Assembly: GCA_963815255.1 (NCBI GenBank)
Contig: CAWFGH010000012.1
Location: 268,121-332,120 of the forward strand
From: an uncultured delta proteobacterium
GTDB lineage: Bacteria; Desulfobacterota; Binatia; Binatales; Binataceae
Length of the DNA stretch: 64,000 bases
Reading direction: 5' to 3'
The notes below the pieces were generated by a model that was not told where the DNA came from, did no database searches, and saw only the letters and a program-made list of their open reading frames with translations. Positions within the stretch are counted from its first letter, which is position 1. Each line of letters begins with the position of its first letter. Shown here one piece after another: positions 1 through 64,000 of this stretch. The translations under genes and the position numbers were made by a program.

Positions 1-1392
1 CATCACGACCACGATCGGCAGTTGATGGCGAATCGCCGTATCCATCTCCATCCCGTTCCATCCAAATGCACCGTCCCCCGAGAGCACCACTACCGGCGCC
101 TCCGGCCGCGCGACCTTGGCGCCGATTCCGAACGGCACGCCGACGCCCATGCATCCATGCGGCCCCGCGTTGAGACTGCACCCGGCTTGGTAGATCGGAA
201 TCGACTGGCGCGCGAAGTTCAGAATCTCGTGGCCGTCGACGATCAGGATGGTGTCGCGCGAGATCAGGTCGCGGACCTCGCGGCACAGACGCAGCGGATG
301 GATCGGCACGGCGTCGGAATGGAGCAGCGGTGCCGAGCGCTCCTGGTTGGAGCGATGCTTGGCGCTGAGTTGCGCGACCCACGTGCTCTCGCGATGCGCC
401 TCGAAGCGGCCGTCGGCCTCCTCGGTCAACTGGCGCAGCACCAGCTTGGCGTCGCCGATGATCCCGACCTCGATGCCGCGGTTGTGGCCGATCTCGCGAC
501 CGTCGAGATTGACGCTGATGAAGCGTGCGTCGGGCGAAAAGCGCGGCGCGCGTAGAAACGAGAGCATCGAGTTCGCCCGCGCTCCCACCACCAGCACCAC
601 GTCGGCGTCGCGAAACGCCATCGAGCGCGCACCAGGAAACGAGCGCGGATGGTCCTCGGGAATCACGCCGCGGCCCTGCGGCGTGGTGTAAAACGGCAAC
701 CCGGTGCTGTCGATGAAGTCGCGCAGTTCGGCGGACGCGCCCGACCACAACACGCCGCTGCCGGTGACGACGATCGGGCGCTCGGCGCCGGCGAGCAACT
801 CGATCGCGCGTTCCACTTGCACAGGGTCGCCGGCAGGACGGCTGTCCACGCGGTAGTTGGCGGGGAACATCAGTTTTTCCTCGTCGACCTTGTGATTGAG
901 AATGTCGCCAGGGAGATCGAGGTAGACCGGGCCCTTCTTGGCGTCGAGCGCCTCACGAAACGCGACGCTGATGTACTCCGGGATGCGGCTCGCCATATCG
1001 ACTCGGTAGGCTGCCTTCACCACCGGCTTCATGATCGCGACCTGATCCATCTCCTGGAACGCGTCGAGCGTCGTCGCGCGCATCGGCGCCGAACCGCCAA
1101 TCGCGATTATCGGCGTGGCGTCGGCCCACGCGTTGGCGAGTCCCGTGAGCGCGTTGGCTGTACCCGGACCCGACGGTGTGATGCAGACGCCCGGCTTGCC
1201 GGTCACGCGCGCGTAGGCGTGCGCCATCATGGCCGCCGCCTGCTCGTGGCGCACGTAAATGCCCTTCATCCCAAGATCAAGACAGGCGCCCGCAGTGCCG
1301 CTGGTCGGACCGCCCATCATGAAAAAGATCGTGTCGACTTTTTCGTTGCTTAAGCAGCGTGCGATTATCTGCTCGCCTCTTATGATTGCCAT
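1..1392 (-). CDS. Thiamine-pyrophosphate-binding enzyme (2-hydroxyacyl-CoA lyase / oxalyl-CoA decarboxylase / AHAS-like); C-terminus runs off the window
   Basis: Manual translation from ATG at 1392 (GAGGAG upstream): MAIIRGEQIIARCL...RHEQAAAMMAHAYARVTGKPGVC...GPGTAN...FQEMDQ and the TPP motif GDGAFG...MEMDT. Absent from the ORF track because the stop lies outside the window. Confidence 0.9.
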   Translation of the reverse strand, partial: MAIIRGEQIIARCLSNEKVDTIFFMMGGPTSGTAGACLDLGMKGIYVRHEQAAAMMAHAYARVTGKPGVCITPSGPGTANALTGLANAWADATPIIAIGGSAPMRATTLDAFQEMDQVAIMKPVVKAAYRVDMASRIPEYISVAFREALDAKKGPVYLDLPGDILNHKVDEEKLMFPANYRVDSRPAGDPVQVERAIELLAGAERPIVVTGSGVLWSGASAELRDFIDSTGLPFYTTPQGRGVIPEDHPRSFPGARSMAFRDADVVLVVGARANSMLSFLRAPRFSPDARFISVNLDGREIGHNRGIEVGIIGDAKLVLRQLTEEADGRFEAHRESTWVAQLSAKHRSNQERSAPLLHSDAVPIHPLRLCREVRDLISRDTILIVDGHEILNFARQSIPIYQAGCSLNAGPHGCMGVGVPFGIGAKVARPEAPVVVLSGDGAFGWNGMEMDTAIRHQLPIVVVM

Positions 1393-1576
1393 ATCGGTGA
1401 CGCTCTCCTCGTTGGCCTCGCCAATGGTTGGAGCAACAGAGCCGCCGCCCTGTCAAGCGCGCGCTTATCCAAACGTCGTAATCCTTGACACGCGAAAGCG
1501 GGTACAATAATTGATTATGATTACATGGCGAGGCTGAGAAGTGGTGAGCTCAAAGGGGGTAGAGGAGTTAGCCACG

Positions 1577-1804
1577 ATGGAGAAGCACACAGCGATAAGG
1601 ATGCTGCCGGGCAGCCGCGTGGTCTTCCGCGGCAGGCTTCACGAGGTGGTCAGCCTCAAGTCCGGCGGAGGGATGGACGCGCCGTACTTCCGCCTGCGCA
1701 ATATCGAGGAGGGCACGCCGACGGCTCTCGTCAGCTACAAGCTTCTGGAGCATCCGGAACTGCGGGAAGATTCGGTTTCGGCCGACCTCCCGAAGCGCTC
1801 GTAG
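1577..1804 (+). CDS. Small hypothetical protein (75 aa)
   Basis: ATG at 1577 preceded by GAGGAG; fills the gap between two minus-strand genes; no recognisable motif. Confidence 0.45.
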   Translation: MEKHTAIRMLPGSRVVFRGRLHEVVSLKSGGGMDAPYFRLRNIEEGTPTALVSYKLLEHPELREDSVSADLPKRS

Positions 1805-1841
1805 CGAAGCCGCTCGCTCGCCGCAGGTAAAGTCGGCCCGG

Positions 1842-2724
1842 TCACTTGTCCGCCAGGACGAGCAGACCCTCGCCGAGCCATCGCGTAAGCAAGCTGGTTG
1901 ATAAGCGCAACCGGCGCAATCAACCCGATTTCGTCGTCTTCGCCGGATGCCGCGACAACCGTCTCGCATATCGCTGCGAAACTTGCCCCGGCGCTCGCGA
2001 CCTCGAGCGCCGCGCGCTCCGGGCGCTCCAACGCGCGGTAATGGACCCGGGAGTTTTGCCGCCACACCAGCACGCTGACCGGCGCATGCGCAGGCGCTCC
2101 CAGCGGTCGATCGTTTTCGCCACCGGCGGCTTCGACTTCACGCAATAGCTCGTCCACGCGCCACTCGCAATCGACGATCGCCAGCGCCGGATGCGTTCGC
2201 ATCGCGAGCGCCGGCCAGTCATCAGGCGAGATCGAGCGCATCGCCTCGGCGTCCAGCGCTTCGGCCTGAGCGGCGTGGAAAACCTCGATCTGCGTCCGCT
2301 CCAGCCGCGCCAGTTCGGCGATGAACGGCCATCGTTCGATCATCGCGCGCATCGAATGGTGACGCAGAAACTCGGCCAGATGGCGGCCGGCATAAGAGAT
2401 AGAAGGTTCGGTTGGCGGATACTCGATCAAGTAGGCCGTGATCAGGTTGTGGAAGTCGTCGGGGCCGAGTGTCGCGAGCGTCGCCGGGAAATCCTCCTTC
2501 AGGCAGTCCAGGATCCGGTAGAAGTAGGCGTTGGCATAAATCTCGAGCCGTTCGGTCGCGGAGAGGCGATCGTCGCTTTCAATCAAATGCTCGAGCATCT
2601 CGGGCTCCGACGCGCTTTCGGCGGCGAGACCCGCGGCTACGCCCTCGGGCGCCGTGATCAGCCGGTAGAGCAGTGCCTGCAGCGCCTCGAGGCCGGGGTT
2701 TGTTAGATTTTGGCCCATCGGCAT
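1842..2724 (-). CDS. HvfC/BufC-like (DUF2063) protein with an apparent +1 frameshift near its 3' end
   Basis: Contains RLEIYANAYFYRILDCLKEDFPATLATLG and LAELARLE. Removing one base near 1890 gives the natural ending NQLLTRWLGEGLLVLADK* (TGA at 1844-1842). Confidence 0.75.
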
Positions 2725-2764
2725 ATCATCGGAGGATTCCTGGGTCGTACGCAAGGAGTCCGCG

Positions 2765-3757
2765 ATGGGGATGATGCTCGACGGCCAATGGCAACGCGAT
2801 GACCTTCGCTCGGCGGGGGCCAGTTTCGTCCGTCCGCAAACCGTCTTCAGAAACTGGGTGACCGCCGACGGACGTCCCGGGCCGAGCGGCGAGGGCGGCT
2901 TCAAGGCCGAGCGCGGGCGTTATCACTTGTACGTATCGCTCGCCTGCCCGTGGGCCCATCGCACGCTCATCGTGCGCAAGCTGAAGAAGCTCGACGACGC
3001 GATCACGGTGTCGGTGGTAGATCCGTTCATGGGCGATGACGGATGGGCCTTCAGCGCGCCGGACGGGTCGCTCACACCCGGCGCGACGCGCGATGATCTG
3101 AACGGCGCGCGCTACCTGCACGAGGTTTATACCAAGGCTCGGCGCGACTACACGGGACGCGTCACGGTGCCGGTGTTATGGGACCGCGAGACCGGGACCA
3201 TCGTCAGCAACGAGTCGTCCGAGATAATCCGGATGTTCAATTCGGCCTTCAACGCGCTGGGCGCCGCGGGCGACGATCTCTATCCGCAGGCGCAGCGCGC
3301 GGAGATCGACGAACTCAACGCCGTCATTTACGACACCGTCAACAACGGCGTCTATAAGTGCGGCTTCGCCAAATCGCAGGAGGCCTACGAGGCGGCCTTC
3401 GACCCGCTATTCGAGACGCTCGACCGGCTCGAACAGCGCCTGGCGCGTCAGCGCTATCTCTTCGGCGTCCGCCCGACCGAAGCCGACTGGCGGCTGTTCC
3501 CCACGCTGGTGCGTTTCGATCCGGTTTACTACAGCCACTTCAAATGTAACTTGCGCCGTATCATTGATTACTCGAATATGTGGGGCTACACGCGCGATCT
3601 TTACCAGGTGCCCGGCGTCGCCGAGACGGTTAGCCTCGCGCATATCAAGCGTCACTATTACGCGAGCCACGCGATGATCAACCCGACCCGCATCGTGCCC
3701 AAGGGCCCGGCGATCGATTTCGGCGCGCCGCACGATCGTGCCCGGCTCTCCAGTTAG
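2765..3757 (+). CDS. yqjG: Glutathionyl-hydroquinone reductase (GST omega/Xi class)
   Basis: GRYHLYVSLACPWAHR, VTVPVLWD, IVSNESSEIIRM, NNGVYKCGFA, TLVRFDPVY, HIKRHYY; AAGGAG upstream. Confidence 0.93.
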   Translation: MGMMLDGQWQRDDLRSAGASFVRPQTVFRNWVTADGRPGPSGEGGFKAERGRYHLYVSLACPWAHRTLIVRKLKKLDDAITVSVVDPFMGDDGWAFSAPDGSLTPGATRDDLNGARYLHEVYTKARRDYTGRVTVPVLWDRETGTIVSNESSEIIRMFNSAFNALGAAGDDLYPQAQRAEIDELNAVIYDTVNNGVYKCGFAKSQEAYEAAFDPLFETLDRLEQRLARQRYLFGVRPTEADWRLFPTLVRFDPVYYSHFKCNLRRIIDYSNMWGYTRDLYQVPGVAETVSLAHIKRHYYASHAMINPTRIVPKGPAIDFGAPHDRARLSS

Positions 3758-3827
3758 GTCCGGGGAACCCGCGGGCGGTCGGCCGCATTGAATAGAGACG
3801 GGACGAGGCGACGGGCGACAGCTTTCG

Positions 3828-4844
3828 ATGCGAGACGTGATGCGAGGTGCAATGCGAGCCGCTAGGACGGACAGGCGAGGGCAGGCTCCGCGCCGCAAGC
3901 AATTAGCCCGCGCGCTGGCGATAGCCGCGGCGATCGCGATCTATCCGGTCCTAAGCGGGTTCGACCTCAGCCATCACGTGGTGCCGCCCGCAGAGATTCG
4001 CGACGGAGGCCCGGCGAAGGACGCGATTCCGGCCGTGCTGGAGCCGCAATTCGTCAAGGCCGAACACGCGACGTTTCTCGAATCCAACGACAAGGTGATC
4101 GGCGTGGTCGTTCAGGGGCGAGCCCGCGCATACCCGATCAAGATTCTCAATTGGCACGAGGTCGTCGACGATTCGATTGCCGGGACGCCGCTCGCGGTCA
4201 CCTTCTGCCCGTTGGTCCAGGGCGCCGCGGTATACAATCGCGACGCCGGCGGCAAGACGCTCACCTTCGCCGTATCGGGCAAGCTCTACCAGAGCAACCT
4301 GGTGCTCTACGATGAGGGCACGCAGAGCCTGTGGTCGCAGCTCGAGGGTCAGGCGCTGGCCGGACCGATGGCGGGTCAGAAGTTGGTGGCGATACCGAGC
4401 ACGATCACGACCTGGGAGGCCTGGCAAAAAAAGCATCCCTCGACCGACGTACTTAGTATCAATACTGGCTATACGCGCGACTATGGAGTCGATCCCTACT
4501 GGGGGTATGAGCACGGAGACCAAGTAGTGTCGCCAGTCGCGCACCTCGACGAGCGGCTCTCCGCTCATGAACTGGTCTTGGGCCTCTCGGCGGGCGGTCA
4601 GGACGAAGCGTTTCCGCTGTCAAAGCTGAGTGGGGCGGCGATGCCGCTGCGGGTTCAACTGGGCGGCGCGGATCTAACTATTGCCTATGACGCGGACTCC
4701 GGAGCGGCCACGGCGAGCGTGTCGGGCGAGCGCGTCCCGATCTACAATGGCTACTGGTTCGCGTGGGCGGCGTTTCATCCGAAGACCGCTATATGGAGCG
4801 CGGCCGCAACCACGACCAAGGATACGGCCAAAAGCCAGGATTAG
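3828..4844 (+). CDS. DUF3179 domain exported protein
   Basis: N-terminal hydrophobic segment; GGPAKDAIPA, RAYPIKILNWHEVVDD, VTFCPL, FAVSGKLYQSNLVLYD...SLWSQ, YWFAWAAFHP. Confidence 0.85.
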   Translation: MRDVMRGAMRAARTDRRGQAPRRKQLARALAIAAAIAIYPVLSGFDLSHHVVPPAEIRDGGPAKDAIPAVLEPQFVKAEHATFLESNDKVIGVVVQGRARAYPIKILNWHEVVDDSIAGTPLAVTFCPLVQGAAVYNRDAGGKTLTFAVSGKLYQSNLVLYDEGTQSLWSQLEGQALAGPMAGQKLVAIPSTITTWEAWQKKHPSTDVLSINTGYTRDYGVDPYWGYEHGDQVVSPVAHLDERLSAHELVLGLSAGGQDEAFPLSKLSGAAMPLRVQLGGADLTIAYDADSGAATASVSGERVPIYNGYWFAWAAFHPKTAIWSAAATTTKDTAKSQD

Positions 4845-4891
4845 GACGCGCCCGCTGCGAGGGAGCAGGATACGCCGACGAGCGCACCCCG

Positions 4892-6355
4892 TCAGCGATG
4901 CATCTCCTCCAATTTGCTGATGTCGAAGAGCTGGGTGACGTTAGCCGGGACCGCGTCGGGATAGCCACTGCCGAATCCTGCGAATATCGTGGCGCGGTCG
5001 TTTTGCAGATCGACCACATCCTCTCCGATCAACATGGTCGACTCCACCCCATGATTAATCTCGGCGAAACTGTGGAAGTCCTCGGTCCAGCGGCATTGGA
5101 GTTCCCACAGCTTCCATAGTTTGCCGTCGCGGTTGAACGCCAGCGCCATCCACGGATGCCAGTTCTCGGCGTCCCAGAACATCACCACATTGCTGTAGGG
5201 ATGATGAGCCTCGACAGGAGTACGTTCGACCACCGCGAAGCGCCGCAACGACCAGCGGTCGTTGGGAATTTCGCCGTTGGGGCCAAACAGGTGAGCGTAA
5301 TCGTCGCGCGAGTCGAGAACTGCCAGCACGTCCTTCCAGCCGAGAAACTTCCAGTGCCAGTGCAGCTCGCGGCCCGAGAAAGTGTAGAAATCTTCCTGCG
5401 TGGTGTCGGTGCCTTCGACCGAGTCGGATTTGACCTCGACCGAGACGCGCCGGACCCGGCGCGACTGCGGATCGTAGGCCCAGGCGTCGTCGGCGCGATG
5501 AGGGTCAGCATAGCGATAGGTGATGAACACCTGCCCGCGCACGTCGTAGGGCGAAAAGAAGCCGGTGAACTCCTTCCACAGGAATTGCCCCGAGTCGGGC
5601 GTGCCCAGCAATCCCTTCTGGTCCGCGCGCTGGGCGAGATGGCTGAAATAAACCCGCCGGTAGAAACTGCTCAAGGTGCGGGCGAAGCTCCCGCCGCCGC
5701 CGAAAAACTTGCTCGCATCCGTGGGCAGCTTGCTGTGATACTCGACACCCCCGACCCAGTTCGAGGGTGGCGACTCGATCAATTTGGGCGCGTCGCCGTC
5801 GTGATTGCCGCCGAACTGGGAGACGATGAAAAGATAGTTAAGCGAGAACTCGCCGTAGTTCTGCCATCGATAGTCGAAATTCCAGGCTGCTTTGATTCCC
5901 GAGAGCGCATCCGAAGTGCTGAGCGAGGCGTTAGGAAACGGCTGCCCGCAAACGTAGTTGGCCAGTGAGCCGTCAGGGTTGAGCTTGACCTGCGCCTGGT
6001 ATTTCTCGGTGCATTCCTGAAAGTCCTTGCGCGGCATGTGGCTGCGCGCCGCCATGATCTCCATTTTGAATTCCGGGAAGTTGAGCTGCTCGAACCATCC
6101 GGGCGGCACGAACGGGCGAATCCGCTCGAGGTCCTTGCTGCCCAGGACGTCGCCGGGCTTGAAGTCGGGTTTGGCGTCGGCATACTTGCTCATCCACTGG
6201 TCGACGTTCGCCCGCGTGTAGGTCTTGACGTTCTGCGCCGCGGCGCGCGAGGCGCCGAGCACGATAACTGCCGCCATAACAGCAACGACTGCGGCGAACA
6301 TCGACGGGAGGACTACCGCTCGCCCCAATCGGCGGTATCTGAAAATCGTTCCCAC
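4892..6355 (-). CDS. DUF1329 (LolA-like fold) exported protein
   Basis: GTG at 6355 preceded by GAGGAG; signal peptide ...ASRAAAQ; NYVCGQPFP, KAAWNFDYR, DDAWAYDPQSRRVRR, YDFSG-like FYTFSGR, AFNRDGKLWK. Confidence 0.85.
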   Translation of the reverse strand: MGTIFRYRRLGRAVVLPSMFAAVVAVMAAVIVLGASRAAAQNVKTYTRANVDQWMSKYADAKPDFKPGDVLGSKDLERIRPFVPPGWFEQLNFPEFKMEIMAARSHMPRKDFQECTEKYQAQVKLNPDGSLANYVCGQPFPNASLSTSDALSGIKAAWNFDYRWQNYGEFSLNYLFIVSQFGGNHDGDAPKLIESPPSNWVGGVEYHSKLPTDASKFFGGGGSFARTLSSFYRRVYFSHLAQRADQKGLLGTPDSGQFLWKEFTGFFSPYDVRGQVFITYRYADPHRADDAWAYDPQSRRVRRVSVEVKSDSVEGTDTTQEDFYTFSGRELHWHWKFLGWKDVLAVLDSRDDYAHLFGPNGEIPNDRWSLRRFAVVERTPVEAHHPYSNVVMFWDAENWHPWMALAFNRDGKLWKLWELQCRWTEDFHSFAEINHGVESTMLIGEDVVDLQNDRATIFAGFGSGYPDAVPANVTQLFDISKLEEMHR

Positions 6356-6445
6356 TTTGTTTTCTCCTCGGATTGGCACCGGTCTCAGGTTGCCATCGGG
6401 CCATCTTGCAATAGGCCCGACTCCGCGCGCAACCGGCGCACAGGA

Positions 6446-7801
6446 TCACTGCGCGATCTTGCTCAGACCTTCGGGGCTCGCGTAGCGGGTCACGTCGAGG
6501 TACTGCGCGTTACAGTCGGTGTTGAAGCACGGATTCGCCGCGGTTGCCGCGGTCATATGCTTGTCCTTGAAATTTACGATCAGCAAATCCGTCGCGCCGT
6601 TCACGCCCAGCGCCGTCCCGGTGTCAGGCACGCGCAGCGGAGTCTGAAACCCTACCCAGAATTTGTACAAAGCGCCGGCCGGATCGTAGAGGTCGATTGC
6701 CCATGGAAAAAGCGTCTCCTTGTCCACGTAGATCACTCGGCGGCTGTAGCAATAGCCACTGGCGAAGGCTGGCAGCCGCGTCATCTCGATCACATACACC
6801 TCGCGCATTTCCCACTTGCCCAACGCCGGCCGCGGCCACGGCAGCACGCCCTTGTCGGGCGGATAAAAGTAGTCGGGCGGAAGGCCCGTTGCGCTGCCGC
6901 AGCTCTCGAACGATTTCGGATCGGCGTGCGCCAGGACCATCATCCGCCTTGCGCCGGCGTAGCTGATTTTGTATTTCTGCGGCAGCGACGGCGGTCCGTT
7001 GTTGGATTCCTCGTAAGTGAAATCGCCGCCCGGAACCGGCGCGCAGCGCGATGCCTCCGACATGCGAAGGGGCCTCCGGGTCGAGGGCAGATATATGTAG
7101 ATATCGTCGAGCCGCGTGACGTCGGCATAGCTGATGTCGAGGGTGGTAGTATATTTTCCCTGCTCGGGGCTGATTTGCTGGTAGTATTTGGTCAGGAAGT
7201 ATCCGCTCGAATCCGGCACGGTCTGGGGAAAACCGGCGTCGCTCAGATGCGTGAGTTGCGAATAGATCGAGTCGGCGGTCTCGGACTGGGTGAAGTTTCC
7301 GTATGAATCGGAGGTATAGTTGCAGGAAAAATTCCGTTGCACCCGTGGCGCGTAGTGGTAATAGGCGTCGTAGAAGATTTCGTAGGGCGCCAGTGCCGGA
7401 TTCTTGTCCGGCTGCGGAAACGGAATGCCGGCGACGTAACCGGCCGGGACGTAACCGCCGTCGGCCACACGCGCGAGCGTCACTTGTTTCGCGTAGCTGG
7501 CGGTGTCATCGCGATATCGACGGGGCAATGCGATCGGGATGGTGGGTCCGATCTCGATCTGCACGTCGGGCGGCATCCGCCAGAAATGATCGCCGGCGAA
7601 GATCGCCTGCATCCCGACGGGCATGAAGCTCGCGTACCGCCGCCAGTTCGCGCCGGTGAGGACTGTGCCCGCGGGTATCGTCGCGGCAGGCGGTGGAGCG
7701 CTCTCCGCGGCGGCGGCTGCGCCATCGGAAATCGCGATGCGGAGCGCGATCGCGAGGGCGACTGAGATAAGCAAGCGAAGCGCGGATGACAGAACAGCCA
7801 T
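6446..7801 (-). CDS. DUF1329 exported protein, second paralogue
   Basis: ATG at 7801 after GAGG; signal-like N-terminus; GYVAGIPFP, DDIYIYLPSTRRPLR, YCYSRRVIYVDKET, DLYDPAGALYK. Confidence 0.82.
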   Translation of the reverse strand: MAVLSSALRLLISVALAIALRIAISDGAAAAAESAPPPAATIPAGTVLTGANWRRYASFMPVGMQAIFAGDHFWRMPPDVQIEIGPTIPIALPRRYRDDTASYAKQVTLARVADGGYVPAGYVAGIPFPQPDKNPALAPYEIFYDAYYHYAPRVQRNFSCNYTSDSYGNFTQSETADSIYSQLTHLSDAGFPQTVPDSSGYFLTKYYQQISPEQGKYTTTLDISYADVTRLDDIYIYLPSTRRPLRMSEASRCAPVPGGDFTYEESNNGPPSLPQKYKISYAGARRMMVLAHADPKSFESCGSATGLPPDYFYPPDKGVLPWPRPALGKWEMREVYVIEMTRLPAFASGYCYSRRVIYVDKETLFPWAIDLYDPAGALYKFWVGFQTPLRVPDTGTALGVNGATDLLIVNFKDKHMTAATAANPCFNTDCNAQYLDVTRYASPEGLSKIAQ

Positions 7802-8021
7802 GACGATGACCTCGTTTCCCCGGAACATCTGTAGTGTGACCGGACCGGGAGGTCCAACGCCGGGCGCAAAAAAAGCGCTCGGTTCCCGAAAACACTTGTG
7901 TCGGCTGGGCAAATTTCGGTCCAAGAATTGTAAACAGGCCGTAACAGTCACTGATTGCAGCTCCGTCAGGTCCGGACTACCCTCATTCCGAAGCGGGGTC
8001 GAATTGACGTAGACTGCACTT

Positions 8022-10304
8022 ATGGCGAGTCAAACAGAGCCTTTTCAGCCGCTCCAGCCGCTCTCACTCGAACCTTCGATGGCACTCGAGGCGGCCGTCG
8101 ATCCAGCGGCGGCCGTCGACGTGGCCAACGGTGACGGAGCCGTCGCGGAAGTCCATGGCGTCAATGGCGGCTCCTCTGCCGGGATACGGATTGACGCCGA
8201 TCTCAAGGCGCCCGAACTGTTTCTGAATCGCGAGCTCACCTGGCTCGCGTTCAACCGGCGCGTCTTCGCCGAGGTGCTGGATGAGAGCAATCCGCTGCTC
8301 GAGCGGGTGAAGTTCCTGGCCATCACCGCGTCGAACCTCGACGAATTTTTCATGAAGCGGATCGGCGGCCTCAAGCAGCAGGCGATCGCCGGGATGCAGG
8401 AGTTGACCGACGACGGCCGCACGCCGCAGCAGCAGATCGCGGAGTGCCTCGTCGAAATCCGCGCGTTCGAGGCCGAGCAACGCGCACTGTTGCCCGAGCT
8501 GCTCAAGCAGCTTGCCGAAGCGGACATCCACATACTCGCCTTCGACCAACTGAGCCCGGCCGAGCAGGCGGCGATCCGCGAGTATTACCTGCGCAACATT
8601 TTTCCGCTGATGACGCCGCAGGCGATGGACCCGGCGCATCCGTTCCCGTTCATCTCCAATCTCTCGCTGAATCTGCTGGTCACGTTGCGCGCCCCCGATG
8701 ACACCGAGCCGTCGCTGGCGCGAGTCAAGGTGCCGGTCGGGCTCGGCATCCCGCGCTTTTTGCGAGTCGACGGCACCCGGCGCTTTGTTCCGCTCGAGGA
8801 CGTGGTCGCGCACACCCTCGACCTGCTCTTCCCGGAGGCGAAGATCGACGGCTACGAATTCTTTCGCGTCACCCGCAACGCCAACACCGAGCGCGACGAG
8901 GACGAGGCCGACGATCTGCTGGCGCTGATCGAATCCGAGCTACGCGACCGCCGCTTCGCGCCGATCGTCCGGATGGAGGCCGTGCGGGGCATGAATCCCG
9001 CGCATCGCGGGATGCTCGCGGCCGAGCTTGGCCTGGACGAGCACGACGACGTGTTCGAGATCGACGCGGGGATGCTGGCGATGCGCGATCTGATGGAGCT
9101 GACCGCGGTCGATAATCCGGCGCTGCACGATCCGCCGCATCATCCGGCCGATCACGCGCGTCTCGCGCCCTCGCGCAACATTTTTCACGTGATTCGCGAG
9201 GCCGGTTCGATCCTGCTGATGCATCCGTACGAATCGTTCCCCACCTCGGTCGGGCGCTTTCTGCGCGAGGCCAGCGAGGACCCCAAGGTGCGGGCGATAA
9301 AGATGACGCTCTACCGCACCTCGAGCGATTCGGAAGTGATCGGATATCTGTGCGACGCGGCGCGCAACGGCAAGCAGGTCGCCGTGGTGGTCGAGCTCAA
9401 GGCGCGCTTCGACGAAGCCGCCAACATCCAGTTCGCCGAGCAGCTCGAGGAATACGGCATCCACGTCACTTACGGCGTGGTCGGGCTCAAGACGCACTGC
9501 AAGGTGATCCTGGTGGTGCGCCAGGATTACAATGGGCTCCGCCGCTACGCGCATGTCGGCACCGGCAACTATCACGCGGGCACCGCGCGCCTATACGCCG
9601 ATTTCGGACTGCTGACCAGCGACGACGCGATCGGCGCCGACCTGACGCAGCTTTTCAATTTTCTCACCACCGGCTATCGCGTCGGCCGCACCTTCAAAAA
9701 AATTCTGCCGGCGCCGGCCCTGCTCAAGCGGGCGCTGCTCGAGAAGATCGATCGCGAGGTCAAGCTCCAGCGCTCCGGCTCGCCGGGCCTGATCCAGATG
9801 AAGATGAACGCGCTCGAGGACGTCGACATCACGCGCGCGCTCTACCGCGCCGCGCAGGCCGGAGTGAAGATCGATCTGATCGTGCGCGACACCTGCCGGC
9901 TGCGCCCGGGAATTCCCCGGCTCTCGGAAAGTGTGCGCGTGGTCAGCGTCGTCGGGCGCTTCCTCGAGCACGGGCGCATCTACTATTTTCGCAATGGCGG
10001 CGCGGAGGAATATTTCATCGGCTCGGCCGATTGTATGAAACGCAACCTGGAGAGCAGGGTCGAGGCCGTCGCCCCGGTCGAGGATCCGACGCTGCGCAAG
10101 GAACTGCGCGCGGTGTTCGACTTGCAGCTCAAGCCCAATCACGCGGCGTGGGAGATGCGCTCCGACGGCAGCTACGTACGGCTGCCGGGCGATCCGAAGA
10201 CCAACTGCCAGATCGCGATGATCGATGTCATCGAAAAGCGTGAGAAGGAAGAGGGAAAGACCCGGCGGCGGCGCAGAGGCTTCGCCCGGCGCGTGATGAA
10301 GTAG
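8022..10304 (+). CDS. ppk1: Polyphosphate kinase 1
   Basis: FLNRELTWLAFNRRV, SNLDEFFMKR, DPAHPFPFISNLSLN, HPYESF, ELKARFDEAANI, GLKTHCK, GTGNYH, VVGRFLEHGRIY. Confidence 0.97.
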   Translation: MASQTEPFQPLQPLSLEPSMALEAAVDPAAAVDVANGDGAVAEVHGVNGGSSAGIRIDADLKAPELFLNRELTWLAFNRRVFAEVLDESNPLLERVKFLAITASNLDEFFMKRIGGLKQQAIAGMQELTDDGRTPQQQIAECLVEIRAFEAEQRALLPELLKQLAEADIHILAFDQLSPAEQAAIREYYLRNIFPLMTPQAMDPAHPFPFISNLSLNLLVTLRAPDDTEPSLARVKVPVGLGIPRFLRVDGTRRFVPLEDVVAHTLDLLFPEAKIDGYEFFRVTRNANTERDEDEADDLLALIESELRDRRFAPIVRMEAVRGMNPAHRGMLAAELGLDEHDDVFEIDAGMLAMRDLMELTAVDNPALHDPPHHPADHARLAPSRNIFHVIREAGSILLMHPYESFPTSVGRFLREASEDPKVRAIKMTLYRTSSDSEVIGYLCDAARNGKQVAVVVELKARFDEAANIQFAEQLEEYGIHVTYGVVGLKTHCKVILVVRQDYNGLRRYAHVGTGNYHAGTARLYADFGLLTSDDAIGADLTQLFNFLTTGYRVGRTFKKILPAPALLKRALLEKIDREVKLQRSGSPGLIQMKMNALEDVDITRALYRAAQAGVKIDLIVRDTCRLRPGIPRLSESVRVVSVVGRFLEHGRIYYFRNGGAEEYFIGSADCMKRNLESRVEAVAPVEDPTLRKELRAVFDLQLKPNHAAWEMRSDGSYVRLPGDPKTNCQIAMIDVIEKREKEEGKTRRRRRGFARRVMK

Positions 10305-10358
10305 CCACTCGCGCGTTGCGCGGCCCCGGCGATCCGGAACGGAAAGAGGAATTCATAC

Positions 10359-10910
10359 ATGAAACGTGCACTCCTGGTCATCGACGTACAGAATGAGTAT
10401 TTCACCGGCAAAATGCCGGTCAGCTATCCGCCGGGCTCGCTCGACAACATCCTGAAAGCGATGGATTCGGCGCGCGCACACCATGTACCGGTGGTCGTGG
10501 TCCGTCATGAGGCAAAGGGCGATCGCGGGGTGTTCAAGGCCGGAACCGAGGAATGGAACCTGCACAAGGACGTCGCGGCCCGGCCCGCCGATTTGCTGGT
10601 CGACAAGAACCTGCCCTCGAGCTTCGCCGGCACCGACCTGGAGAAGTGGCTGCGCGAGAACCAGATCGACACCCTGACCGTGAGCGGGTACATGACGCAG
10701 ATGTGCTGCGACAGCACCGCGCGGGACGGGTTCCATCGCGGCTACAAGGTGGAATTTCTCTCCGACGCCACCGGCACGCTGACGGTCGGTAATAACTCGG
10801 GCAAGGTTGCCGACAAGGACCTGCACAATTCGGTGCTGGTCACGCAGGCCTCGATGTTCAGCAAAGTGATGGACACCGCCGACTGGATCAAAAAGCTTGA
10901 CGAGAAGTGA
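10359..10910 (+). CDS. Cysteine hydrolase (isochorismatase family)
   Basis: [13 protein letters not shown]...[21 protein letters not shown] catalytic motif. Confidence 0.9.
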
Positions 10911-11001
10911 AGAGCGAAGAGTGACGGCTGCGGCGCGCTGCCCGCGGCTGTTTGATCGCGTGGCGTTGCGCGCTTGCGGCCGCGCGCGGCGGATCGATCG
11001 T

Positions 11002-11652
11002 TCAACCACCCTTGAGGCGGGCGTAGTGGCGATGCGCCTTCGCGCGGTTTCCACATGCGCTCATCGAGCACCAGCGCCGGGTGCCGTTCTTGCTCTCGTC
11101 CAGGAACAGCCACAGACACTTGCTGTTCGCGCACTCGCGCACCCGGGTCAGTTGCGGACCGGCCAGCAAATCGCCTGCCGACCATAACACCGGGGCCAGC
11201 AACGCCGACGCGGTCGCGCGCGATTTCCCCTCGATTCGCCAGCCGAAGGCGCCGCCGATACGCTGAAGGGCGCTCCGCGCGGGAGTCTCCTTCAATGCGC
11301 GATTAAGCTCGGACAGATCGCCGTCGGCCGGTGTGTTGCCGCTCGCGACCGCATGGAAGATGCGGTAGACCGTCTCCCGAAGCGCGATCGCGCCGCGAAA
11401 AATCGCCGCCGCCTCTGCGGGATGGCGGTCTGCCCAGGTCCCATTCGTCCCGTTTGTCCCGCTATCCGCGATTGCGCCGGCTAACACGCTGCCCGAGGAG
11501 GCGCACCACTTCACGAGATCCGGCAATCCGTGCAGGCTTTCGCTCGGTGTGCTGCCGCGCCACGCGAGCGTGTTCCCGAAATCGAGGCAGAGGTCGCGGC
11601 GGGGAGCCAAAACCAAAGCGCCCGCCCGCCCGATGCATTTAGAGGTCGTCAC
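11002..11652 (-). CDS. ABATE/CGNR zinc-finger protein (predicted regulator)
   Basis: LCLDFGNT N-terminus; C-terminal RECANSKCLWLFLDESKNGTRRWCSMSACGNRAKAHRH. Confidence 0.92.
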   Translation of the reverse strand: MTTSKCIGRAGALVLAPRRDLCLDFGNTLAWRGSTPSESLHGLPDLVKWCASSGSVLAGAIADSGTNGTNGTWADRHPAEAAAIFRGAIALRETVYRIFHAVASGNTPADGDLSELNRALKETPARSALQRIGGAFGWRIEGKSRATASALLAPVLWSAGDLLAGPQLTRVRECANSKCLWLFLDESKNGTRRWCSMSACGNRAKAHRHYARLKGG

Positions 11653-11667
11653 CCGGCCTTTACCATA

Positions 11668-11750
11668 CTAACCGCCATGACGGTTGACAATCGCCTGTCG
11701 ATGATCTATCTAACCACTGTACTGGTTGTTTCAACCAGCTAGCAAGTTAG
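11668..11750. promoter_or_regulatory. Three related palindromic boxes around a TTGACA promoter in the CGNR/VOC divergent region
   Basis: CTAACC-gccatgac-GGTTG (11668-11686), CTAACC-actgtact-GGTTG (11710-11728), inverted copy CAACC-agctagca-AGTTAG (11732-11750); TTGACA at 11684-11689. Confidence 0.65.
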
Positions 11751-11798
11751 AAGGCCGGGAGGCGAGCAGCGCTCCCGTCAAAAAAGGAGCACGAGGTT

Positions 11799-12176
11799 AT
11801 GATTCATCACGTCTCGATTGGGGTGAGCGACATTGGCAAAGCACGGCGGTTTTACGATGCGGCGCTGGCGCCCCTTGGCGCGAAATGCCTGAGCGAGGAC
11901 GCAAGCGCGCTCGGCTATGGCGGTAGCGATGGGCCGCGACTGTGGTTGCTGGCTGCCGGTACGAAGGTCCCGCGCGACATCGCGGGCCTGCACATCTGCT
12001 TCGAGGCCGGGCGGCGCGCCGCGGTGGACGCCTTTCATGCCGCCGCGGTCCATTCGGGTGGCCGCGACAACGGCAAGCCGGGGCTGCGTGCCGATTACGG
12101 CGAAAACTACTATGCCGCGTTCGTCACCGATCCGGACGGCAACCGGATCGAAGCGTACTGCGGCCGCAAAGAATAA
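11799..12176 (+). CDS. VOC / glyoxalase-bleomycin resistance family protein
   Basis: MIHHVSIGVSD...ARRFYDAAL, HICFEA...VDAFH, YYAAFVTDPDGNRIEA. Confidence 0.92.
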   Translation: MIHHVSIGVSDIGKARRFYDAALAPLGAKCLSEDASALGYGGSDGPRLWLLAAGTKVPRDIAGLHICFEAGRRAAVDAFHAAAVHSGGRDNGKPGLRADYGENYYAAFVTDPDGNRIEAYCGRKE

Positions 12177-12263
12177 GACGCGCCAACGCGGCGGCTTTAA
12201 TCTGGAGGACCCGCCGAAACCCGCGTAGAAATTCCGCTGCCGGGAAATGACGATGCGATACGT

Positions 12264-12298
12264 GGAGCCGCGCCGCCGGTATTCGGGGGCGCGGCTCC
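12264..12298 (+). terminator. GC-rich hairpin downstream of the VOC gene (possible terminator)
   Basis: Perfect 11-bp arms GGAGCCGCGCC / GGCGCGGCTCC with inner CCG/CGG pairing; U-tract weak. Confidence 0.4.
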
Positions 12299-12308
12299 CG
12301 CTGTCCTC

Positions 12309-12359
12309 TTGACACGCTTCCAGGCCGGGCATAGTAATTCTAGTTAGTCGATAGACTAA
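12309..12359 (+). promoter_or_regulatory. Sigma70-like promoter of the Rrf2 gene with overlapping palindrome
   Basis: TTGACA (12309-12314), TAGTAAT at 12332-12338, palindrome TTAGTC-gata-GACTAA (12344-12359) immediately before the ATG. Confidence 0.6.
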
Positions 12360-12360
12360 A

Positions 12361-12819
12361 ATGCTCGCGCAGAAGTCCAAATACGCGCTCAGAGCACTGC
12401 TTGTGCTGGCCAAGGAATATGGCCAGGGTCCAGTGCTGATTTCCGATATCGCCCATCGCGAGGCGCTCCCGCAAAAGTTTCTCGAGCTCATTTTGCTCGA
12501 ACTGCGCAACCACGGGATCCTCGGAAGCAAGAAGGGCAAGGGTGGCGGATACTTCCTCGCCCGGCGACCCGAGTTGGTGCACCTGGGGGAGGTTTTACGC
12601 GTGCTGGAGGGGCCTCTCGCGCCTTTACCATGCGTAAGCAAGACCGCCTACGTACGATGCGCCGAGTGCCGGGATGAACGCACTTGCGGCATCCGGATGG
12701 TCATGAAGGACGTCCGAGACGCGACCGCACGAATTCTCGACCAGACCAGCCTGGCCGACATTCTCAAACGCGTCGAGCTCGCCGTCGAGGGTAAGGAAGC
12801 GCTGAATTATGCGATCTGA
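12361..12819 (+). CDS. Rrf2-family transcriptional regulator (CymR/IscR-like) of the sulfate operon
   Basis: MLAQKSKYALRALL, PQKFLELILLELRNHG, SKKGKGGGYFLA, EGPLAPLPCVS...C.EC.DE..CGIR. Confidence 0.92.
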   Translation: MLAQKSKYALRALLVLAKEYGQGPVLISDIAHREALPQKFLELILLELRNHGILGSKKGKGGGYFLARRPELVHLGEVLRVLEGPLAPLPCVSKTAYVRCAECRDERTCGIRMVMKDVRDATARILDQTSLADILKRVELAVEGKEALNYAI

Positions 12820-12835
12820 ATTTTTTTGGCTGATT

Positions 12836-12856
12836 AGTCTACTAAGATAATCGATT
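12836..12856. promoter_or_regulatory. Second candidate Rrf2 operator
   Basis: AGTCTACTAAGATAATCGATT matches ATTCTAGTTAGTCGATAGACT (12337-12357) at 13 of 21 positions; AT-rich and directly upstream of the DUF2292 ATG. Confidence 0.45.
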
Positions 12857-12857
12857 T

Positions 12858-13046
12858 ATGGGACTAAAAGAGCAACGATCCGATCAGGCAAGAGCTGACA
12901 CCTCGAACGCCGATCTTGCCCGCGTGCTCGAGGAGATCGAGCGAGCAATCAGGACCGTCGCTTACGGTTCGGTCGAGGTCATCATCCAAAACTCTCGCGT
13001 GGTGCAGATAGAGCGTAAGGAAAAATTTCGCTTCAGCGAAAGTTGA
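12858..13046 (+). CDS. YezD/OscA family small protein (DUF2292)
   Basis: IERAIRTVAYGSVEVIIQNSRVVQIERKEKFRF signature; typical position upstream of sulfate uptake genes. Confidence 0.85.
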   Translation: MGLKEQRSDQARADTSNADLARVLEEIERAIRTVAYGSVEVIIQNSRVVQIERKEKFRFSES

Positions 13047-13084
13047 ATCCTTATCCTGCCGGCGGATCGTCAGCCGGGCCGCCA

Positions 13085-13146
13085 ACCGGACAACCGGAGG
13101 CGTGAAGTTCAGAAACAACAGGGCGAACTGACCGGACCACCGGAAG
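13085..13146 (+). repeat. Two 16-nt direct repeats in the DUF2292-porin leader
   Basis: ACCGGACAACCGGAGG (13085-13100) and ACCGGACCACCGGAAG (13131-13146); each contains two ACCGGA units 8 nt apart. Confidence 0.8.
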
Positions 13147-13172
13147 TTCCGACCGCGAGGAAGGAGACTTCA

Positions 13173-14600
13173 ATGGTTCGGTTTCGGTTTCGATGGTTTG
13201 CGATCCTGGCGGTGGCCGGGATCAGCTTACTTGGATCGCGTCCCGCGATGGCGCAGTCGCCAACAGGGGCGCAAACACAACTGCAGAACGAGATCGATCA
13301 GCTCAAGCAGAAAGTTGAAGCGCTGGAGGCGGCAAACGCCCAGCTTCAGCATCTCGATCAGCAGGTCAAGATCGTCGATCGCAAACTCAATCAGCAGCAA
13401 AGCGCCACGCGCGAGGAGGCGCTCACTCGCCCGGTAGTCGACGTTGGGCCGGACGGGTTTTTTATTCACTCCCAGGACAACAGCTACAACTTGCGTATCG
13501 GCGGCTATATGCAGGCTGACGGGCGGTTCTATCTTTCTGAGCCGAAGCCAACCGGCAGCGAATTTCTGATACGCCGTCTGCGCCCGTACTTCGAAGGCAC
13601 GGTCGCCAAGTACTACGACTTTCGCTTCATGACAGATTTCGGTCAGGGTACCACCACCCTGGAGGACGCTTACGCCGACATTCATTACTGGCCCGAATTC
13701 CGGCTCCGTGTGGGCAAATTCAGGGAACCCGTGGGGCTCGAAAGATTGGAAGAGGACCGCGCGATCAAGTTTGTCGAGCGCGGCCTGCCAACCGATCTCG
13801 TGCCCGACCGAGACTTAGGCTTTAACCTCCACGGCGACTTGTTTGCGCAGCGAGTCGAGTACGCGCTGGGGTTCTTCAACGGCACGCCGGACAATACCGC
13901 CACTGACGACAGCGATAACAACGACGGCAAGGATTTCGCCGGCCGTATCTTCGTCCATCCCTTCGCCGACACCTCGCTCGAGTACGTCCGTCAGCTCGGC
14001 CTCGGTATCGCCGGCACCTATGGTGACGAGCGCTCGACGACTATCGACAGCACCTACAAGTCGACCGGCCAGGCCGTGTTCTTCACCTACGCCAAGGGTG
14101 TGATCGCGTCGGGTCCGCGTTACCGCTATTCGCCGCAGTTCAATTACTACTGGCGATCCTTCGGGTTATTGGGCGAATACGTACAGAATACGCAGAGGCT
14201 GCTTTTGCCGTCGTCCAAGAACGCGCACCCACAACCGATCAGCAATCAGGCCTGGCAGCTCGCCGCGACATACCTGGTAACCGGCGAAGACGCGACCTAT
14301 GGACAGGTCAAGCCGCGTCGAAATTTCGATCCGATCGACGGCGGGATCGGCGCATGGGAGTTCGCGGCGCGAATCGACAAGCTGCTGATCGATCGCGACG
14401 TCTACAAATACGGGTTTGCCAGCTCGTCTACCTCGGCGCTGGAGGCTTTCGAATGGGCGGTCGGCGTCAACTGGTATTTGAACCCCAATGTGAAGATGCA
14501 GTTCGACTACGAGCATACGGGCTTTCGCTACGGTGCCGCGAAGGGCCATGACCGCCCTGATGAAAGCGTGCTGTTAAGCGAGCTGCAGCTGCAGTTCTAG
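13173..14600 (+). CDS. OprO/OprP-family anion-selective porin
   Basis: Signal peptide, short coiled coil, then GGYMQADGRF, FLIRRLRPYFEG, GKFREPVGLERL, FVERGLPT, GVNWYLNPNVK and C-terminal LQLQF. Confidence 0.88.
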   Translation: MVRFRFRWFAILAVAGISLLGSRPAMAQSPTGAQTQLQNEIDQLKQKVEALEAANAQLQHLDQQVKIVDRKLNQQQSATREEALTRPVVDVGPDGFFIHSQDNSYNLRIGGYMQADGRFYLSEPKPTGSEFLIRRLRPYFEGTVAKYYDFRFMTDFGQGTTTLEDAYADIHYWPEFRLRVGKFREPVGLERLEEDRAIKFVERGLPTDLVPDRDLGFNLHGDLFAQRVEYALGFFNGTPDNTATDDSDNNDGKDFAGRIFVHPFADTSLEYVRQLGLGIAGTYGDERSTTIDSTYKSTGQAVFFTYAKGVIASGPRYRYSPQFNYYWRSFGLLGEYVQNTQRLLLPSSKNAHPQPISNQAWQLAATYLVTGEDATYGQVKPRRNFDPIDGGIGAWEFAARIDKLLIDRDVYKYGFASSSTSALEAFEWAVGVNWYLNPNVKMQFDYEHTGFRYGAAKGHDRPDESVLLSELQLQF

Positions 14601-14636
14601 TTCGTGGGGCTCCCGCATCACTTGAGGAACCGGACT

Positions 14637-15650
14637 ATGAGCTTCAGCAAAATACTATTCGCGGCGGCCGGGTTGCTGACGGTACTCGGAAGATTCACAC
14701 CGGCCATGGCGGCGGCGCAAACGATTCTCAATGTTTCCTACGATCCGACGCGCGAATTTTACGCCGACTACGACGCCGCGTTCGAGAAATACTGGAAGGC
14801 AAAGGCCGGCCAGGACGTCGCCATCAATCTGTCCAACGGCGGCTCGGGCAAACAGGCCCGCGCCGTCATCGACGGTCTCGAGGCCGACGTTGTCACGCTC
14901 GGCCTCGCCTACGATATCGACGCCATCGCCGACAAGGCGCACCTGTTGCCGGCCGACTGGCAAAAGCGCTTGCCGCAGGACAGTTCGCCCTACACGTCGA
15001 CGATCGTTTTCCTGGTGCGCAAGGGCAATCCGAAAAAGATCAAAGACTGGCCCGACCTGGTGAAGCCGGGAATTGAGGTCATTACGCCCAATCCCAAGAC
15101 TTCGGGCGGCGCGCGCTGGTCCTATCTGGCCGCCTGGAGCTATGCGCTCAAGGCTCCGGGCGGAAACGAAGCGGCGGGCAAAGAGTTTGTCACTAAACTC
15201 TACAAAAACGTTCCGGTGCTCGATTCGGGAGCGCGCGGCTCGACCACCACGTTCGCCGAAAGGGGAATCGGCGATGTGCTGCTGTCGTGGGAGAACGAGG
15301 CCTACCTTGCGTTGCAGCAGTTTGGCACCGGCAAATTCGAAATCGTTTATCCTTCCAGCAGCATTTTGGCCGAGCCGCCCGTCGCACTGGTCGACCGGAA
15401 TGTCGATCGGCATGGAACGCGCGCGGTGGCGCAAGCTTATCTAGAGTACCTCTATTCGGCTGACGGCCAGGAGATCGCAGCGAAGCACTTTTTCAGGCCG
15501 AGGCTCGCAGCAGCGGCGAAACAAGGACCAGACTTCCCGCCGATAAAGCTGTACACGGTGGAGGAAATTTTCGGCGGCTGGCAAAACGCGCAGAAGACGC
15601 ATTTTGCCGACGGCGGAGTGTTCGACCAGATTTACCGGCCTGGACCTTAA
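14637..15650 (+). CDS. sbp: Sulfate ABC transporter substrate-binding protein
   Basis: [59 protein letters not shown]. Confidence 0.96.
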
Positions 15651-15665
15651 CCGTCCGGATGAAAC

Positions 15666-16520
15666 TTGGTGATGAGAGACAGGATGAAAACGCGTTCGCC
15701 CGCGCCCAATGTACTGCCCGGGTTTGGCCTCACGATGGGCTATACGATCATCTACCTGAGTCTGATCGCGCTGATTCCGCTCTCGACGCTAATCCTCAAG
15801 ACCGCCGGCATGGGATGGGGACGTTTCTGGCACGTGGTGGCCTCGCCGCGCGTCGTTGCGGCGTACGAACTGAGTATCGGCGCCTCGCTCGCCGGAGCTA
15901 CGATCAATTCGATCTTCGGGATGCTGGTGGCGTGGACGCTCGTGCGCTATCGCTTTTTCGGCAGATCGATCATCGACGCGCTGGTCGATTTGCCCTTCGC
16001 GCTGCCGACCTCGGTCGCTGGGATAACGCTGACGGCGGTCTATTCCGCCAACGGATGGCTGGGGCGACTGCTCGCGCCTGCGGGAATCAAGGTCGCATTC
16101 ACGCCGCTCGGCGTGATCGTCGCGCTGACCTTTGTCGGGCTGCCGTTCGTGGTGCGTACGGTGCAGCCTGTGCTGCAGGAACTGGAGCCCGAGCTTGAAG
16201 AGGCGGCGGCCACGCTCGGGGCGTCGCGTCTGCAGACTTTCCGGCGCGTGATCGGACCCGTGCTCTTGCCGGCACTGCTGACCGGGTTTGCGCTCGCCTT
16301 CGCCCGCGCGCTCGGCGAATACGGCTCGGTGGTTTTCATTTCGGGCAACATGCCGATGCGAACCGAGGTGGTGCCGTTGCTGATCATGACCGAGCTCGAA
16401 CAATTCGACTACCAGGCAGCGACGGCGATCGCGCTGGTGATGCTGTTGATGTCGTTCGCGATGCTTTTCCTGATCAATCTGCTGCAGCGATGGAGTGCGA
16501 GGCGCCATGCAGTCCGATGA
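15666..16520 (+). CDS. cysT: Sulfate ABC transporter permease CysT
   Basis: DALVDLPFALPTSVAG, PFVVRTVQPVL, EEAAATLGASR, ALGEYGSVVFISGNMP. Confidence 0.95.
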   Translation: MVMRDRMKTRSPAPNVLPGFGLTMGYTIIYLSLIALIPLSTLILKTAGMGWGRFWHVVASPRVVAAYELSIGASLAGATINSIFGMLVAWTLVRYRFFGRSIIDALVDLPFALPTSVAGITLTAVYSANGWLGRLLAPAGIKVAFTPLGVIVALTFVGLPFVVRTVQPVLQELEPELEEAAATLGASRLQTFRRVIGPVLLPALLTGFALAFARALGEYGSVVFISGNMPMRTEVVPLLIMTELEQFDYQAATAIALVMLLMSFAMLFLINLLQRWSARRHAVR

Positions 16521-17448
16521 GGGCGAGATAGGCCGTCTGATGAGAGAGAACTACGCGTGGATAGCCCCGCTGGATCCGGCCCGATCGATCCGGGGCGCGA
16601 CGGTCGAACCGCGATGGGTGCAAGTGCTGCTCACGGGCGGCGCAATCCTTTTTTTGGGCGTCTTCCTGTTCGTTCCACTGGCGGCCGTCTTCGGCGAGGC
16701 GTTGCGCAATGGGGTGGGCGCGTATGCCGCGGCGATCGCACAGCCCGAGGCCCGCAGCGCCATCAAGCTCACGTTGCTGACGGCGACGGTGGTGGTGCCG
16801 CTTAACCTGATCTTCGGGCTGGCGGCATCGTGGCTGCTCACGCGTTTCGAGTTTCGCGGCAAGAACTTGCTCACGAGCTTGATCGATTTGCCGTTCGCGG
16901 TTTCGCCGGTGATCGCGGGCATGATTTACGTGCTGCTGTTTGGCGCGCAGGGCTGGTTCGGTGGCTGGCTCGGCGCGCATCACATCAGGATCATCTTCGC
17001 GCTTCCGGGAATCATCCTCGCGACTACGTTCGTCACCTTCCCGTTCATCGCGCGCGAGCTGATTCCGCTGATGGAAGCGGCGGGAACGGACGAGGAGGAG
17101 GCCGCGCTCACGCTCGGTGCGAGCGGTTGGCAGATGTTCTTTCGGGTCACGCTGCCCAACGTGAAGTGGGGGCTGCTCTACGGGCTGGTCATTTGCAATG
17201 CGCGGGCGATGGGCGAGTTCGGCGCCGTTTCCGTGGTCTCGGGCCATATCCGCGGATTGACCAACACGATGCCGCTCTATGTGGAAATTCTCTACAACGA
17301 TTACGACTTCGCAGCTTCTTTCGCGGTGGCGTCGCTTTTGACCTTGCTTGCGCTGTTGACGCTCGCCGCCAAGTCCGTGCTGGCCCGCCGCTCGCTGCCG
17401 TCGCGCGAAGAGCCGCAGCCGAAACAACCCGCCAGGCTGGTGGCATGA
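16507..17448 (+). CDS. cysW: Sulfate ABC transporter permease CysW
   Basis: [57 protein letters not shown]; start codon uncertain. Confidence 0.95.
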
Positions 17449-18515
17449 GCATCGACGTCAGCAACATCCGCAAGCGCTTCGGCTCGTTCGTGGCGCTCGA
17501 TGACGTGAGCATCAGAATCCCGACGGGCGAGCTGGTGGCGCTGCTCGGCCCTTCAGGATCGGGCAAGACGACGTTGCTGCGCATAATCGCGGGCCTCGAG
17601 ACGCCCGACGCCGGACTGGTCCGCTTCGATCGCGAAGAGGCGACCAACCTGAGCGCGCGCGACCGCAAAGTCGGGTTCGTCTTCCAGCACTATGCGCTGT
17701 TTCGCCATATGACGGTGTTCGAAAACGTCGCATTCGGGTTGCGCGTGCGTCCGCGCCGGCTGCGCCCCACAGAGCAGAAAATTCGCGCGCGGGTTGAGGA
17801 ACTGCTGGGGCTGGTGCAGCTCGATTGGGCGGGCCAACGTCTGCCCTCCCAGCTCTCAGGAGGCCAGCGCCAGCGCGTCGCGCTCGCGCGTGCGCTCGCC
17901 GTCGAGCCCAAGGTGCTGCTGCTCGACGAACCGTTTGGTGCGCTCGACGCCAAGGTCCGCGAGGAGCTGCGGCGATGGCTCCGGCGGCTGCACGACGAAC
18001 TGCATATCACGAGTGTCTTCGTCACTCATGATCAGGAAGAGGCGCTCGAGCTGGCCAACAAGGTAGTCGTGCTCAACAAAGGACAAATCGAGCAGGCGGG
18101 CACGCCCGAGGAGCTCTATCACCATCCGGCGACGCCTTTCGTCTACAACTTTCTCGGCAACGTCAACCTGTTTCACGGCCGCGTGCACGACGGCAAGGTC
18201 TATATCAGCGGCACGCCCATAGCGGTTAATTCGGGCCACGATCTCGCCCGCGCTGACGGCCAATCCGCAGCGGTTTATGTAAGACCGCATCTGCTCGACA
18301 TCCATCTCACGCCCAACGGGGGAAGCTCGTTCCCGGCCACCGTCAGACACATCAATTCGGCTGGTCCGACAGTCAAGGTCGAACTGACGAGCCAATGGGG
18401 CGACCAGGTGCACGTGGAAATCGATCACGAACGGTTTCGCGCGCTGCGGCTCGCGCGTGAAAAGCAGGTTTACCTGAGCCCGCGCGAAAACAAGGTGTTC
18501 ATCTATCAAATCTGA
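17445..18515 (+). CDS. cysA: Sulfate ABC transporter ATP-binding protein CysA
   Basis: ATGA overlap with cysW; [44 protein letters not shown]-like tail. Confidence 0.96.
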
Positions 18516-18543
18516 CCGCGCAGATCTGACCGCGCAGATCTGA
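18510..18543. repeat. 14-bp tandem duplication spanning the cysA stop
   Basis: ATCTGACCGCGCAG twice, followed by ATCTGA. Confidence 0.8.
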
Positions 18544-18608
18544 GTCCGGCGGACCGCTCGGCCGTCAATTCGGCCGTCATTGCTGCGCGAGCGCGAACGA
18601 GCCCGGCT

Positions 18609-18863
18609 TCACTGCCCGCGTTCGTGCGCCCAATAGCTGGTCAGCTTTCTCGCCAGTTCGTCGCCGACGTTGTAGGTCTCGATGAGCATCCGGCAGTCGT
18701 TGGCGAAGCTTCGCGCGTGCCATCTTTGCGCGAGGCGATAGAGGACGGAGAAGCTGGCATAGTCCATCACGATCAAGCCAAGCAGCCGGGTTTCGGGCAA
18801 TCGAAATACTGCTGAAAACCCGAGCAGGCCGGCGAGGAAAAAAAATCGGAGCGTGATACTCAT
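18609..18863 (-). CDS. Hypothetical small membrane protein
   Basis: 84-aa ORF with hydrophobic N-terminus, co-oriented with the upstream small ORF; no motif recognised. Confidence 0.35.
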   Translation of the reverse strand: MSITLRFFFLAGLLGFSAVFRLPETRLLGLIVMDYASFSVLYRLAQRWHARSFANDCRMLIETYNVGDELARKLTSYWAHERGQ

Positions 18864-18891
18864 TCGTGAGTCCCAAGGGCGTGGCCGTTCT

Positions 18892-19152
18892 TCACTGGGT
18901 GTTTTTCCCGTTGGTGGATTTGCGCAGCAGCGCGACCCTGATTTCCTCGACCGTTGGCATCGCTTCCTTCATTTCGTCGTCAACGCCGTCATTCGAGCCA
19001 CTCATCGCGGCGCCGCCGTTGTCGCTGCTCTTGCGCCGGGCATAACGCTTCATGCGCTTGGCGCCCTCGCGCTGTGCTTCTTGGATCCTGCTTTTAAGAC
19101 TCACGCTCGAACCGTCCCTACTTCCTTCCTGACGTCGAAAGTTCCCAAACAT
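18892..19152 (-). CDS. Hypothetical small charged protein
   Basis: 86-aa ORF directly downstream of a sigma54-like motif. Confidence 0.4.
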   Translation of the reverse strand: MFGNFRRQEGSRDGSSVSLKSRIQEAQREGAKRMKRYARRKSSDNGGAAMSGSNDGVDDEMKEAMPTVEEIRVALLRKSTNGKNTQ

Positions 19153-19164
19153 GTCTCTTCTTAG

Positions 19165-19180
19165 GCATGAGACGTGCCAA
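19165..19180 (-). promoter_or_regulatory. Sigma54 (-24/-12) promoter candidate
   Basis: Minus strand TTGGCACGTCTCATGC versus consensus TGGCACG-N4-TTGC: one mismatch, correct GG/GC spacing. Confidence 0.55.
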
Positions 19181-19304
19181 TAGAGTGATCTGACGCATAG
19201 AACTTCTATTTTATGCCTAGCGATGCATCACGGGGATTGCCGATGCATCCGCCGTCGCCGAACCGCAACGTCGCGATGCGCCTATGTGACGCGCCCCAGT
19301 GTTT

Positions 19305-20189
19305 TTAACGGCGCTTGTGCTCTTCCTTTTCCGCGCGGTGATACTCGCGTCTGATGCGCTTGAGATCGACCGTGGGTTTGGGGAATTCCATTTTCAGAGC
19401 CTCGAGATGCTCTACGAGGATCTGGGAAACCGCAAGATTGCGGAACCACTTGTGGTTGGACGGAATGATGAACCAGGGCGCAGCGTCGGTGCTGCATTCC
19501 CGCAAGGCGTCCTCATAAGCCTTCATGTAGTCATCCCAGAACTCGCGCTCCAGGTAGTCACTTTCACTGATCTTCCATTGCTTAGTCGGATCGTTGAGCC
19601 GTTCTTTGAAACGAATGAGCTGCTCCTCCTTGCTGATGTGCAGAAAGAATTTGAGGATGTGCGTGCCGCTGTCGGTCAGCTCTTTTTCGAAGTCATTAAT
19701 ATAGTCGTAGCGCCGGGACCATACCTTTTTCGGTACCAGCTTGTGCACTCGCACGACCAGGACGTCCTCGTAATGTGAGCGGTTGAAAACGGTCACCGTC
19801 CCCTTGGGGCCCACGGCCTTGTGCACGCGCCACAGGAAATCGTGGGCGGCTTCTTCGGCGGAAGGCGTCTTGAACGCCTGCACCCTGCAGCCCTGCGGGT
19901 TCATCCCTGCCATGACGTGTTGGACAGTGCCGTCCTTGCCGCCCGCATCCATCGCCTGCAGGCAGACCAGCAGCGATCGCTTGTTCTCGGCATACATCCG
20001 ATACTGTAAGGCTCGCAGCCTCTCCTGGTTGGTCACGATCTCGCCCTTGGCCGCCGCTTCGTCTTCATGCGTCGAGTGGAAATCGGGATCGATATCGGCG
20101 AGCTTGACCTTGTGTCCGGGCTTGACGCGAAATCTTTTGCTGTAGCGCACGATCCGCGATTTCTGCTGCGGCAGGGCTGCTTTATGCAT
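19305..20189 (-). CDS. ppk2: Polyphosphate kinase 2 family protein (polyP:nucleotide phosphotransferase, class III-like)
   Basis: LQAMDAGGKDGTV, FKTPSAEEAAHDFLWR, FNRSHYEDVL, KFFLHISKEEQ, WKISESD, PWFIIPSNHKWFRN. Confidence 0.93.
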   Translation of the reverse strand: MHKAALPQQKSRIVRYSKRFRVKPGHKVKLADIDPDFHSTHEDEAAAKGEIVTNQERLRALQYRMYAENKRSLLVCLQAMDAGGKDGTVQHVMAGMNPQGCRVQAFKTPSAEEAAHDFLWRVHKAVGPKGTVTVFNRSHYEDVLVVRVHKLVPKKVWSRRYDYINDFEKELTDSGTHILKFFLHISKEEQLIRFKERLNDPTKQWKISESDYLEREFWDDYMKAYEDALRECSTDAAPWFIIPSNHKWFRNLAVSQILVEHLEALKMEFPKPTVDLKRIRREYHRAEKEEHKRR

Positions 20190-20649
20190 CCTGCATGCTC
20201 TTCGACGGCGATGCTCCCCAGGCCGCGGTTGTCGCGCCCAATTTGCTGACCCAGGTATGCAGCCGCATCCCAACCAACATCGCGGCGACGAAGATCAGAA
20301 CCGCGGGTGCGCCGGAAGCAAGCGAGGTCAGCGCGGGTCCGGGACAGAAACCGCCGAGGCCCCAGCCTGCGCCGAAAATCGCGGCACCCAGAATCAGTTT
20401 CGCATCCAGGTCGCTACGTTTGGGCAGAGAGAAATCCGATGCCAACAACGGTGACGGCATTTTGCTGCTCCAGCGGTAGGCGGCGAAGTAGACTGCGATC
20501 GCGCCGATCATGACGAAGGCCAGGCTGGCGTCCCAAGTGCCGAAAAAGTCGAGGAAGCCGATCACCTTTACCGGACGCGTCATTCCGGAGATTCCCAGGC
20601 CGAGCGCGAATACCATTCCCGAAATGAAGGAGGTCAGTAACGCATTCAT
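20182..20649 (-). CDS. YeeE/YedE family sulfur transporter subunit (DUF6691/PmpB-like)
   Basis: [52 protein letters not shown]. Confidence 0.9.
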
Positions 20650-21077
20650 AAGGCACCTCCTGCCAGATGGTTCAGCAAATACACCACCAGGGCTCCGGTG
20701 AAGATGAAAGTCGCCGTCGCGACGAGCGAGCGCGGCGAAAGCCGGCTGACGCCGCATACTCCGTGACCGCTGGTGCATCCGCTGCCGAGGCGCGTGCCGA
20801 ATCCGACCAGCAGACCCGCGATGGCCAACAGTGGGAAGGGGCGAATGAGGCCGAACTCGAACGCACGCGGGAGCAACTCCTTGAGCAGCAACCCGCCCGC
20901 GAGCAAGCCCGTCAGGAAGCAGATGCGCCAGAGCGTGTCGCCCTTGACGGGCTTCAGCACGCCGGCCAGGATTCCGCTGATACCGGCGATCTTGCCGTCC
21001 AGCAACAGCATCGCCGACGCGCTGAGACCGATGAGCACGCCGCCGGCCAAGGACGCAAGCGGGGTAAAGTTATGCAT
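20646..21077 (-). CDS. YeeE/YedE family sulfur transporter subunit (PmpA-like)
   Basis: GGVLIGLSA...[38 protein letters not shown]. Confidence 0.92.
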
Positions 21078-21150
21078 AGGCGAATTCTCCGTGCTGCGCC
21101 GTCGCCCGGTCCCGTCTCAGGGCGCGTAGATCGCATATGCGTGACTTCTG

Positions 21151-21195
21151 CGGCGGGCGGCGGCCGTTGAACAGTTGAACAGCCGCCGCCCGCCG
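21151..21195. repeat. GC-rich inverted repeat whose loop holds a tandem GTTGAACA repeat
   Basis: CGGCGGGCGGCGG (21151-21163) / CCGCCGCCCGCCG (21183-21195); loop contains GTTGAACA twice. Confidence 0.7.
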
Positions 21196-21265
21196 GGCTG
21201 AACTCTCTAGCCATCACGCTTCGACGCAAGCGTCGCTGCGATCAGGCGAGGCGGCGTGGCACGCG

Positions 21266-22678
21266 TCACAGTGTATTGAGAAAATTCACAACGTCCAACT
21301 GTTGTTGCGCGCTGAGCGCGCCGAAGGCCTGCGCAGCCGGCTTGCCTTGCCCGTCATGCAACTTGATCGCCGTCGGGATGTCGCCCGCACGACCGTCGTG
21401 CAGGAATTGCGACTTCGCGCGAAGGCCCCACAGCGGCACCGTCCGCATCATGGTCGGTCCCGCGGCGCCCGAGGTGATGCCATCGCCGAGCGATCCCATG
21501 TCGTGCAGCAGAAAGTCCGAATACGGATGAAACGTCTGATTGGCGAGCGTGTTGTTCAGCGTCGGGCTGACCGAGACGTCGCCCGTGGTTGGAGCTATGA
21601 ACGACGCTGGATTTGACGCGGTGGTCATGCTCGGCGTATGGCAGCCTGCACAGCCCATGCTGGTGAAAAGCCTCGACCCGTTTTGTGCCGACGCGTTCTG
21701 AGGCAGTGTCGGCGGCGGCGCCAGTCCGCGCATGAAATCCGAGAAACGATCGATGTCGGCACGCCCATCCGCATCGGTGGTGTCCTCGACCCCCGTGTCC
21801 TGGAGCGGTAATCCATAGGCTTTCTCGTTGGCGGCGCATTGGCTCACTTCGTCCGGGTTGTCAGGGTTGGTGATGCCATTCTCGTTCAGATAGGCGTCGC
21901 CGGAAAAGCCGCGCAGCGAGGCGTGGTCATCCTTCCATCCAAAACGTCCGACATGCGTGACCTTGGTGAAATTCTCGGTCACCATCTTCACAGTGCCGTG
22001 AATCTCAGGTGGCTCGCTCTCGGCGATTCGTTCGAAAGTCTGATCCGAAACCGCCTCGACCAGTCCGTCACCGAAAGTCGCCAGCGCCGAGCGTCCCACT
22101 ACGCAATTGCCGCCACTGCGGAAATCAGCGCTCTTCGGATCGCAAGTGGCAAGGTCCGTACTAAAGGTGGTCTTCGCCACCTCCTCCTGCTGGCAGGGCG
22201 ATAACTGGCAACCAGGAGCGGTTATCTGACAGCCCAGCGGCTCGGCCTCGACACCCTGCGGAAAAATAGTCGTCTTGCCCTGGGTCTGCGGTCCGTTGCG
22301 CAGGAAATTATCCACCGCGAAGATATGCACCGGACCCGGCTGCGTGTTGTGGCGCACCCGGATCTCGTTGATGAACAATCCGCCGCCGCCGATCGCCGGT
22401 TGCGAATGACATCCCGCGCAAGATACGCCATTCATTACCGGCCCGACCTGCGGCAGCTTTTCGATTTCCTTGAAATTCATCTGCCCGGTCGCGAAGACGC
22501 CCAGATCCGATCCGTCTTGCGCCAGTCCCGGTAGCGGTGCTCCGAAACCGTCCAGATTTATCGGCACGCTCGCTTGGCTTGCCGTTGAGCGTGCTGTTCG
22601 ATTCGCCGGTCCCGCGTATGCGATTTGGGTCGAAATTCCCAACATACCGATCAACAGTAAAATCAATCGCCTATTCAT
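21266..22678 (-). CDS. Secreted di-heme oxidoreductase-family (DUF1111/DHOR) protein
   Basis: Signal peptide; two CAGCH heme-c motifs; GRFGWK, FHPYSDFLLHDMG, RTVPLWGL, FLHDGRA, H.G.G, VNFLNTL. Confidence 0.88.
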   Translation of the reverse strand: MNRRLILLLIGMLGISTQIAYAGPANRTARSTASQASVPINLDGFGAPLPGLAQDGSDLGVFATGQMNFKEIEKLPQVGPVMNGVSCAGCHSQPAIGGGGLFINEIRVRHNTQPGPVHIFAVDNFLRNGPQTQGKTTIFPQGVEAEPLGCQITAPGCQLSPCQQEEVAKTTFSTDLATCDPKSADFRSGGNCVVGRSALATFGDGLVEAVSDQTFERIAESEPPEIHGTVKMVTENFTKVTHVGRFGWKDDHASLRGFSGDAYLNENGITNPDNPDEVSQCAANEKAYGLPLQDTGVEDTTDADGRADIDRFSDFMRGLAPPPTLPQNASAQNGSRLFTSMGCAGCHTPSMTTASNPASFIAPTTGDVSVSPTLNNTLANQTFHPYSDFLLHDMGSLGDGITSGAAGPTMMRTVPLWGLRAKSQFLHDGRAGDIPTAIKLHDGQGKPAAQAFGALSAQQQLDVVNFLNTL

Positions 22679-22743
22679 ATGGTCTTTTCTCGCTCAGCAT
22701 TTGCGTACTCGCCTAAATCGACGCCGGGCCGGCCCAAGACAAA

Positions 22744-22783
22744 CTCCTACCGCTCCACTACTCAGTAGCGGCGGCGATAGGAG
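22744..22783. other. Bulged stem-loop upstream of the di-heme gene
   Basis: Nested pairings CTCCTA/TAGGAG, CCGCT/AGCGG, ACT/AGT. Confidence 0.4.
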
Positions 22784-23239
22784 CACTTGCCGGGGGCTTA
22801 CCGTCGAGATGACTATCGATTGAAGGACCGCAAGGCTCTTCAACCCGCCGGCCAGCGTCGGACGTTTATGATTTGCGCCGCATCAGGACTCCCGTCATGC
22901 TCGGGAATTCTGAGCACGCGCAAGGTCAGCGCCCGTCGCCCGGGGCGCCTAACCACTCTTTTTGCTGGGAGTCCTAGAACGAGGGCGAGCCGCGCCCGCC
23001 GAAGGTGTGCACGGCGATGAAGTCCGTCACGAGGCTGCCAGGTCGAAATTCGAGGCCGTTTGGATATTCACGATCGCAGCGATGTTTCTGCTGATTCCGC
23101 ATCAGACAGCTCCCCTTTTGCTGCACGGTCGAAGCGCTTCTGCAAACGCTTTGCGGGGGGCAGTCTGCACGCTCGAGAGCTCAAATGCAAGAGAAAAAAA
23201 GATCTCTAAACGAAGCAATCGCGGCCGGGTTCTTTCGGT

Positions 23240-25475
23240 CTACTTCCGCAACCGCCCGCTTGAGCTGGCATCACGTTTGGGCGTAGCCACAGGAACCGAA
23301 GGTGAGCCGTTGCGCGCCACCATCGCCAGGGATGCGGCGCGGTCGAGCCCATCGATGTCGAATACCATCATCAAGCGTCGCAGGCGACAGTCGCGCACGC
23401 CGGGCCCCGGAAGACGCCCCAGCCGATGGTGATGTGGGAAATATACTTGTTGCGCAAATCTCCCATAGCGCTCGACCAGCGGGCGGAGAGCTTCATAATG
23501 TCCTGTCAATCCAAGCGAGATCCGGCCGTTCTCCGCGTTCAACCATACCGTATAACTGGTCTTCTGGATGTGCGGATCTGACCATTCTTCAGCCAATAGT
23601 CCGCGCTGCACGGCGGCGCCCAGCGTTAGTCCTGCCGGATTACCTCCATCTGCGAGATACCGGTGGGCGGCGATCAGGAGCATGCACAAGCGCTGTTCAT
23701 TCTCGCGCGCTTCCATATCAACTGCCGTAAGATTTGCGTATGGAGCGAGCGTTTCGACTGGTATCCGATAAAGCAGTACACCACCCACCTTGAGTGGCGA
23801 GACCTTGAGCGTTTCCAGCATTTGTTTCAGTTGCAGAGATTGGGGGCGATCGGCCATCAGTACTGCGTTCACGCCGTGGGAAGCAGCAAACGCCATCCAC
23901 TGATCCGCCACATCGGGCATGGACACATTTTGCAGCGAGGACGTTACGATCGGCCAAGCAAAAAAACCCTCGGGAGCGAAGGGAAGATAGCCGGTGGCGA
24001 GGCGAAAATACATTCCGGTCTGCGCCTGCCATAACATACCGTCAGACCCGGCTCCCCAATCGTAGGGCGGCACCACCACTGTTTCACCTTTGACGAGGTA
24101 GCGCCTGTACAGCCCATCCGAAAAAAAGGGCGGAGCGACCATGTTATCAAGATCTCTGCCCCAAAAGTGTGCAGAAGGATTAGGTAGCAAGGAAGCGAGT
24201 ACCAGGGAGGCAACGGCCACACGTGTCCAGCAACTTAAGCGCACCGTGCTAAACCACATCGCCGCCACGATCGCCAGTATCAATGAAGTGTATAACAAAA
24301 TTCGAATAGGCAGCGCCTGGTCCAGCAGAGGAACGTGTTTCACCAGGCGCCACGGTAAAACGACTACCTCTGTCCCAGCCACGTGCAGCCACGGACCCAT
24401 CCCCATTACGATGGTTATAGCCAGCATCAGTGTGAGAACCTTGCCGGCAAGCGTGCGCCACTGATTAACCGCAAACCAGACCGCGATAGTCAGCAGCGGT
24501 ATGCCGAAATAGCCACCATTTTCGAAAGTATTACTGGTGAATCTCGATGAGAGGGTTCGGAACAGGTCGAGCATATAGCCGAGCTCAATGGTCTGGGTCG
24601 GAATCACCAGGCTGAGCAAATCGGCGGCATGCTCATTTGATGAACGAAGCGGCGTGTGCCTGAAATCAACGAACATGTAATACAACCAGGGACTCACCAC
24701 TACTGCCATTGCGAGGTAGGCGAGCGAAATCGGCGCGGCCAGTGCTTTGATCCGTCTTCTCAGCTCGCTGTGACCGAATATCCAGGCGACAGTCAGCGTG
24801 GCCGCACCGACAACCGTCATAGTTGCGATGATCTCGTCCGCGATCAGAAATTGCGCAAGCAGAAGTGCGAATAAAAGGAACGCAAAAGTCCAGCGTTCCA
24901 TGCGTCCTTCGATCTCGCGCCAGTACCACGTAAACAATCAGTGGTATCAGGAATACCGCGAAGCAATCCAAGTGGCCGCCAAGCAGGTGGCCCAGGACAT
25001 ACGCTGAGAAGCCGAACAGATAGCCACCCATGAGAGAGGACCAGAAATCTCTCGTGAGATAACGGCAAAGCAGGAAGGTGGTCCAGGCGCTCAATGCCGG
25101 GCAAATCACACACAACAGATTGTAAACCGCTACCGGCCCAAGCGCGCTGGTAAGCGGCAGCGCGAGCCAACTTATAAGCGGCACGGGGGTTGTCCAGGTC
25201 AAGTTCAGACCCAACGGCGCAAATACGACCTTGGCGACGAAAGGGTTGAGGTGATGGATGAATGCGTAGGGCCACCACACCAGGCACCAGATGAAGAAGC
25301 ATTGGTCGGTTCCCCAACCGAGATACGAGGTAGCGAACCGCTGCGCGCAGGGGCGGGCGAACATCAAAGCTGCCAGGGCCAGATATGACAGCAGCGCGCA
25401 GAGGCCGTGGCCGCGCTGTGTCGCCTCGCCGAGGCGGAATCGATTACGCCGTCAGCGATGGGATGGAATTGGCAC
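23240..25475 (-). pseudogene. Polytopic GT-C/YfhO-like membrane protein, disrupted
   Basis: ORFs 25367-24666 and 24937-23240 join if one base is removed near 24915 (...LIPLIVYVVLAR/IEGRMERW...). An in-frame TGA at 25454-25452 cuts the N-terminus after the GTG at 25475. Motifs GTDQ..FIWCL.WWPYA...LNPF, GGYLFGFSAY, FENGGYFG, GMLWQA...F....GY. Confidence 0.65.
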
Positions 25476-25648
25476 GGCGCGCACTATGTCAAGGGCACTG
25501 GCTGAAGTAAATTACGGCTGTGTTAAACCGTACCAAAAGATGCTTGCCTTTATTGGTGTAGCTGACTCGGATCGAACCCTCGCCAGGTTGATGGTGCCCG
25601 TTCGTGGGAAAGCAGAAGTACGCCTCGTTCCGTCTGCCTGGCGGCGGA

Positions 25649-26857
25649 TCATCCGGCCGCGGAAGATATCCCGACCGCCGCTGCGCGCTTCGCGTCGTCT
25701 GCCGCCGATGGTCCCGTGACTTTATAGAGTTTCTGTGAGTTTTCCCAGAGGATCTTGCGCCTCACCGACTCTTCACAGTCAGCGAGGCCGCCCTTGATCC
25801 GGGCGTGTACTTCCTCGCCATAGAGCGAGGTCGGATGCGGAAAGTCGGTCTCGAACAGGATGTTATCGACGCCGATCTTGTCGATCAGGCGGCGCGGCGC
25901 CGTTTGTTCGAACCAGTAACAGGCATAGACGTTGCGCGCGAAATATTCCGACGGCAGCAGATCGAATTCCGGGTGCTCTTCGGCCACGCTATTACCCTGG
26001 AATTGGTAATCCATCGCTTCGAGCACGAAGGGAATCCAGCCGATACCGCTTTCCACCGAGACGAACTTAATTCGCGGATAGCGCGCCAACACTCCGGACA
26101 TCAGCAGGTCGTTTAGTTGAAGGCCGTTGCGTAAGAAGATGTCGACCGCCAGTTCCGCAAACGCCGCCATCTTGCCGTAGGTCGCGACGCGGTTCTTCAG
26201 CAGGCCCTCGGCCATGTCGCCCGAGCCGATATGGAAGCTGATGGGCAGATCCAGCTCGACCGCCACCTCCCACAACGGATTCCAATGCGGATCGCCGAGC
26301 AGTGGCTTACCCCAGTATTGCGGCTCTCCGGTGAAGAGAATTCCCTTGTGGCCCATGGCGGCGCAGCGGCGCACCTCTGTAACCGCGGCGGCAACGTCCC
26401 AGAACGGAATCGACGTGATGGGCAGGAGGCGGCGCGCGTCGGCGGATGCCCACTCGGTCTGCCAATCGTTGTAGATTTGAACGCAGGTGAGCATCAGGTG
26501 AGGGTCATTCAGTTTCAAGAACTGTTGCGCCCCAAAGCCGCCCACGTTCGGATACATGACCATCGCCCAGATACCCATCTCGTCCATGTACTTCAGCCGC
26601 GCCTTGGCGTCGTATGCTCCCGGATGCATCTCCTCGTAGCTCTTGGGCGGATGCTTGAAACTCCCGACCCCGGCTGTAGCGGTCATACCGACGTTCGCGA
26701 GCGGCCGACCGCCTCCCACTAACCACCGCTGGGTCCCATCGGCGCCGGTAATTACCCGCGGCACGCGATCACGCATGGCCGCAGGCGCGCGGCTGGTCCA
26801 CAGGTCGGGCGTTTCGGTTACGTGGGTGTCGGCATCAATGATTGTGTAGCCACTCAT
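25649..26857 (-). CDS. Amidohydrolase family 2 protein
   Basis: IIDADTHVTE, MDEMGIWAMVMYP, QIYNDW, LPISFHIG, FVSVESGIGW, NILFETDFPHP. Confidence 0.9.
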   Translation of the reverse strand: MSGYTIIDADTHVTETPDLWTSRAPAAMRDRVPRVITGADGTQRWLVGGGRPLANVGMTATAGVGSFKHPPKSYEEMHPGAYDAKARLKYMDEMGIWAMVMYPNVGGFGAQQFLKLNDPHLMLTCVQIYNDWQTEWASADARRLLPITSIPFWDVAAAVTEVRRCAAMGHKGILFTGEPQYWGKPLLGDPHWNPLWEVAVELDLPISFHIGSGDMAEGLLKNRVATYGKMAAFAELAVDIFLRNGLQLNDLLMSGVLARYPRIKFVSVESGIGWIPFVLEAMDYQFQGNSVAEEHPEFDLLPSEYFARNVYACYWFEQTAPRRLIDKIGVDNILFETDFPHPTSLYGEEVHARIKGGLADCEESVRRKILWENSQKLYKVTGPSAADDAKRAAAVGISSAAG

Positions 26858-27102
26858 ATCATCCCTCTTTCTAGAATCTCGTATAGCACCAAGCTGCTCT
26901 AGATCGCGAACTGCGGGCGCGCCCGCGCGCCGAGCCTCAGGCCAGCCACCTGTTGAAAGTGTGGACAGTCCTCGGCGGCCCATCTACCGCAGGAATGCCG
27001 CACTCGCTAAGTTACAGTTGATGACGAACGCTGCTGTCGCGGCGCCAGTGGATTCCGCAAACAGGGCGGTCGGAGAATGCTTCGCGTCGGGGGGGAATTG
27101 AG

Positions 27103-27267
27103 ATGGGATCTGCGGTGGAGGGGCTGAAGTTGCGCAGAATGCGCGTCCGCAATGAGATCTCTTTCAGTCGGAGCACGGAGGGAGGAGCAGAAAGGAGCGA
27201 AGATTTAGAGGCGCTCCGCGAGGAACTGCGCAAACTGAGTAAGCAGATCGAGGAGGCCGAACACTAG
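27103..27267 (+). CDS. Possible 54-aa coiled-coil microprotein
   Basis: Manual translation MGSAVEGLKLRRMRVRNEISFSRSTEGGAERSEDLEALREELRKLSKQIEEAEH*; G-rich purine run upstream; below the ORF-track cutoff. Confidence 0.3.
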   Translation: MGSAVEGLKLRRMRVRNEISFSRSTEGGAERSEDLEALREELRKLSKQIEEAEH

Positions 27268-27531
27268 CCACGTGCGCCTCATTGGTTCCTGAGCCGCGCC
27301 CTTGCCTGAGCAGCGGCTTCGCGCAGCGCTATTGAACGGCTTGCGACGTCGGAAGTTCGACCGAAAAGGTCATGATTTCATTGGCGCTGGCCGCTCAGAA
27401 AAACCAACGAGCGGCGGACGACCGCAGGCGGCCAGTAGAGATCGCGGACTCGCACCGTTTCGCAAGAGGCCGGCGCGCTCAAAATTCTCTGCCCATCGGC
27501 GCGCCTCGGCTGGCCAAGGGCGCGCTCAATT

Positions 27532-27726
27532 TCAACAGCAGGCCATTGGCCTCTCTCTCCGGCTGCGCGCCTCAGCGAGCAGATCTTGCACCTCGCTGCC
27601 AACAGGTGGACCGCCTTTAATTGCGGCGCGAGCTGTGAGGGCATGCGCCTCATCGCGCAGGTCGTGCGCTTTCCGTTTGCATTCATGCACTTTGGCCATG
27701 ATCATTGCCGCTTCTGAGTCGGCCAT
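27532..27726 (-). CDS. Possible small helical hypothetical protein
   Basis: 64-aa ORF with GGGGAAAG upstream of the ATG. Confidence 0.3.
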   Translation of the reverse strand: MADSEAAMIMAKVHECKRKAHDLRDEAHALTARAAIKGGPPVGSEVQDLLAEARSRRERPMACC

Positions 27727-27852
27727 GCTTTCCCCCGACTGACGAATAACTAGTGTACTACTAAATCAGTGCTCCATTTTTCTGGCCATTTCGTGGCGTG
27801 ACGTTTGCTTGTCGACCGTCTTGCCATGCGGCACGTTAGCCGCAGCTGTGCT

Positions 27853-28485
27853 CTAATATGAGATCCACAAAGATGTTGCCCTAAATTCTGATAAATCCGG
27901 ATCGGGCAACCTAGCGTAGCATCTCAGCCATGGCGTACCGGCCAGAAGGTCTTCATGAACGGGATTCACGTATATGACAGTAACTGCGCGCGTCCGAGCG
28001 CTTATTCCCTCCCGAAGCCCGTCGAGGACCCGCTTCATCGTTGCGGGCCCGAACGGGTTGAATAAGTAAAACAAATTGCCGCGTGTAAAATCGAACTCTT
28101 CAGCCCTCGAGCATAATATCGATACCGGTGCTTTCTTTCGGCGCACTCGTTGCGCATTGTGCCGCGCCGAGTCGCAGAGACTCTCTACGTATTCTATTCC
28201 AATCGCTTCTGCTATGTCGTAGGTTGCGGCGCAACAGACTACGCGGCCTTTGCCGCAGCCGAGATCCACGAACACATCCGAGGGCTTGAGAGATAGGAAA
28301 GTTAGTATTCTGAAGATCGCTCGGTACGGCACCGTCGCATAATAGTGCTGCTCCGGAGGCATGGATTGCGCGGCGCCTTCTCTCCTGTACGTTCCTCTCG
28401 TCAGTATTCGAAGGCGACGCTCCCAAAGAGCGTTATCTATCTTTCGCAGGACCCTTGCAGTTCGATTTCCAAAAATAGGATGCAT
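27853..28485 (-). CDS. Class I SAM-dependent methyltransferase
   Basis: YYATVPY, VFVDLGCGKGRVV, GIEYVESLCDSARHN, FYLFNPF, IYVNP; lower GC than core genes. Confidence 0.85.
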   Translation of the reverse strand: MHPIFGNRTARVLRKIDNALWERRLRILTRGTYRREGAAQSMPPEQHYYATVPYRAIFRILTFLSLKPSDVFVDLGCGKGRVVCCAATYDIAEAIGIEYVESLCDSARHNAQRVRRKKAPVSILCSRAEEFDFTRGNLFYLFNPFGPATMKRVLDGLREGISARTRAVTVIYVNPVHEDLLAGTPWLRCYARLPDPDLSEFRATSLWISY

Positions 28486-28582
28486 CGGATCTAAGCATCT
28501 GTGCTATTTATTGAACGTTAAACCCGGATATCGGTTTTGGCTCTCGGATTCCAACTGCCGTGTAGGCAGGCCGACCTCTCCG

Positions 28583-28825
28583 TGCACCCTAGTCTCGCGA
28601 CTTGCTGGAAATCCTGTTGTTAGTGAGGAGACAATGCGGGCTCTCGCCGGACACGCTTCACGAGCGATGCTGTCTTGGTACAGTCACATCCGCACGGACG
28701 CAAAACAGGCTGTGACCTCAGCTCTTGATCAGATCGGCGACGCTTGGGAGGTCGCAGATTCTGGAAGAGGCACGGCACAAAATTGGGCACAATCTCATGC
28801 AGTACCCAAGCACACACTCAACTAA
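28583..28825 (+). pseudogene. C-terminal remnant of a tyrosine recombinase/integrase
   Basis: TLVSRLAGNPVVSEETMRALAGHASRAMLSWYSHIRTDAKQAVTSAL retains the box II GH and catalytic Y; N-terminal domains are absent; ends 15 bp from the tRNA 3' end. Confidence 0.75.
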
Positions 28826-28839
28826 CCCCTTGATTTTAT

Positions 28840-28916
28840 TGGTGGAGCTGACGTGGATCGAACACGCGACCTCCTGAATGCCATTCAGGCGCTCTCCCAA
28901 ACTGAGCTACAGCCCC
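28840..28916 (-). tRNA. tRNA-Ala(GGC)
   Basis: GGGGCTG acceptor pairing with CAGCTCC-A-CCA; D arm GCTC/GAGC; anticodon arm CCTGA-ATGGCAT-TCAGG; T loop TTCGATC. Confidence 0.97.
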
Positions 28917-28936
28917 ACCGCGTGGAGAGATCAGCC

Positions 28937-28973
28937 CTCAGTTAATCGGATGCTCTCGATTGGGTCAACCTGA
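28937..28973 (-). promoter_or_regulatory. tRNA-Ala promoter; copy 1 of a 37-bp direct repeat
   Basis: Minus strand TTGACC (28968-28963), 17-nt spacer, TTAACT (28945-28940), about 24 nt upstream of the tRNA. Confidence 0.7.
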
Positions 28974-29078
28974 AGCTCGCTGAGCCGCTGAGCTTCTGCC
29001 GCGTTCGGCGCCTCGGCATCCCGATTGCTTCTTTTCCGTCCCCCAGCCATTTTGATCGTCATTCCTGCGAGGCGTCGA

Positions 29079-29882
29079 ATGAGGTCTGAGGTGGAAAATG
29101 CGAGCCTGCTGAGCCCCGATGAACCGCCCGCGTTTCAGATCGTCCGGGAGCAAGGGCGCGCGGCGTATCTCCTCGCTTGCGACCATGGCGGGAATCTACT
29201 GCCGCGCGCGCTCGGCACTTTGGGTCTAAGTCCGCTCGAGTTGAAGCGCCACATCGCGTGGGACATCGGCGCGGCGGGACTCGCGAGAAAACTCGCCGAC
29301 GCGCTCGACGCTTTTCTGATCGTGCAAACCTACTCGCGCCTCGCGATCGACTGCAACCGCAGGCCGCTCTCGTCCACTTCGATCGCGCCGCTGAGCGAGT
29401 CGACCCCGATTCCCGGCAACGAGCATGTCAGGCCGGCAGACGCGGAGGCCCGCCGGCGCGAGATTTTTCAGCCCTACCACGACCGTATCGGCGCCGAACT
29501 TGACGCCCGCATGGTGGTGGGGCGGCCGACCATCCTCGTCGCCGTGCACAGCTTCACGCCGGTGTTCCATGGGGAAAGCCGGCCGTGGCATGTCGGAGTC
29601 CTTTACAACCGGGACGCCCGCCTCGCCGGCATTCTGCTCGAACTGTTTCGCAGCGAGAGCGGGATCGTGGTCGGAGACAATCAACCCTACGCGGTCAGCG
29701 ACGAAGGCGACTACACGATTCCGATCCACGGTGAGCGGCGCTCGATTCCGCATGTCGAGCTCGAAGTACGCCAGGACCTCCTGGCTGACGAGTCCGGCCA
29801 GGCGGCCTGGGCGGATCGGTTGGCGCGCGCGCTGATCAAGGCCGAAGGTCTGATTAACCAGCCTCGGTTACCTCGTCCGTGA
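29079..29882 (+). CDS. N-formylglutamate amidohydrolase family protein
   Basis: LLACDHGGN, RHIAWDIGA, YSRLAIDCNR, FQPYHDRI, VAVHSFTP, GDNQPY, TIPIHG, VELEVRQDL. Confidence 0.9.
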   Translation: MRSEVENASLLSPDEPPAFQIVREQGRAAYLLACDHGGNLLPRALGTLGLSPLELKRHIAWDIGAAGLARKLADALDAFLIVQTYSRLAIDCNRRPLSSTSIAPLSESTPIPGNEHVRPADAEARRREIFQPYHDRIGAELDARMVVGRPTILVAVHSFTPVFHGESRPWHVGVLYNRDARLAGILLELFRSESGIVVGDNQPYAVSDEGDYTIPIHGERRSIPHVELEVRQDLLADESGQAAWADRLARALIKAEGLINQPRLPRP

Positions 29883-30669
29883 AAACTTTGAAGCTGACCA
29901 GAGTACTGGGACCGAAGGTATTGCTGATGGCGACATCGGCGGCGTCGCGACCGCGTGCAATGAGCACCCGCCCGATCCGCGGAATGTTGTTGCGCGGATC
30001 GAACGTGTACCATCGGCCGCCGAGATACGCTTCGAACCATCCGGCGAAGTCCATCGGTCCGTAGGGCGGCGGGATGCCAATATCGCCGAGATAGCCGGCG
30101 CAATAGCGCGCGGGAATGTTCATGCAGCGGCACAACGTGATCGCCAGATGGGCGTAATCGCGGCAGACGCCCCGGCCTTCCTTGAACGCCTGCTCGGCGG
30201 TTTTACTTGGACGGGCGTGCTCATAGCCGAAGGCGATATGCTGATGGACGAAATCGCAGATCGCCTGAACCCGCGCCCAACCGGGCGGAGACCGATCGAA
30301 CAGGTCCCAGGCGGCCTGGGACAAAAGGTCGGTCTCGCAATACCGGCTGCCCAGGAGAAAAACCAGGCTCTCCTCCGGCAGGTCCTCGACCGGGTGCTGA
30401 CAGGCCGAGGGGGCGACTTCGTCGGGTTCGCCGGTGTCGCGGACGACCCCGCTGCTGGCGATTCGAAGGCGCCCCTTGGGAGCCACGATCCTGGTGGACC
30501 AGTTCCCGAATCCGTCGCGATATCCGGTAAGCGGTACCCGCGGGTCGGTCGTCACAAAATCGGGAATGACGATATCGGACGCACGCGTGTAATGGATGTT
30601 CAAGGTCAGAATCATCGGAGTGGGTTGCGGAAAGTCGTAGATCAGCTCGTAGCCGACGCGGATTTGCAT
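29854..30669 (-). CDS. Transglutaminase-like protein
   Basis: FLLGSRYCETD, GVCRDYAHLAITLCR, PARYCAGYLGD, DFAGWFE, FDPRNN.PRIGR, RGRDAADV. Confidence 0.9.
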   Translation of the reverse strand: MQIRVGYELIYDFPQPTPMILTLNIHYTRASDIVIPDFVTTDPRVPLTGYRDGFGNWSTRIVAPKGRLRIASSGVVRDTGEPDEVAPSACQHPVEDLPEESLVFLLGSRYCETDLLSQAAWDLFDRSPPGWARVQAICDFVHQHIAFGYEHARPSKTAEQAFKEGRGVCRDYAHLAITLCRCMNIPARYCAGYLGDIGIPPPYGPMDFAGWFEAYLGGRWYTFDPRNNIPRIGRVLIARGRDAADVAISNTFGPSTLVSFKVFTDEVTEAG

Positions 30670-30684
30670 ATGCTCAGGTCCTCT

Positions 30685-31647
30685 TTATTGCCGCAGCCCC
30701 GTGAGCGCCGGGTCCGTGGCGGAAAATTCCTGGAGCCCCTTCTCGCCCTGCGACGGTTCCGTTGATGAACGGGTCTCGTCGAGAACGCTTACGGCGACCT
30801 CCATGCCCAGGAAAGCCGCCCGCCTGCCGATAAAGGTTCCCCAAAGCGGCAGCACTTGCGCGTGGTCCCATGCCACCGCGACGCGGATTAGATTGTGGTT
30901 GCCGACGATCTTGTTGGTCGGATCGAAATCGACCCATCCCATCCCTGGAAGGTAAACCTGCAGCCACGCGTGGGTCGCGCCCCGCCCGACGGCGAGGCGC
31001 GGATCGGCGTCGGGTAAGAAGATATAGCCGCTCACGAACCTGGCGGCCATCCCGAGCGACCGGACGCCCTCGATCATCAAGAGAGCAAAATCACGGCAGG
31101 TCCCATATCCGCGTTGGAGGGTGTCGCTTGGGGTCTGCACGCCGCGCTCGACGCGGCGCCGGTACTCGAATTGCTGGTTGATCCCCACGGTCATCGATCG
31201 AAGCAAGGCCATCGTGTCCATCGAGCCCGATGCGCCGGACGAGGCCAGAAAGCCGGTTGCCCATTGCCGCACGTCCTCGGCCGGATAGCCTCGCTCCAGT
31301 CCTCGCGCGAGATCCGCGCGCTCTTCGCTGGAATAGGCAAACGGATAGGTTCTTGCCGCGGGTTCGAGCCGATATTCCGGAGTAACCGGCTCGATGTGCT
31401 CAAGCGTGACGACGCTCTCGAACCGAAGCTCGGTCGTCTGCCCGGTAAACGTCGCCACCGCGACCGAGTTATCGAAAACGTCGTGAGTCCAATGAAGGTC
31501 CGCCGGTTGCGGCATGATCGCGAGGCTGCTCTTGATCAGCCGCAAATCATAGCTCGCCCGCGGCTGAAACATCCATCGATGCTTGCCCAATCCGACCGGT
31601 TCCGAATAACGATACACGGTGACGTGCCTTACGGTAAAAAGGCGCAT
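30685..31647 (-). CDS. Transglutaminase-like protein with N-terminal Bact_transglu_N domain
   Basis: VRHVTVYRYSEPV, DVFDNSVA, GTCRDFALLM, ARFVSGY, ATHAWLQVYLPGMGWVDFDPTN. Confidence 0.9.
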   Translation of the reverse strand: MRLFTVRHVTVYRYSEPVGLGKHRWMFQPRASYDLRLIKSSLAIMPQPADLHWTHDVFDNSVAVATFTGQTTELRFESVVTLEHIEPVTPEYRLEPAARTYPFAYSSEERADLARGLERGYPAEDVRQWATGFLASSGASGSMDTMALLRSMTVGINQQFEYRRRVERGVQTPSDTLQRGYGTCRDFALLMIEGVRSLGMAARFVSGYIFLPDADPRLAVGRGATHAWLQVYLPGMGWVDFDPTNKIVGNHNLIRVAVAWDHAQVLPLWGTFIGRRAAFLGMEVAVSVLDETRSSTEPSQGEKGLQEFSATDPALTGLRQ

Positions 31648-31700
31648 GCAGGTTGCCTCGGCGGTCGTATCGATTGAGGAACAACGCGGGAGGGACACTT

Positions 31701-31737
31701 CTCAGTTAATCGGAAGCTGCCGGCCGGGTCAATCTGA
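31701..31737 (-). promoter_or_regulatory. Copy 2 of the 37-bp repeat (TTGACC-N17-TTAACT) upstream of the transglutaminase genes
   Basis: CTCAGTTAATCGGAAGCTGCCGGCCGGGTCAATCTGA; 30 of 37 positions identical to 28937-28973. Confidence 0.7.
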
Positions 31738-31837
31738 CCTTATCGCTGAAGCTTGTTGCTTAAGCTAATTGCGTTGAAGTTGATTGAGCCTCGCTGAGAT
31801 GCCGGAGCCCGTGATGCCACCCGACGCGCGCGACGCT

Positions 31838-33538
31838 TCAATCGTGGGTGCGTCCGATCAGCTCGCGCGCCGCGCGGCGAAACTTGTCGGTGACTTCGGC
31901 GCCGCCGAGCATCCGCGCGATCTCTTCGATCCGCTCAGCTTGCACCAGCGCGCTCACGCGGCTGCGGGTCGCGCCGCGCCGTTCCTCTTTTTCGATCAGG
32001 AAATGAGTGTCGGCGAAGGCGGCGACCTGCGGCAGATGGGTCACGCACAGCACCTGATGAAAGCGCGCGAGTTCCTTGAGCTTGCGTCCGACGACCTGGG
32101 CGACCGCGCCGCCGACGCCCGCGTCGACCTCGTCGAAGATCATCGTGGCGACGCCGCGCCGCTGCGCCTCCAGGCGCTTGAGCGCGAGCATCACGCGCGA
32201 GAGCTCGCCGCCCGAGGCGATGCGCGCGAGCGCCATCGGCGGCTGCCCGAGGTTGGGCGAGAGCATGAATTCGATCGCGTCCGCGCCGCCCGGCCCGAGC
32301 GTCATCCGGTTATGCTCGAACGCGGGTTCCGACTTTTCCAGCGGCGCGAAGCGCGCCTCGAACACCGGCGCGCGCATCCCCAGCGTCTTGAGCTCGGTCT
32401 CCATCCGGCGCTTGAGCTCAGCCGCCGCGCTCTGGCGCCGCGCGCTGAGCTCGGCGCCCATCCGCGCGAGATTATCGAGCGCGTCGCGGAGCTCGGCTTC
32501 GGCCGCGGCGCGCGAGTCGGACACCCGCTCGAGCTCGGAAACCTCGGCGCGCGAGCGCTCCAGAGTTTCGAGCACGCTCTGCAGCGTGCCGCCATACTTG
32601 CGCTTGAGCCGGGTCAGTTCGGCCATCCGCGTTTCGATCTCTTCGAGGCGCGCCGGGTCGGCCTCGATTCGCGCGGCGTAATCGCGCAGCGTATGCGCGG
32701 CCTCCTCCAGGCCAAGACGCGCCGAGCTGATCAGTTCGAGCGCGTCCTTGAGCTTGGGATCGATCACCGCCGCCTCGCCGACCCGGGTCTCGGCGCGCGC
32801 GACCGCGTCGAGCGCCGCGGCGCTCTCGCCCGAGAGCATCTGCTCGGCGTCAGTGGCGGCGGCGCCCAGGCGCGCGGCGTTGGCCAGTACCGTGCGCTCG
32901 GCCGCCAGTTGCTCGTCCTCGCCGGGCGTAAGCCCGGCGTGCTCGAGCTCGGCGATGCGGAAGCGCGCGAGCTCGAGCTGCTCCGCGCGGGTGCGCTCGC
33001 GCTCGCGCAGCTCGGCGGCGCGAGCGCGCGCTTCGGCCGTCGCGCGGTACGCCGCGCCGTACTGCTCGAGCGTCGCGTCGAGCGCGGCGTGCCGGTCCAG
33101 GAGCTGGAGATGGCTCTCGGAGCGGAGCAGCGTCTGATGCTCGTGCTGGCCGTAGACCTGGACCAGGCCCTGGCCCATCCGCGCCAGGGTCTGCACGGTA
33201 GCCATCTCGCCGTTGATGTAGGCGCGCGAACGACCGCCATCGGCGGCGAGCGTGCGGCGGATGAGCAACTCGCGCGGGGCGGATTCGGCGAACTGCTGGG
33301 TGCCCTCGGGCAGCGGCGCCTCGCCCTCGAGCTCGAACATTCCTTCGACGACGGCTTCATTCTGTCCGGCGCGGATCATGTCGGGCGAGGCGCGGCCGCC
33401 GAGCAGCAGCCCGAGCGCGGTCATGATGATGGTCTTGCCGGCGCCGGTCTCGCCCGAGAGCACGTTGAAGCCGGGGCCGAAATAAAGCGCTGCGCCCTCG
33501 ATGATGGCGAAGTTGCGGATGCGCAGTTCGACCAGCAT
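31838..33538 (-). CDS. recN: DNA repair protein RecN
   Basis: LSGETGAGKT, GQHEHQ, long coiled coil, IASGGELSRVMLAL, IFDEVDAGVGG, LCVTHLPQVA. Confidence 0.97.
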   Translation of the reverse strand: MLVELRIRNFAIIEGAALYFGPGFNVLSGETGAGKTIIMTALGLLLGGRASPDMIRAGQNEAVVEGMFELEGEAPLPEGTQQFAESAPRELLIRRTLAADGGRSRAYINGEMATVQTLARMGQGLVQVYGQHEHQTLLRSESHLQLLDRHAALDATLEQYGAAYRATAEARARAAELRERERTRAEQLELARFRIAELEHAGLTPGEDEQLAAERTVLANAARLGAAATDAEQMLSGESAAALDAVARAETRVGEAAVIDPKLKDALELISSARLGLEEAAHTLRDYAARIEADPARLEEIETRMAELTRLKRKYGGTLQSVLETLERSRAEVSELERVSDSRAAAEAELRDALDNLARMGAELSARRQSAAAELKRRMETELKTLGMRAPVFEARFAPLEKSEPAFEHNRMTLGPGGADAIEFMLSPNLGQPPMALARIASGGELSRVMLALKRLEAQRRGVATMIFDEVDAGVGGAVAQVVGRKLKELARFHQVLCVTHLPQVAAFADTHFLIEKEERRGATRSRVSALVQAERIEEIARMLGGAEVTDKFRRAARELIGRTHD

Positions 33539-33553
33539 CGCCGCTCCCCGCGC

Positions 33554-34447
33554 TCAGCCCCAGCGCAACTTGTTGCGCCAGATTTCGAAATAGGAGTGCG
33601 ACGATCGCACGAGCACCACCGGGTTTTTGCCGCGCCGCACGCGCAGGGTGTCGTTGCTCGCGATGCGCGCGGTTTGCTGACCGTCCACCGTCAGCATCGC
33701 GCCGTTGTCGTCGGTCTTGACCCGCACCTCGATCTCGAACGAATCGGGCAGCACCACCGGACGATTGCTCAGCGTGTGCGGGCAAATCGGCGCGAGCACC
33801 ACGACGTCGAGCGTCGGGTACACGATCGGCCCGCCGGCGCTGAGCGCGTATGCGGTGGAACCGGTCGGCGTCGCGATAATCAGGCCGTCGGCGCGGTAGG
33901 AGCAGAAGCGCTCGCCGCTTGCGACCACGTTGAGCTCGAGCATCCGGCCGAGCGCGCGCTTGTTGATCACGACGTCGTTGAGCGCACGGAAGATCTCGCG
34001 ATCGGCCGTGCGCGCGCCCGCGGGATGCGCTTCGACGGCCGCCTCCAGCGTGATGCGGCGATCGACCTCGTAATCGCCGGCCAGCACGCGGGCCAGCGTC
34101 GCCTGCGCCTCCTCGGTGGTGATCTCGGTCAGAAAGCCAAGGCCGCCGAGGTTGATGCCGAGGATCGGCGTTTCGCGCTCGCCGACCAGCCGCGCGATGC
34201 TGAGCAGCGTGCCGTCGCCGCCGAGCACCACGATAAGGTCCGCGCGCAGCGCCAGTTGCTCGCGCTCGACCGCTTCGGCGCCGAGTTGCGGGGCGACCTC
34301 GGGCTCGGCGAGCGTGGTCAGATGGCGCGAGCGCAGCCATCCCGTGAGCACGTGCGCGATCGTGATCGCGCGCGGGCGCTCGTGCCGCAGGACCATCCCC
34401 ACCGTCTTTAGCGAATGCTTTACTACTTTCGCGTTCACGGACTTCAC
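33554..34447 (-). CDS. nadK: NAD kinase
   Basis: LGGDGTLL, GINLGGLGFL, ALNDVV, DGLIIATPTGSTAYALSAGG, PICPH. Confidence 0.95.
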   Translation of the reverse strand: MKSVNAKVVKHSLKTVGMVLRHERPRAITIAHVLTGWLRSRHLTTLAEPEVAPQLGAEAVEREQLALRADLIVVLGGDGTLLSIARLVGERETPILGINLGGLGFLTEITTEEAQATLARVLAGDYEVDRRITLEAAVEAHPAGARTADREIFRALNDVVINKRALGRMLELNVVASGERFCSYRADGLIIATPTGSTAYALSAGGPIVYPTLDVVVLAPICPHTLSNRPVVLPDSFEIEVRVKTDDNGAMLTVDGQQTARIASNDTLRVRRGKNPVVLVRSSHSYFEIWRNKLRWG

Positions 34448-34625
34448 GCTCGCGCCCGCGCCGGCCGTGGCGCCGGCGTGATGCGCCCGTCACGTGCGCG
34501 TGATCGTGCCTCAAATTCGATGACTGAATTGCGCGGCGAGGATGAAGTTGCGTTCAACGCGTCGAACCGCCGTCCCCGAGTCTCGGGCCGCAAACGTGCG
34601 ACCGGAGAACCCGGCCCAAGGTTAT

Positions 34626-35396
34626 CTAGGGCGAAGCGCCCGGATCAACCGTGATTGTTTTGGGCACGGCGGGCCCTTCAGGCGTGACCGTGATGCTCTT
34701 GGGCACGGGCGACGGGTCCACCGGTGGTTTAGGGGTTCCGACGATCAACGCGACCGCCTCGACGTGGTCGACCGTCACTCCCTCCACGCGGGTTTTGGCC
34801 ATAGTTTTGATTAGTACCGCGTTAGCGCCGGCCTCGCATGCTTTGCGCTTGAGTAGCGCCAGGATGTCCTCATGCTGGGTCGGTGCGCCGTCAACGTTGA
34901 GCGTCGCGACCTCACGCGTCTTGCCCGTCGGCTTGTCGTGCAGGATTTGCACGTCGCTCTGCACGTCGCAGTTCACAGGCGGCGCAGAGCCCTCGGCGCT
35001 GTCGTCGGAGTCGTCGTCCCTGCCGACGCGCGTCGTGGTGACGCCGATCGCCTTTCCAACGCTGAACCGCGGCCGCGACGGCGCAACCGGCGTCCTGTCT
35101 GCGGCGGGGATGCCGCCGAACCGCTCCGGCGTTCGATGCAACTCGGTGGTGGGCGTCGCCGTTGCTGAGGGTTTCGCTGGCTCGGCCGGTTGGCCGCTTA
35201 TCGCTGCTTCTTCAGCCGCCTGCGCTGACGGCGCCGCAGGCGCCGTCAGCGCAGGCGACGATTGTGGCGACGGCGGCGCGAGTGACGGTGGCGTCTGAGC
35301 AGACGCCGCCGTCACGCATCCGCCGAGCACGCAACATAAGATCGCGCAACGTAAGATCGCGCGGGATAAAATAACGATGTCCACCAACCGCCGCAC
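34626..35396 (-). CDS. Exported hypothetical protein with Pro/Ala-rich linker
   Basis: Signal-like N-terminus ending ..ASA, low-complexity linker, C-terminal LKRKACEAGANAVLI segment. Confidence 0.55.
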   Translation of the reverse strand: MRRLVDIVILSRAILRCAILCCVLGGCVTAASAQTPPSLAPPSPQSSPALTAPAAPSAQAAEEAAISGQPAEPAKPSATATPTTELHRTPERFGGIPAADRTPVAPSRPRFSVGKAIGVTTTRVGRDDDSDDSAEGSAPPVNCDVQSDVQILHDKPTGKTREVATLNVDGAPTQHEDILALLKRKACEAGANAVLIKTMAKTRVEGVTVDHVEAVALIVGTPKPPVDPSPVPKSITVTPEGPAVPKTITVDPGASP

Positions 35397-35573
35397 AACA
35401 TCAGTATCCGCGCTCTCCCGGCGCGGGCAAGCGGGTGCGCCGCGCCGCCGCGCGCGGCGTGCAGAGCAACAGCGCGCGCGTCACGTCCGCGAAAGCCTCG
35501 CTTTCGCGGACGTTTCATATAAAATCGCTCCGTCGGCGGCGCGCTTGGCGCGCCGCCGACGCAGCAAGTCGCG

Positions 35574-36452
35574 ATGGCTTCGAGGAAAGAAAAACGGCCG
35601 CTGATTGGCGCGCACGTGTCGATCGCGGGCGGCGTCAGCCAGTCGCTGGCCCGCGGCCGGCAGATCGGCTGCGATTGCATCCAGATTTTCACCAAGAGCT
35701 CGCGCCAGTGGGCCGCCAAGCCTTACTCGCGCGAGGAAATCGAGGCATTCAAAAGCGCACAGGCCGAAACCGGGATCAAAATGGTCGTCGCGCACGACTC
35801 CTACCTCCTCAATCTCGGCGCGCCCGAAGAGAAACTGCGCAAGCGCTCGGTCGAGGGCCTCATCGACGAACTGGAGCGCTGCGAGGCGCTCGGCGTGCCA
35901 TTTCTAATCGCGCATCCGGGCTCCCACGTCGGCTCAGGCGAAGAGGCGGGTATTGCGACAATCGCCCGCTCGATCGACGAGGCGCACAAATCGTGCGCCG
36001 GTTTCAAAGCCAGGATCGCGGCGGAGATCACAGCGGGGCAGGGGAGCAATCTCGGCTACTCGTTCGCGCAGATGGGGCGCATCTTCGACGCAGTCAAGGA
36101 GAACGAACGCCTGCGCCTGTGCTTCGACACCGAGCACGCTTTCGCCGCGGGCTACGATATCCGCAGCGATGAAGGCTACGAGCGTACGTTCGCGGAACTG
36201 GACCAGCACGTCGGACTCAAGCGGCTGGTCGCCTTTCATCTCAACGATTCGCTCAAGCCCTTTCACTCGCGCGTCGACCGCCATGAGCATATCGGCAAGG
36301 GCCACCTCGGCGTCGGGCCGTTCGAGCGCCTACTCCACGACCCGCGCTTCTTCGGCCTCCCGATGTGCCTGGAGACCGAGCCCGGCCCCGACATGAAGGA
36401 CATCGCCAAGGACGTCGTCACGCTGCGCAAGCTGCTGGAATCGCAAGACTGA
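35574..36452 (+). CDS. nfo: Endonuclease IV
   Basis: IGAHVSIAGG, QIFTKS, AHDSYLLNL, HPGSH, EITAGQG, CFDTEH, HLNDS, DRHEHIG.G.LG. Confidence 0.95.
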   Translation: MASRKEKRPLIGAHVSIAGGVSQSLARGRQIGCDCIQIFTKSSRQWAAKPYSREEIEAFKSAQAETGIKMVVAHDSYLLNLGAPEEKLRKRSVEGLIDELERCEALGVPFLIAHPGSHVGSGEEAGIATIARSIDEAHKSCAGFKARIAAEITAGQGSNLGYSFAQMGRIFDAVKENERLRLCFDTEHAFAAGYDIRSDEGYERTFAELDQHVGLKRLVAFHLNDSLKPFHSRVDRHEHIGKGHLGVGPFERLLHDPRFFGLPMCLETEPGPDMKDIAKDVVTLRKLLESQD

Positions 36453-36464
36453 CACGCAAACTGA

Positions 36465-37496
<1,032 letters not shown>

Positions 37497-37570
37497 TTTC
37501 TCATTAGTAAGTTGCATGCAATAGCTTGTCATCAGAGGCCGCCGTAATATAAGCCAGCCGGTGCCGCTTC

Positions 37571-37694
37571 TGTCATCTGAGCGAGCAGTTGCGCGAGTCG
37601 AAGGACCCCGATCCTTCAGGACGAGCATTGCAAGAGTCTCCGAGCATAAGGAGTCGGGGTCCCTCGACTACGGCAGCCTTCGCTCGGGATGACA
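37571..37694. repeat. Long imperfect extragenic palindrome (REP/MITE-like)
   Basis: Arms TGTCATCTGAGCGA / TCGCTCGGGATGACA and AGTCGAAGGACCCCGA / TCGGGGTCCCTCGACT. Confidence 0.75.
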
Positions 37695-37891
37695 AAAGAA
37701 GAAAGCTCACAGACGCGGTCCTCAGCGCGTATTCCACCGCACGTTTGCTAACGCGACCCTGTTCCGCGGCTTCCTATGTGCCTTCCGACGCGGCTGAGCG
37801 TGCCGCGGCCCACTCGACGCCTTAACAAAGCGCGCGCGCCTGTTCACGATGAGATGACTGCGCTCCGCGATGAAGCCGGCCTCGGCCGATT

Positions 37892-38764
37892 TTGCGGAAC
37901 GAGAGGACGTGCCCATCGTTGGAAAGTCTGAGGGAAAGTCCGAGCATTGGCGCCGACGTTGCGTTTAAGGGAAGTCCGCCCCGCGCGCAGGTCGGCTATC
38001 CCCGCCTGATCGAATTCTTTCTGCTCCTCGCGCTGGGAATGTTGGGATGGTTTCTCTGCTCGCCGGTGCTTCCGATACCGGCGGACAAACATCTTCGCGC
38101 GATCTCGATCGCGCTGGCGGAGATGCTGTTCCTGGTTGGACTAGGATGTCTGGCGGCGCGCCGGCCGGGCTTTGCTCCGAGCGCGCTCAGACGCCGATTC
38201 GCAGCCGTCGATGCGGCCTCAAGCCTGGCTGAATTGATTTATGCCGCGGCCGGCGCGGCGGCCGTGTCGATCCTGGGCACGCGTATCATACAGATGATCG
38301 TGGTCAAGGCGTTGTGGGCGCCTGCGCTCGCCGCCAAGGCCCCGCCCGCTATGAAGGAAGCCGGCCGCAAGGCTTTCGAGCTGTTCAAGGCCCATCCCGC
38401 GGCTATCGGCGTGGGCTTTCCGATTATCGAGGAGATCCACTTCCGCCTGTTCCTGATGACCGCGATCGTATGGCTGATAACCAAGTTGTTGCGCGCGCCC
38501 GCGGGCGGGCTTAGCGCGAGCGGATGGTGGACGGCGATCGTTATCCAGGGTTTGCTGTTCGGCGCGATCCACGCGGCCACCGGCGAGGGCACGCTTTGGT
38601 GGGAGCCGCGCGCGATGCAGATGCTGCTCGAGCCGCGCACGGTTGCCGGAATCGTACTCGGCTACGTCTATTGGCGCTGGGGCTTGGAGACGTCGATTCT
38701 CGCCCACGTGATCGCGGACATGAGCGTGCTCTGCTACCTGACGCTCTTCGCCCACGGCGCCTAG
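37892..38764 (+). CDS. CPBP (CAAX/Abi) family intramembrane metalloprotease
   Basis: PIIEEIHFR, LLFGAIH, GLETSILAH; multiple TM segments; start uncertain. Confidence 0.85.
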   Translation: MRNERTCPSLESLRESPSIGADVAFKGSPPRAQVGYPRLIEFFLLLALGMLGWFLCSPVLPIPADKHLRAISIALAEMLFLVGLGCLAARRPGFAPSALRRRFAAVDAASSLAELIYAAAGAAAVSILGTRIIQMIVVKALWAPALAAKAPPAMKEAGRKAFELFKAHPAAIGVGFPIIEEIHFRLFLMTAIVWLITKLLRAPAGGLSASGWWTAIVIQGLLFGAIHAATGEGTLWWEPRAMQMLLEPRTVAGIVLGYVYWRWGLETSILAHVIADMSVLCYLTLFAHGA

Positions 38765-38773
38765 GCCGCCGCG

Positions 38774-39139
38774 TCAGCCGGCGGCGACCGCACGTTCAAC
38801 CGCCTTCGGCGATTTCTCGATCACTCGCAGCAGGATGCGTGCGGGGCGGTCGGGAACGGCCCGGCCCTGCTCCCATTCCTGTACGGTGCGGACGCTGAAT
38901 CCGAACCGCCTGGCGAATTCCTTTTGCGAAAAGCCGAGCCCGCGCCGAATTGCCCTTACGTCAGGAAGCCGGGGACTAATGATCCGTCGCCAATCCCGGC
39001 GCGACATGTCGGGCGCCGTGTCGGCGTCTGCTGCGATCATCGCGTCGATTTCTTCGTCGGTGGTTTTGCGGATGCGCGCGAGATCGGCTCGCGCCTTGGA
39101 TTTAACAATCTCACTCAGGGAACGCCTCACGGTAGGCAT
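38774..39139 (-). CDS. Antitoxin with BrnA-like N-terminus and Cro/HigA-type HTH
   Basis: [13 protein letters not shown], then [42 protein letters not shown]; overlaps the toxin gene. Confidence 0.8.
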
Positions 39140-39398
39140 CGCGTTCTCTCCTCTTCGCAGGTCGCGCGGAAATGACCCGGCGCCGGTTGCCGCGCCACGT
39201 GTACACCACGACGAAAGTTTCCGTGCCGATTTCGCCTGTTGCGATTATGCGGCTCTCGCCGTAGTTGTGGCGCCGGTCGTCCTCTTCGAGCACCGGCCGC
39301 ACGAAGATTTGGCAGGCATATTCAAAGTCGAATCCACGGTCCGCTCGGTTGCGGTTACTCTTCGCCTCATCCCATTCAAAGAGAAGCGAATGATCCAT
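39111..39398 (-). CDS. brnT: BrnT-family toxin
   Basis: [49 protein letters not shown]. Confidence 0.9.
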
Positions 39399-39491
39399 AG
39401 TACGGGATTCACGTACTCCTGCGCAACCCTCTCCTGTCCTCTACCGGGCTCCGCTGCCAACCACTGCGATATCTACGCCTGTCCGGTCCGC

Positions 39492-40721
39492 TCAGCGGTC
39501 GCCGCGGCCTAGCACGCCCGACTTCTCCATTTCGCTAATGCGATCCGCGGAGTAGCCGAGGCGGCCGAGAATTTCGGCGTTGTGCTCGCCCAGAAGCGGA
39601 GCCTGCAGGTCAAGCTCGGTTGGAAAATCGGAGAAGCGCAGCGGTACGCCCGGGATATCGTACTCGCCGATTATGCGGTCGCGGATTTTCCGTACCGTTC
39701 GCCGCTCGCGCAGATGCGGATGGTTCACGGCCTCCTCGACCGACAGAATCGGCGCCACCGGAATCCGATTTTCTTCGAGCTTGCGCAGGATCGTGGCGTC
39801 GTCGGGCTGCGAATCGAGCCAGGCCTGAATGATGCCGGTGATCTCGGCGAGGTTGGCCGCGCGCGCACCCACAGTTGTGAAGCGCGGGTCGGCGGCCAGT
39901 TCCGGCCGGCCCATCGTGCGGCACAGCGCGGCGAACTGATGGTCCACCGGCGCCATGATGAACAAGTAGCTCTCCGGCCCTTTGCCCTTGAAAATTCCGA
40001 TGATCGGGACGGCGGTGTGATGCGAGCCGGCGCGCTTGGGCTTCACCTTGCCGCCGCTTGCGCTATACATCTGCACGTTCAACTCATGGCAATGGAAGTA
40101 GCTATCGAGCAGCGATACATCCAGGTGTTGGCCGCGGCCGGTCTTGTCGCGATAGAGCAGCGCGCACGCGATGGCGGCGAGCGCGTGAACGCCGGTCGAG
40201 ACGTCGCCCAGCCCGAGCATCGGAAACGACGGCGGCCCGTTGGGATCGCCAATCATATAAGTCACGGCCGCGTAGCTCATCCCGATGTAATCGTAGCCCG
40301 GGCGATTGGCGAGCGGGCCGGTCTGCCCGAATCCCGAGACCGAGCACATGATGAGCCGCGGATTAATCTTGCTGACCTCTTCCCAACCAAGACCCATCCG
40401 CGCGATCGTTCCCGGGGAGTAGTTTTCGATCAGCACGTCCATCGTGGGCAGCAATTTCTTGATGACCGCGAGACCTTCGGGCTTCTTTGGGTCGAGGCAG
40501 AGGCTTTTCTTGCCGCGGTTCTGCTGCACGAAGTACGCGCTGCGGCCGTCCTTCAGAAACGGAAAGGCGCGCGAGAAATCGCCCTTGGGCGGAAACTCAA
40601 CCTTGATGATGTCGGCGCCAAGCTCGGCCATCAGCCGCGTCACGGTTGGACCGGCGAGCGCCTGGGTGAAGTCCAGAACCTTGTAACCGTCAAGAACGTG
40701 AGCCGGCTTGGATGTTGGCAT
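39492..40721 (-). CDS. CaiB/BaiF family III CoA transferase
   Basis: Own SD (AAGGA) and ATG at 40721; VLDFTQALAGP, GADIIKVE, NRGKKSLCLD, ENYSPG, SVSGFGQTGP, APLLGEHN. Confidence 0.92.
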   Translation of the reverse strand: MPTSKPAHVLDGYKVLDFTQALAGPTVTRLMAELGADIIKVEFPPKGDFSRAFPFLKDGRSAYFVQQNRGKKSLCLDPKKPEGLAVIKKLLPTMDVLIENYSPGTIARMGLGWEEVSKINPRLIMCSVSGFGQTGPLANRPGYDYIGMSYAAVTYMIGDPNGPPSFPMLGLGDVSTGVHALAAIACALLYRDKTGRGQHLDVSLLDSYFHCHELNVQMYSASGGKVKPKRAGSHHTAVPIIGIFKGKGPESYLFIMAPVDHQFAALCRTMGRPELAADPRFTTVGARAANLAEITGIIQAWLDSQPDDATILRKLEENRIPVAPILSVEEAVNHPHLRERRTVRKIRDRIIGEYDIPGVPLRFSDFPTELDLQAPLLGEHNAEILGRLGYSADRISEMEKSGVLGRGDR

Positions 40722-40828
40722 CGTCAAATATCCTTCTCTGTAATTGCTCTTTAAATTGCCGCGGCAGTTTTGACGCGAACAGCTCCCGCGCCGGGCGGAA
40801 TCGTTCGCGCGATGATCCGAAAAAATCG

Positions 40829-42293
40829 TCAATACGCCTTGGCGAAGAAGGCGCGCTCTTTCGCGACCTCGCCGCAGACGAGGCATCGGCCGGCCGCGCC
40901 GCGTCTGTCCCAGCGGAATCGCGCGGCAGGTCGCGCGCGTCTCCTCGCGAATCCGGGTCTCGCACGCGGCGCTCCCGCACCAGTAGATGTCGGCCATCCC
41001 GCCGCCGCCTTCGCCTTCCATCTGCGCGCGAAACTTCGCGTAGTCGTCGAACTCGCGGGTGTTGGCGCGCATCGTGTCGCGCGCCTGCGTGTAGAGACTT
41101 TTCTGCACGTCGTCGAGCAGCGCCCTTAGATGTGCCGCAAGGCCGTCGAGCGACGCGACGACTTTGCCTTCCTTGCCTAAGCGGTCGCGGCGCGCGAGCA
41201 CGGCGTTGCGCGCGGCGACGTCGCGCGGGCCAATCTCGATTCGCACCGGCACGCCGCGCATCTCCCAGTCGTTGAATTTGAAGCCGGGCGTCAGCCCTTC
41301 GCGATCGTCGAGCCGCACCCGCACGCCTGCCGCCTCCAGCGCGTCGCGCGCCGCGCGCGCGGCGGCGAGCACCGGTTCACCCTCCTCGGCCTTGCGCCAG
41401 ATCGGCACGACCACGGCCTGGAACGGCGCGACCGCCGGCGGCAGGCGCAATCCCTGGTCGTCGCCGTGGCTCATGATGATCGCGCCCAAAAGCCGCGTCG
41501 ACACGCCCCAACTGGTTTGATGCGGATACTGGAGCTGGTTTTGCGTGTCGAGGAAGCGAATCTCGAAGGCGCGCGCGAAGTTGTCGCCGAGATAATGCGA
41601 GGTGCCGCATTGCAGCGCCCGCCCGTCGCCCATCAGCGACTCGATCGAATAGGTCTCTTCGGCGCCCGGGAAGCGCTCGGCCGCGCTTTTGCGCCCCGTC
41701 ACCAGCGGCACCGCGAGAAAGTCCTCGACGAAGCCGCGATAGACCTCGAGCATCGTGAGCGCCTCGCGCTCGGCCTCTTCCTTGGTCGCGTGCGCGGTGT
41801 GGCCCTCCTGCCAGAGAAATTCGGTGGTGCGCAAAAACGGCCGCGTGCGCATCTCCCATCGCACCACGTTGCACCACTGGTTGATCATCAGCGGCAGGTC
41901 GCGATGCGAATGGATCCACTGCGCGAACATGTAGTTGATGATCGTCTCGGAGGTCGGGCGCACGATCAGCGGCTCTTCCAGCTCCTTGCCGCCGCCATGG
42001 GTAACCACGGCGACCTCGGGCGCGAAGCCCTCGACGTGCTGCGCCTCTTTTTGCAGGAAGCTTTGCGGGATGAAGAGCGGGAAGTAGGCGTTGCGCGCGC
42101 CGGTCTTTTTGATCCGGCGGTCGAGTTCGTCGCGCAGCGCCTCCCAGATCGCGAATCCGTCGGGGCGGAACACGATACATCCGCGCACCGGCGAATGGTC
42201 GGCGAGTTCGGCGCGCGCGATTATCTCGTTGTACCAGGCGGCGAAGTCGACGCTTCGCGGGGTGACTTTCTTTTCGTCTTGCTTGTCGGCCAT
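40829..42293 (-). CDS. proS: Prolyl-tRNA synthetase (archaeal/eukaryote type) with an apparent +1 frameshift near 40900
   Basis: WYNEII, PVRGC, RPTSET, NQWCNVVRWE, RPFLRTTEFLWQEGHT, LQCGTSHYLG, GVPVRIEIGPRD. The alternative frame supplies the canonical end GRCLVCGEVAKERAFFAKAY* (TGA 40831-40829). Confidence 0.93.
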
Positions 42294-42487
42294 GCGATGG
42301 TTTTCCAAGCGTGAAGAATACACTGCGCCGCCCGCCAAAGCATCGGCGCGCCGCGTTCATGTTCGGCACGCGTGAGCGGCCTTGCCTTTCGCCGCTGGCT
42401 CCTCAACTATTGCGCTGTGATAAGTCGGTTGGCTCGCAGCTTAGGCGGCGGTGCGCGGTCTTGGCAACAGTCTGACGCTATCCTGAT

Positions 42488-43324
42488 GTGAGGGAGGAGC
42501 AGGTGCGGATGAAAAAAATGCTTCATATCGCGAAACCCGGTGCAGGCGCGCGATGCGGCGGTAGCCGCTGCCGCGCGAGCGGTCTCCTTATGCTGTTGGC
42601 GGGTGTTGCGATCGCACTTGCAGGAATGCGGGTAGGCGCGCAGGCCGAAGAGGGGGCGATGAACCCTGCGCCGCTCCCGGCTTCGCCATCGCAAGACTCG
42701 CGCACGATCGAGGTTACCGGCAACGGCGAGGCCCACGTGGCCCCGGATGTCGCCTCGCTCAACCTCGCGATCGAGACTCATGCCGCGACCGCCCAGCAAA
42801 GCGCGGGCCAGAACGCGGCGCTCGCACAAAAGGTCGTCGACGCGCTGAACACCAAGCTCCAGAGCAAGGGCAAGGTATGGACCGGCGGCTACTCGCTTTA
42901 TCCCGAGTACAACGAGCCACGCCCCAACGAGAAGCCGGTCGTCACCGGCTACCGCGCCGAAAACTCGATCACCGTGGAGACGGGCGAGATCGGGATGCTC
43001 GGTGGCTTGATTGACACCGCGATCGAAGCCGGCGCCAACCGAATCAACTTTCTCAACTTCACGCTGCGTGACGAAAGCAAGGCCCGCAGCCAGGCGATCG
43101 CGCTGGCCGCCAAGGACGCGCAGACGCAGGCCGATTCGCTGGCCAAGTCGCTGGGCGTCAAGCTTGGGCCGGTGGTCAAGGCAACCACCATAGGAGAAAA
43201 CCAGCCGATACCCATGGCGCGGTTTGCTGCCGCGACGGTAGGCGCGATGGGCGCGCCGACGCCGGTGCAGCCCAACGAAGTCACGGTCCCCGCGACCGTT
43301 TCGATTACCTACCAGATCCAGTAG
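42488..43324 (+). CDS. SIMPL (DUF541) domain exported protein
   Basis: Hydrophobic signal, [54 protein letters not shown]; start uncertain. Confidence 0.88.
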   Translation: MREEQVRMKKMLHIAKPGAGARCGGSRCRASGLLMLLAGVAIALAGMRVGAQAEEGAMNPAPLPASPSQDSRTIEVTGNGEAHVAPDVASLNLAIETHAATAQQSAGQNAALAQKVVDALNTKLQSKGKVWTGGYSLYPEYNEPRPNEKPVVTGYRAENSITVETGEIGMLGGLIDTAIEAGANRINFLNFTLRDESKARSQAIALAAKDAQTQADSLAKSLGVKLGPVVKATTIGENQPIPMARFAAATVGAMGAPTPVQPNEVTVPATVSITYQIQ

Positions 43325-43489
43325 GCGCTCTACGACGTGTCATTAAAGATTGCCTATAGGCGATGCACCAAAGGCTAGTCGCTGCAGGGCAATTTGCCGC
43401 GTCTCGATCCACCGGCCTTAACAATATTAGCCGACATCGGGCACGCCGGGGGCGAATCATCCGCGCGCACGAGATAGTCTGCATCCCGG

Positions 43490-44224
43490 ATGTCAGTTCC
43501 AGTCGAATTGGCGGCCACCGGCAGGTCTGAGACTTCTGTCGTCGAACTCCAGCCCGGGCGTGCGGCGGCCTTGCCCGGGATACCGGCCGTCGAAGTCCGG
43601 CCCTCGGCGCTGCCGGGTCGGCCGCTGCGCACGATCGACGTCGTCGGCAGCGGCGAGTCGCGTACCACTCCCGATCGCGTGCGGCTTAATTTCATGATCG
43701 AAACCCAAGCGCTCTCCGCGCATCAGAGCGCCACGGCAAACGCCGAGCTCGTACTGAGAGTGGCGGAAGTGTTGGCGGAACGGCTTCGCGGCGGAGGCGT
43801 GTTTCGGGCCGGCATCTGCTCGCTCTATCCCGAATACGAGCATCCGCGAGGGCGCCAAAAGGCGGTCGTGACCGGCTATCGCGCCGAGAATTCGATTACC
43901 GTCGATGCCGACGCCAACGCGATCGTCGGGTTGTTGATAGACGACGCGTTCAGCGCGGGCGCGAGCCGTATCAACTATCTCGACTTCGTCCTCGCTGACG
44001 ACAGCCGGGCCCGCAGCGAAGCGATTGCTCTGGCCGCGCTCGACGCGCAGGCGCAAGCCGCGTTACTCGCGCGCTCGCTCGGCGTCAGGCTCGCGCGCGT
44101 GCTGCGAGCCGTCAGCGAGGCCCAGGTGCGACTGGCGACGGCGCAGGAGCTGGCAGTATCGCCTGCGCGGCCGCGCGAGATCACGATACCCGCGACCGTT
44201 TCGATTACCTATCAGATCGAGTAG
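43490..44224 (+). CDS. SIMPL (DUF541) paralogue lacking an evident signal peptide
   Basis: [35 protein letters not shown]; 3' DNA nearly identical to the preceding gene. Confidence 0.8.
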
Positions 44225-44250
44225 CCTTACTCTCCGCACCGGGTGCGGAG

Positions 44251-44785
44251 ATGCTGAAGCCTGGAGACACTGCGCCGCCATTCGATCTTCCCTGTGCGGC
44301 CGGCGATCGCGCCGGACGGCTGCGGCTTTCTCAGATCGATTCCGAGATGGTCGTGCTGTTCTTCTATCCGCACGATTTCTCGTTTATCTGTCCGACCGAG
44401 GTCGTCGGCTTCCACAAATCCCGCGAGGCGTTTGCCGCCGAGCATACCAGCGTTGTCGCGGTCAGTGTCGATGACGTGGAGACGCATTTGCGCTGGGCGC
44501 GCGAGCTGGGCGGAATCAGCTACCCGTTGTTGGCCGACGAGGGCGGCAAGCTCGCGCGGGCCTACGGCGTGTTCGACGAGGAGCGCGGGGTTGGCGATGC
44601 GCGCGACATTTATCCTGGACTCCAAACGCATGATCGTCTATTGCGTCGCGTGCCCGGTGAACGTCGGCCGCAGCGTGAGCGAGACGCTCCGCGTGGTGCG
44701 CGCGCTTCGCTCGGGGCGGATGTGTCCGGCGGATTGGGAACCATCCGTCAATCCGGCCCCGCCTATTGGAACTACCGATTCCTAG
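44251..44785 (+). CDS. AhpC-type peroxiredoxin split by an apparent +1 frameshift near 44592
   Basis: Frame 1: FFYPHDFSFICPTE, VSVD...HLRW, YPLLAD, AYGV. Frame 2: MRATFILD...VGRSVSETLRVVRAL.SG.MCPADW. Confidence 0.85.
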
Positions 44786-44801
44786 CTCCGGCTGAGCGAG
44801 C

Positions 44802-45554
44802 GTGGCGGCCCTCGATCCAACCGAAAAGAAACGTCTCATCGAGCGTCTCTCAAGTATCCGCGAAATCGTTTTCGGGATGCAGGACGGAATTCTCACCACG
44901 GCCGGCGTGCTCGCGGGACTGAGCGGCGCCGTCGCGGTCCATCGCCAGGTGATCCTCGCCGCGCTCGCGTCAACCGCCGCAGGCGCGCTCTCGATGGGCG
45001 CCGGGGCGTACCTCGGTGCGCGGGCCGAAACCGAGGTGCTGAGCAGCGAGCTTGAACGCACGCGCGAAGAGGCCGCCGCCGAGCCTTATCTACTCCAGGA
45101 GCGTCTGCTCCACGAGCTTGAGCACGAGGGGCTGAGCCGCGAGGCCGCTTACCGGGTCGTCCAGCTTCTGAGTTCCGCGCCGCAGGCGTTGCTCTCGACC
45201 GCCGAGGTCAAGATGTACGGGCTGAGCCGCCAGGCGCTAGGCAGCGCCGCCGTCGACGGCATCACGATGGGCGTCGCGTTCCTGGTTGGCGCGGTGGTGC
45301 CGCTGCTGCCTTTCATTTTGATTCCGTCCGTTGGGCCCGGCGACCACTTCGGGCTCCTGGCCGCGATAGCGACGACGGCGCTGGCGCTGTTCGCGATCGG
45401 GTATTTCCAGGGATGGCTCGCGCAGCGCAGGCGGCGATGGCTTTCCGGGCTGCGTTTTCTGGCGGTCGCGCTCGGTGCGGCGATAGCCGGCTACCTTATC
45501 GGCCTGGCAATCGCGCCGCTGGGTGGCCCCGTGCCAATTCCGATCGCGCCATGA
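44802..45554 (+). CDS. VIT1/CCC1 family iron/manganese exporter
   Basis: IREIVFGMQDGIL, AGALSMGAGAYL, AFLVGAVVPLLPF. Confidence 0.9.
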   Translation: MAALDPTEKKRLIERLSSIREIVFGMQDGILTTAGVLAGLSGAVAVHRQVILAALASTAAGALSMGAGAYLGARAETEVLSSELERTREEAAAEPYLLQERLLHELEHEGLSREAAYRVVQLLSSAPQALLSTAEVKMYGLSRQALGSAAVDGITMGVAFLVGAVVPLLPFILIPSVGPGDHFGLLAAIATTALALFAIGYFQGWLAQRRRRWLSGLRFLAVALGAAIAGYLIGLAIAPLGGPVPIPIAP

Positions 45555-45853
45555 AGCCCGGCGCCTACGCATCGCTGACCGCATTTCTCGCCCACTGGCG
45601 GGCGCTCAAGCACGCGAGCGCGGGTGCGCTGAACGTGGACGAGCTTGCTCGCCGCGCCGAGATGGACGAGCTTGCTCGCCGCGACGAGATGGACGAAATT
45701 ATCGCGTTGCTGCGGCCCGAGGAGCGCGCGGCGCTGGAGGCGGCGAGTGCCGATGACAGGTCCGCAGGTGCCGGCGCCGCGCGACGCCATCGTGAACGCG
45801 CCGAAGTAAGGCTCGCGCGCGAACTTCGCGCCCGCGGCTTGCTCGCGGAGTAG
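45551..45853 (+). CDS. Hypothetical protein (100 aa) with internal repeat
   Basis: ATGA overlap with VIT1; contains DELARRAEM-DELARRDEM. Confidence 0.55.
   Translation: MKPGAYASLTAFLAHWRALKHASAGALNVDELARRAEMDELARRDEMDEIIALLRPEERAALEAASADDRSAGAGAARRHRERAEVRLARELRARGLLAE
45636..45696 (+). repeat. 27-bp in-frame tandem duplication
   Basis: TGGACGAGCTTGCTCGCCGCG(C/A)CGAGA twice, then TGGACGA. Confidence 0.85.
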
Positions 45854-45873
45854 AAGCCGATGCCGGTGGAAAG

Positions 45874-46803
45874 GTGATTGCGTACATCATCCGGCGAATC
45901 GTCTATGGTGCGGCGGTCCTGCTTGGCACCTCGATCATCACCTTCACCATCGCCTTCGTAATTCCGGCGGACCCCGCGGTCGCGATGGCGGGTGCGAAGG
46001 CCGATCCGCAGACCCTCGCCACCATCCGCCATCAACTCGGCCTCGACCAGCCGGTCTATCTCCAGTACGCACATTACCTCGGGCGCGCGCTGCACGGCGA
46101 CCTCGGCCGCTCCTACATCCGGCGCGCGAGCGTGACGCAACTGATCCTGAGCCGCTTTCCCGCCACCGCCATCCTGGCGCTTAGCGCGATGGCACTCTCC
46201 CTCGCGTTGGGCATTCCGATGGGGATGGTCGCGGCGGCGTGGCGCGGGCGCGCGCTCGACAATCTGCTGCTCTTCATCTCGCTCGCGCTGATCTCGGTGC
46301 CGGTCTTCTGGCTCGGCACGATGCTGCTGATCGCGGGAGGTCTTTACCTGCGCTCGTTTCCGCTGGGCGGCTTCGACGGACTTAAGAGCCTGGTGCTGCC
46401 GACTATCGCGCTCTCACTCGGCTCCGCCGGTTACTACTCGCGTATCCTGCACACCAACCTGGTCGAGGCGTTGGAGCAAGACTATATCCGCACCGCGCGC
46501 AGCAAGGGGCTCTCTGCCACGCAAGCGCTCATCCGCCACGCGATGGCGAACGCGATGCTGCCATTGGTGACGCTCGCGGGACTCGACCTGGCGGGATTGC
46601 TCTCCGGCGTGGTGCTCACCGAGACCGTTTTCAACTGGCCGGGAATCGGGCGGCTCGCGTATGAAGCGGTATTCAATCTCGACATCCCGCTCATCATGGG
46701 CACCGTGCTCTTCTCGGCCTTCCTGGTGGTCGTCGCCAATCTGGGGGTCGACCTGCTCTACGCGTGGCTCGATCCGCGAATTCGGCTGAGTGAGTCGGCA
46801 TGA
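45874..46803 (+). CDS. Opp/Dpp-type ABC transporter permease (B subunit)
   Basis: PADPA, LGLDQP...QY..Y, GDLGRS, EQDYIRTARSKGL, VLTETVFNWPGIGRL. Confidence 0.93.
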   Translation: MIAYIIRRIVYGAAVLLGTSIITFTIAFVIPADPAVAMAGAKADPQTLATIRHQLGLDQPVYLQYAHYLGRALHGDLGRSYIRRASVTQLILSRFPATAILALSAMALSLALGIPMGMVAAAWRGRALDNLLLFISLALISVPVFWLGTMLLIAGGLYLRSFPLGGFDGLKSLVLPTIALSLGSAGYYSRILHTNLVEALEQDYIRTARSKGLSATQALIRHAMANAMLPLVTLAGLDLAGLLSGVVLTETVFNWPGIGRLAYEAVFNLDIPLIMGTVLFSAFLVVVANLGVDLLYAWLDPRIRLSESA

Positions 46804-47621
46804 CGCGGCGGCTCAATGCGATGGAGCTGGTGGGCGCCGTGATGGTGGTCAGCCTGGTGCTGACCGCACTCTTCGCGCCGCGGCTCGCGCCCCACGATCC
46901 GACCCGTGCGGTCGCGCCGACTTACGGCGACCCCGGCCGGCCGTCGGCCGCATTTCCTCTCGGTACCGACGAGCTAGGGCGCGACGTGCTCTCGCGCATC
47001 ATCTGGGGCGCGCGCGTCTCGCTTATCGTCGGCGTCGCCGCGATGGTGATCACGATGACTATCGGAGTGGCGATCGGGCTCGTCGCGGGCTTCTTCGGCG
47101 GCGCGGCCGATTTCGCCCTGATGCGATTCACCGACGTGATGCTGACGTTGCCGGCGCTGCTGCTCGCGATGGCCTTCGTCGCCGTGCTCCATCCGAGCCT
47201 GCTTAATGTGCTGCTGGTGATCGGCCTCGTCTCGTGGACGCAGATCGCGCGCGTGGTGCGGGCCGAGACGTTGTCGATGGCCGAGCGCGATTTTGTGACG
47301 GCGGCGCGCGCGCTGGGCGGCTCGCCGGCGCGGCTGATCGCGTTCCATGTGCTTCCCAACGTGATGCCGATTATCGTGGTGATGGCGGTGCTCGGGACTT
47401 CCGGCACGCTGCTGCTCGATGCAGGCTTGAGCTTTCTCAGCCTCGGCGTGCCGCCGCCGACGCCGAGCTGGGGCCGTATGATCGAAGAGGCGCTAATTTA
47501 TTTTCGCACCGCGCCGTGGCTAATCGCCTTTCCGGGGCTGGCGATTTTCTACGCGGTGTTGGCATTTAACCTGCTCGGCTACGGCTACCTGCGCGCGCGC
47601 GGCGGGAGGGCCGGGCGATGA
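46800..47621 (+). CDS. Opp/Dpp-type ABC transporter permease (C subunit)
   Basis: PLGTDELGRDVLSR, FVTAARALG, HVLPN, GLSFLSLG, PSWG.MI. Confidence 0.93.
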   Translation: MTRRLNAMELVGAVMVVSLVLTALFAPRLAPHDPTRAVAPTYGDPGRPSAAFPLGTDELGRDVLSRIIWGARVSLIVGVAAMVITMTIGVAIGLVAGFFGGAADFALMRFTDVMLTLPALLLAMAFVAVLHPSLLNVLLVIGLVSWTQIARVVRAETLSMAERDFVTAARALGGSPARLIAFHVLPNVMPIIVVMAVLGTSGTLLLDAGLSFLSLGVPPPTPSWGRMIEEALIYFRTAPWLIAFPGLAIFYAVLAFNLLGYGYLRARGGRAGR

Positions 47622-49378
47622 GGCGGCGGCGCGGCACGCGCCGCCGCCTCATCGCCGGCCGCCTGAGAGCCGCCGGCGGAGCCGGCGGCGCTCTGCAATT
47701 CGCGGCCCGCGACCGCGGCGCCGGCGATGCGCGCAGCCGCCATCAGCGCGCGTACCGCGCGCTGATGGCGGCTGTGCTGTGGCTCGCCGCGGCATCCGGC
47801 GCCGCCTTAGGCGGCGCCGGATGCCGCGGCGGGGCGGGAGCGCCTGCGCCGCCGGGCTTTCCGCCCGGCGCGCAGGTGCTCCATCTCGCCGTGCAGGACG
47901 ACGTGCCGACGCTCGACCCGGCCGCCGGCTATGACACCGCCTCGTGGACCTTCGAGCAGATGATTTTCGACACGCTGGTGCGTTACAGCGACGGCGGCGT
48001 CGACCTGGTGCCCGAGATCGCGACGCGGTGGGACGAGTCGCCCGACGCGCGGGTCTTCACGTTTCACCTGCGCCGCGACGCCCGCTTCACCAACGGCCGG
48101 GCGGTAACCGCCGCCGACTTCAAGTACGAAATCGAGCGCGTGCTCAATCCGGCGACGCGCTCGAAGGGGATGGAATATTTTCGCGAGATAACGGGCGCGG
48201 CGGAATTTCAGGCGGGTCATGCACGCGAGGTCGGCGGTATCGCGACGCCCGATCCATGGACGATCGTTTTTCGTCTGGACGGGCCCGATCCGATCTTCGT
48301 GCAGAAGCTCGCGATGCCGTTTGCGGCGGCAGTGCCGCACGAGGTGGTCGAGCGATGGGGCGAGGATTTCTCCAGCCACGTGGTCGGCAGCGGCCCGTTC
48401 AAGCTCGCCCAATGGATCGGCGGCCAGCGCTTGGTGCTGGTGAAGAATCCGGACTACTTCATCAAGGGCGTTCCGCACCTGGACGCGGTAGTCGAGGAAA
48501 TCGGCGCCAGCGACGATTTGCAGTGGCTCAAGTTCGAGGCCGGCGCGATCGACGTTTCGAGAATTCCTTCGGCCGAGTTTCTGTATGTGATGAAGACGCC
48601 GAACCTCCGCGCGCTGACGCTGCATATCGTGGACATCGCTACCGAATATCTCGGGATGAACTGCGGGATGAAGCCGTTCGACGACGTTCGCGTCCGGCGC
48701 GCGTTCAACTACGCGATCGACAAGCACAAGATAATCGCCCTGCTGAACGGACGCGGCGTCGTTGCCGAGGGCGTCCTTCCGCCCGGTTTGCCGGGCTTCA
48801 ATCCGAACCTGAAAGGCTATCCTTACGACCCCGCCAGGGCGCGGTTGCTGCTCGAGGAGGCGGGAGTGGGTAAGGACTTTTCGCCGACGCTCTGGATGCG
48901 CGCCGATCGGACCGAAATGATGATCGGTCAATCGATCCAGCAGGACCTGGCGCTGGTCGGCGTCCACGTGGAGCTAAAGCCGGTCGCATGGGCGCCGCTG
49001 CTCGAAGCGATTCGCCAGCCGGATACCGTCGCGCTGGTCGACCTCGGATGGGAGGCCGATTTTTCCGACCCGCAGAATTTTCTCGAGGTGCTGTTCTCGC
49101 GCAAGCAGTGGGGCGGCAACAATGACACCTTTTATTATAACCCAGAGGTCGACAAATTGCTGGCGGAAGCCGCGCCCCTGACCGACCGCGCGCGGCGCTA
49201 TGCCCTGTATAACCGTGCCGAAGAACTCGTGGTTGCCGACGCGCCTTGGGTCTTTCTCTACAATCCCGTCGCTTACATGATTCGCCAGCCCTGGGTGAAC
49301 GGCTACGTGCTGAATCCGATGCGCCCGACGCGCCTGGAGCAGGTCTGGCTATCCCCGCACGGCCGTGGCCGCGATTAG
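47618..49378 (+). CDS. Opp/Dpp-type ABC transporter substrate-binding protein
   Basis: TLDPA, IFDTLVRY, FTFHLRRDARFTNG, VGSGPFKL, KPFDDVRVRRAFNYAIDK; start uncertain. Confidence 0.92.
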   Translation: MRRRRGTRRRLIAGRLRAAGGAGGALQFAARDRGAGDARSRHQRAYRALMAAVLWLAAASGAALGGAGCRGGAGAPAPPGFPPGAQVLHLAVQDDVPTLDPAAGYDTASWTFEQMIFDTLVRYSDGGVDLVPEIATRWDESPDARVFTFHLRRDARFTNGRAVTAADFKYEIERVLNPATRSKGMEYFREITGAAEFQAGHAREVGGIATPDPWTIVFRLDGPDPIFVQKLAMPFAAAVPHEVVERWGEDFSSHVVGSGPFKLAQWIGGQRLVLVKNPDYFIKGVPHLDAVVEEIGASDDLQWLKFEAGAIDVSRIPSAEFLYVMKTPNLRALTLHIVDIATEYLGMNCGMKPFDDVRVRRAFNYAIDKHKIIALLNGRGVVAEGVLPPGLPGFNPNLKGYPYDPARARLLLEEAGVGKDFSPTLWMRADRTEMMIGQSIQQDLALVGVHVELKPVAWAPLLEAIRQPDTVALVDLGWEADFSDPQNFLEVLFSRKQWGGNNDTFYYNPEVDKLLAEAAPLTDRARRYALYNRAEELVVADAPWVFLYNPVAYMIRQPWVNGYVLNPMRPTRLEQVWLSPHGRGRD

Positions 49379-49393
49379 GTTTCCGACGGCCTC

Positions 49394-49410
49394 ATAGCTA
49401 TAATGGCCAT
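49394..49410 (+). promoter_or_regulatory. TA operator/promoter: two adjacent 8-bp palindromes over a TATAAT box
   Basis: ATAGCTAT (49394-49401) and ATGGCCAT (49403-49410); TATAAT at 49399-49404, 6 nt before the antitoxin ATG. Confidence 0.6.
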
Positions 49411-49716
49411 ATGAAGAAAGCGGGAATTGCCGAGCTGAAAAACAACCTCTCGCGGTACATCAACTACGTGAAGGGTGGCGAGACGGTGCTGGTGCTCGAC
49501 CGCAAAGTGCCGGTCGCGCGGATTACTCCGATCGCTCAGGTTGCTGCGGCGGGCCACAAGATGACGGACGAGGAACGGTTGGATTATCTCGAGAGCATCG
49601 GGGCGATTCGCCGGGGCAAGGGTGACATGCGGGAATGGCTCAAGCATCACAAGCCCATTAAGGTGCGCGGCAGCGTTCTTCAGGCGCTACTGGATGAGCG
49701 CGAGAGCGGCTGGTGA
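49411..49716 (+). CDS. Phd/YefM-family antitoxin
   Basis: MKKAGIAELKNNLSRYINYVKGGETVLVLDRKVPVARITP. Confidence 0.88.
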   Translation: MKKAGIAELKNNLSRYINYVKGGETVLVLDRKVPVARITPIAQVAAAGHKMTDEERLDYLESIGAIRRGKGDMREWLKHHKPIKVRGSVLQALLDERESGW

Positions 49717-50141
49717 GGTTTTGGGACAGTTCCGCGCTGGTTCCCGTATTTCTTGTCGAACCAACTAGTGACTGGGCTCGAAAAGTGATGAATAGCGATC
49801 CGCGTGTGGCCGTTTGGGCTCTAACACGGGTCGAGTTGATCTCCGCGATAGAGAGACGCCGGCGTGATGATCCCGATCTGGCCAGCCGTTTCTCCGCCGC
49901 CCGCGCTGACCTGATGAAGACTTGGAGTATATGGACCGAGATCGCCATGATCGAAGCGGTCCGCGAACATGCCGAGCGCGTGGTCGCGACCCATCCATTG
50001 CGCGCGGCCGATGCGTTGCAGCTTGGGGCCGCACTGGTTGCCGCCAGCGGAAGTCCCGCCACGCTTCAATTCGTCACGCTTGACCGGCGCCTTGCCGTCG
50101 CAGCTGAACGCGAAGGATTCCCGGTCCTCGGCCCGCACTGA
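49713..50141 (+). CDS. vapC: VapC PIN-domain toxin
   Basis: FWDSSALVP, VELISAI.R, HPLRAADALQLGAAL, FVTLDRRL; GTGA overlap with the antitoxin. Confidence 0.88.
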   Translation: MRFWDSSALVPVFLVEPTSDWARKVMNSDPRVAVWALTRVELISAIERRRRDDPDLASRFSAARADLMKTWSIWTEIAMIEAVREHAERVVATHPLRAADALQLGAALVAASGSPATLQFVTLDRRLAVAAEREGFPVLGPH

Positions 50142-50155
50142 CTGTCGCGATTTTT

Positions 50156-50911
50156 CTACTGAGCGACGTAACCGCCGTCGACCGGGAAAATCCCGCCGAC
50201 CACAAAGGTCGCCTCGTCCGAGCACAGCCACGCGACCGCACGTGCAATCTCTTCCGGGCTGGCCATCCGCCCGATCGGCAGCCGGCTATTGATCGCTTCG
50301 ATGATTCCGGGCGTGTCCTTGATTACGGCTTCCGCAAGTGGTGTTAAGGTCGGTCCGGGGCATACGGCGTTCACTCGAATCCCGCGCGCCGCAACTTCGA
50401 TCGCCGCGGTTTTGGTAAGGCCAACTACGCCGTGCTTGCTGGCCGAATAGGCGGGCATCTGTGGCGAACCTACCACGCCGAAGTTCGATGCGATGTTCAC
50501 GATTGCGCCGCTGCCGCGACGCAGCATCTCCCGCAGCTCATACTTCATACACAGAAAGACGCCCTTGAGGTTGGTATCGACGATGCGATCCCAGTTTTCC
50601 TCGGTGCAATCGGCTGTGGAAGCCAACTCGCCCTGAATTCCGGCGTTGTTCACCGCGCAATCGAGCCTGCCGAAGGTCCGGACCGTGAAGGCGATAAGTT
50701 CCTGGACCTCGTCAGTTTTGGAAACGTCTGTCCGCCGCGAGGCCGCTTCGGCCCCCGATTTTTTCAGTTCCGCGCAGGTCCGGGCGCCGGCTTGTTCATT
50801 GAAATCCGCGACCATCACTTTTGCGCCCGCCGCCGCGAGGCTCTGCGCAACCGCCCGGCCGATACCCGATCCCGCGCCGGTCACTAAAGCCACCTTGTCT
50901 GTGAGGTTCAT
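50156..50911 (-). CDS. Short-chain dehydrogenase/reductase
   Basis: VTGAGSGIG, NNAG, YSASKHG, NAVCPG. Confidence 0.93.
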   Translation of the reverse strand: MNLTDKVALVTGAGSGIGRAVAQSLAAAGAKVMVADFNEQAGARTCAELKKSGAEAASRRTDVSKTDEVQELIAFTVRTFGRLDCAVNNAGIQGELASTADCTEENWDRIVDTNLKGVFLCMKYELREMLRRGSGAIVNIASNFGVVGSPQMPAYSASKHGVVGLTKTAAIEVAARGIRVNAVCPGPTLTPLAEAVIKDTPGIIEAINSRLPIGRMASPEEIARAVAWLCSDEATFVVGGIFPVDGGYVAQ

Positions 50912-50936
50912 ACCGCGTTTTTAGTGATGAACGGAT

Positions 50937-51275
50937 CTAAGGATTCAGGTCGCGCGTCACTACGAATCGCGCCGGATCGCAGCCTCCGGTGACCTTCGGC
51001 TCGTGGAACAGTTCCACCCCGATTGAGACTTCGGCCAATGACAGGGTGAGGAACAGGAGCCGTAGTGCATCCTGCGGCATTTCCTCCAGGGAAAATTGGT
51101 CCAGGTACGCGAGTATCTCTTCGAGTCTCGGCAGCAATGCGTTATAGAGCGCGCTGATCTCGTCCATCGAGCTCGCGAGCCGCTTCCTGTTCCGCTCAAC
51201 GCTCGTCGGCAGCATCCAGTCAGCAAATCGCTCGAGATCTGAAAATCCTGATGGCAATGGCAATTGAGTATTCAT
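50937..51275 (-). CDS. Small hypothetical protein coupled to the Rieske oxygenase
   Basis: 112 aa, ATGA overlap with the Rieske stop; amphipathic helices (LP..FSDLERFADW.LPT..ER...RLASSMDEI). Confidence 0.7.
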   Translation of the reverse strand: MNTQLPLPSGFSDLERFADWMLPTSVERNRKRLASSMDEISALYNALLPRLEEILAYLDQFSLEEMPQDALRLLFLTLSLAEVSIGVELFHEPKVTGGCDPARFVVTRDLNP

Positions 51276-52492
51276 TTTAATCTGAGTTCAACCCCGTCGC
51301 GGTTATTGTTAGTGGCCGTCGCGCCGTTCTCTTCACCAAAGATGTGCCTGCGCACTTCCTTGTGGAAATGCCTTATCTGGATCTCTTCGTCCTGCAGTTG
51401 GAAATGGCTCAGCGCTCCCGAATTGAGACTGGCCTGAATAGCTTCGTGATTGCTCGCGTCCTCCTGCAACAGATCGCGCAGGCGGCATCGATTGTACTCC
51501 TGCGCAAACCGCTCGCTCGGTTTGCTGGTCGCCGGTTGATACATGCTGATTTCCCATACGCTGCGATCGACCGCGATGGGCCAGATGTTGTAGGTAACGT
51601 ACGTTCCGGCCAGGAACAGCATGCAGAAATTCGGAAACACGGTGTAGAAATCGAACCATCCGATCATCGACGGATGCACCTGTCCGCCGCGCGGATTCGC
51701 ATTGATGGCTATTGATTCAACCGGCGTCAGCTTGTGATCGGGGTTCAATTCGGTTGAGTAGGCCGTATGGCGTCCGAAGCGCGTAAATTTCTGGATGCGA
51801 CTGAACTTTTGCTCATTCAAGGGACAGAAATCGGGATAGGTAATGTGCAGGAACGGCAGATGGTAAACCTCATTTTGCGCGTCCAGGATTACCTTCCAGT
51901 TCGCTTTTTCCTCAACTCTGTAGCGGCACATCAGCCGCTGCTGATCAAAAGGGTACCCATGAATCTGCTGAACCATCCCGGCCATGTACTCGGCAAGGGT
52001 CTCGGAGGGATGAGGATTCAAGTTGATGAAAATAAACCCTTCCCATAGGTCCGCAGCGATCGGTTTCAATCCCAGCGCGCTCTTGTCGATGTCGTAAAAG
52101 TTGGCCTCGTCGGACACCCAGGTGAGCTGGCCGGCCGTGTCGTAAGCCCAACTGTGAAAGCGGCAAACGAAGCGGCCCTTGCACAGCCCCTTCTCTTCGT
52201 CGACCAGCCGATTGCCGCGATGCACGCAGACGTTGTGGAACGCCCTGATTTTCCGGTCCTTGCCGCGCACCAGCAGGACGGAGGTGTTGGCAATCGCGAG
52301 ATCGCGGACCACGTAACTGCCGGGCTCCGGAAGGTCTTCCTCGCGGCCCATGTTGAGCCAGCTCCTGCGAAAGATGCGGTCGCGCTCCAGCTCAAACAGT
52401 TCCGGGGACGTGCAGGTCTCGGTAGGTACCGGCCCCGTGCCAAGATCAGGATGCTCTTTTATCCAGCGCCGGTTGGCCATCACTGTTTTCAT
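51272..52492 (-). CDS. Rieske non-heme iron oxygenase alpha subunit
   Basis: NVCVHRG...CRFHSW Rieske motif, NEVYHLPFLH iron site, QED; GGGAGAGG upstream of the ATG at 52492. Confidence 0.93.
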   Translation of the reverse strand: MKTVMANRRWIKEHPDLGTGPVPTETCTSPELFELERDRIFRRSWLNMGREEDLPEPGSYVVRDLAIANTSVLLVRGKDRKIRAFHNVCVHRGNRLVDEEKGLCKGRFVCRFHSWAYDTAGQLTWVSDEANFYDIDKSALGLKPIAADLWEGFIFINLNPHPSETLAEYMAGMVQQIHGYPFDQQRLMCRYRVEEKANWKVILDAQNEVYHLPFLHITYPDFCPLNEQKFSRIQKFTRFGRHTAYSTELNPDHKLTPVESIAINANPRGGQVHPSMIGWFDFYTVFPNFCMLFLAGTYVTYNIWPIAVDRSVWEISMYQPATSKPSERFAQEYNRCRLRDLLQEDASNHEAIQASLNSGALSHFQLQDEEIQIRHFHKEVRRHIFGEENGATATNNNRDGVELRLK

Positions 52493-52697
52493 AGCAATTG
52501 AACCTCTCCCAGAATCGACGGTGGCATCACCAGAAAATCGCAAGCTCTATCCTGTGATTTACGGTCCATTATCTTCGCGCCGATGCAACTTGCAAGCGCT
52601 CCGGACATTCAAACGTTTCCGGGAGTCCGGGAGCGTCGACGCAAGCATCGCGCGCCGGTGATACACCGTCCGTAGAATCGGCTATAATCCGCGCGCG

Positions 52698-53462
52698 ATG
52701 GCGAACAAGGGGATTTCTCGCCCGGGAGTTTCCTATGCGCGCGAGGCGATGGCGCATCTGCGCGCTGCCGATCCGGTCCTGGCGCGCCTAATCGACGCGG
52801 TCGGCCCGATCGAGATTGCGCTGCGTCGCGAGCGCTTTGCGGCGCTCGGCCGCGCGATCATTTTTCAGCAGCTCGCCGGCGCCGCCGCTCGCACAATCCA
52901 TGATCGCTTCGTCGCGCTCTTCCCGGGCCGGCGCTTTCCCAGTCCGCGCCAGGTGCTCGACGCGTCGCCCGAAGACCTTCGCCGGGTCGGGCTCTCGCGT
53001 CAGAAGAGCCTCTACCTAAAGGACCTCGCCGCGCACGTCGAGAACGGCGCTCTCAACTTCCATCGCTTCTCCAAGATGGAGGACGAGGAGATCATCGTCG
53101 ATCTCACGCGCGTGCACGGGATCGGACGATGGACCGCGGAGATGTTCCTGATGTTCAATCTCGGCCGTCCCGACGTTTTGCCTGTCGACGATCTCGGAGT
53201 TCGGAACGCCGCCCGCCGGCTCTACCGGATGCGCAAGATGCCCGACGCAAAGCGGCTGCGCGCGTTGGCCGAGCGATGGCGACCCTATCGGTCGGCCGCA
53301 TCATGGTATCTGTGGCGGAGCGGCGACGTCGTGCTGCCCGACGGCGCTTCGCCCAAGCCCCGGTCCTCGACGCGCGGAAAGTCAAAAGTACGCAAAAAAC
53401 CTATCGCGGCGCCATCGCCTCCAGCGCCCGCTCGTCCGGGCGATGGCCGCCCGCGGAACTGA
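52698..53462 (+). CDS. alkA: DNA-3-methyladenine glycosylase II (HhH-GPD)
   Basis: IIFQQLAGAAA, GLSRQK, VHGIGRWTAEMFLMF.LGRPDVLPVDDLG, WRPYRS. Confidence 0.88.
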   Translation: MANKGISRPGVSYAREAMAHLRAADPVLARLIDAVGPIEIALRRERFAALGRAIIFQQLAGAAARTIHDRFVALFPGRRFPSPRQVLDASPEDLRRVGLSRQKSLYLKDLAAHVENGALNFHRFSKMEDEEIIVDLTRVHGIGRWTAEMFLMFNLGRPDVLPVDDLGVRNAARRLYRMRKMPDAKRLRALAERWRPYRSAASWYLWRSGDVVLPDGASPKPRSSTRGKSKVRKKPIAAPSPPAPARPGDGRPRN

Positions 53463-54270
53463 TCGGCGAGATCACGACATGGTTCGCGCCCGCCTCGAGA
53501 TGACCGTCCAGGCATAGCCGCAACCGCCGCTCGTCGCCCCACGCCACCAGCGAATCGACGAGCCGGTCGCTGCCGTCGCCGGCGAGGTCGGCGTCGGTAA
53601 AGCCGAGCGCGCGCAAATGCGTATGGTAGGTTGGCGAGCCCAGGTAGAAATGCAGGAACTTGCGTGCGGCGGCGCGCGCCCGCGCCGCGTCGGTCTCGAG
53701 CATCACCACCTGCTGCGCGCAGATCCATTTGCCAGGGCCGATGGTCGCGCGCATCGTGGCGATCGCCTCGGGCGGCATCAGCGCCGTGATCGTGCCCATC
53801 GTCTCGCTCATCGCCAACTCGAGCATCCGCGGCCGAAGCGCCGCGAGGATCATCGGCGGCTCGGCAGCGGGACGTGGGCCGTAATACGGGGCCTCGCGCA
53901 TCCGGAGGAGGTACTCGCGCATGTAGCTGAGCGGTTTCTCGTAGTTCAGCCCGTGACGTTTCATGAACGGGCCCCCGCTCACGCCCATCCCGAGGATGAA
54001 TCGCTCGGGGAACATCTCGCCCAGCGTACGCGCCGCACCGGCCATCGCCGGCGCCTCGCGTTTCCATACCACCGCGACCGCCGCGCCCGCGATTAGCCGC
54101 TCGGTGTTGCCGAGCACGTGTGCCGCGCACACGAACGGATCGCGTCCGAAGGTTTCCGGAAACCACAACGCGCTATAACCCAGATGTTCCAGCTTGCGGG
54201 CCAAGGCGGCGACTTCCCCGGCGCTAAGCGTATCGAGGTAAGAAAAGACACCAAATTTTCCGAGTTCCAT
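53401..54270 (-). CDS. LLM-class (probably F420-dependent) oxidoreductase
   Basis: LGYSALWFPE, RFILGMGVS, ILAALRPRML, SDRLVDSLVAWG, AGANHV; converges on alkA. Confidence 0.85.
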   Translation of the reverse strand: MELGKFGVFSYLDTLSAGEVAALARKLEHLGYSALWFPETFGRDPFVCAAHVLGNTERLIAGAAVAVVWKREAPAMAGAARTLGEMFPERFILGMGVSGGPFMKRHGLNYEKPLSYMREYLLRMREAPYYGPRPAAEPPMILAALRPRMLELAMSETMGTITALMPPEAIATMRATIGPGKWICAQQVVMLETDAARARAAARKFLHFYLGSPTYHTHLRALGFTDADLAGDGSDRLVDSLVAWGDERRLRLCLDGHLEAGANHVVISPISSAGGHRPDERALEAMAPR

Positions 54271-54313
54271 GGGCACTCCTCACTCCGTGGAGCATCACAG
54301 GTGCTAAGAATGT

Positions 54314-55150
54314 TCACCGACCTGATAGCCTTCCTTCGCCTCCGTCATATTGAAATATCTGGCCCGTATACAAGCCAGCCTGGCTTGAACAAAGGAAAAC
54401 GACGGGCCGCACTATATCCTCGGCGCGCATATCCACGGGAATAAGTTGTTCCGCTTTGGCAGATTCGAAGTTGTCATGCGTAAACTTGCTGAGCTGATTT
54501 TCGGTCTGAACCCAGCCGGGGCAAAACCCGAAAATCCGAATGGTATTTTCAGAAGTATTTTTGCTACCGACAAATTGGGCCAGACGTTGAATCCCGGATT
54601 CAAGGAAAGCCTTACCGCCACCGTATCCAAGCATGTCGGGCTGGAAAATCTTGCTGCCATGGCGTGATGTGAATATACAAACGCTTCCACCGCCGCCCTC
54701 ACGCATTGAGGCAATAAGTTGTCGCGCGGCGAGAATCGGCGCCAATCCATTTATACGTATCAAGTCTTCCAATTCGCCCTGTTTGACGGTTTCAAAATCA
54801 ACCCGACGATCCAATCCGACGGTGCATACGACGGTTTTCGGCGAGCCCAACTCTCTTACAGCGGTATCCAGTGCGCGCTCCCTTTCGGATTCAATAGCGA
54901 GATCAGCCGCAAAGACACGCGGAAGAAAAGTCGGAGAAGCGGAAGAGGATTCGTGCCGAGCTAAACTTTGTGCCAGCGCTTCTGCGCGAGTTCCATCCCT
55001 GTCGACAATTCCCACTTTTGCGCCTAGCGATAAAAAGGCTTCGACTAAAGCCGCCCCGATACCATTGGCTCCGCCAAGGACGAGAACAGTTTTACTCTCG
55101 AACTCGGGGTAGTCCCGACATGAAGGGGTTTTTCTTGAATAGTGCTGCAT
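54314..55150 (-). CDS. Divergent SDR resembling NAD-dependent xylose dehydrogenase (XylB type)
   Basis: YP....KTVLVLGGANGIG, YGGGK catalytic motif, PGWVQTENQ, FLCS..A...TGQ...DGG; lower GC than neighbours. Confidence 0.7.
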   Translation of the reverse strand: MQHYSRKTPSCRDYPEFESKTVLVLGGANGIGAALVEAFLSLGAKVGIVDRDGTRAEALAQSLARHESSSASPTFLPRVFAADLAIESERERALDTAVRELGSPKTVVCTVGLDRRVDFETVKQGELEDLIRINGLAPILAARQLIASMREGGGGSVCIFTSRHGSKIFQPDMLGYGGGKAFLESGIQRLAQFVGSKNTSENTIRIFGFCPGWVQTENQLSKFTHDNFESAKAEQLIPVDMRAEDIVRPVVFLCSSQAGLYTGQIFQYDGGEGRLSGR

Positions 55151-55273
55151 TGGTTTGAAGGAGCTTCTTCTATTTGGCGGCCGCCGAGGAAAGTATGCTC
55201 GCATTCCACGCGGCCCCATAGCGAACGCGATTCGTTGTGGCGGGCAAACCGCTTGTGAAATGATGAGGCCGCG

Positions 55274-56140
55274 ATGGATTACTTCTCCGAAAGGCTGCTC
55301 GAGGCGCAGCGGCGCAAGCGAAGCGTCGCGATGCTAGGCGTCGATCCGCAACTCGACGCGCCCGGGGCGCCCGGCCTGCCCGAGGGCTATACGCTCTCCC
55401 GTTTCTGCTGCGCGATCGTCGAGGCGTGCGCCGCCTCGGTTTGCGCGATCAAGCCGCAACTCGCTTTTTTCGAGGCGCGCGGGATGGACGGGATGCGCGC
55501 GCTGACAGAAGTTATCGCGCTCGCGCGCCGGCTGGGGTTGCTGACCGTCGCCGACGCCAAGCGCGGGGATATCGGCTCGACCTCGGCCGCGTATGCCGAG
55601 GCCTTCCTTGGTGACGGCGATTTCGGATGCGACGCCGTGACGGTGAATCCTTACCTGGGGAGCGATGCGATCGCGCCATTCGTAACCCGCGTGCGCGAGG
55701 GCCGCGGCCTGTTCGTGCTGGTCAAGACTTCCAATCCGTCCTCGGGTGAGTTCCAGGACCGTGCAGCCGACGGCGCGCCGATGTGGGAGTGGGTGGCGCG
55801 GCGAGTCGAAGGGTGGGGCAGCGACCTTGTCGGTCCGAGCGGGCTGAGCCCGGTGGGCGCCGTGGTCGGTGCGACCTATCCGCAGCATGCCGCCCGCGCG
55901 CGCGAGTTGATGCCGCATGCGACTGTCCTGGTGCCTGGCTACGGAGCGCAGGGCGCGAGCGCTGCCGACGCGGTGCGAGCGGCGCGCTCCGACGGCTCTG
56001 GAGCCGTCGTCAATGCGAGCCGCAGTCTGATGTACGCATACCTCAAGCGGCCCGATTCGGCGCCTGGCCAGGCGGCAGCCGAAGCGGCCGAGGCGATGAG
56101 GGCGGAACTCAACGCCGCCCTTGCCGCGCGCGGCGCTTAA
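55274..56140 (+). CDS. pyrF: Orotidine-5'-phosphate decarboxylase (type 2)
   Basis: LGVDP, IKPQLAFFE, DAKRGDIGST, TVNPYLG, LVKTSNP, VVGAT, LVPGYGAQG, NASRS. Confidence 0.95.
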   Translation: MDYFSERLLEAQRRKRSVAMLGVDPQLDAPGAPGLPEGYTLSRFCCAIVEACAASVCAIKPQLAFFEARGMDGMRALTEVIALARRLGLLTVADAKRGDIGSTSAAYAEAFLGDGDFGCDAVTVNPYLGSDAIAPFVTRVREGRGLFVLVKTSNPSSGEFQDRAADGAPMWEWVARRVEGWGSDLVGPSGLSPVGAVVGATYPQHAARARELMPHATVLVPGYGAQGASAADAVRAARSDGSGAVVNASRSLMYAYLKRPDSAPGQAAAEAAEAMRAELNAALAARGA

Positions 56141-56207
56141 GCGCTGTAGCTCGCTAATACTTCAACGGAAAATCGGAAGAGCGTGTCGCGCGTGGCGACA
56201 CGCCGGT

Positions 56208-56786
56208 TCAGGTGCGCATCAGCTCGACTTCGTCAGCCGCGAGCGTCGCGTAAACCTCGCGCTCGATCGAGCGGTAGCGGTCGAGCGCCTCGTCGGCCTT
56301 GGCTTCAGAGCCGTCTTCCCTGGCGATCTCGCGCATCTTCTTCTCGATCCACGACAGGTGCCAGGTTTCGTCCTCGGTGACGGCCTTGAGGACTTCGCGG
56401 GTCTCGTCGTCGACGTTAGGCAGCGCGGCGTGCGCCATGTAGCGGCTCTGCGCGCGCTCCTCGACGACCACGGTCAGCGCGAGCAGCTCGACCACGGTTT
56501 TGGGCACGCCGAGCCGCAGTCCGAGGCGGCGCTGATAGCCGTCCGCGAGCATCAGAGGCGTGCCGCCGAGGTCAGCGATACGCCGGGTCCATAGCCAGGC
56601 GTGGCGGGTTTCGTCGGCCAGATGCTTGGCCATCTTGAGCTGCGAATCGCCGTCCTTCATGTGGCCGATCAGATTGAACAACAGGCGTGCTCCGCGCAAT
56701 TCCGCGTCCCGATAGACGCTGAAAATCAGGATCTGCTTGTCGGTCGCCGACATTCTGCCGGTTTCCGTTACCTGGCTTGCTTCCAT
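56208..56786 (-). CDS. Ferritin-like di-iron protein
   Basis: AELRG, DETRH, VVEERA, DETWH carboxylate/His pattern. Confidence 0.8.
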   Translation of the reverse strand: MEASQVTETGRMSATDKQILIFSVYRDAELRGARLLFNLIGHMKDGDSQLKMAKHLADETRHAWLWTRRIADLGGTPLMLADGYQRRLGLRLGVPKTVVELLALTVVVEERAQSRYMAHAALPNVDDETREVLKAVTEDETWHLSWIEKKMREIAREDGSEAKADEALDRYRSIEREVYATLAADEVELMRT

Positions 56787-57078
56787 TACTTTTGTGCTCC
56801 TCCGCCCACGCCCTTTGCTTCTCCGCCCGCGCCGTCATCGCGAAAGCGAAACGATTCATCAACTTTTAACAAGCGAACAGCACTGCGGGCGGCAAACAAA
56901 GCGGTTCGCTCTTAACTATTTCATTGAGCGGGCGCGGTCAAGCTGGAGTTTGCGACGTCCGCCGCCTTGTATTAGCTCGAATTTGTTACTTGAGATACAA
57001 GTACGCCCATCGCGGCCCACGCGTTTCGTCGAACTTCCACTCTGTCTCAAAACGACGCCACGGCCGCCATGGAGGCTG

Positions 57079-58353
57079 ATGTCCGCGACCGCCGACGCTT
57101 ATTGGCTCGCGCTCCGACGTGTCCACGGCGCCGGGCCGCGCACCTGCCGCCTGCTGCTCGAGCGTTTTGGCTCCGCCGAGCAGATTTTCAAAGCCACCGA
57201 AGATGAGATCGCCGCAGCCGGAGTCGGGCGTAAAGTCGCCGGCTCGATCGCTGGCTTCAATGACTTCGCCCCGCTGGAGAAGGAGCTGTGCGAACTGCCG
57301 CGCCTGGGGGCGCGGCTGGTGCGATGGACCGACGACGAGTATCCGGCCAACTTGAAGCAGATCGCCGACCCGCCTCCCTACCTGGTCGCGCGCGGCCTGC
57401 TGGAGCCCCGCGCCACTGCCTGCGTGGCCGTGGTCGGTGCGCGCGCGGCCAGCGAGGCCGGGCTGCGGATGGCCCAGCGGCTGGGCTTTGAACTCGCCGC
57501 GCATGGCTTCGTGGTGGTCAGCGGGCTGGCCCGCGGAATCGACGGCGCGGCCCATCGCGGCGCGCTCGAAGCCGGCGGCCGCACGATCGCGGTGCTGGGA
57601 TGCGGTATCGATGTCGCCTACCCGCCCGAGCATCGCGGCCTCGCCGATTCGATCGTCGAGCGCTGCGGCGCCATCCTGAGCGAACTCCCGCTGGGTAGCG
57701 CGCCGTTGCCAGAGAACTTTCCCAGCCGCAATCGTATCCTGTCGGGCCTCTCGCTCGGCGTCGTGATCGTCGAGGCGGCGGAGAAAAGCGGCTCACTGAT
57801 AACGGCGCGGATGGCGCTCGAACAGGATCGCCAGGTTTTCGCCGTTCCCGGCAGCCCGCTGAGCGGCAAGACGCGCGGCAGCAATCGCCTGCTCAGGGAA
57901 GGCGCTGTGCTGGTGGAATGCGTTGAGGACGTGATCGAGGACCTCGCGCCACAGATGGCGGGCAAGGCGTCGGCGCCGGCCCAGCATGCGGCGGCGGCAT
58001 CGCAGGCGGCGCTCGCAGTCGCGGCGCCGGTGCAAGTGAGGACTGAGAGCGCGGCGATGCAACCGTTGTCATCGGGAGCCGCCACCGAGGTAAGCGAGCC
58101 CTCCATTAAGTGGAGCAAATCGAGCGAACCAAGCATTATTAGCTTGAGAAGTCCGTCCGAGAGTTTGGTCGGAGAGAAGTCCAAAGAGATTCAAGCGGTT
58201 TTAAATTGTCTAATAGATGCTCAAAAGCTCCATGTTGACGCGGTGATTGAATCGTGCCAGCTTCCTCCGCAAACTGTGCTTAACTTATTGTTGGAGCTTG
58301 AGTTGAGGGGACTGGTCGTACAGCATCCTGGCAAGCTCTTCACACTACCCTAG
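57079..58353 (+). CDS. dprA: DNA-processing protein DprA
   Basis: GGAGG upstream of the ATG at 57079; YP..LKQIADPP, AVVGAR, VVSGLARGIDGAAH, FPSRNRILSGLS, EAAEKSGSLITA, C-terminal LLELELRG. Confidence 0.95.
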   Translation: MSATADAYWLALRRVHGAGPRTCRLLLERFGSAEQIFKATEDEIAAAGVGRKVAGSIAGFNDFAPLEKELCELPRLGARLVRWTDDEYPANLKQIADPPPYLVARGLLEPRATACVAVVGARAASEAGLRMAQRLGFELAAHGFVVVSGLARGIDGAAHRGALEAGGRTIAVLGCGIDVAYPPEHRGLADSIVERCGAILSELPLGSAPLPENFPSRNRILSGLSLGVVIVEAAEKSGSLITARMALEQDRQVFAVPGSPLSGKTRGSNRLLREGAVLVECVEDVIEDLAPQMAGKASAPAQHAAAASQAALAVAAPVQVRTESAAMQPLSSGAATEVSEPSIKWSKSSEPSIISLRSPSESLVGEKSKEIQAVLNCLIDAQKLHVDAVIESCQLPPQTVLNLLLELELRGLVVQHPGKLFTLP

Positions 58354-58412
58354 GCCCGGCCCTTTAGTTGCCGGGCGGCCCTGGGGGCTGATTTCCGGAG
58401 GCTGGAGGCAGG

Positions 58413-60749
58413 GTGGCAAAGAATCTCGTAATAGTTGAATCACCGGCCAAGGCGAAAACGATCAAGCGTTATCTGGGTTCCGACTTCCAGGTCATCCCGT
58501 CGGTCGGCCATGTGATGGATCTGCCCAAGAGCACGCTCGGGGTTGCCGTCGACGACGACTTCAAGCCCGAGTACCACGTCATCGCCGGCAAGGCGAAGGT
58601 GCTCAAGGAAATCCAGACGCAGGCCAAGAAAGCCGACCACGTCTACCTGGCGACCGACCCCGACCGCGAGGGCGAAGCGATCGCCTGGCACATCGCCGAC
58701 CAGCTCGGGAAGATCAAGGGCACCGTCCGCCGGGTCCTGCTCCATGAGATAACGCAGGGCGCGGTGCGCGCGGCGGTCGCGAATCCGGAGGAGCTCAATC
58801 ACGACCTGTTCGACGCTCAGCAGGCGCGCCGGGTGCTCGACCGGCTGGTCGGGTACCAGATAAGCCCGCTGTTGTGGGACAAGGTCAAGCGTGGAATCAG
58901 CGCCGGACGGGTCCAGTCGGTGGCGCTGCGGATAATCGTCGAGCGCGAGAAGGAGCGCGAGGCATTTCGCGCGGAAGAGTACTGGACCCTGGATGCGCGC
59001 CTGGAGGCCGGCAATCCGCCCCCGTTCAAGGCCCGCCTTTACAGCCATCGCGACCAGCGTATCGACAACAAGGCCTACAAGCTGCCCGAGGCCGAGGCGC
59101 GCGCGATCATCACCGCCTGCGAGCAGTTGCCCTTCGTCGTGCGCAAGATCGAGCGCAAGGAGGTGCGGCGCTCGCCGACGCCCCCCTTCATCACCTCGCG
59201 CCTGCAGCAGGAGGCCTCGCGCAAGCTTTATTTCTCGCCCTCGCGCACGATGAAGATCGCGCAGCGTCTATACGAGGGCGTCGAGCTGGGCGACCAGGGC
59301 GCGGTCGGCCTTATCACTTATATGCGCACCGACTCGGCGCGGGTTTCCGACCAGGCCCTGAACTCCGTGCGCGAGTACATCGTAAATCGCTACGGCGCCA
59401 GCTACATCCCGGAGCGAGCGGTAATCTACCGCTCATCCAAATCCGCCCAGGACGCCCATGAGGCGATTCGCCCGACTGCGGTCGAGCGTGATCCGGAATC
59501 GATGGCGCGTTACCTGGGTAAGGACGAACTGGCGCTCTATACGCTCATCTTCAATCGCTTCGTCTCGAGCCAGATGAATCCGGCGGTCTATGACCGCACG
59601 ACCGTCGATATCGACTCGGGCGAGGCGGTCTTCCGGGCCACCGGACAGGTGGTCAAGTTCGACGGCTTCATGCGGGTGTACACCGAGGGCCAGGATGAAA
59701 CGCCGGATGACGACGAGGCGGCGACGTTGCCCGCGATGAACGAGGGCGAGATGCTCAAGCTGCTGGGTTTCGAGCCCGAACAGCATTTCACCCAGCCGCC
59801 GCCGCGCTTCAGCCAGGCGACGCTGATCAAGGAACTCGAGGAAAAGGGTATCGGCCGCCCGTCGACCTACGCGGCGATCATGACCTCAATCCTAAACCGC
59901 GAGTACGTCGAGGAGGACCCGAGCAAGCGGCTCCGGCCGACCTCACTCGGGCGCGTCGTCGCCGAGCTTCTGATCGCGGCCTTCCCGGACATTCTGGAGG
60001 TGAGCTTCACCGCGCAGCTCGAAGAGGAACTCGACGGAGTCGAGAACGGCAAGGAAAACTGGGTCAAGACGCTGCGGCGCTTTTACGGACCATTCAAGAA
60101 ATCGCTCGGCGAGGCCAAGAAGAAGATGCCGACCGTCAAACGCAAGGGCCTGCCGACCGGGCTCAAGTGCGAGCTTGACGACGGCGAGATGGTGATCAAG
60201 TGGGGGCGCAACGGCGAGTTCCTTGCCTGCTCCAACTATCCCAAGTGCACCAACACCAAGGAGTTCATCCGCGACGACCAGGGCAATATCGTGCCGCAGG
60301 AGCGCCAGGCGCTCTCGACCGAGCCGACCGACGCGGTCTGCGAGAAGTGCGGCAAGCCGATGGTGCGGCGGCGCTCGCGCTTCGGCGAGTTCCTCGGATG
60401 CTCGGGCTATCCCGACTGCGACGGTATCAAGCGCCTGAAGTCGGACCCGGTCAGCACCGGCGTCAGCTGTCCCGATTGCAAAGAGGGCGAGGTGCTGGAA
60501 CGGCGGAGCCGCCGCGGCAAGCTGTTCTTCGGATGCTCGCGTTACCCCAAGTGCAAGTTCGCGAGCTGGGACAAGGTCGTGGCGCATCCATGCCCGCAAT
60601 GCGGCTCGGCCTACCTGGTCGAAAAGGTGACCAAGCGCGAGGGCGCGCGCTGGCAGTGCCCCAATAAGGAATGCGACTACCGCGTGCCGGTGCCGGCCGC
60701 CGCGCCTCCCGACGGCGACGCTCCGGCGCCAGCGCCCGCGAGCGCGTAG
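58413..60749 (+). CDS. topA: DNA topoisomerase I
   Basis: LVIVESPAKAKTI, ATDPDREGEAI, SAGRVQS, ITYMRTDS, AHEAIRPT, GIGRPSTYA, C-terminal Zn ribbons. Confidence 0.98.
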   Translation: MAKNLVIVESPAKAKTIKRYLGSDFQVIPSVGHVMDLPKSTLGVAVDDDFKPEYHVIAGKAKVLKEIQTQAKKADHVYLATDPDREGEAIAWHIADQLGKIKGTVRRVLLHEITQGAVRAAVANPEELNHDLFDAQQARRVLDRLVGYQISPLLWDKVKRGISAGRVQSVALRIIVEREKEREAFRAEEYWTLDARLEAGNPPPFKARLYSHRDQRIDNKAYKLPEAEARAIITACEQLPFVVRKIERKEVRRSPTPPFITSRLQQEASRKLYFSPSRTMKIAQRLYEGVELGDQGAVGLITYMRTDSARVSDQALNSVREYIVNRYGASYIPERAVIYRSSKSAQDAHEAIRPTAVERDPESMARYLGKDELALYTLIFNRFVSSQMNPAVYDRTTVDIDSGEAVFRATGQVVKFDGFMRVYTEGQDETPDDDEAATLPAMNEGEMLKLLGFEPEQHFTQPPPRFSQATLIKELEEKGIGRPSTYAAIMTSILNREYVEEDPSKRLRPTSLGRVVAELLIAAFPDILEVSFTAQLEEELDGVENGKENWVKTLRRFYGPFKKSLGEAKKKMPTVKRKGLPTGLKCELDDGEMVIKWGRNGEFLACSNYPKCTNTKEFIRDDQGNIVPQERQALSTEPTDAVCEKCGKPMVRRRSRFGEFLGCSGYPDCDGIKRLKSDPVSTGVSCPDCKEGEVLERRSRRGKLFFGCSRYPKCKFASWDKVVAHPCPQCGSAYLVEKVTKREGARWQCPNKECDYRVPVPAAAPPDGDAPAPAPASA

Positions 60750-60840
60750 GCGATTTCAGAAACGATCGTCGAGCGCTTTTGGTCTGCTCCGCCCGCAAGT
60801 TTGCGTAGGAGATCTCGGCAAAATCGCTGAGCTCTTCAGG

Positions 60841-60938
60841 CCTTCCCACTTGTCTTGGGGGAGGATGGAGGTGGGGGTCGAGCGAGGAAGCGCCGGACGT
60901 CTTTCCTTTGCGGCGCTTCCTCATCCTGATCCTCCGCT
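60841..60938. repeat. Degenerate extragenic palindromic repeat
   Basis: Perfect 12-bp arms GAGGAAGCGCCG (60884-60895) / CGGCGCTTCCTC (60911-60922), flanked by GGGGAGGATGGAGGTGGGGG and CCTCATCCTGATCCTCC. Confidence 0.65.
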
Positions 60939-60999
60939 GATTGCGATCGAGCTTGCCCTCGCGCGCGCGGGCAGGCTAGCCTTCGCTCGGTACCTTCCA

Positions 61000-62358
61000 G
61001 TGAGTGCTCCAGTCATCAACATTATCGGCGCAGGGCTCGCGGGCAGCGAGGCGGCCTGGCAACTCGCGCGCCGTGGCGTGCGCGTGCGGCTTTTCGAGAT
61101 GCGCCCCGTGCGCATGACCGAGGCCCATCAGACCGCGCTCTTCGGCGAACTCGTATGCTCGAATTCGCTCCGCAGCGATTCGATGGACGCCGCGGTCGGC
61201 GTGCTCAAGGAGGAGATGCGCCGGCTCGGCTCGCTGGTCATTGCCGCCGCCGATCGCGCTCGCGTTCCGGCCGGCTCGGCACTCGCAGTGGACCGCGACG
61301 AATTTGCGCGCGCGCTCACCGATGCGCTCACCAGCCATCCGATGGTCCAGGTCGTCCGCGAGGAAGTCACTGCGATCCCCGATGGAGTAACCATCCTCGC
61401 CAGCGGTCCGCTTACCAGTCCGGCGCTGGAAGCCGATCTCAACCGGCTGGTCGGCGCGCGCCATCTTTATTTCTACGACGCGATCGCGCCTATCGTGAGC
61501 GCCGAGTCGATCGACATGGAAGTTGCCTTTCGCGCCTCGCGATGGGGCCGCGGCGGCGACGATTACATCAACTGCCCGATGAATGCGGCCGAGTACAACG
61601 CGTTCATCGCCGCGCTGCTGGCGGCCGACAAGGTCGCGGCGCACCCTTTCGAGCGTCCCGTCTATTTCGAGGGCTGCATGCCGATCGAGGAGATGGCGCG
61701 GCGCGGACCACAGACCCTCGCCTTCGGTCCGATGCGCCCCGTGGGGCTCGACGACCCGCGCGGCGCGCATCGCCCGTTCGCAGTGGTGCAGTTGCGCCAG
61801 GACGATCGGGCGGCGCGCCTGTACAACATGGTGGGCTTTCAAACCAAGATGACCTATCCCGAGCAGCGCCGCGTGCTGCGGATGATTCCAGGCCTGGAGC
61901 GTGCCGAGTTCGTACGCCTGGGCTCACTCCATCGCAACACCTTTATCGATTCGCCGCGGCTCTTGCGTCCCACGCTTCAACTGATCGGGCGCGACGACCT
62001 GTTCGTGGCCGGCCAGATGATCGGCGTCGAGGGCTACGTCGAGTCTGCGGCAGCGGGTTTGCTCGCGGCGCTCAACGCGGCCAACCTGGTGAACGGCCGT
62101 CCGCTCGTCGTGCCGCCGCCAACCACCGCGCTCGGTTCGCTGGTCGCCTATATCACCGATCAGGGCCGGCGTGATTTCCAGCCGATGAATGCCAACTACG
62201 GCCTGATGCCGGAGCTTGGGACGCGGGCGCGCGGCAAACAGAAGAAGCAACAGAAGATCGATATGGCGGCGCGCGCGCTCGGCGCGATCGACGAGTTTGT
62301 TGCCGAATACGCGATCGCCGAGTCCGCCGCTTCGCCGTTGCTGCAGGAGACTCCATGA
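61000..62358 (+). CDS. trmFO: Folate/FAD-dependent tRNA m5U54 methyltransferase
   Basis: IIGAGLAGSEAA, ELVCSNS, YFYDAIAP, YINCP, FEGCMPIE, FGPMRPVG, YNMVGFQT, HRNTFI, AGQMIGVEGYVES. Confidence 0.96.
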   Translation: MSAPVINIIGAGLAGSEAAWQLARRGVRVRLFEMRPVRMTEAHQTALFGELVCSNSLRSDSMDAAVGVLKEEMRRLGSLVIAAADRARVPAGSALAVDRDEFARALTDALTSHPMVQVVREEVTAIPDGVTILASGPLTSPALEADLNRLVGARHLYFYDAIAPIVSAESIDMEVAFRASRWGRGGDDYINCPMNAAEYNAFIAALLAADKVAAHPFERPVYFEGCMPIEEMARRGPQTLAFGPMRPVGLDDPRGAHRPFAVVQLRQDDRAARLYNMVGFQTKMTYPEQRRVLRMIPGLERAEFVRLGSLHRNTFIDSPRLLRPTLQLIGRDDLFVAGQMIGVEGYVESAAAGLLAALNAANLVNGRPLVVPPPTTALGSLVAYITDQGRRDFQPMNANYGLMPELGTRARGKQKKQQKIDMAARALGAIDEFVAEYAIAESAASPLLQETP

Positions 62359-63320
62359 AGATTGGCGCGCTCGACGTCGGTACGAATACGGTCCTGATGC
62401 TCGTGGCCGAAACCACGCCCGACGGCGGCGCGCGCCGGGTAATCGACCTTTCGCGCATTACGCGCCTGGGACAAGGCGTCGACCAGAATCATCGCCTCGA
62501 CCCGCAAGCCGCGCTGCGCACGCTCGACACGATCGCGGAATTCGTCGACAAGGCGCGCGCTGCGGGCGCCGAAAAGATCGTGGCTGCCGGCACCGCGACG
62601 CTGCGCGACGCCGCCGACGGCGAGGACTTTATCCGCCGCGTGCGCGAGCGCACGGGCGTCGAGCTGGAGATCATCTCGGGCGAGACCGAGGCCTGGCTGT
62701 CCTACCTGGCGGTGATGCACGGCCTGCGCCTCGATCCGTCGCAGCGCCTGCTCATCGTCGACATCGGCGGCGGCTCGACCGAGTTCATCCGTGCCGGCGG
62801 CCACGCGACCGAGTTCATCAACGCCCAGTCCGCGAAACTCCAGATGGCGAGCCTGCAGATTGGCTCGGTGCGCCTGACCGAGCGAATCATCCATCACGAT
62901 CCACCCACCCCGCGTGAAGCTGCCGATCTCCGGCTCGCGATCGACGCCGAACTCACGAGGCTGGGATGGAAGCTCGAAACAGACCTGCTGGTCGGAATCG
63001 CAGGTACCGTGACCACGGTCTGCGCGGTCGCGCTGGGGATGGAGACTTACGACCCGGATCGCGTGCACGGCTATCGGCTCTCGCGCACAGAGGTCGAGCG
63101 GGTGCTGCGCTTGTTCGGCTCGATGCCGCTCGCAGAGCGGCGCAAGATCAAGGGCCTCGACCCCGCGCGCGCCGACGTGATTTTTGCCGGCACCGCAATA
63201 CTCGAGCGCGTGATGAGCGAGGCCGAGGTGGACAGCGTCACGGTGAGCGATCAGGGTGTGCGATGGGGCCTCGTGTGGCGCGAGCTCGGCGCAGCGCAGC
63301 CGCCGCCAAAGCCGTCCTGA
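62355..63320 (+). CDS. ppx: Ppx/GppA family exopolyphosphatase (short form)
   Basis: DVGTNTVLMLVA, ITRLGQGVD, GTATLRDA, ISGETEA, DIGGGSTE, GSVRLTER, RADVI.AG, VSDQGVRWG. Confidence 0.92.
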   Translation: MKIGALDVGTNTVLMLVAETTPDGGARRVIDLSRITRLGQGVDQNHRLDPQAALRTLDTIAEFVDKARAAGAEKIVAAGTATLRDAADGEDFIRRVRERTGVELEIISGETEAWLSYLAVMHGLRLDPSQRLLIVDIGGGSTEFIRAGGHATEFINAQSAKLQMASLQIGSVRLTERIIHHDPPTPREAADLRLAIDAELTRLGWKLETDLLVGIAGTVTTVCAVALGMETYDPDRVHGYRLSRTEVERVLRLFGSMPLAERRKIKGLDPARADVIFAGTAILERVMSEAEVDSVTVSDQGVRWGLVWRELGAAQPPPKPS

Positions 63321-63454
63321 GCGGCCGGACGCTCCGCCTCGCGGACTGATTTCGCTCTTTTCTGTTCTTGTCGCGGCGTGCTCCCGCGCTATAACGGGCC
63401 ATTAGGGCTCTACTACGGCACCTGTTTGCGGTAGGGCCGGGGAGGCACGATCCC

Positions 63455-63724
63455 ATGACCAAGGCCGAACTGATCGAGACCGTCGCGCGCGCGACGCGGT
63501 TGGAGAAGAAGACCGCCGCGCGGGCCATCGAGCTTACCTTTGACCAAATCGCGCGCGCGATTCGCAAGGACAAACGCTTCTGGGTGCCCGGCTTCGGCAC
63601 CTTCTCGGTGCGCCGCCGCCGCGCGCGCCCCGGCTACAACCCGCGCACGCAAAGTCCGATGACGATTCCGGCCGCGCGCACAATCGGTTTCCGCCCGGCG
63701 CCAAAGCTTAGGAAGGGGCTGTAG
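63455..63724 (+). CDS. hup: HU-family DNA-binding protein
   Basis: MTKAELIE, GFGTFSV..R.AR.GYNPRT, IPAA..IGFRP. Confidence 0.92.
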   Translation: MTKAELIETVARATRLEKKTAARAIELTFDQIARAIRKDKRFWVPGFGTFSVRRRRARPGYNPRTQSPMTIPAARTIGFRPAPKLRKGL

Positions 63725-63802
63725 CGAAAAAGGCTATGGCAAAAAAAAGGCTATAGATCGTGCACGCAGGGCCGCCGGCGCGATCGCTTTGGCGCCTGAC
63801 TC

Positions 63803-64000
63803 GTGACCGCTGATTCTCAAACCAGCGCGCCTGCGCCGGCCGCACCGGCCCGTCCCCGCTCGCCAATCGCGATCGGGCGCGCCCCGGCGCGAACGCTCAG
63901 CGTCGCGTTGCTCGCAATTGCGATCGCGCTCGGCGCGTGGCTGCGTTTTGCCGCGATCGGCGCCCGCGAGATGTCGGCCGACGAAGGCGCGTCGTGGGCC
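63803..64000 (+). CDS. N-terminus of a probable GT39/ArnT-like membrane glycosyltransferase (truncated by the window end)
   Basis: GTG at 63803; TM helix then GAWLRFAAIG..EMSADEGASW (R...G...DE pattern). Confidence 0.55.
   Translation, partial: MTADSQTSAPAPAAPARPRSPIAIGRAPARTLSVALLAIAIALGAWLRFAAIGAREMSADEGASWA

Follow-up and report, generated by a model that had tools for sequence, protein, structure and literature searches.

The 64-kb stretch of DNA analysed here (the window) carries two divergent genes, one for a protein of the ABATE/CGNR zinc-finger family and one for a protein of the VOC superfamily, separated by an intergenic gap of 146 bp (11653-11798). Three short inverted repeats, boxes A, B and C, lie in this gap (Table 1). 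A sequence-only reading of the DNA had described three boxes of the TAACC-N8-GGTTR type and a TTGACA hexamer, and re-reading of the sequence placed all of them at exactly the positions claimed. The flanking genes had been named as a CGNR regulator and a divergent VOC gene, and this was borne out by Pfam matches. All three boxes are imperfect, in that one half-site is TAACC and the other CAACC. The distance from box B to box C is 21-22 bp. A fourth GGTTA, located at 11794-11798 over the start codon of the VOC gene, is unconserved in relatives and was set aside as probably due to chance.

Table 1. Features of the CGNR-VOC region in the window (P_voc, predicted promoter of the VOC gene)
Feature	Position	Strand	Remarks
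ABATE + zf-CGNR regulator gene	11002-11652	minus	216 aa, GTG start; Pfam match
TAGTAT, -10-like hexamer facing the regulator gene	11665-11670	minus	abuts box A; plus-strand reading ATACTA
Box A	11668-11686	unstranded	CTAACC-GCCATGAC-GGTTG
TTGACA, predicted -35 hexamer of P_voc	11684-11689	plus	perfect consensus; overlaps right half of box A
TATCTA, likely -10 of P_voc	11707-11712	plus	17 nt downstream of TTGACA; runs into left half of box B
Box B	11710-11728	unstranded	CTAACC-ACTGTACT-GGTTG; 42 bp downstream of box A
Box C	11732-11750	unstranded	CAACC-AGCTAGCA-AGTTAG, reversed orientation; in VOC leader
Stem-loop CGGGAG...CTCCCG in VOC 5' leader	11756-11777	plus	between box C and Shine-Dalgarno sequence
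Shine-Dalgarno sequence GGAG of VOC gene	11786-11789	plus	conserved block
VOC gene (glyoxalase / bleomycin-resistance / dioxygenase superfamily), proposed target	11799-12176	plus	125 aa; Pfam match

Genomes of actinobacteria and of soil and plant-associated bacteria frequently encode ABATE/CGNR proteins. The regulator encoded in the window matched both Pfam models of the family: the ABATE domain (PF07336) at residues 20-166 with an E-value of 7.9e-21 and 75.5 bits against a cut-off of 24.4, and the zf-CGNR domain (PF11706) with an E-value of 7.4e-20 and 70.9 bits against a cut-off of 24. Its zinc ligands are C174, C179, C195 and C200, the last of which opens the CGNR motif at residues 200-203 (G201-N202-R203). 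An AlphaFold2 model of the protein (pLDDT 84.2, pTM 0.82) had only one significant match in PDB, 3H0N (Foldseek E-value 7.9e-6, TM 0.60/0.69; phmmer 9.6e-5), which is Jann_2411 of Jannaschia sp. CCS1. Jann_2411 was described as a dimer with a conserved basic face predicted to bind DNA, and its authors proposed a ligand-responsive regulator and named no DNA site (PMC2954205). A dimer of this kind would suit a palindromic site. The ABATE/CGNR family received its name in 2009, on the basis of a single structure from structural genomics (PMC2954205). That no well-established binding site is known for the family had been stated in the sequence-only reading, and in agreement with that we found in the searchable full-text literature no published operator, target gene, ligand or functional study of any CGNR protein; PDB holds no DNA complex of the family. 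A CGNR gene in a Bordetella pertussis transcriptome (PMC9976334) was rejected as a lead, as it sits by mod genes and nothing ties it to the present subfamily. The HT-SELEX compendium of Pseudomonas syringae contains no CGNR protein, and the GGTTATG motif reported there is that of PcaQ (PMC7532196).

The product of the VOC gene matched the Glyoxalase model of Pfam (PF00903; E-value 3.5e-9, 37.5 bits against a cut-off of 20.6). No VOC subfamily (glyoxalase I, Fos, extradiol dioxygenase etc.) could be assigned, the best NCBIfam models reaching 20-24 bits against cut-offs of 146-321. Of the VOC detoxification enzyme that had been proposed, the superfamily membership stands, whereas detoxification is a family-level guess, with no NCBIfam model above its cut-off. 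The leader of the VOC gene also contains the stem-loop listed in Table 1, a side feature outside the operator. In nine relatives 80% of its cells were paired (37-53% in slid controls) and three pairs had compensatory changes; RNAalifold also gave an alternative fold of the leader, in which GCUCC pairs with the Shine-Dalgarno sequence. Positions 11500-11950 had no match in Rfam at E <= 1.

The boxes are rare in their own surroundings. When up to one mismatch was allowed, TAACC-N8-GGTTR had nine strand-matches in the window, five of which are the three boxes, versus 1.49 +/- 1.28 in shuffled sequences; the maximum among the shuffles was five, and 0 of 100 reached nine. With a position weight matrix built from the sites of relatives, we scanned the 4.38-Mb assembly to which the window belongs. 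The three boxes ranked second to fourth genome-wide (scores 26.3, 25.6 and 20.4; next match 17.3), and the first rank was taken by a lone site within an ORF (putative acyl-CoA-synthetase-like). Neither the matrix scan nor a regular-expression scan of this assembly, which is about 80% complete, revealed a further clustered or plausibly promoter-located site. A wider regulon in this genome was provisionally rejected on these grounds. Its sole perfect site (C9:40352) sits within a long ORF; about 1.8 such sites would be expected by chance, as estimated from base composition.

To follow the boxes in other species, we scanned one genome per prokaryote species for relatives of the regulator and kept the best 80 of 271, with identities from 86% to 44%. 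They come from Binataceae, the lineage of the window, whose records frequently carry the label 'uncultured delta proteobacterium', from Alphaproteobacteria and from Bordetella, and include Stellaceae, Reyranella/Enhydrobacter and Acetobacteraceae. Of the 80 loci, 78 carry two to three copies of AAC(C/T)-N8-(A/G)GTT close to the CGNR gene, no farther than about 130 bp upstream, and elsewhere in the flanks of these loci, about 0.5 Mb altogether, the pattern had only eight matches. Of the remaining two loci, one lies at a contig end (L009) and the other is a paralogue whose upstream region has a single box (L015). A VOC gene in divergent position next to the regulator gene was likewise seen at 78 loci of the 80; two of these 78 matches are partial (L047, and L054, which is cut at a contig end). 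The sequence-only reading had named a lack of enrichment near CGNR homologues as the outcome that would speak against an operator, and the result was the opposite, with boxes at 78 of the best 80 of 271 homologues.

The conservation extends to bases that were not set by the search pattern. An A follows GGTT (A+17) in 78/78 loci in both box A and box B, and a T precedes AACC (position 0) of box B in 67/78. The consensus over the 78 loci is TAAC(C/T)-N8-(G/A)GTTA for box B and cTTGTCAACC-N8-GGTTAG(T/A)AT for box A, with the TTGTC that precedes box A agreeing in 69 to 78 of 78 loci per position; the half-sites are invariant and the remaining spacer is unalignable. An alignment of the intergenic regions of 30 distinct Binataceae species gave the same picture. 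Its conserved blocks are AT(A/T)CTAACC-N8-GGTTGACA, which comprises box A and TTGACA, a 'cTA' 16-17 nt downstream, tcTAACCatc-N5-GGTTAg (box B), the Shine-Dalgarno sequence and the start codon, while the rest could not be aligned.

Two details of the earlier description stood only in part. Box C, which had been counted in the operator array, is present in the window, but it is limited to the closest relatives of the window, that is, to 11 of the 30 Binataceae intergenic regions; in Reyranella-type genomes an extra box that overlaps box B at an 8-bp shift is found in place of box C. The distance between boxes A and B, read as four helical turns, is indeed 42 bp in the window, but it is 38 to 53 bp over the loci, so that cooperative phasing is unsupported. 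Taken together, the comparisons show that purifying selection on the boxes is strong, that they overlap conserved hexamers of the predicted promoters and that they travel with CGNR genes.

The promoter hexamers were placed by consensus and by conservation. The TTGACA, fused with the right half of box A as GGTTGACA, is kept as GGTTGACAA, each position agreeing in 69 to 78 of 78 loci, and shows no variation among the aligned Binataceae. The 'cTA' of the likely -10 keeps its fixed distance of 16-17 nt from TTGACA in all 30 species, and the sequence in between is variable. TATCTA was not called by a consensus promoter scanner because its position 6 is not T. With the -35 and -10 placed in this way, transcription from P_voc would be expected to start at about 11718-11721, within box B. 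It had been claimed that box A overlaps the -35 and box B the -10/+1 region of the VOC promoter, and for the predicted promoter this holds in the 30 Binataceae species, the overlap being defined by the conserved TTGACA and by the 'cTA' with which the -10 starts, both placed by consensus hexamers. On the other side of box A, the flank GGT-TAG(T/A)AT is conserved (A+17 in 78/78, A+20 in 60/78 and T+21 in 49/78 loci), and the -10-like hexamer facing the regulator gene is TAGAAT in most Binataceae. As TAGTAT ends 12 nt before the GTG, the mRNA of the regulator would have a very short leader or be leaderless. No -35 was found upstream of TAGTAT at the canonical distance for the regulator's own promoter. 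The regulator promoter proposed by the scanner, TTGTCA-17-TATGGT, was rejected, since its -10 is unconserved and the conserved element is the TAG(T/A)AT that abuts box A. An operator of the MerR type, in which a palindrome lies inside an over-long spacer of 19-20 bp, was rejected as well: P_voc has a spacer of 16-17 bp, with the boxes on either side of it. A protein bound to box A would be expected to occupy both divergent promoters.

The palindromes could instead act in the RNA, by forming hairpins in the leader of the VOC transcript that serve attenuation, stability or riboswitch-like control. Boxes B and C can jointly fold into a hairpin (z = -1.88), and the separate stem-loop in the leader has some compensatory changes. 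However, the position of box A, upstream of the -35, keeps it out of the VOC RNA. The half-sites neither vary nor covary, and the N8 centre lacks self-complementarity. Moreover, box C is missing from most relatives, no Rfam match was found, and in most alphaproteobacterial loci the Shine-Dalgarno sequence comes directly after box B. We regard an RNA role of the boxes as extremely improbable.

A genome-wide scan for the site had been proposed in the sequence-only reading. In 12 genomes, perfect TAACY-N8-RGTTA sites numbered one to eight per genome, which in 10 of the 12 did not exceed the count of a reversed-pattern control. The gap between the CGNR and VOC genes holds one of these few sites in 9 of the 12 genomes, and in three of them it is the only one. 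In two genomes (G061 and G068) there is just one CGNR gene and just one perfect site, side by side. In Reyranella-type genomes, boxes were additionally found away from the regulator gene: the layout of box A, GGTTGACA and box B recurs upstream of an unlinked GNAT (FR47-like) gene (L164; partially in L159), and a single box lies upstream of a DUF4440/SnoaL-like gene in three genomes (L160, L161 and L162). These unlinked boxed promoters are evidence that would favour action in trans and a small regulon.

Paralogues of the regulator allowed the site to be separated from the VOC gene. Binataceae paralogues of about 53% identity, divergent from a gene for a DUF1302 secreted protein, have AACT-N8-GGTT boxes and a TTGTCA (L015/L108, L110 and L119). 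Paralogues of about 33% identity beside an alpha/beta hydrolase or MOSC gene (L109, L116, L117, L120, L121, and L155 of an alphaproteobacterium) have one to two copies of (G)TAACC-N19-GGTTA(C) placed on a TTGACA. A homologue of 29% identity with a sigma-54 activator as neighbour (L085) has TAACC-N19-GGTTA, and another (L158) has N18 spacing. An independent sample, the CGNR homologues in a plasmid collection, provided further cases of both kinds. A VOC-linked orthologue of Burkholderia arboris is accompanied by TAACC-N8-GGTTA and cTTGTCAACC-N8-GGTTAGATA, and a Mesorhizobium homologue beside an EamA transporter gene by TAACC-N8-GGTTA. N19 boxes were found in Paraburkholderia phymatum, Cupriavidus, Ralstonia and Pantoea, two TAACC-N18-GGTTA on a plasmid of Chondrinema (Bacteroidota), and two TTACC-N18-GGTAA, with a variant half-site, in Deinococcus (Deinococcota). 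Two Streptomyces homologues, one Agrobacterium homologue and a subgroup with an RHWCSS finger (L106 and L154) have other repeats or none; these exceptions indicate that the TAACC rule is widespread, not universal. The candidate operator thus co-occurred with the regulator gene whatever the neighbour was, be it DUF1302, EamA, alpha/beta hydrolase, MOSC or the sigma-54 activator.

The two spacings were also evident when perfect TAACC-Nx-GGTTA sites were counted in the 380 nt upstream of the regulator genes. The 94 orthologue-type loci gave 46 sites at N8, seven at N0 (overlapping boxes) and no more than two at any other spacing. For the 26 other CGNR loci, 11 sites were at N19, one at N18 and one at N8, and 120 coding-region controls of 530 nt had no perfect site at any spacing. 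The window belongs to the short-spacing class: TAACC-N8-GGTTA equals TAAC-N10-GTTA and is about one helical turn shorter than the N18/19 sites. These counts bear on the view that the boxes are chance or purely promoter-derived similarities with no regulatory role. The bare AACC-N8-GGTT pattern is genome-wide no commoner than other spacings (40 matches versus 27-42), as that view would have it, but none of the 100 shuffles of the window reached its nine matches, the half-sites are invariant in 78 loci and the coding controls are empty, so that we take its probability to be close to negligible.

The part of the protein that would read the half-sites is conserved to the same degree in both spacing classes. 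The four cysteines and the sequence RRWCSM..CGNR.K are invariant in 27 homologues, in the N8 and N19 groups alike, which fits with a common half-site. As the spacings of 8 bp and 18-19 bp differ by about one helical turn, the half-sites would stay on the same face of the DNA. We consider it somewhat more probable than the contrary that throughout the family the zf-CGNR finger recognises one specific 5-bp sequence, the half-site T(A/T)ACC, in two dimer geometries (8 versus 18-19 bp), and that altered fingers such as RHWCSS read other repeats.

These observations are best explained, in our opinion, if the boxes are docking sites of a dimeric CGNR repressor which closes the two divergent promoters and which a ligand of the ABATE domain releases; the probability that we give to this reading is roughly 0.8. 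The regulator would be a homodimer whose two treble-clef zinc fingers each read a TAACC half-site of TAACC-N8-GGTTA. On box A, such a dimer would cover the -35 of P_voc and the stretch directly upstream of the TAGTAT that faces the regulator gene, and dimers on box B, and in the genus of the window also on box C, would cover the -10/+1 region of the VOC promoter and the early leader. Occupancy of boxes B and C may keep the VOC transcript from being initiated or halt it early in elongation. Both divergent transcripts would stay repressed until a small molecule binds to the ABATE domain and frees the protein from the DNA. We infer physical binding, repression over activation, the stoichiometry of the dimer, ligand control and the positions of the transcription starts. 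In the genome of the window the regulon would consist of the CGNR-VOC gene pair alone. The cognate operator array that had been postulated to control the VOC gene and the regulator itself appears likely on this account, supported as it is by conservation, rarity and the paralogues. The partner genes, which encode VOC, GNAT, DUF4440, alpha/beta hydrolase, MOSC, EamA and MFS proteins, suggest that small-molecule modification or export is what is being controlled.

The same protein could bind the same boxes as an activator or dual regulator, such that in its ligand-bound form it recruits RNA polymerase from box A, and box B serves for fine-tuning. Class II activators use a position upstream of and abutting the -35, which is where box A lies. 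In addition, the -10 of P_voc is weak, as is typical of activator-dependent promoters, and the regulator's own promoter has no recognisable -35. On the other hand, the -35 of P_voc is a perfect TTGACA that needs no help, box B, whose conservation equals that of box A, sits over the -10/+1 region, a location expected of a repressor, and the boxes of the N19 paralogues likewise lie on a TTGACA and on a -10. Activation thus appears unlikely to us, and repression remains the preferred mode of action.

Finally, the boxes might be bound by a different, unlinked transcription factor, with the CGNR protein being a co-regulated passenger or a factor that binds RNA or protein. Look-alike palindromes of the AACT-N8-AGTT type adjoin TetR-family genes (L165 and L166), which indicates that CGNR genes are not alone in having the bare pattern and that it can arise as the operator of another family, and the unlinked boxed promoters in Reyranella could be explained by any trans-acting factor. 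Nevertheless, the CGNR gene is the sole common element of the VOC, DUF1302, alpha/beta hydrolase, MOSC, EamA, MFS and sigma-54-activator loci that have TAACC-type repeats, and these repeats span Binataceae, Pseudomonadota and Bacteroidota, with the TTACC variant in Deinococcota. The gene for an Rrf2 protein downstream (12361-12819) was rejected as a source of the binder, as it is kept as a neighbour in only 1 of 80 loci, and no other regulator is consistently nearby. The genomes with one CGNR gene and one perfect site adjacent to it (G061 and G068) also argue for the CGNR protein. Binding by another factor is less likely still than activation, and we retain the CGNR repressor as the probable occupant of the boxes.

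The locus and its relatives provide a candidate operator for an uncharacterised family, TAACC-N8-GGTTA, that can be read from sequence and is conserved in several phyla. It comes with a fixed candidate target, the VOC gene, and in some genomes with what may be a small regulon of VOC, GNAT and DUF4440 genes. Cultured carriers are available in Reyranella soli NBRC 108950, Enhydrobacter aerosaccus ATCC 27094 and Paraburkholderia phymatum STM815, so that what CGNR zinc fingers bind and sense becomes directly testable. If the finger indeed reads the half-site throughout the family, the targets of thousands of uncharacterised ABATE/CGNR regulators would be predictable from sequence alone, with small enzymes and exporters as the predicted targets (VOC, GNAT, DUF4440, alpha/beta hydrolase, MOSC, EamA and MFS).

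As a regulatory design the proposed divergent pair of repressor and operator is commonplace; what is undescribed in the searchable literature is the reader domain with its site. The closest structural relative, Jann_2411 (3H0N), shares with the regulator of the window the architecture of an ABATE domain and a zinc finger, including the Cys4 treble-clef fold of the latter. It differs in that it is only about 20% identical and has CQNR instead of CGNR, and in that for the window regulator a site and a target can be read from comparative data. Ros/MucR proteins are C2H2-like zinc-finger regulators whose sites are AT-rich and not strictly palindromic and which silence genes globally in the manner of H-NS; they lack an ABATE sensor. 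They resemble the CGNR regulator in using a zinc-coordinated DNA-binding domain (in the CGNR protein a predicted one) instead of a helix-turn-helix, but the folds are unrelated and Pfam reveals no sequence relationship. In its layout, the locus is most readily compared with TetR/tetA of Tn10, where two tandem palindromic operators, each a compact 15-bp tetO, lie between the divergent regulator and target genes. As there, a divergent regulator and a single target are separated by at least two palindromic operators (candidate ones at the present locus) that lie over both promoters (predicted ones here), the regulon is local, and autorepression with ligand-induced release would be expected, as we propose here. 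Membership of the regulator in the TetR family is excluded by Pfam. In contrast to TetR, which has an N-terminal helix-turn-helix, the CGNR protein has a C-terminal treble-clef zinc finger and a sensor with the ABATE fold, and in place of the 15-bp tetO its candidate site consists of 5-bp half-sites 8 bp apart, or 18-19 bp apart in the paralogues.

The predicted operator of the window type, TAACC-N8-GGTTA, was also found in Reyranella-type genomes upstream of genes unlinked to the ABATE/zf-CGNR regulator gene (the CGNR gene): one encoding an FR47-like GNAT acetyltransferase, preceded by two of the boxes, and one encoding a DUF4440/SnoaL-like protein, preceded by a single box. This distribution suggests a candidate three-gene regulon in these genomes. 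The GNAT gene is divergent from a putative Ada/AraC-like gene.

Features in the window and in the compared loci (L-numbers: loci compared, from other genomes or the same one; C12: a contig of the same assembly)
Feature	Location	Strand	Remark
Isochorismatase-family hydrolase gene	window 10359-10910	+	convergent with the CGNR gene
Stem-loop CGGGAG...CUCCCG	window 11756-11777	+	VOC 5' leader
Shine-Dalgarno sequence of the VOC gene	window 11786-11789	+	
Rrf2-family regulator gene, then 62-aa DUF2292 gene	window 12361-13046	+	
FR47-like GNAT acetyltransferase gene	L164:780-910, L159:780-910		upstream: box A, GGTTGACA, box B
DUF4440/SnoaL-like gene	L160, L161, L162, ~position 900-960		one TAACC-N8-GGTTA upstream
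AACT-N8-AGTT / AACT-N8-GGTT palindromes	L165:~905-925; L166:~870-890		upstream of putative TetR-family genes
Repeat ACACCATCTAAAC.TATATGCTGGTGT, TATGCTGGTGTCG twice	L106:~1000-1040; L154, same region		upstream of RHWCSS-finger gene
N19 class members	L109, L116, L117, L120, L121, L155, L173, L174, L175, L177		repeats upstream of CGNR genes
Second zf-CGNR-like group	L082 (C12:10459-10575 in the same assembly, beyond the window); L128-L143		

Naive pattern scans call for caution, as look-alike palindromes stand upstream of two genes that, judging from their N-termini, look like TetR-family regulators. Three Reyranella-type genomes share one such palindrome, TAACTTACTGGTCAGTTA, letter for letter, and these palindromes are probably the putative TetR-family regulators' own operators.

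The leader of the divergent VOC gene contains a stem-loop that is kept in the nine closest relatives, with 80% of cells paired compared with 37-53% in slid controls, and with compensatory changes at three pairs. Its 3' arm can alternatively pair, through GCUCC, with the Shine-Dalgarno sequence GGAGC. The element could be a translational switch, or just a stabilising 5' hairpin. As for the other neighbours, the isochorismatase-family gene, 88-98% identical in the 10 closest Binataceae loci, was missing in the loci compared from Alphaproteobacteria and Bordetella, and thus lies outside the conserved module. The Rrf2-DUF2292 pair, found again in only one related locus (L005), is without relation to the boxes.

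A further protein group, present in many Binataceae, matches zf-CGNR weakly and carries the finger ...KNQKYCSHRCANK. In front of each of its genes lies a conserved segment some 60 nt long, …ctggcaatatcg…tgtatggccaga…ttcatcct…aagag…tttga….

Among the CGNR proteins themselves, one subgroup (L106 and L154) has the finger RHWCSS in place of RRWCSM, part of the stretch invariant in 27 homologues. Its genes are preceded by a different conserved repeat, common to one Binataceae and one Reyranella genome; in the latter (L154), an alpha/beta hydrolase gene adjoins the regulator gene. This pairing of an altered finger with a different repeat hints that protein and DNA co-vary. CGNR paralogues of about 30-33% identity, whose usual partner is an alpha/beta hydrolase gene, are preceded by one or two copies of (G)TAACC-N19-GGTTA(C). 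Compared with the window boxes, the half-site in this class is identical, and the spacing is longer by approximately one helical turn.

Follow-up and report, generated by a model that had tools for sequence, protein, structure and literature searches.

Tandem hairpins downstream of a DUF2292 gene belong to a conserved cis-regulatory RNA family and may act as a leader switch in sulfur-uptake operons

Beyond SAM-type riboswitches and T-boxes, the control of sulfur assimilation is to our knowledge regarded as based on transcription factors (CysB, CymR). Protein-dependent leader RNA switches in regulator-first operons are established for HutP (the Bacillus hut operon) and PyrR (the pyr operon), and very small tandem-hairpin riboswitches also exist, such as guanidine-II. 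The small proteins of the DUF2292/OscA/YezD family have been known since 2009 as sulfur-starvation and chromate-response proteins. The searchable literature on OscA, YezD and DUF2292 consists of passing mentions that give the function as unknown and describe no RNA partner, and neither a hairpin nor a sulfur leader RNA downstream of DUF2292 is described in it. We know of neither the hairpin reported here nor DUF2292 in E. coli. In P. corrugata, oscA and sbp are reported to form a single transcription unit that is overexpressed after chromate exposure, and inactivation of oscA to result in chromate sensitivity (PMC2996968, citing Viti 2009). Chromate stress is connected with sulfate starvation in that article (PMC2996968). 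Chromate sensitivity upon loss of oscA, taken together with this link, would fit an activating role.

Like the oscA locus of P. corrugata, the window, by which we mean the whole 64,000-nt stretch of DNA analyzed here, encodes a small protein directly upstream of sulfate-uptake genes. Its + strand carries, in this order, an Rrf2-family regulator gene (12361..12819), the gene for a 62-aa DUF2292 (YezD/OscA family) protein (12858..13046; Pfam PF10055), a 126-nt gap, a Porin_O_P-family outer-membrane porin (13173..14600; Pfam PF07396, 102 bits), the sulfate-binding protein Sbp (14637..15650; NCBIfam sulfate SBP, 491.7 bits), and cysT (15666-16520), cysW (16495-17448) and cysA (about 17445-18515), which score above the cut-offs of the CysT and CysW equivalogs and the CysA subfamily, respectively. 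The CymR/IscR-like regulator has four cysteines and matches Pfam PF02082 with 119 bits; it exceeds the NCBIfam cut-off for the Rrf2 superfamily, falls below those for the CymR and IscR equivalogs, and is probably the transcriptional repressor of the operon. As in CymR-type repression, an Rrf2 regulator heads a sulfur-assimilation operon and palindromes are found at promoters, here TTAGT...ACTAA inverted repeats at the Rrf2 and DUF2292 promoters (12344-12359 and 12834-12845). No sigma-70-like promoter is predicted in the gap between DUF2292 and the porin, and no terminator-like site was found on the + strand between 12200 and 13300. This absence of predicted promoters and terminators fits co-transcription of the two genes; DUF2292 and the porin leader presumably share one transcript in this organism, and the porin would then be the gene under direct control of the leader.

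The gap contains the two 16-nt repeats on which the original prediction was founded, ACCGGACAACCGGAGG at 13085-13100 and ACCGGACCACCGGAAG at 13131-13146, spaced 46 nt apart. Each had been proposed to fold into a CCGG/CCGG stem with a tetraloop, which is correct for the core of the structure but omits an outer helix and a small internal loop. The complete hairpin comprises an outer helix P1, an internal loop with GA or AA on the 5' side and A on the 3' side, an inner helix P2 (CCGG/CCGG) and an A-C-N-N loop. The proximal hairpin H2 (13125..13149, + strand), which holds ACCGGACCACCGGAAG, is the canonical form of the motif, with GAACU/AGUUC as P1, internal loop GA/A, P2 formed by 13132-13135 with 13140-13143, and loop ACCA; it has a folding energy of -11.3 kcal/mol and scores 42.8 bits (E 2e-8 in its own genome) with the covariance model R1 introduced below. 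The distal hairpin H1 (13080..13102, + strand) holds ACCGGACAACCGGAGG and has CGCC/GGCG as P1, internal loop AA/A, P2 formed by 13086-13089 with 13094-13097, and loop ACAA (-12.1 kcal/mol, R1 score 25.8 bits). U runs are absent after both hairpins, and we rejected H1 and H2 as intrinsic terminators in the window because they do not combine a GC-rich hairpin with a U tract.

A degenerate pattern with up to two mismatches matches both repeats and nothing else in the window (2 observed, 0.31 expected), and 5 of 100 shuffled windows also reach two matches. No further copy of the repeat with up to one mismatch was found in the whole 4.4-Mb assembly. These window-internal chance statistics are modest, and the strong evidence is therefore conservation in other genomes. 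DUF2292 was sought in 60 related genomes, and the sequence following each match was inspected. The presence of the motif downstream of DUF2292 homologues, on which the original prediction depended, is borne out: of the 23 loci from relatives, 18 contain CUGACCGGA-loop-CCGGA(G/A)G as a core, in relatives as distant as class level, bearing in mind that the loci behind this and the other conservation and pairing statistics are phylogenetically related to one another. An exact-pattern scan of named genomes (16 specified bases, 596 Gb) returned 120 loci, most of them chance matches, as expected, which we discarded, retaining those with DUF2292 or a sulfur context. DUF2292 lies upstream on the same strand in 15 of the 120 loci, and in 12 of them the motif is no more than about 170 nt past its reading frame. 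The exact-pattern loci with DUF2292 belong to Methylococcaceae, Cellvibrio, Marinagarivorans, Alkalimonas, Lysobacterales, Sphingobium, Sphingomonas and Planctomycetales. Hosts of the motif are thus found in the window's own class and in the Gammaproteobacteria, Alphaproteobacteria, Planctomycetales and Armatimonadota, the last with a genome (L037) in which tandem copies precede a porin and the DUF2292 gene is elsewhere on the contig.

Without exception, the motif and its flanking genes share one strand. The motif lies 16-170 nt past the DUF2292 stop codon, overlapping that stop in locus L110, and is followed after 19-43 nt (median 27; 30 loci with a hand-checked start) by the main start codon. 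Downstream are genes for Porin_O_P porins, with homologous porins in most related loci, sbp, cysK or a small lipoprotein. Many loci have a single hairpin. In 13 loci from distant lineages, a second and more divergent copy lies upstream of the proximal one, at a spacing of 40-46 nt in 12 and 65 nt in one; in these distal copies CUGA is often replaced by CC(A/G)A, or P2 is CCCG/CGGG or CCAG/CUGG. The pairing of the repeats noted in the window is therefore a recurrent architecture and not a local duplication, and H1 and H2 are tandem copies of a conserved cis-regulatory RNA hairpin family present in several phyla. The assumption that this element had not been catalogued agrees with Rfam 15, no family of which covers the motif: the gap has no match at E up to 10, and eight related loci, including terminator-type ones, have no relevant match at E up to 1. 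The hairpin is best regarded as a new RNA family that would work by a known logic, that of leader antitermination or anti-sequestration.

The original prediction favored an RNA target over a double-stranded DNA operator because of an 8-nt internal period, an argument that contributes nothing beyond the hairpin itself. Its conclusion nevertheless holds on other grounds, namely compensatory and G-U changes, the fixed strand and overlap with terminators. Our first alignment, hand-built from 43 copies and free of bias except at the letters that the search pattern prescribed, has 85% paired cells, with GC 15, AU 12 and GU 7 at pair 8-29, and its covariation score is reached by none of 500 shuffles. 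Model R1 was built from this alignment and gave 82 matches, 76 of them distinct, in the loci collected; the larger pair counts that follow come from these 76 sequences as fitted to R1. P2 is never broken while varying (GC 65, CG 4, AU 3 and GU 3 at pair 3; CG 72, UG 3 and AU 1 at pair 2). The first P1 pair is UG 33, CG 20 or UA 19 with 2 non-pairs, and another P1 pair is GC 31, AU 16 or GU 11, so that compensatory and G-U changes occur in both helices. Slid-alignment controls give far lower covariation. Loops include ACAA, ACCA, ACGA, ACAU, ACCG, AAAA and others, and are 4 to 5 nt long, and the conserved letters are mostly helical rather than in loops or junctions.

These data bear directly on the suggestion that CCGG-N4-CCGG is a DNA operator for the Rrf2 protein or for a DNA-binding DUF2292. 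Such a site would explain why the sequence is palindromic and why it stands just downstream of the promoter in L075, L135 and L197, and the weak, non-significant fold matches of DUF2292 do include the helix-plus-hairpin DNA binders MADS box and MazE/AbrB. However, the asymmetric flanks (CUGA ... A(G/A)G) keep one orientation relative to the genes, the loop varies from 4 to 5 nt, and the outer helix is maintained through G-U pairs, which would be mismatches in DNA and account for 33 of 74 cases at one position. The motif also shares sequence with terminator stems, and stretches complementary to it occur in coding sequence. G-U pairs, fixed strand, variable loop length and a place inside the operon argue for RNA, and we consider the operator highly improbable. 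For an Rrf2 operator in particular, the motif is located inside the operon past the DUF2292 reading frame, and L080, L104 and L105 have no Rrf2 gene within 8 kb. Within the window's family, and also in L049 and L087, an Rrf2 gene adjoins DUF2292, but none was found near many other motif loci. The hairpins are tied to DUF2292 genes across phyla; they are not tied to Rrf2, since many hairpin loci lack an Rrf2 gene within reach. We therefore rejected the motif as an Rrf2 operator, which would be a promoter palindrome co-occurring with the Rrf2 gene. Unlike the CCGG hairpins, which often occur without a nearby Rrf2 gene, CymR-type repression is a transcriptional layer acting through other sites, and the TTAGT...ACTAA palindromes fit better as Rrf2 operator candidates. 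The evidence supports the proposal of a control layer inside the operon, downstream of these likely operators.

In two genome samples scored at a threshold of E <= 1e-3, every genome with the motif also has DUF2292. Among the window's genome and its 60 relatives (61 genomes), the motif is present in 20, all of them among the 23 with DUF2292, and in none of the 38 without it (Fisher p 3e-13). Among 300 Gammaproteobacteria it is present in 6, all within the 11 that have DUF2292, and in none of the remaining 289 (Fisher p 5e-10); of the other five gammaproteobacterial DUF2292 loci, the four that were readable all carry divergent copies missed by the filters. Pooling both samples, 26 of 26 motif genomes have DUF2292 and 0 of 327 genomes without DUF2292 have the motif. 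As the two form one physically linked cassette, much of this co-occurrence follows from linkage, which makes copies remote from DUF2292 the informative cases. All eight genomes with remote or terminator-type copies possess DUF2292, including those of L075, L135 and L197, where cysK is preceded, in this order, by a promoter, the motif and an intrinsic terminator, far from the DUF2292 gene. In genome G067, an intact DUF2292 gene beside metY lacks the motif, and the porin-leader motif has a decayed DUF2292 remnant next to it. Action of the motif at a distance from DUF2292 is plausible. Matches were found in 2 of 201 genomes of the class to which the Firmicute-like genome G064 belongs; one of the two is an exception to the rule, a 32.9-bit match whose surroundings are prophage-like and unrelated to sulfur, in a genome that lacks DUF2292, and is probably a false positive.

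The DUF2292 protein of the window is the only copy in its genome and belongs to PF10055 (58.3 bits, cut-off 22), with no other Pfam match. It scores 52.9 bits against the OscA equivalog NF033785, below the cut-off of 85, and by these profile scores it is to be taken as an OscA family member and not as a confirmed orthologue. An AlphaFold (AF2) model has a helix (4-33) and a beta-hairpin (37-55) with a pLDDT of 82. Foldseek against the PDB gave no significant match, to a known RNA-binding fold or to any other (best E 1.5), a profile search of PDB sequences gave no solved relative, and no homology to HutP, PyrR, CAT/BglG or ANTAR domains was found. The combination of a beta-strand-containing protein of only some 60 aa with an RNA target that has two GGA triplets close to the Shine-Dalgarno sequence (SD) and would control translation is reminiscent of CsrA/RsmA. 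In this system, however, the GGA triplets are placed where the stem meets the internal loop and not in the hairpin loop, DUF2292 matches PF10055 with no CsrA Pfam match, and the action proposed is activation through hairpin locking and not occlusion of the SD. With neither a CsrA-family protein nor loop-presented GGA, a CsrA/RsmA system was rejected. Gene linkage and co-occurrence suggest that DUF2292 possibly binds the hairpin.

Folding of the leader together with the start of the porin gene predicts structures that compete with the hairpin. The minimum free energy (MFE) structure of 13120-13240 lacks H2 (-55.9 kcal/mol vs -45.8 kcal/mol with H2 enforced) and involves the porin translation start region (13161..13183, + strand), with the SD AAGGAG at 13161-13166 and the AUG at 13173-13175. 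The 3' strand of P1 in H2, GAAGUUCC (13143..13150, + strand), pairs in this structure with 13163-13171 in the SD region, a predicted OFF pairing, and the 5' half of H2 (13130-13139) pairs with 13174-13183, a stretch that takes in the UG of the start codon and the codons after it. The 3' half of H1 forms an inverted repeat (I3) with 13167-13183. A second "anti-motif" stretch in the porin signal-peptide codons (13205..13226, + strand) is predicted to form the most stable RNA duplex with H2 (-23.2 kcal/mol), and 13132-13142 forms an inverted repeat (I7) with 13210-13220.

Similar exchanges are predicted in relatives. In 25 of 30 loci the MFE structure swaps the hairpin for pairing between motif and start region, with 13.9 such pairs compared with 10.0 for a shuffled motif (p 6e-4), and enforcing the hairpin raises predicted accessibility of the start region from 0.42 to 0.49 (p 0.008), these being thermodynamic predictions with modest effect sizes, from related loci in which the signal-peptide codons have a high GC content in any case. 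Duplexes of the motif with the first 80 nt downstream have better energies than those with shuffled sequence (p 5e-5), with coding sequence further downstream (p 0.002) or with mismatched partners (p 0.014). The complements track variants of the motif, the CUGG variant in L026 being accompanied by a perfect 10-nt complement, UCCAGUCGUC, in codons 3-6, and L015 having AUCCAGAUUGCCGGUCA. Together with the outer helix and the internal loop, the competing start-region pairings, which were also missed in the original prediction, suggest a mechanism.

In other relatives the competitor is an intrinsic terminator. In L075, L135, L197 and L128, P1 and the terminator foot have 3-4 nt in common. The MFE structures of these loci keep P2 and the complete terminator, with the 3' strand of P1 taken up in the four bottom pairs of the latter, and enforcing P1 removes exactly these four pairs, which adjoin the U tract. 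Overlap is complete in L110, where the motif's own 3' half serves as the 5' arm of the terminator. In L146 the terminator persists with the motif enforced and the structures are compatible. Termination requires the foot of the terminator stem, so a factor that locks P1 and P2 should give read-through. The modeled terminator and translational platforms point the same way, with the folded hairpin as the ON state, and it is fairly likely that the hairpin works as an ON switch.

The same range of platforms, comprising terminator overlap, sequestration of the SD and AUG, and tandem copies, is typical of riboswitches, and a metabolite riboswitch has to be weighed as the source of this behavior. The hairpin or tandem pair would then bind a ligand reporting sulfur status (for example O-acetylserine/N-acetylserine, sulfate, sulfite or APS) and DUF2292 would be a co-regulated neighbor with another job in sulfur uptake, a reading that accords with the location of the motif before sulfate uptake and cysK genes and with a DUF2292 protein that has no recognizable RNA-binding fold. 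However, a hairpin of about 25 nt whose stem has 4 bp and whose loop varies leaves little room for a pocket, and its conserved letters are placed mostly in helices and not in the loops or junctions. Nor would a free-standing riboswitch need DUF2292, whereas the motif is confined to DUF2292 genomes in both samples, and no Rfam family matches it. We regard a metabolite riboswitch as unlikely. Guanidine-II (mini-ykkC) is the closest in form, being likewise very small, with two GC-rich tandem hairpins and tetraloops starting with A-C just upstream of the ribosome-binding site. It differs in its conserved ACGR loops, compared with A-C-N-N loops of sometimes 5 nt here, in that conservation in the present motif is in the stem and GA/A internal loop and many loci have a single hairpin, and in its association with guanidine exporters or carboxylases instead of sulfur uptake genes. 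Given the differing loops and genes, and no match to the motif in Rfam, it was rejected.

The motif could also be independent of any factor, acting as a processing or stability hairpin where the porin-sbp message has its 5' end, or coupling translation of DUF2292 or a short upstream ORF to that of the next gene. Its short distance from the DUF2292 stop codon would suit such coupling, as would the 3' half of the motif, which reads GGAGG in 31 copies, 12 of them with an ATG or GTG 4-8 nt later (15% expected, p 9e-4); these starts open out-of-frame ORFs that cross the main start. In the window, however, H2 has GGAAG with no start codon after it. An upstream ORF that is enriched in relatives but absent in the window was regarded as no more than a lineage-specific add-on, and the peptides it would encode are not conserved. 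In the stand-alone promoter-motif-terminator-cysK arrangement there is no ORF ahead of the motif that could be coupled, and a stabilizing hairpin would have no need of a sequence conserved across phyla. A factor-independent element thus appears quite improbable.

We favor instead a hairpin-stabilized leader switch with DUF2292 as partner, an explanation to which, taken as a whole, we assign a probability of roughly one half. Under sulfur limitation, the Rrf2 repressor would leave the promoter and DUF2292 would be made from the same transcript. By default, the strands of H2 would pair with the SD, AUG and first codons of the porin and block initiation, and in relatives of the terminator type the terminator foot would be built with the 3' strand of P1. 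With P1 and P2 locked, the start region would be freed, or the terminator left without its foot, and the downstream genes would be expressed. If the locking factor is the DUF2292/OscA/YezD protein, the result would be delayed feed-forward activation. The operon layout and co-occurrence make DUF2292 the leading candidate for this factor, at odds that we judge to be close to even or slightly below. The same architecture is seen in the HutP and PyrR operons, where the regulator gene comes first, its RNA target is in the intergenic leader and the structural genes follow, an order shared by DUF2292, the motif and the downstream genes in most loci here. There, too, multiple target copies occur and the target overlaps a terminator or a ribosome-binding region; the present hairpin is predicted to be mutually exclusive with a terminator or an SD-sequestering helix. 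DUF2292, by contrast, has only about 60 aa and is unrelated to these regulators in sequence or predicted fold, and the RNA, to which its binding is proposed, is a two-helix hairpin and not UAG repeats or a PyrR binding loop.

The partner is possibly a new RNA-binding protein family. A more tentative proposal, somewhat more likely to fail than to hold, is that the DUF2292 family as such is a minimal sequence-specific RNA binder of about 60 aa that locks the hairpin and thereby antiterminates or de-represses genes for sulfate uptake, porins and cysteine synthase in at least five phyla. If true, this previously unknown protein family and its cognate RNA would constitute the post-transcriptional part of the response to sulfur starvation. 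Sulfur assimilation belongs to the core pathways, and a widespread leader RNA ahead of the genes for sulfate porins, Sbp and CysK would supply its control with a post-transcriptional layer that has been missing, and provide the DUF2292/OscA/YezD family with its first concrete, testable function. An RNA of about 25 nt and a protein of about 60 aa could also make a compact regulatory part.

Several further sites in the genome resemble the motif. Other R1 matches in the window's own genome, at the N-terminus of an OPT transporter and beside a TPR gene (23.6 and 21.3 bits), were judged to be chance. A degenerate third hairpin, H0 (13059..13077, + strand; CCGGC/GCCGG with a 9-nt loop, -9.8 kcal/mol), is possible at low confidence; it is kept within the genus only (L004-L006), no wider conservation being seen in the loci compared. 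The lone AACCGGAC that the original prediction included in the system is indeed present between the SD and ATG of sbp (14628..14635, + strand) but lies outside the system, since this 8-mer occurs 2 times against 2.02 expected. The porin-sbp spacer with AACCGGAC is kept in one of three same-genus relatives, in which the ATG reads CTG.

The operon of the window is headed by a gene for an Rrf2 regulator with four cysteines, and ahead of this gene we identified a promoter-like sequence, TTGACA-17 nt-TAGTAA, followed by an inverted repeat (together within window positions 12309-12359). The repeat, TTAGTC-GATA-GACTAA (12344-12359), lies immediately 5' of the Rrf2 ATG, and a related repeat, TTAGT-CT-ACTAA (12834-12845), is found 5' of the ATG of the following DUF2292 gene. 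Both inverted repeats probably serve as operators for the four-cysteine Rrf2 protein. Boxes resembling these TTAGT/ACTAA repeats, TTAGTAGACTAA, are also present in the relatives L005 and L006.

At the other end of the leader, the porin ORF begins with a repetitive stretch, ATGGTTCGGTTTCGGTTTCGATGGTTT, encoding MVRFRFRW (13173-13198). With its recurring GGTT(T)CGG units, this stretch offers a choice of several pairing partners to the CCGG halves of H1 and H2, the two copies of the leader hairpin in the window. Among hairpin copies in which the 3' half reads GGAGG, 12 of 31 have an ATG or GTG 4-8 nt downstream, as seen just 3' of the motif in L015, L016, L017, L018, L020, L022, L023, L025, and L181. 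In most of the 12 copies, the ORF opened by this start is out of frame and spans the main start codon. The first long ORF detected in L010 and L024 begins at the ATG or GTG after the motif. No conservation is seen among the peptides of ORFs opened by starts after GGAGG, and H2 of the window, which carries GGAAG, has no ORF of this type.

Two genomes of the same genus as the window, G008 (locus L007) and G011 (L008), account for two of the three DUF2292-positive relatives without the motif. In both, the DUF2292 gene is followed only by porin-like fragments, without a good hairpin, and the region looks like a broken locus. In genome G067 (loci L188 and L196/L124), an intact DUF2292 gene without the hairpin is located upstream of a metY-like O-acetylhomoserine sulfhydrylase gene, and a decayed DUF2292 remnant precedes a porin-leader hairpin.

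The best match to the hairpin covariance model (R1) in the genome of the window after H1 and H2 is a borderline one, GCUGACCGGAACAUCUCCGGAGGC (G000:C3:187174-187213; 23.6 bits), with a 7-nt loop. It lies within the opening codons of a gene for an OPT-family transporter (L149) and was judged to be a chance match. A motif-like hairpin in a prophage-like region of G374, a genome without DUF2292 (GCUGACCGGAAAACCGGAGGC; L213, 32.9 bits), is either a false-positive match or an instance of the hairpin being put to a different use.

The gene 3' of the hairpin is not always a porin gene: in two relatives its place is taken by a small lipoprotein family (L009, after position 1760; L172, after position 1640), members of which carry a signal peptide and a lipobox Cys together with a YVC..K.YTS.QL motif.

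Follow-up and report, generated by a model that had tools for sequence, protein, structure and literature searches.

Duplication of a putative tRNA-Ala promoter around a transglutaminase gene cassette in uncultured soil Binataceae

Genes and repeats between recN and tRNA-Ala

The window analysed here is a stretch of 64,000 nucleotides from contig CAWFGH010000012.1 of an uncultured delta proteobacterium of the family Binataceae (assembly GCA_963815255.1). In this window, recN (31838..33538, minus strand), the conserved left neighbour of the site, is separated from an intact tRNA-Ala(GGC) gene (28840..28916, minus strand; identified by ARAGORN, 60.5 bits with the Rfam tRNA model) by a direct repeat pair and exactly three genes. 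Together with the NAD kinase gene (33554-34447), recN served as synteny anchor in all relatives. The two repeats (28937-28973 and 31701-31737 on the plus strand) are 37 nt long and identical at 30 of the 37 positions, and both read TTGACC-N17-TTAACT on the minus strand. Copy 1 (P_R, tRNA-proximal; -35 at 28963-28968 and -10-like TTAACT at 28940-28945) lies 23 nt upstream of tRNA-Ala(GGC), while copy 2 (P_L, recN-proximal; -35 TTGACC at 31727-31732, a 17-nt spacer and -10-like TTAACT at 31704-31709) lies between the recN stop (31838), 105 nt upstream of it, and the conserved ATG of the first transglutaminase gene, 56 nt downstream. The repeat, its reading on the minus strand, the three enclosed genes and the placement of copy 1 before tRNA-Ala and copy 2 before the transglutaminases just downstream of recN all agree with the first-pass annotation of this DNA.

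The three genes encode two transglutaminase-like proteins and one amidohydrolase of the FGase family. TGase1 (30685..31647, minus strand, 320 aa) matches Bact_transglu_N (PF08379, 9e-21) and Transglut_core (PF01841, 4e-18); its Cys, His and Asp motifs can all be read in the sequence and its start codon (ATG, 31647) is conserved in relatives. In TGase2, a second transglutaminase-core protein (29854..30669, minus strand, 271 aa), the catalytic Cys motif and the Asp are present, with Ala/Gly aligned to the His of TGase1. With PF01841 scores of 66 bits for TGase1 and 71 bits for TGase2 (Pfam gathering cut-off 23), both are assigned by domain match to the transglutaminase-like superfamily. The FGase-family (N-formylglutamate amidohydrolase-like) gene (29079..29882, plus strand; PF05013, 1.4e-44, 153 bits) is convergent with TGase2, with an overlap of 29 nt, and divergent from the tRNA promoter; its start codon (ATG, 29079) was assigned from conservation. 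Its score against the HutG equivalog model TIGR02017 (29.6 bits) is far below the cut-off of 278.75, and profile scores place it solely in the broader PF05013 family, not among HutG deformylase equivalogs.

The region from the -10 to the ATG of TGase1 (31648..31703, minus strand) has two parts. Its first ~23 nt resemble the tRNA leader, a resemblance that is not significant, and its last ~33 nt (31648-31680) form a conserved 5' UTR with GAGG placed 9 nt before the ATG. The same 5' UTR is common to cassette copies found at another locus in genomes G001 and G002, and it has no Rfam match to a known RNA. On the other side of the cassette, the ~100-nt spacer between the FGase start and copy 1 (28974..29078) is seen only in the recN-site arrangement, and all five genomes with the cassette between recN and tRNA-Ala share its motif GGAAAAGAAGCAATCGGGA (minus strand).

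No third copy of the repeat was found in the whole 4.38-Mb assembly (G000), even with 10 mismatches allowed; the 37-mer, whose other occurrences the first-pass annotation had wished to see counted, is therefore not a common promoter motif. Among the 151 family genomes searched, the core motif TTGACC-N9-GCTTCCGATTAACTGA (up to 2 mismatches) is confined to the source genus, with one occurrence per genome and exactly two in the five cassette-bearing genomes. A shuffle test of the repeat is circular, because its pattern was taken from the two copies themselves. Two independent promoters might look alike by chance or convergence on the host consensus, and 12 of the 30 matches are indeed the two hexamers. 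However, the two copies also agree at non-consensus bases (TCAG preceding the -35, GCTTCCGA preceding the -10 and GA after the -10), the motif stands at no other promoter in this genome or 151 relatives, and its copy number tracks the presence of the cassette perfectly, so that coincidence is effectively refuted by these sequence comparisons.

Empty and occupied sites in relatives

The first-pass annotation had proposed that the ancestral order was recN-promoter-tRNA, which single-copy empty sites in relatives now bear out. Such sites were found in seven species of the same genus (G001, G002, G004, G007, G010, G011 and G014), probably in an eighth (G008), and in two other Binataceae genera (G019 and G021); recN, one promoter copy and tRNA-Ala(GGC) all lie within 100-320 nt there. 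The motif is doubled only in the five genomes with the cassette at the recN/tRNA-Ala site, which represent five species of one genus of uncultured soil Binataceae. No relative lacking the cassette has both copies except G014, in which the second belongs to a further promoter-plus-tRNA unit at an unrelated island. By sequence, copy 1 is the orthologue of the single promoter of the empty sites. The comparison supports reading the cassette as a derived insertion accompanied by a second promoter copy.

Several features bear on the age of the insertion. All recN-proximal copies share an A at position 5, and in the TGase1 tree the five recN-site proteins form one clade (SH-aLRT 84), outside of which fall the proteins of G001/G002, G017 and L059, whose cassettes are at other loci. 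The dS of the cassette scales with that of recN/NADK for the same species pairs, which indicates that the insertion is old and co-diverging, and we infer that it had a single origin at the recN site. In the recN/NADK tree the genus crown is not resolved and monophyly of the five cassette genomes fails the AU test by a narrow margin (P-value = 0.042), so that losses or lateral replacement must be invoked. The same AU result, together with the paraphyly of the two cassette clades in the maximum-likelihood recN/NADK tree, would suit a reversed polarity, with the occupied state ancestral for the genus crown and the empty sites produced by deletion between the promoter copies, which would restore an ancestral-looking single copy. 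We consider this quite improbable, since the cassette is missing from this site both in the basal members of the genus (G007 and G012) and in two other genera, and the recN-site copies form a derived clade in the cassette tree; a reversal would alter only the timing, not the insertion with promoter duplication.

The same three genes occur at a different locus in the sister species G001 and G002, there without the promoter motif, and the earlier picture of a cassette arriving from outside as a naive element is thus not exactly right. The cassette groups with alphaproteobacterial versions. In G001 and G002 it adjoins backbone genes that are found 3' of tRNA-Ala in G000, G014 and G015; this adjacency is explained by no simple model, and a single rearrangement path linking the two cassette loci could not be reconstructed. 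A decayed promoter copy upstream of the G001/G002 cassette was plausible by eye and was dropped, as it was not significant (P-values 0.008-0.1).

Promoter features of the two copies

The -35 element of the tRNA promoter (TTGACC) has 5 of the 6 bases of the sigma-70 consensus. Its -10 can be read in two registers, TTAACT at N17, which lacks A at position 2, and TAACTG at N18, which lacks T at position 6. A sigma-70 consensus scanner called neither copy, owing to the missing A in the N17 register. Other tRNA promoters of this genome read TTGAC-N16/17-TAnnnT. The element lies 23 nt upstream of the tRNA and is invariant throughout the genus, which speaks for its being the tRNA promoter despite the non-canonical -10.

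For the recN-proximal copy, the evidence is the pattern of conservation. Comparison of the two deep cassette clades gives 83-92% identity over its 36-nt core and ~33% over the 60 nt upstream. The -35, the -10 and the adjoining bases are invariant in the five species with one exception (G015), 3-5 of ~10 spacer positions have changed, and the upstream flank is randomised. Retention of both hexamers beside a randomised flank argues for a working promoter, and the recN-proximal copy appears to be the promoter of a predicted TGase1-TGase2 operon, recruited from the tRNA promoter. For both copies, activity is predicted from such patterns.

Cassette edges, other inserts and the route of insertion

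The target was left intact, with the 37-nt repeat on both sides and the whole tRNA-Ala(GGC) gene. At either cassette edge, no tRNA 18-mers (up to 2 mismatches) were found in the five genomes, and local alignment of the edges to the tRNA and its 3' flank gave nothing above shuffled sequences. Beyond the 37-mer, the leader after the -10 aligns in register between the copies (TCCCTCC-CGCG versus TCTCTCCACGCG), with a weak peak at shift 0 in a register scan (0.42 versus 0.15-0.39) and no significance in unconstrained alignment (P-values 0.1-0.6), and the DNA upstream of copy 1 resembles the recN 3' end plus spacer at a borderline level (P-values 0.05-0.37). Such homology would have to be established to define the unit originally duplicated, but it is no more than suggestive; the orthologous flanks are themselves randomised, so the extent of the original duplication is not recoverable.

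The first-pass annotation had inferred that the cassette entered at the tRNA promoter, on the 5' side of the gene, and not at the usual 3' att site. With this scheme cast as integration at a 5' att site, a recombinase encoded elsewhere would have acted site-specifically, and the promoter copy carried by the insert would have restored tRNA expression. The cargo does lie 5' of the tRNA with direct repeats around it, the recN-proximal copies share one variant while the spacers of the tRNA-proximal copies look lineage-specific, and displacement of a 5' tDNA fragment is known from a minority of islands (159 versus 3760 in Islander; PMC4383910). As in those islands, the cargo lies between direct repeats on the 5' side of an intact tRNA gene, the insert must supply its promoter and the displaced chromosomal promoter reads into the insert (PMC4383910). 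Unlike them, the present case has the promoter alone duplicated, with no tRNA sequence, no integrase, an insert of 2.8 kb with three metabolic genes, and old, diverged repeats. By domain, the three cassette genes are two Transglut_core and one FGase, no recombinase or integrase lies in or next to the cassette, and no displaced 5' tRNA fragment was found at its edges, yet a 3'-side island in the same window does have a tRNA fragment (25543..25577, minus strand; T-arm to 3' end plus 10 nt of tRNA-Ala, 30/35 identical). Moreover, the repeats share at most 14 consecutive identical bases, which is not what a maintained att core would show, the cassette also exists at a second locus without the promoter motif, and the duplications that accompany three other inserts in the spacer end at quite different points. 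Entry by a 5' att site is therefore improbable.

By its sequence match, the 25543..25577 fragment delimits, on the side away from the tRNA, the remnant of a classical 3'-side island (25578-28839). The remnant is partly of low G+C. The ORF at 28361-28825, beside the tRNA 3' end, was considered as an integrase C-terminus and dropped, since it has no Pfam match; BLASTP found no similarity to the integrase fragment of G014.

Recent inserts at the same spacer are present in G003, G009 and G014, and their duplication boundaries differ, which points to homology-driven or duplicative processes and not to a fixed core site. In G003, a 245-nt duplication of the recN 3' coding end (99% identical) flanks an insert containing a foreign truncated promoter copy and an Xre/RES toxin-antitoxin pair, as would result from a single crossover with a circle. 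In G014, two complete promoter-plus-tRNA units surround an island with a truncated integrase. In G009, the first copy retains only the -35 half of the promoter, which is joined to tRNA positions 54-77 and to the ancestral downstream flank; cargo and then a fresh promoter-tRNA unit come next.

The G014 and G009 arrangements suggest a route through a two-copy intermediate. A cassette-bearing island would have entered at the 3' side of tRNA-Ala with a second promoter-plus-tRNA unit, either brought in or generated at the far end of the island, and later deletion of the first tRNA and the rest of the island would have left recN-promoter-cassette-promoter-tRNA. G014 would represent the two-unit stage and G009 the next, with the first copy reduced, and the G001/G002 cassettes adjoin tRNA 3'-side backbone genes. 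Against this, neither cassette edge has a tRNA remnant in 5/5 genomes, no integrase remnant lies beside the cassette, and at least two further deletions are needed, one of them ending near tRNA position +1. This route is conceivable and rather unlikely.

The reading we prefer, at a probability of about 0.6, is an old, fixed, homology-assisted insertion of the cassette that left two copies of the tRNA promoter, one of them co-opted. A three-gene accessory module, already present in Binataceae and with alphaproteobacterial relatives, would have entered the spacer of 100-150 nt that separates recN from tRNA-Ala(GGC) a single time, in the common ancestor of the five species. The tRNA-proximal copy would still drive the tRNA, the recN-proximal copy would have been co-opted for the TGase1-TGase2 operon and kept by selection, and the FGase gene, on the other strand, would have a promoter of its own. 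Homology-assisted insertion is most likely the source of the duplication: circular or linear DNA with the promoter region beside the cassette may have recombined with the resident locus by a Campbell-type single crossover. When a circle integrates by a single crossover in a segment homologous to the chromosome, that segment is directly duplicated around the insert, as in the heterogenotes formed by specialised transducing lambda. The G003 toxin-antitoxin insert has that structure and may have been placed later by the same process, with no dedicated 5' att recombinase. The cassette differs from the Campbell case in that its donor circle is hypothetical and its original duplication extent is no longer readable; no donor configuration in which a promoter copy adjoins the cassette was found.

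A broader proposal is that the recN/tRNA-Ala spacer is a recurrent, recombinase-free capture platform, at which promoter-carrying circles integrate repeatedly (TGase cassette, Xre/RES, AAA/MazG island). This is very improbable; if true, cargo downstream of the promoter copy would come under a stable-RNA promoter, and the platform would be a functional analogue of the integron built on a tRNA promoter. In integrons, promoterless cassettes are captured by a platform of the Pc promoter and attI. The present site is similar in that a strong resident promoter is predicted to end up driving captured accessory genes and that cargo differs among species in the same spacer, whereas integrase, attC/attI and an array are all absent here and several of the inserts other than the cassette are located upstream of the promoter or on the opposite strand.

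If the preferred homology-assisted insertion is correct, the locus would be a natural example of how an accessory operon may gain a ready-made strong promoter while an essential tRNA keeps its own, with empty and occupied sites and younger events of similar appearance all within one genus. It would also mean that gene gain can concentrate on the 5' side of a tRNA gene, and not just in the classical 3' att region, and that duplications there need not imply a site-specific recombinase. As a case of promoter capture it is neat, not revolutionary, and it opens no long-standing question.

The cassette genes themselves also occur outside Binataceae. In Alphaproteobacteria bacterium UBA7691 and in Ferrovibrio sp., TGase1, TGase2 and FGase have the arrangement seen here, both in order and in orientation, with 68-79% protein identity; dozens of other genomes have the trio or the pair of TGase genes, and the trio is conserved in Alphaproteobacteria and Acidobacteriota. 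Unlike these, only the five Binataceae species have a copy of the tRNA promoter ahead of the trio.

The cassette and its flanking repeat

Three genes lie between recN (31838-33538, minus strand) and tRNA-Ala(GGC) (28840-28916, minus strand), with the NAD kinase gene NADK (33554-34447, minus strand) on the far side of recN. These are TGase1 (30685-31647, minus strand), a transglutaminase-like gene with Bact_transglu_N and Transglut_core domains, TGase2 (29854-30669, minus strand), a second Transglut_core gene, and a gene for an FGase-family amidohydrolase (PF05013; 29079-29882, plus strand), which is convergent with TGase2. TGase2 retains the Cys motif GRGVCRDYAHL and the Asp (FDP), and has Ala/Gly where the catalytic His of TGase1 aligns; the protein may be a partner without catalytic activity, or a different His may serve. 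The G+C content of the cassette is about 63% (29000-31600), compared with 70-75% for recN and NADK (31800-33400) and a genome mean of 62.8%. Because the cassette equals the genome mean, it is not compositionally foreign; the unusual G+C richness belongs to the adjoining housekeeping genes.

The first-pass annotation had described a repeat bracketing these three genes, and both copies were located as direct repeats (copy 1, 28937-28973; copy 2, 31701-31737) identical at 30 of 37 bases. Both read TCAG-r-TTGACC-N17-TTAACT-GA on the minus strand. The tRNA starts 23 nt past the end of copy 1, while copy 2 lies 105 nt past the recN stop and 56 nt ahead of the conserved TGase1 ATG, which is preceded by GAGG. 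No further match to either 37-mer was found in the 4.38-Mb assembly with up to 10 mismatches allowed, and the promoters of the other tRNA genes in this genome differ from it. A search of 151 genomes of the family for the core motif (TTGACC-N9-GCTTCCGATTAACTGA, at most two mismatches) revealed that it is confined to this genus and occurs once per genome outside cassette carriers, being doubled only in the genome under study (G000) and in its relatives G003, G005, G015 and G016. The repeat is thus not a sequence of many unrelated promoters.

Empty and occupied sites in relatives

DNA downstream of recN was fetched from 20 relatives. Seven species of the same genus (G001, G002, G004, G007, G010, G011 and G014) have an empty site, in which a single promoter copy lies in the 100-150 nt that separate recN from tRNA-Ala(GGC). 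The family-wide motif search indicates that the site of G008 is probably empty as well. The same adjacency of recN and tRNA-Ala, with a diverged promoter, is found in two other genera (G019 and G021). In the five occupied species (G000, G003, G016, G005 and G015), two promoter copies enclose this gene trio, and no relative lacking the cassette showed both copies when the recN sites were compared, apart from G014, whose second promoter-plus-tRNA unit flanks an unrelated island. The single-copy sites support the proposed ancestral order recN-promoter-tRNA, and insertion was indeed accompanied by duplication of the promoter.

Other inserts occupy the spacer in G009 and G012; it is a general gene-gain hot spot. 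Between recN and a single tRNA promoter, we observed a sulfatase gene in G012 (locus L040), an alpha/beta-hydrolase-like ORF with an Amidohydro_2 homologue in G022 (L044), and two small ORFs in G020 (L045).

Probable promoter co-option and age of the cassette

Two deep cassette clades were compared across the recN-proximal copy. Its 36-nt core shows 83-92% identity between them, and the leader with the 5' UTR 72-86%, compared with about 33% in the 60 nt upstream. Apart from one -10 change in G015, substitutions in this copy are confined to the spacer and the outer edge. The pattern in the alignments is the one that purifying selection acting on promoter and 5' UTR would give. For the earlier suggestion that the cassette is driven by a copy of the tRNA promoter, conservation makes co-option by the TGase genes likely. 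Against it, the -10 is non-canonical, a consensus promoter scan calls no site there, and no known RNA element was found in the TGase1 5' UTR.

Position 5 of the repeat is A in all recN-proximal copies and G in tRNA-proximal and empty-site copies, the basal G007 excepted. Across the same species pairs, cassette dS rises in proportion to recN/NADK dS (0.19-0.25 vs 0.13-0.16 for G000-G003; 0.50-0.58 vs 0.34-0.38 for G000-G005), which makes the insertion an old one that diverged along with its hosts.

The trio is also present at another locus in G001 and G002, and in G017 and one further MAG. In G001 (L051/L058) and G002 (L050/L057) it lies between a ZIP-like membrane protein gene and backbone genes that are found 3' of tRNA-Ala in G000, G014 and G015 (window 23060-21264 and 12175-7911). 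We sought one simple rearrangement linking the recN-site arrangement and this one, and none could be derived. Upstream of the FGase gene, G002 has two AT-rich direct repeats of 19 nt each (TCTCATTAgTAAGTTGcAT). The TGase1 tree groups the five recN-site copies in a single clade (SH-aLRT 84) and places the other-locus Binataceae copies outside it. The sister of the whole Binataceae group is Alphaproteobacteria bacterium UBA7691 plus Ferrovibrio, in both of which the gene order of the trio is identical, and the surrounding assemblage is largely alphaproteobacterial, plus one Myxococcota-labelled MAG. Tree and gene order together suggest that Binataceae acquired the module from Alphaproteobacteria-like donors and that a single later move placed it between recN and the tRNA. 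Branching in the crown of the genus is not resolved by the 2.6-kb recN/NADK tree, and monophyly of the five cassette genomes was marginally rejected (AU test, p = 0.042); loss, or lateral replacement through homologous recombination, may have followed.

Origin of the duplication

The first-pass annotation had proposed entry at the tRNA promoter, on the 5' side of the tRNA, with one promoter copy captured and the other restored. A dedicated 5' att site found no support: we detected no recombinase within the cassette and no tRNA fragment at either edge, and duplication end points at the spacer are variable. Islands displacing a 5' tDNA fragment are already known as a minority class in Islander (159 vs 3760; PMC4383910), so true 5' entry, too, would fall within a recognised class as a variant.

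Younger inserts at the same spacer bear on the mechanism. G003, the closest relative, has a 2.9-kb insert between recN and the cassette (L031 2766-5690), flanked by a duplication of the 3'-terminal 245 nt of recN and the stop region (99% identical). It contains a foreign spacer, a third promoter copy of foreign type that is truncated after TTCCGAT and has a spacer like that of G009, a 432-aa ORF, an Xre-type antitoxin and a RES toxin. One crossover of the chromosome with a circle bearing recN homology would be expected to give this structure. In G014 (L037), two complete promoter-plus-tRNA-Ala units surround an island that encodes AAA and MazG along with a truncated integrase; the duplication begins 18 nt before the recN stop, and the T-arm and 3' flank of the second tRNA copy are of foreign type. 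In G009 (L049), little is left of the first unit: the -35 half of its promoter is joined to tRNA positions 54-77, with the ancestral downstream flank behind them. An Xre/RES pair as in G003 comes next, and then a complete second promoter-tRNA unit. The end points differ in each of the three genomes, a pattern that speaks for either homology-driven insertion or decay of a duplicated unit and against a fixed att core.

We favour entry of the cassette by a Campbell-type event. The main rival is that a promoter-tRNA unit was duplicated and one copy later decayed. Homology between the two cassette-bearing loci extends from window 31680 to 29075, which leaves 23 nt after the -10 and about 100 nt before copy 1 specific to the recN site. 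These segments show a suggestive but non-significant resemblance to the tRNA leader and to the spacer and 3' end of recN; because orthologous flanks have become randomised too, the unit that was first duplicated is no longer readable.

A classical 3'-side island remnant (25543-28839) adjoins the same tRNA. It comprises a displaced 35-nt tRNA-Ala 3' fragment in the orientation of the tRNA (25543-25577; 30/35 identical), an Amidohydro_2 gene (25649-26983), a DOT1/SAM-methyltransferase-like gene (27853-28485) and an ORF with no family match (28361-28825), and its G+C content falls to about 53% across 27600-28800. The C-terminus of the last ORF has a 58%-identical counterpart directly 3' of the tRNA in G003.
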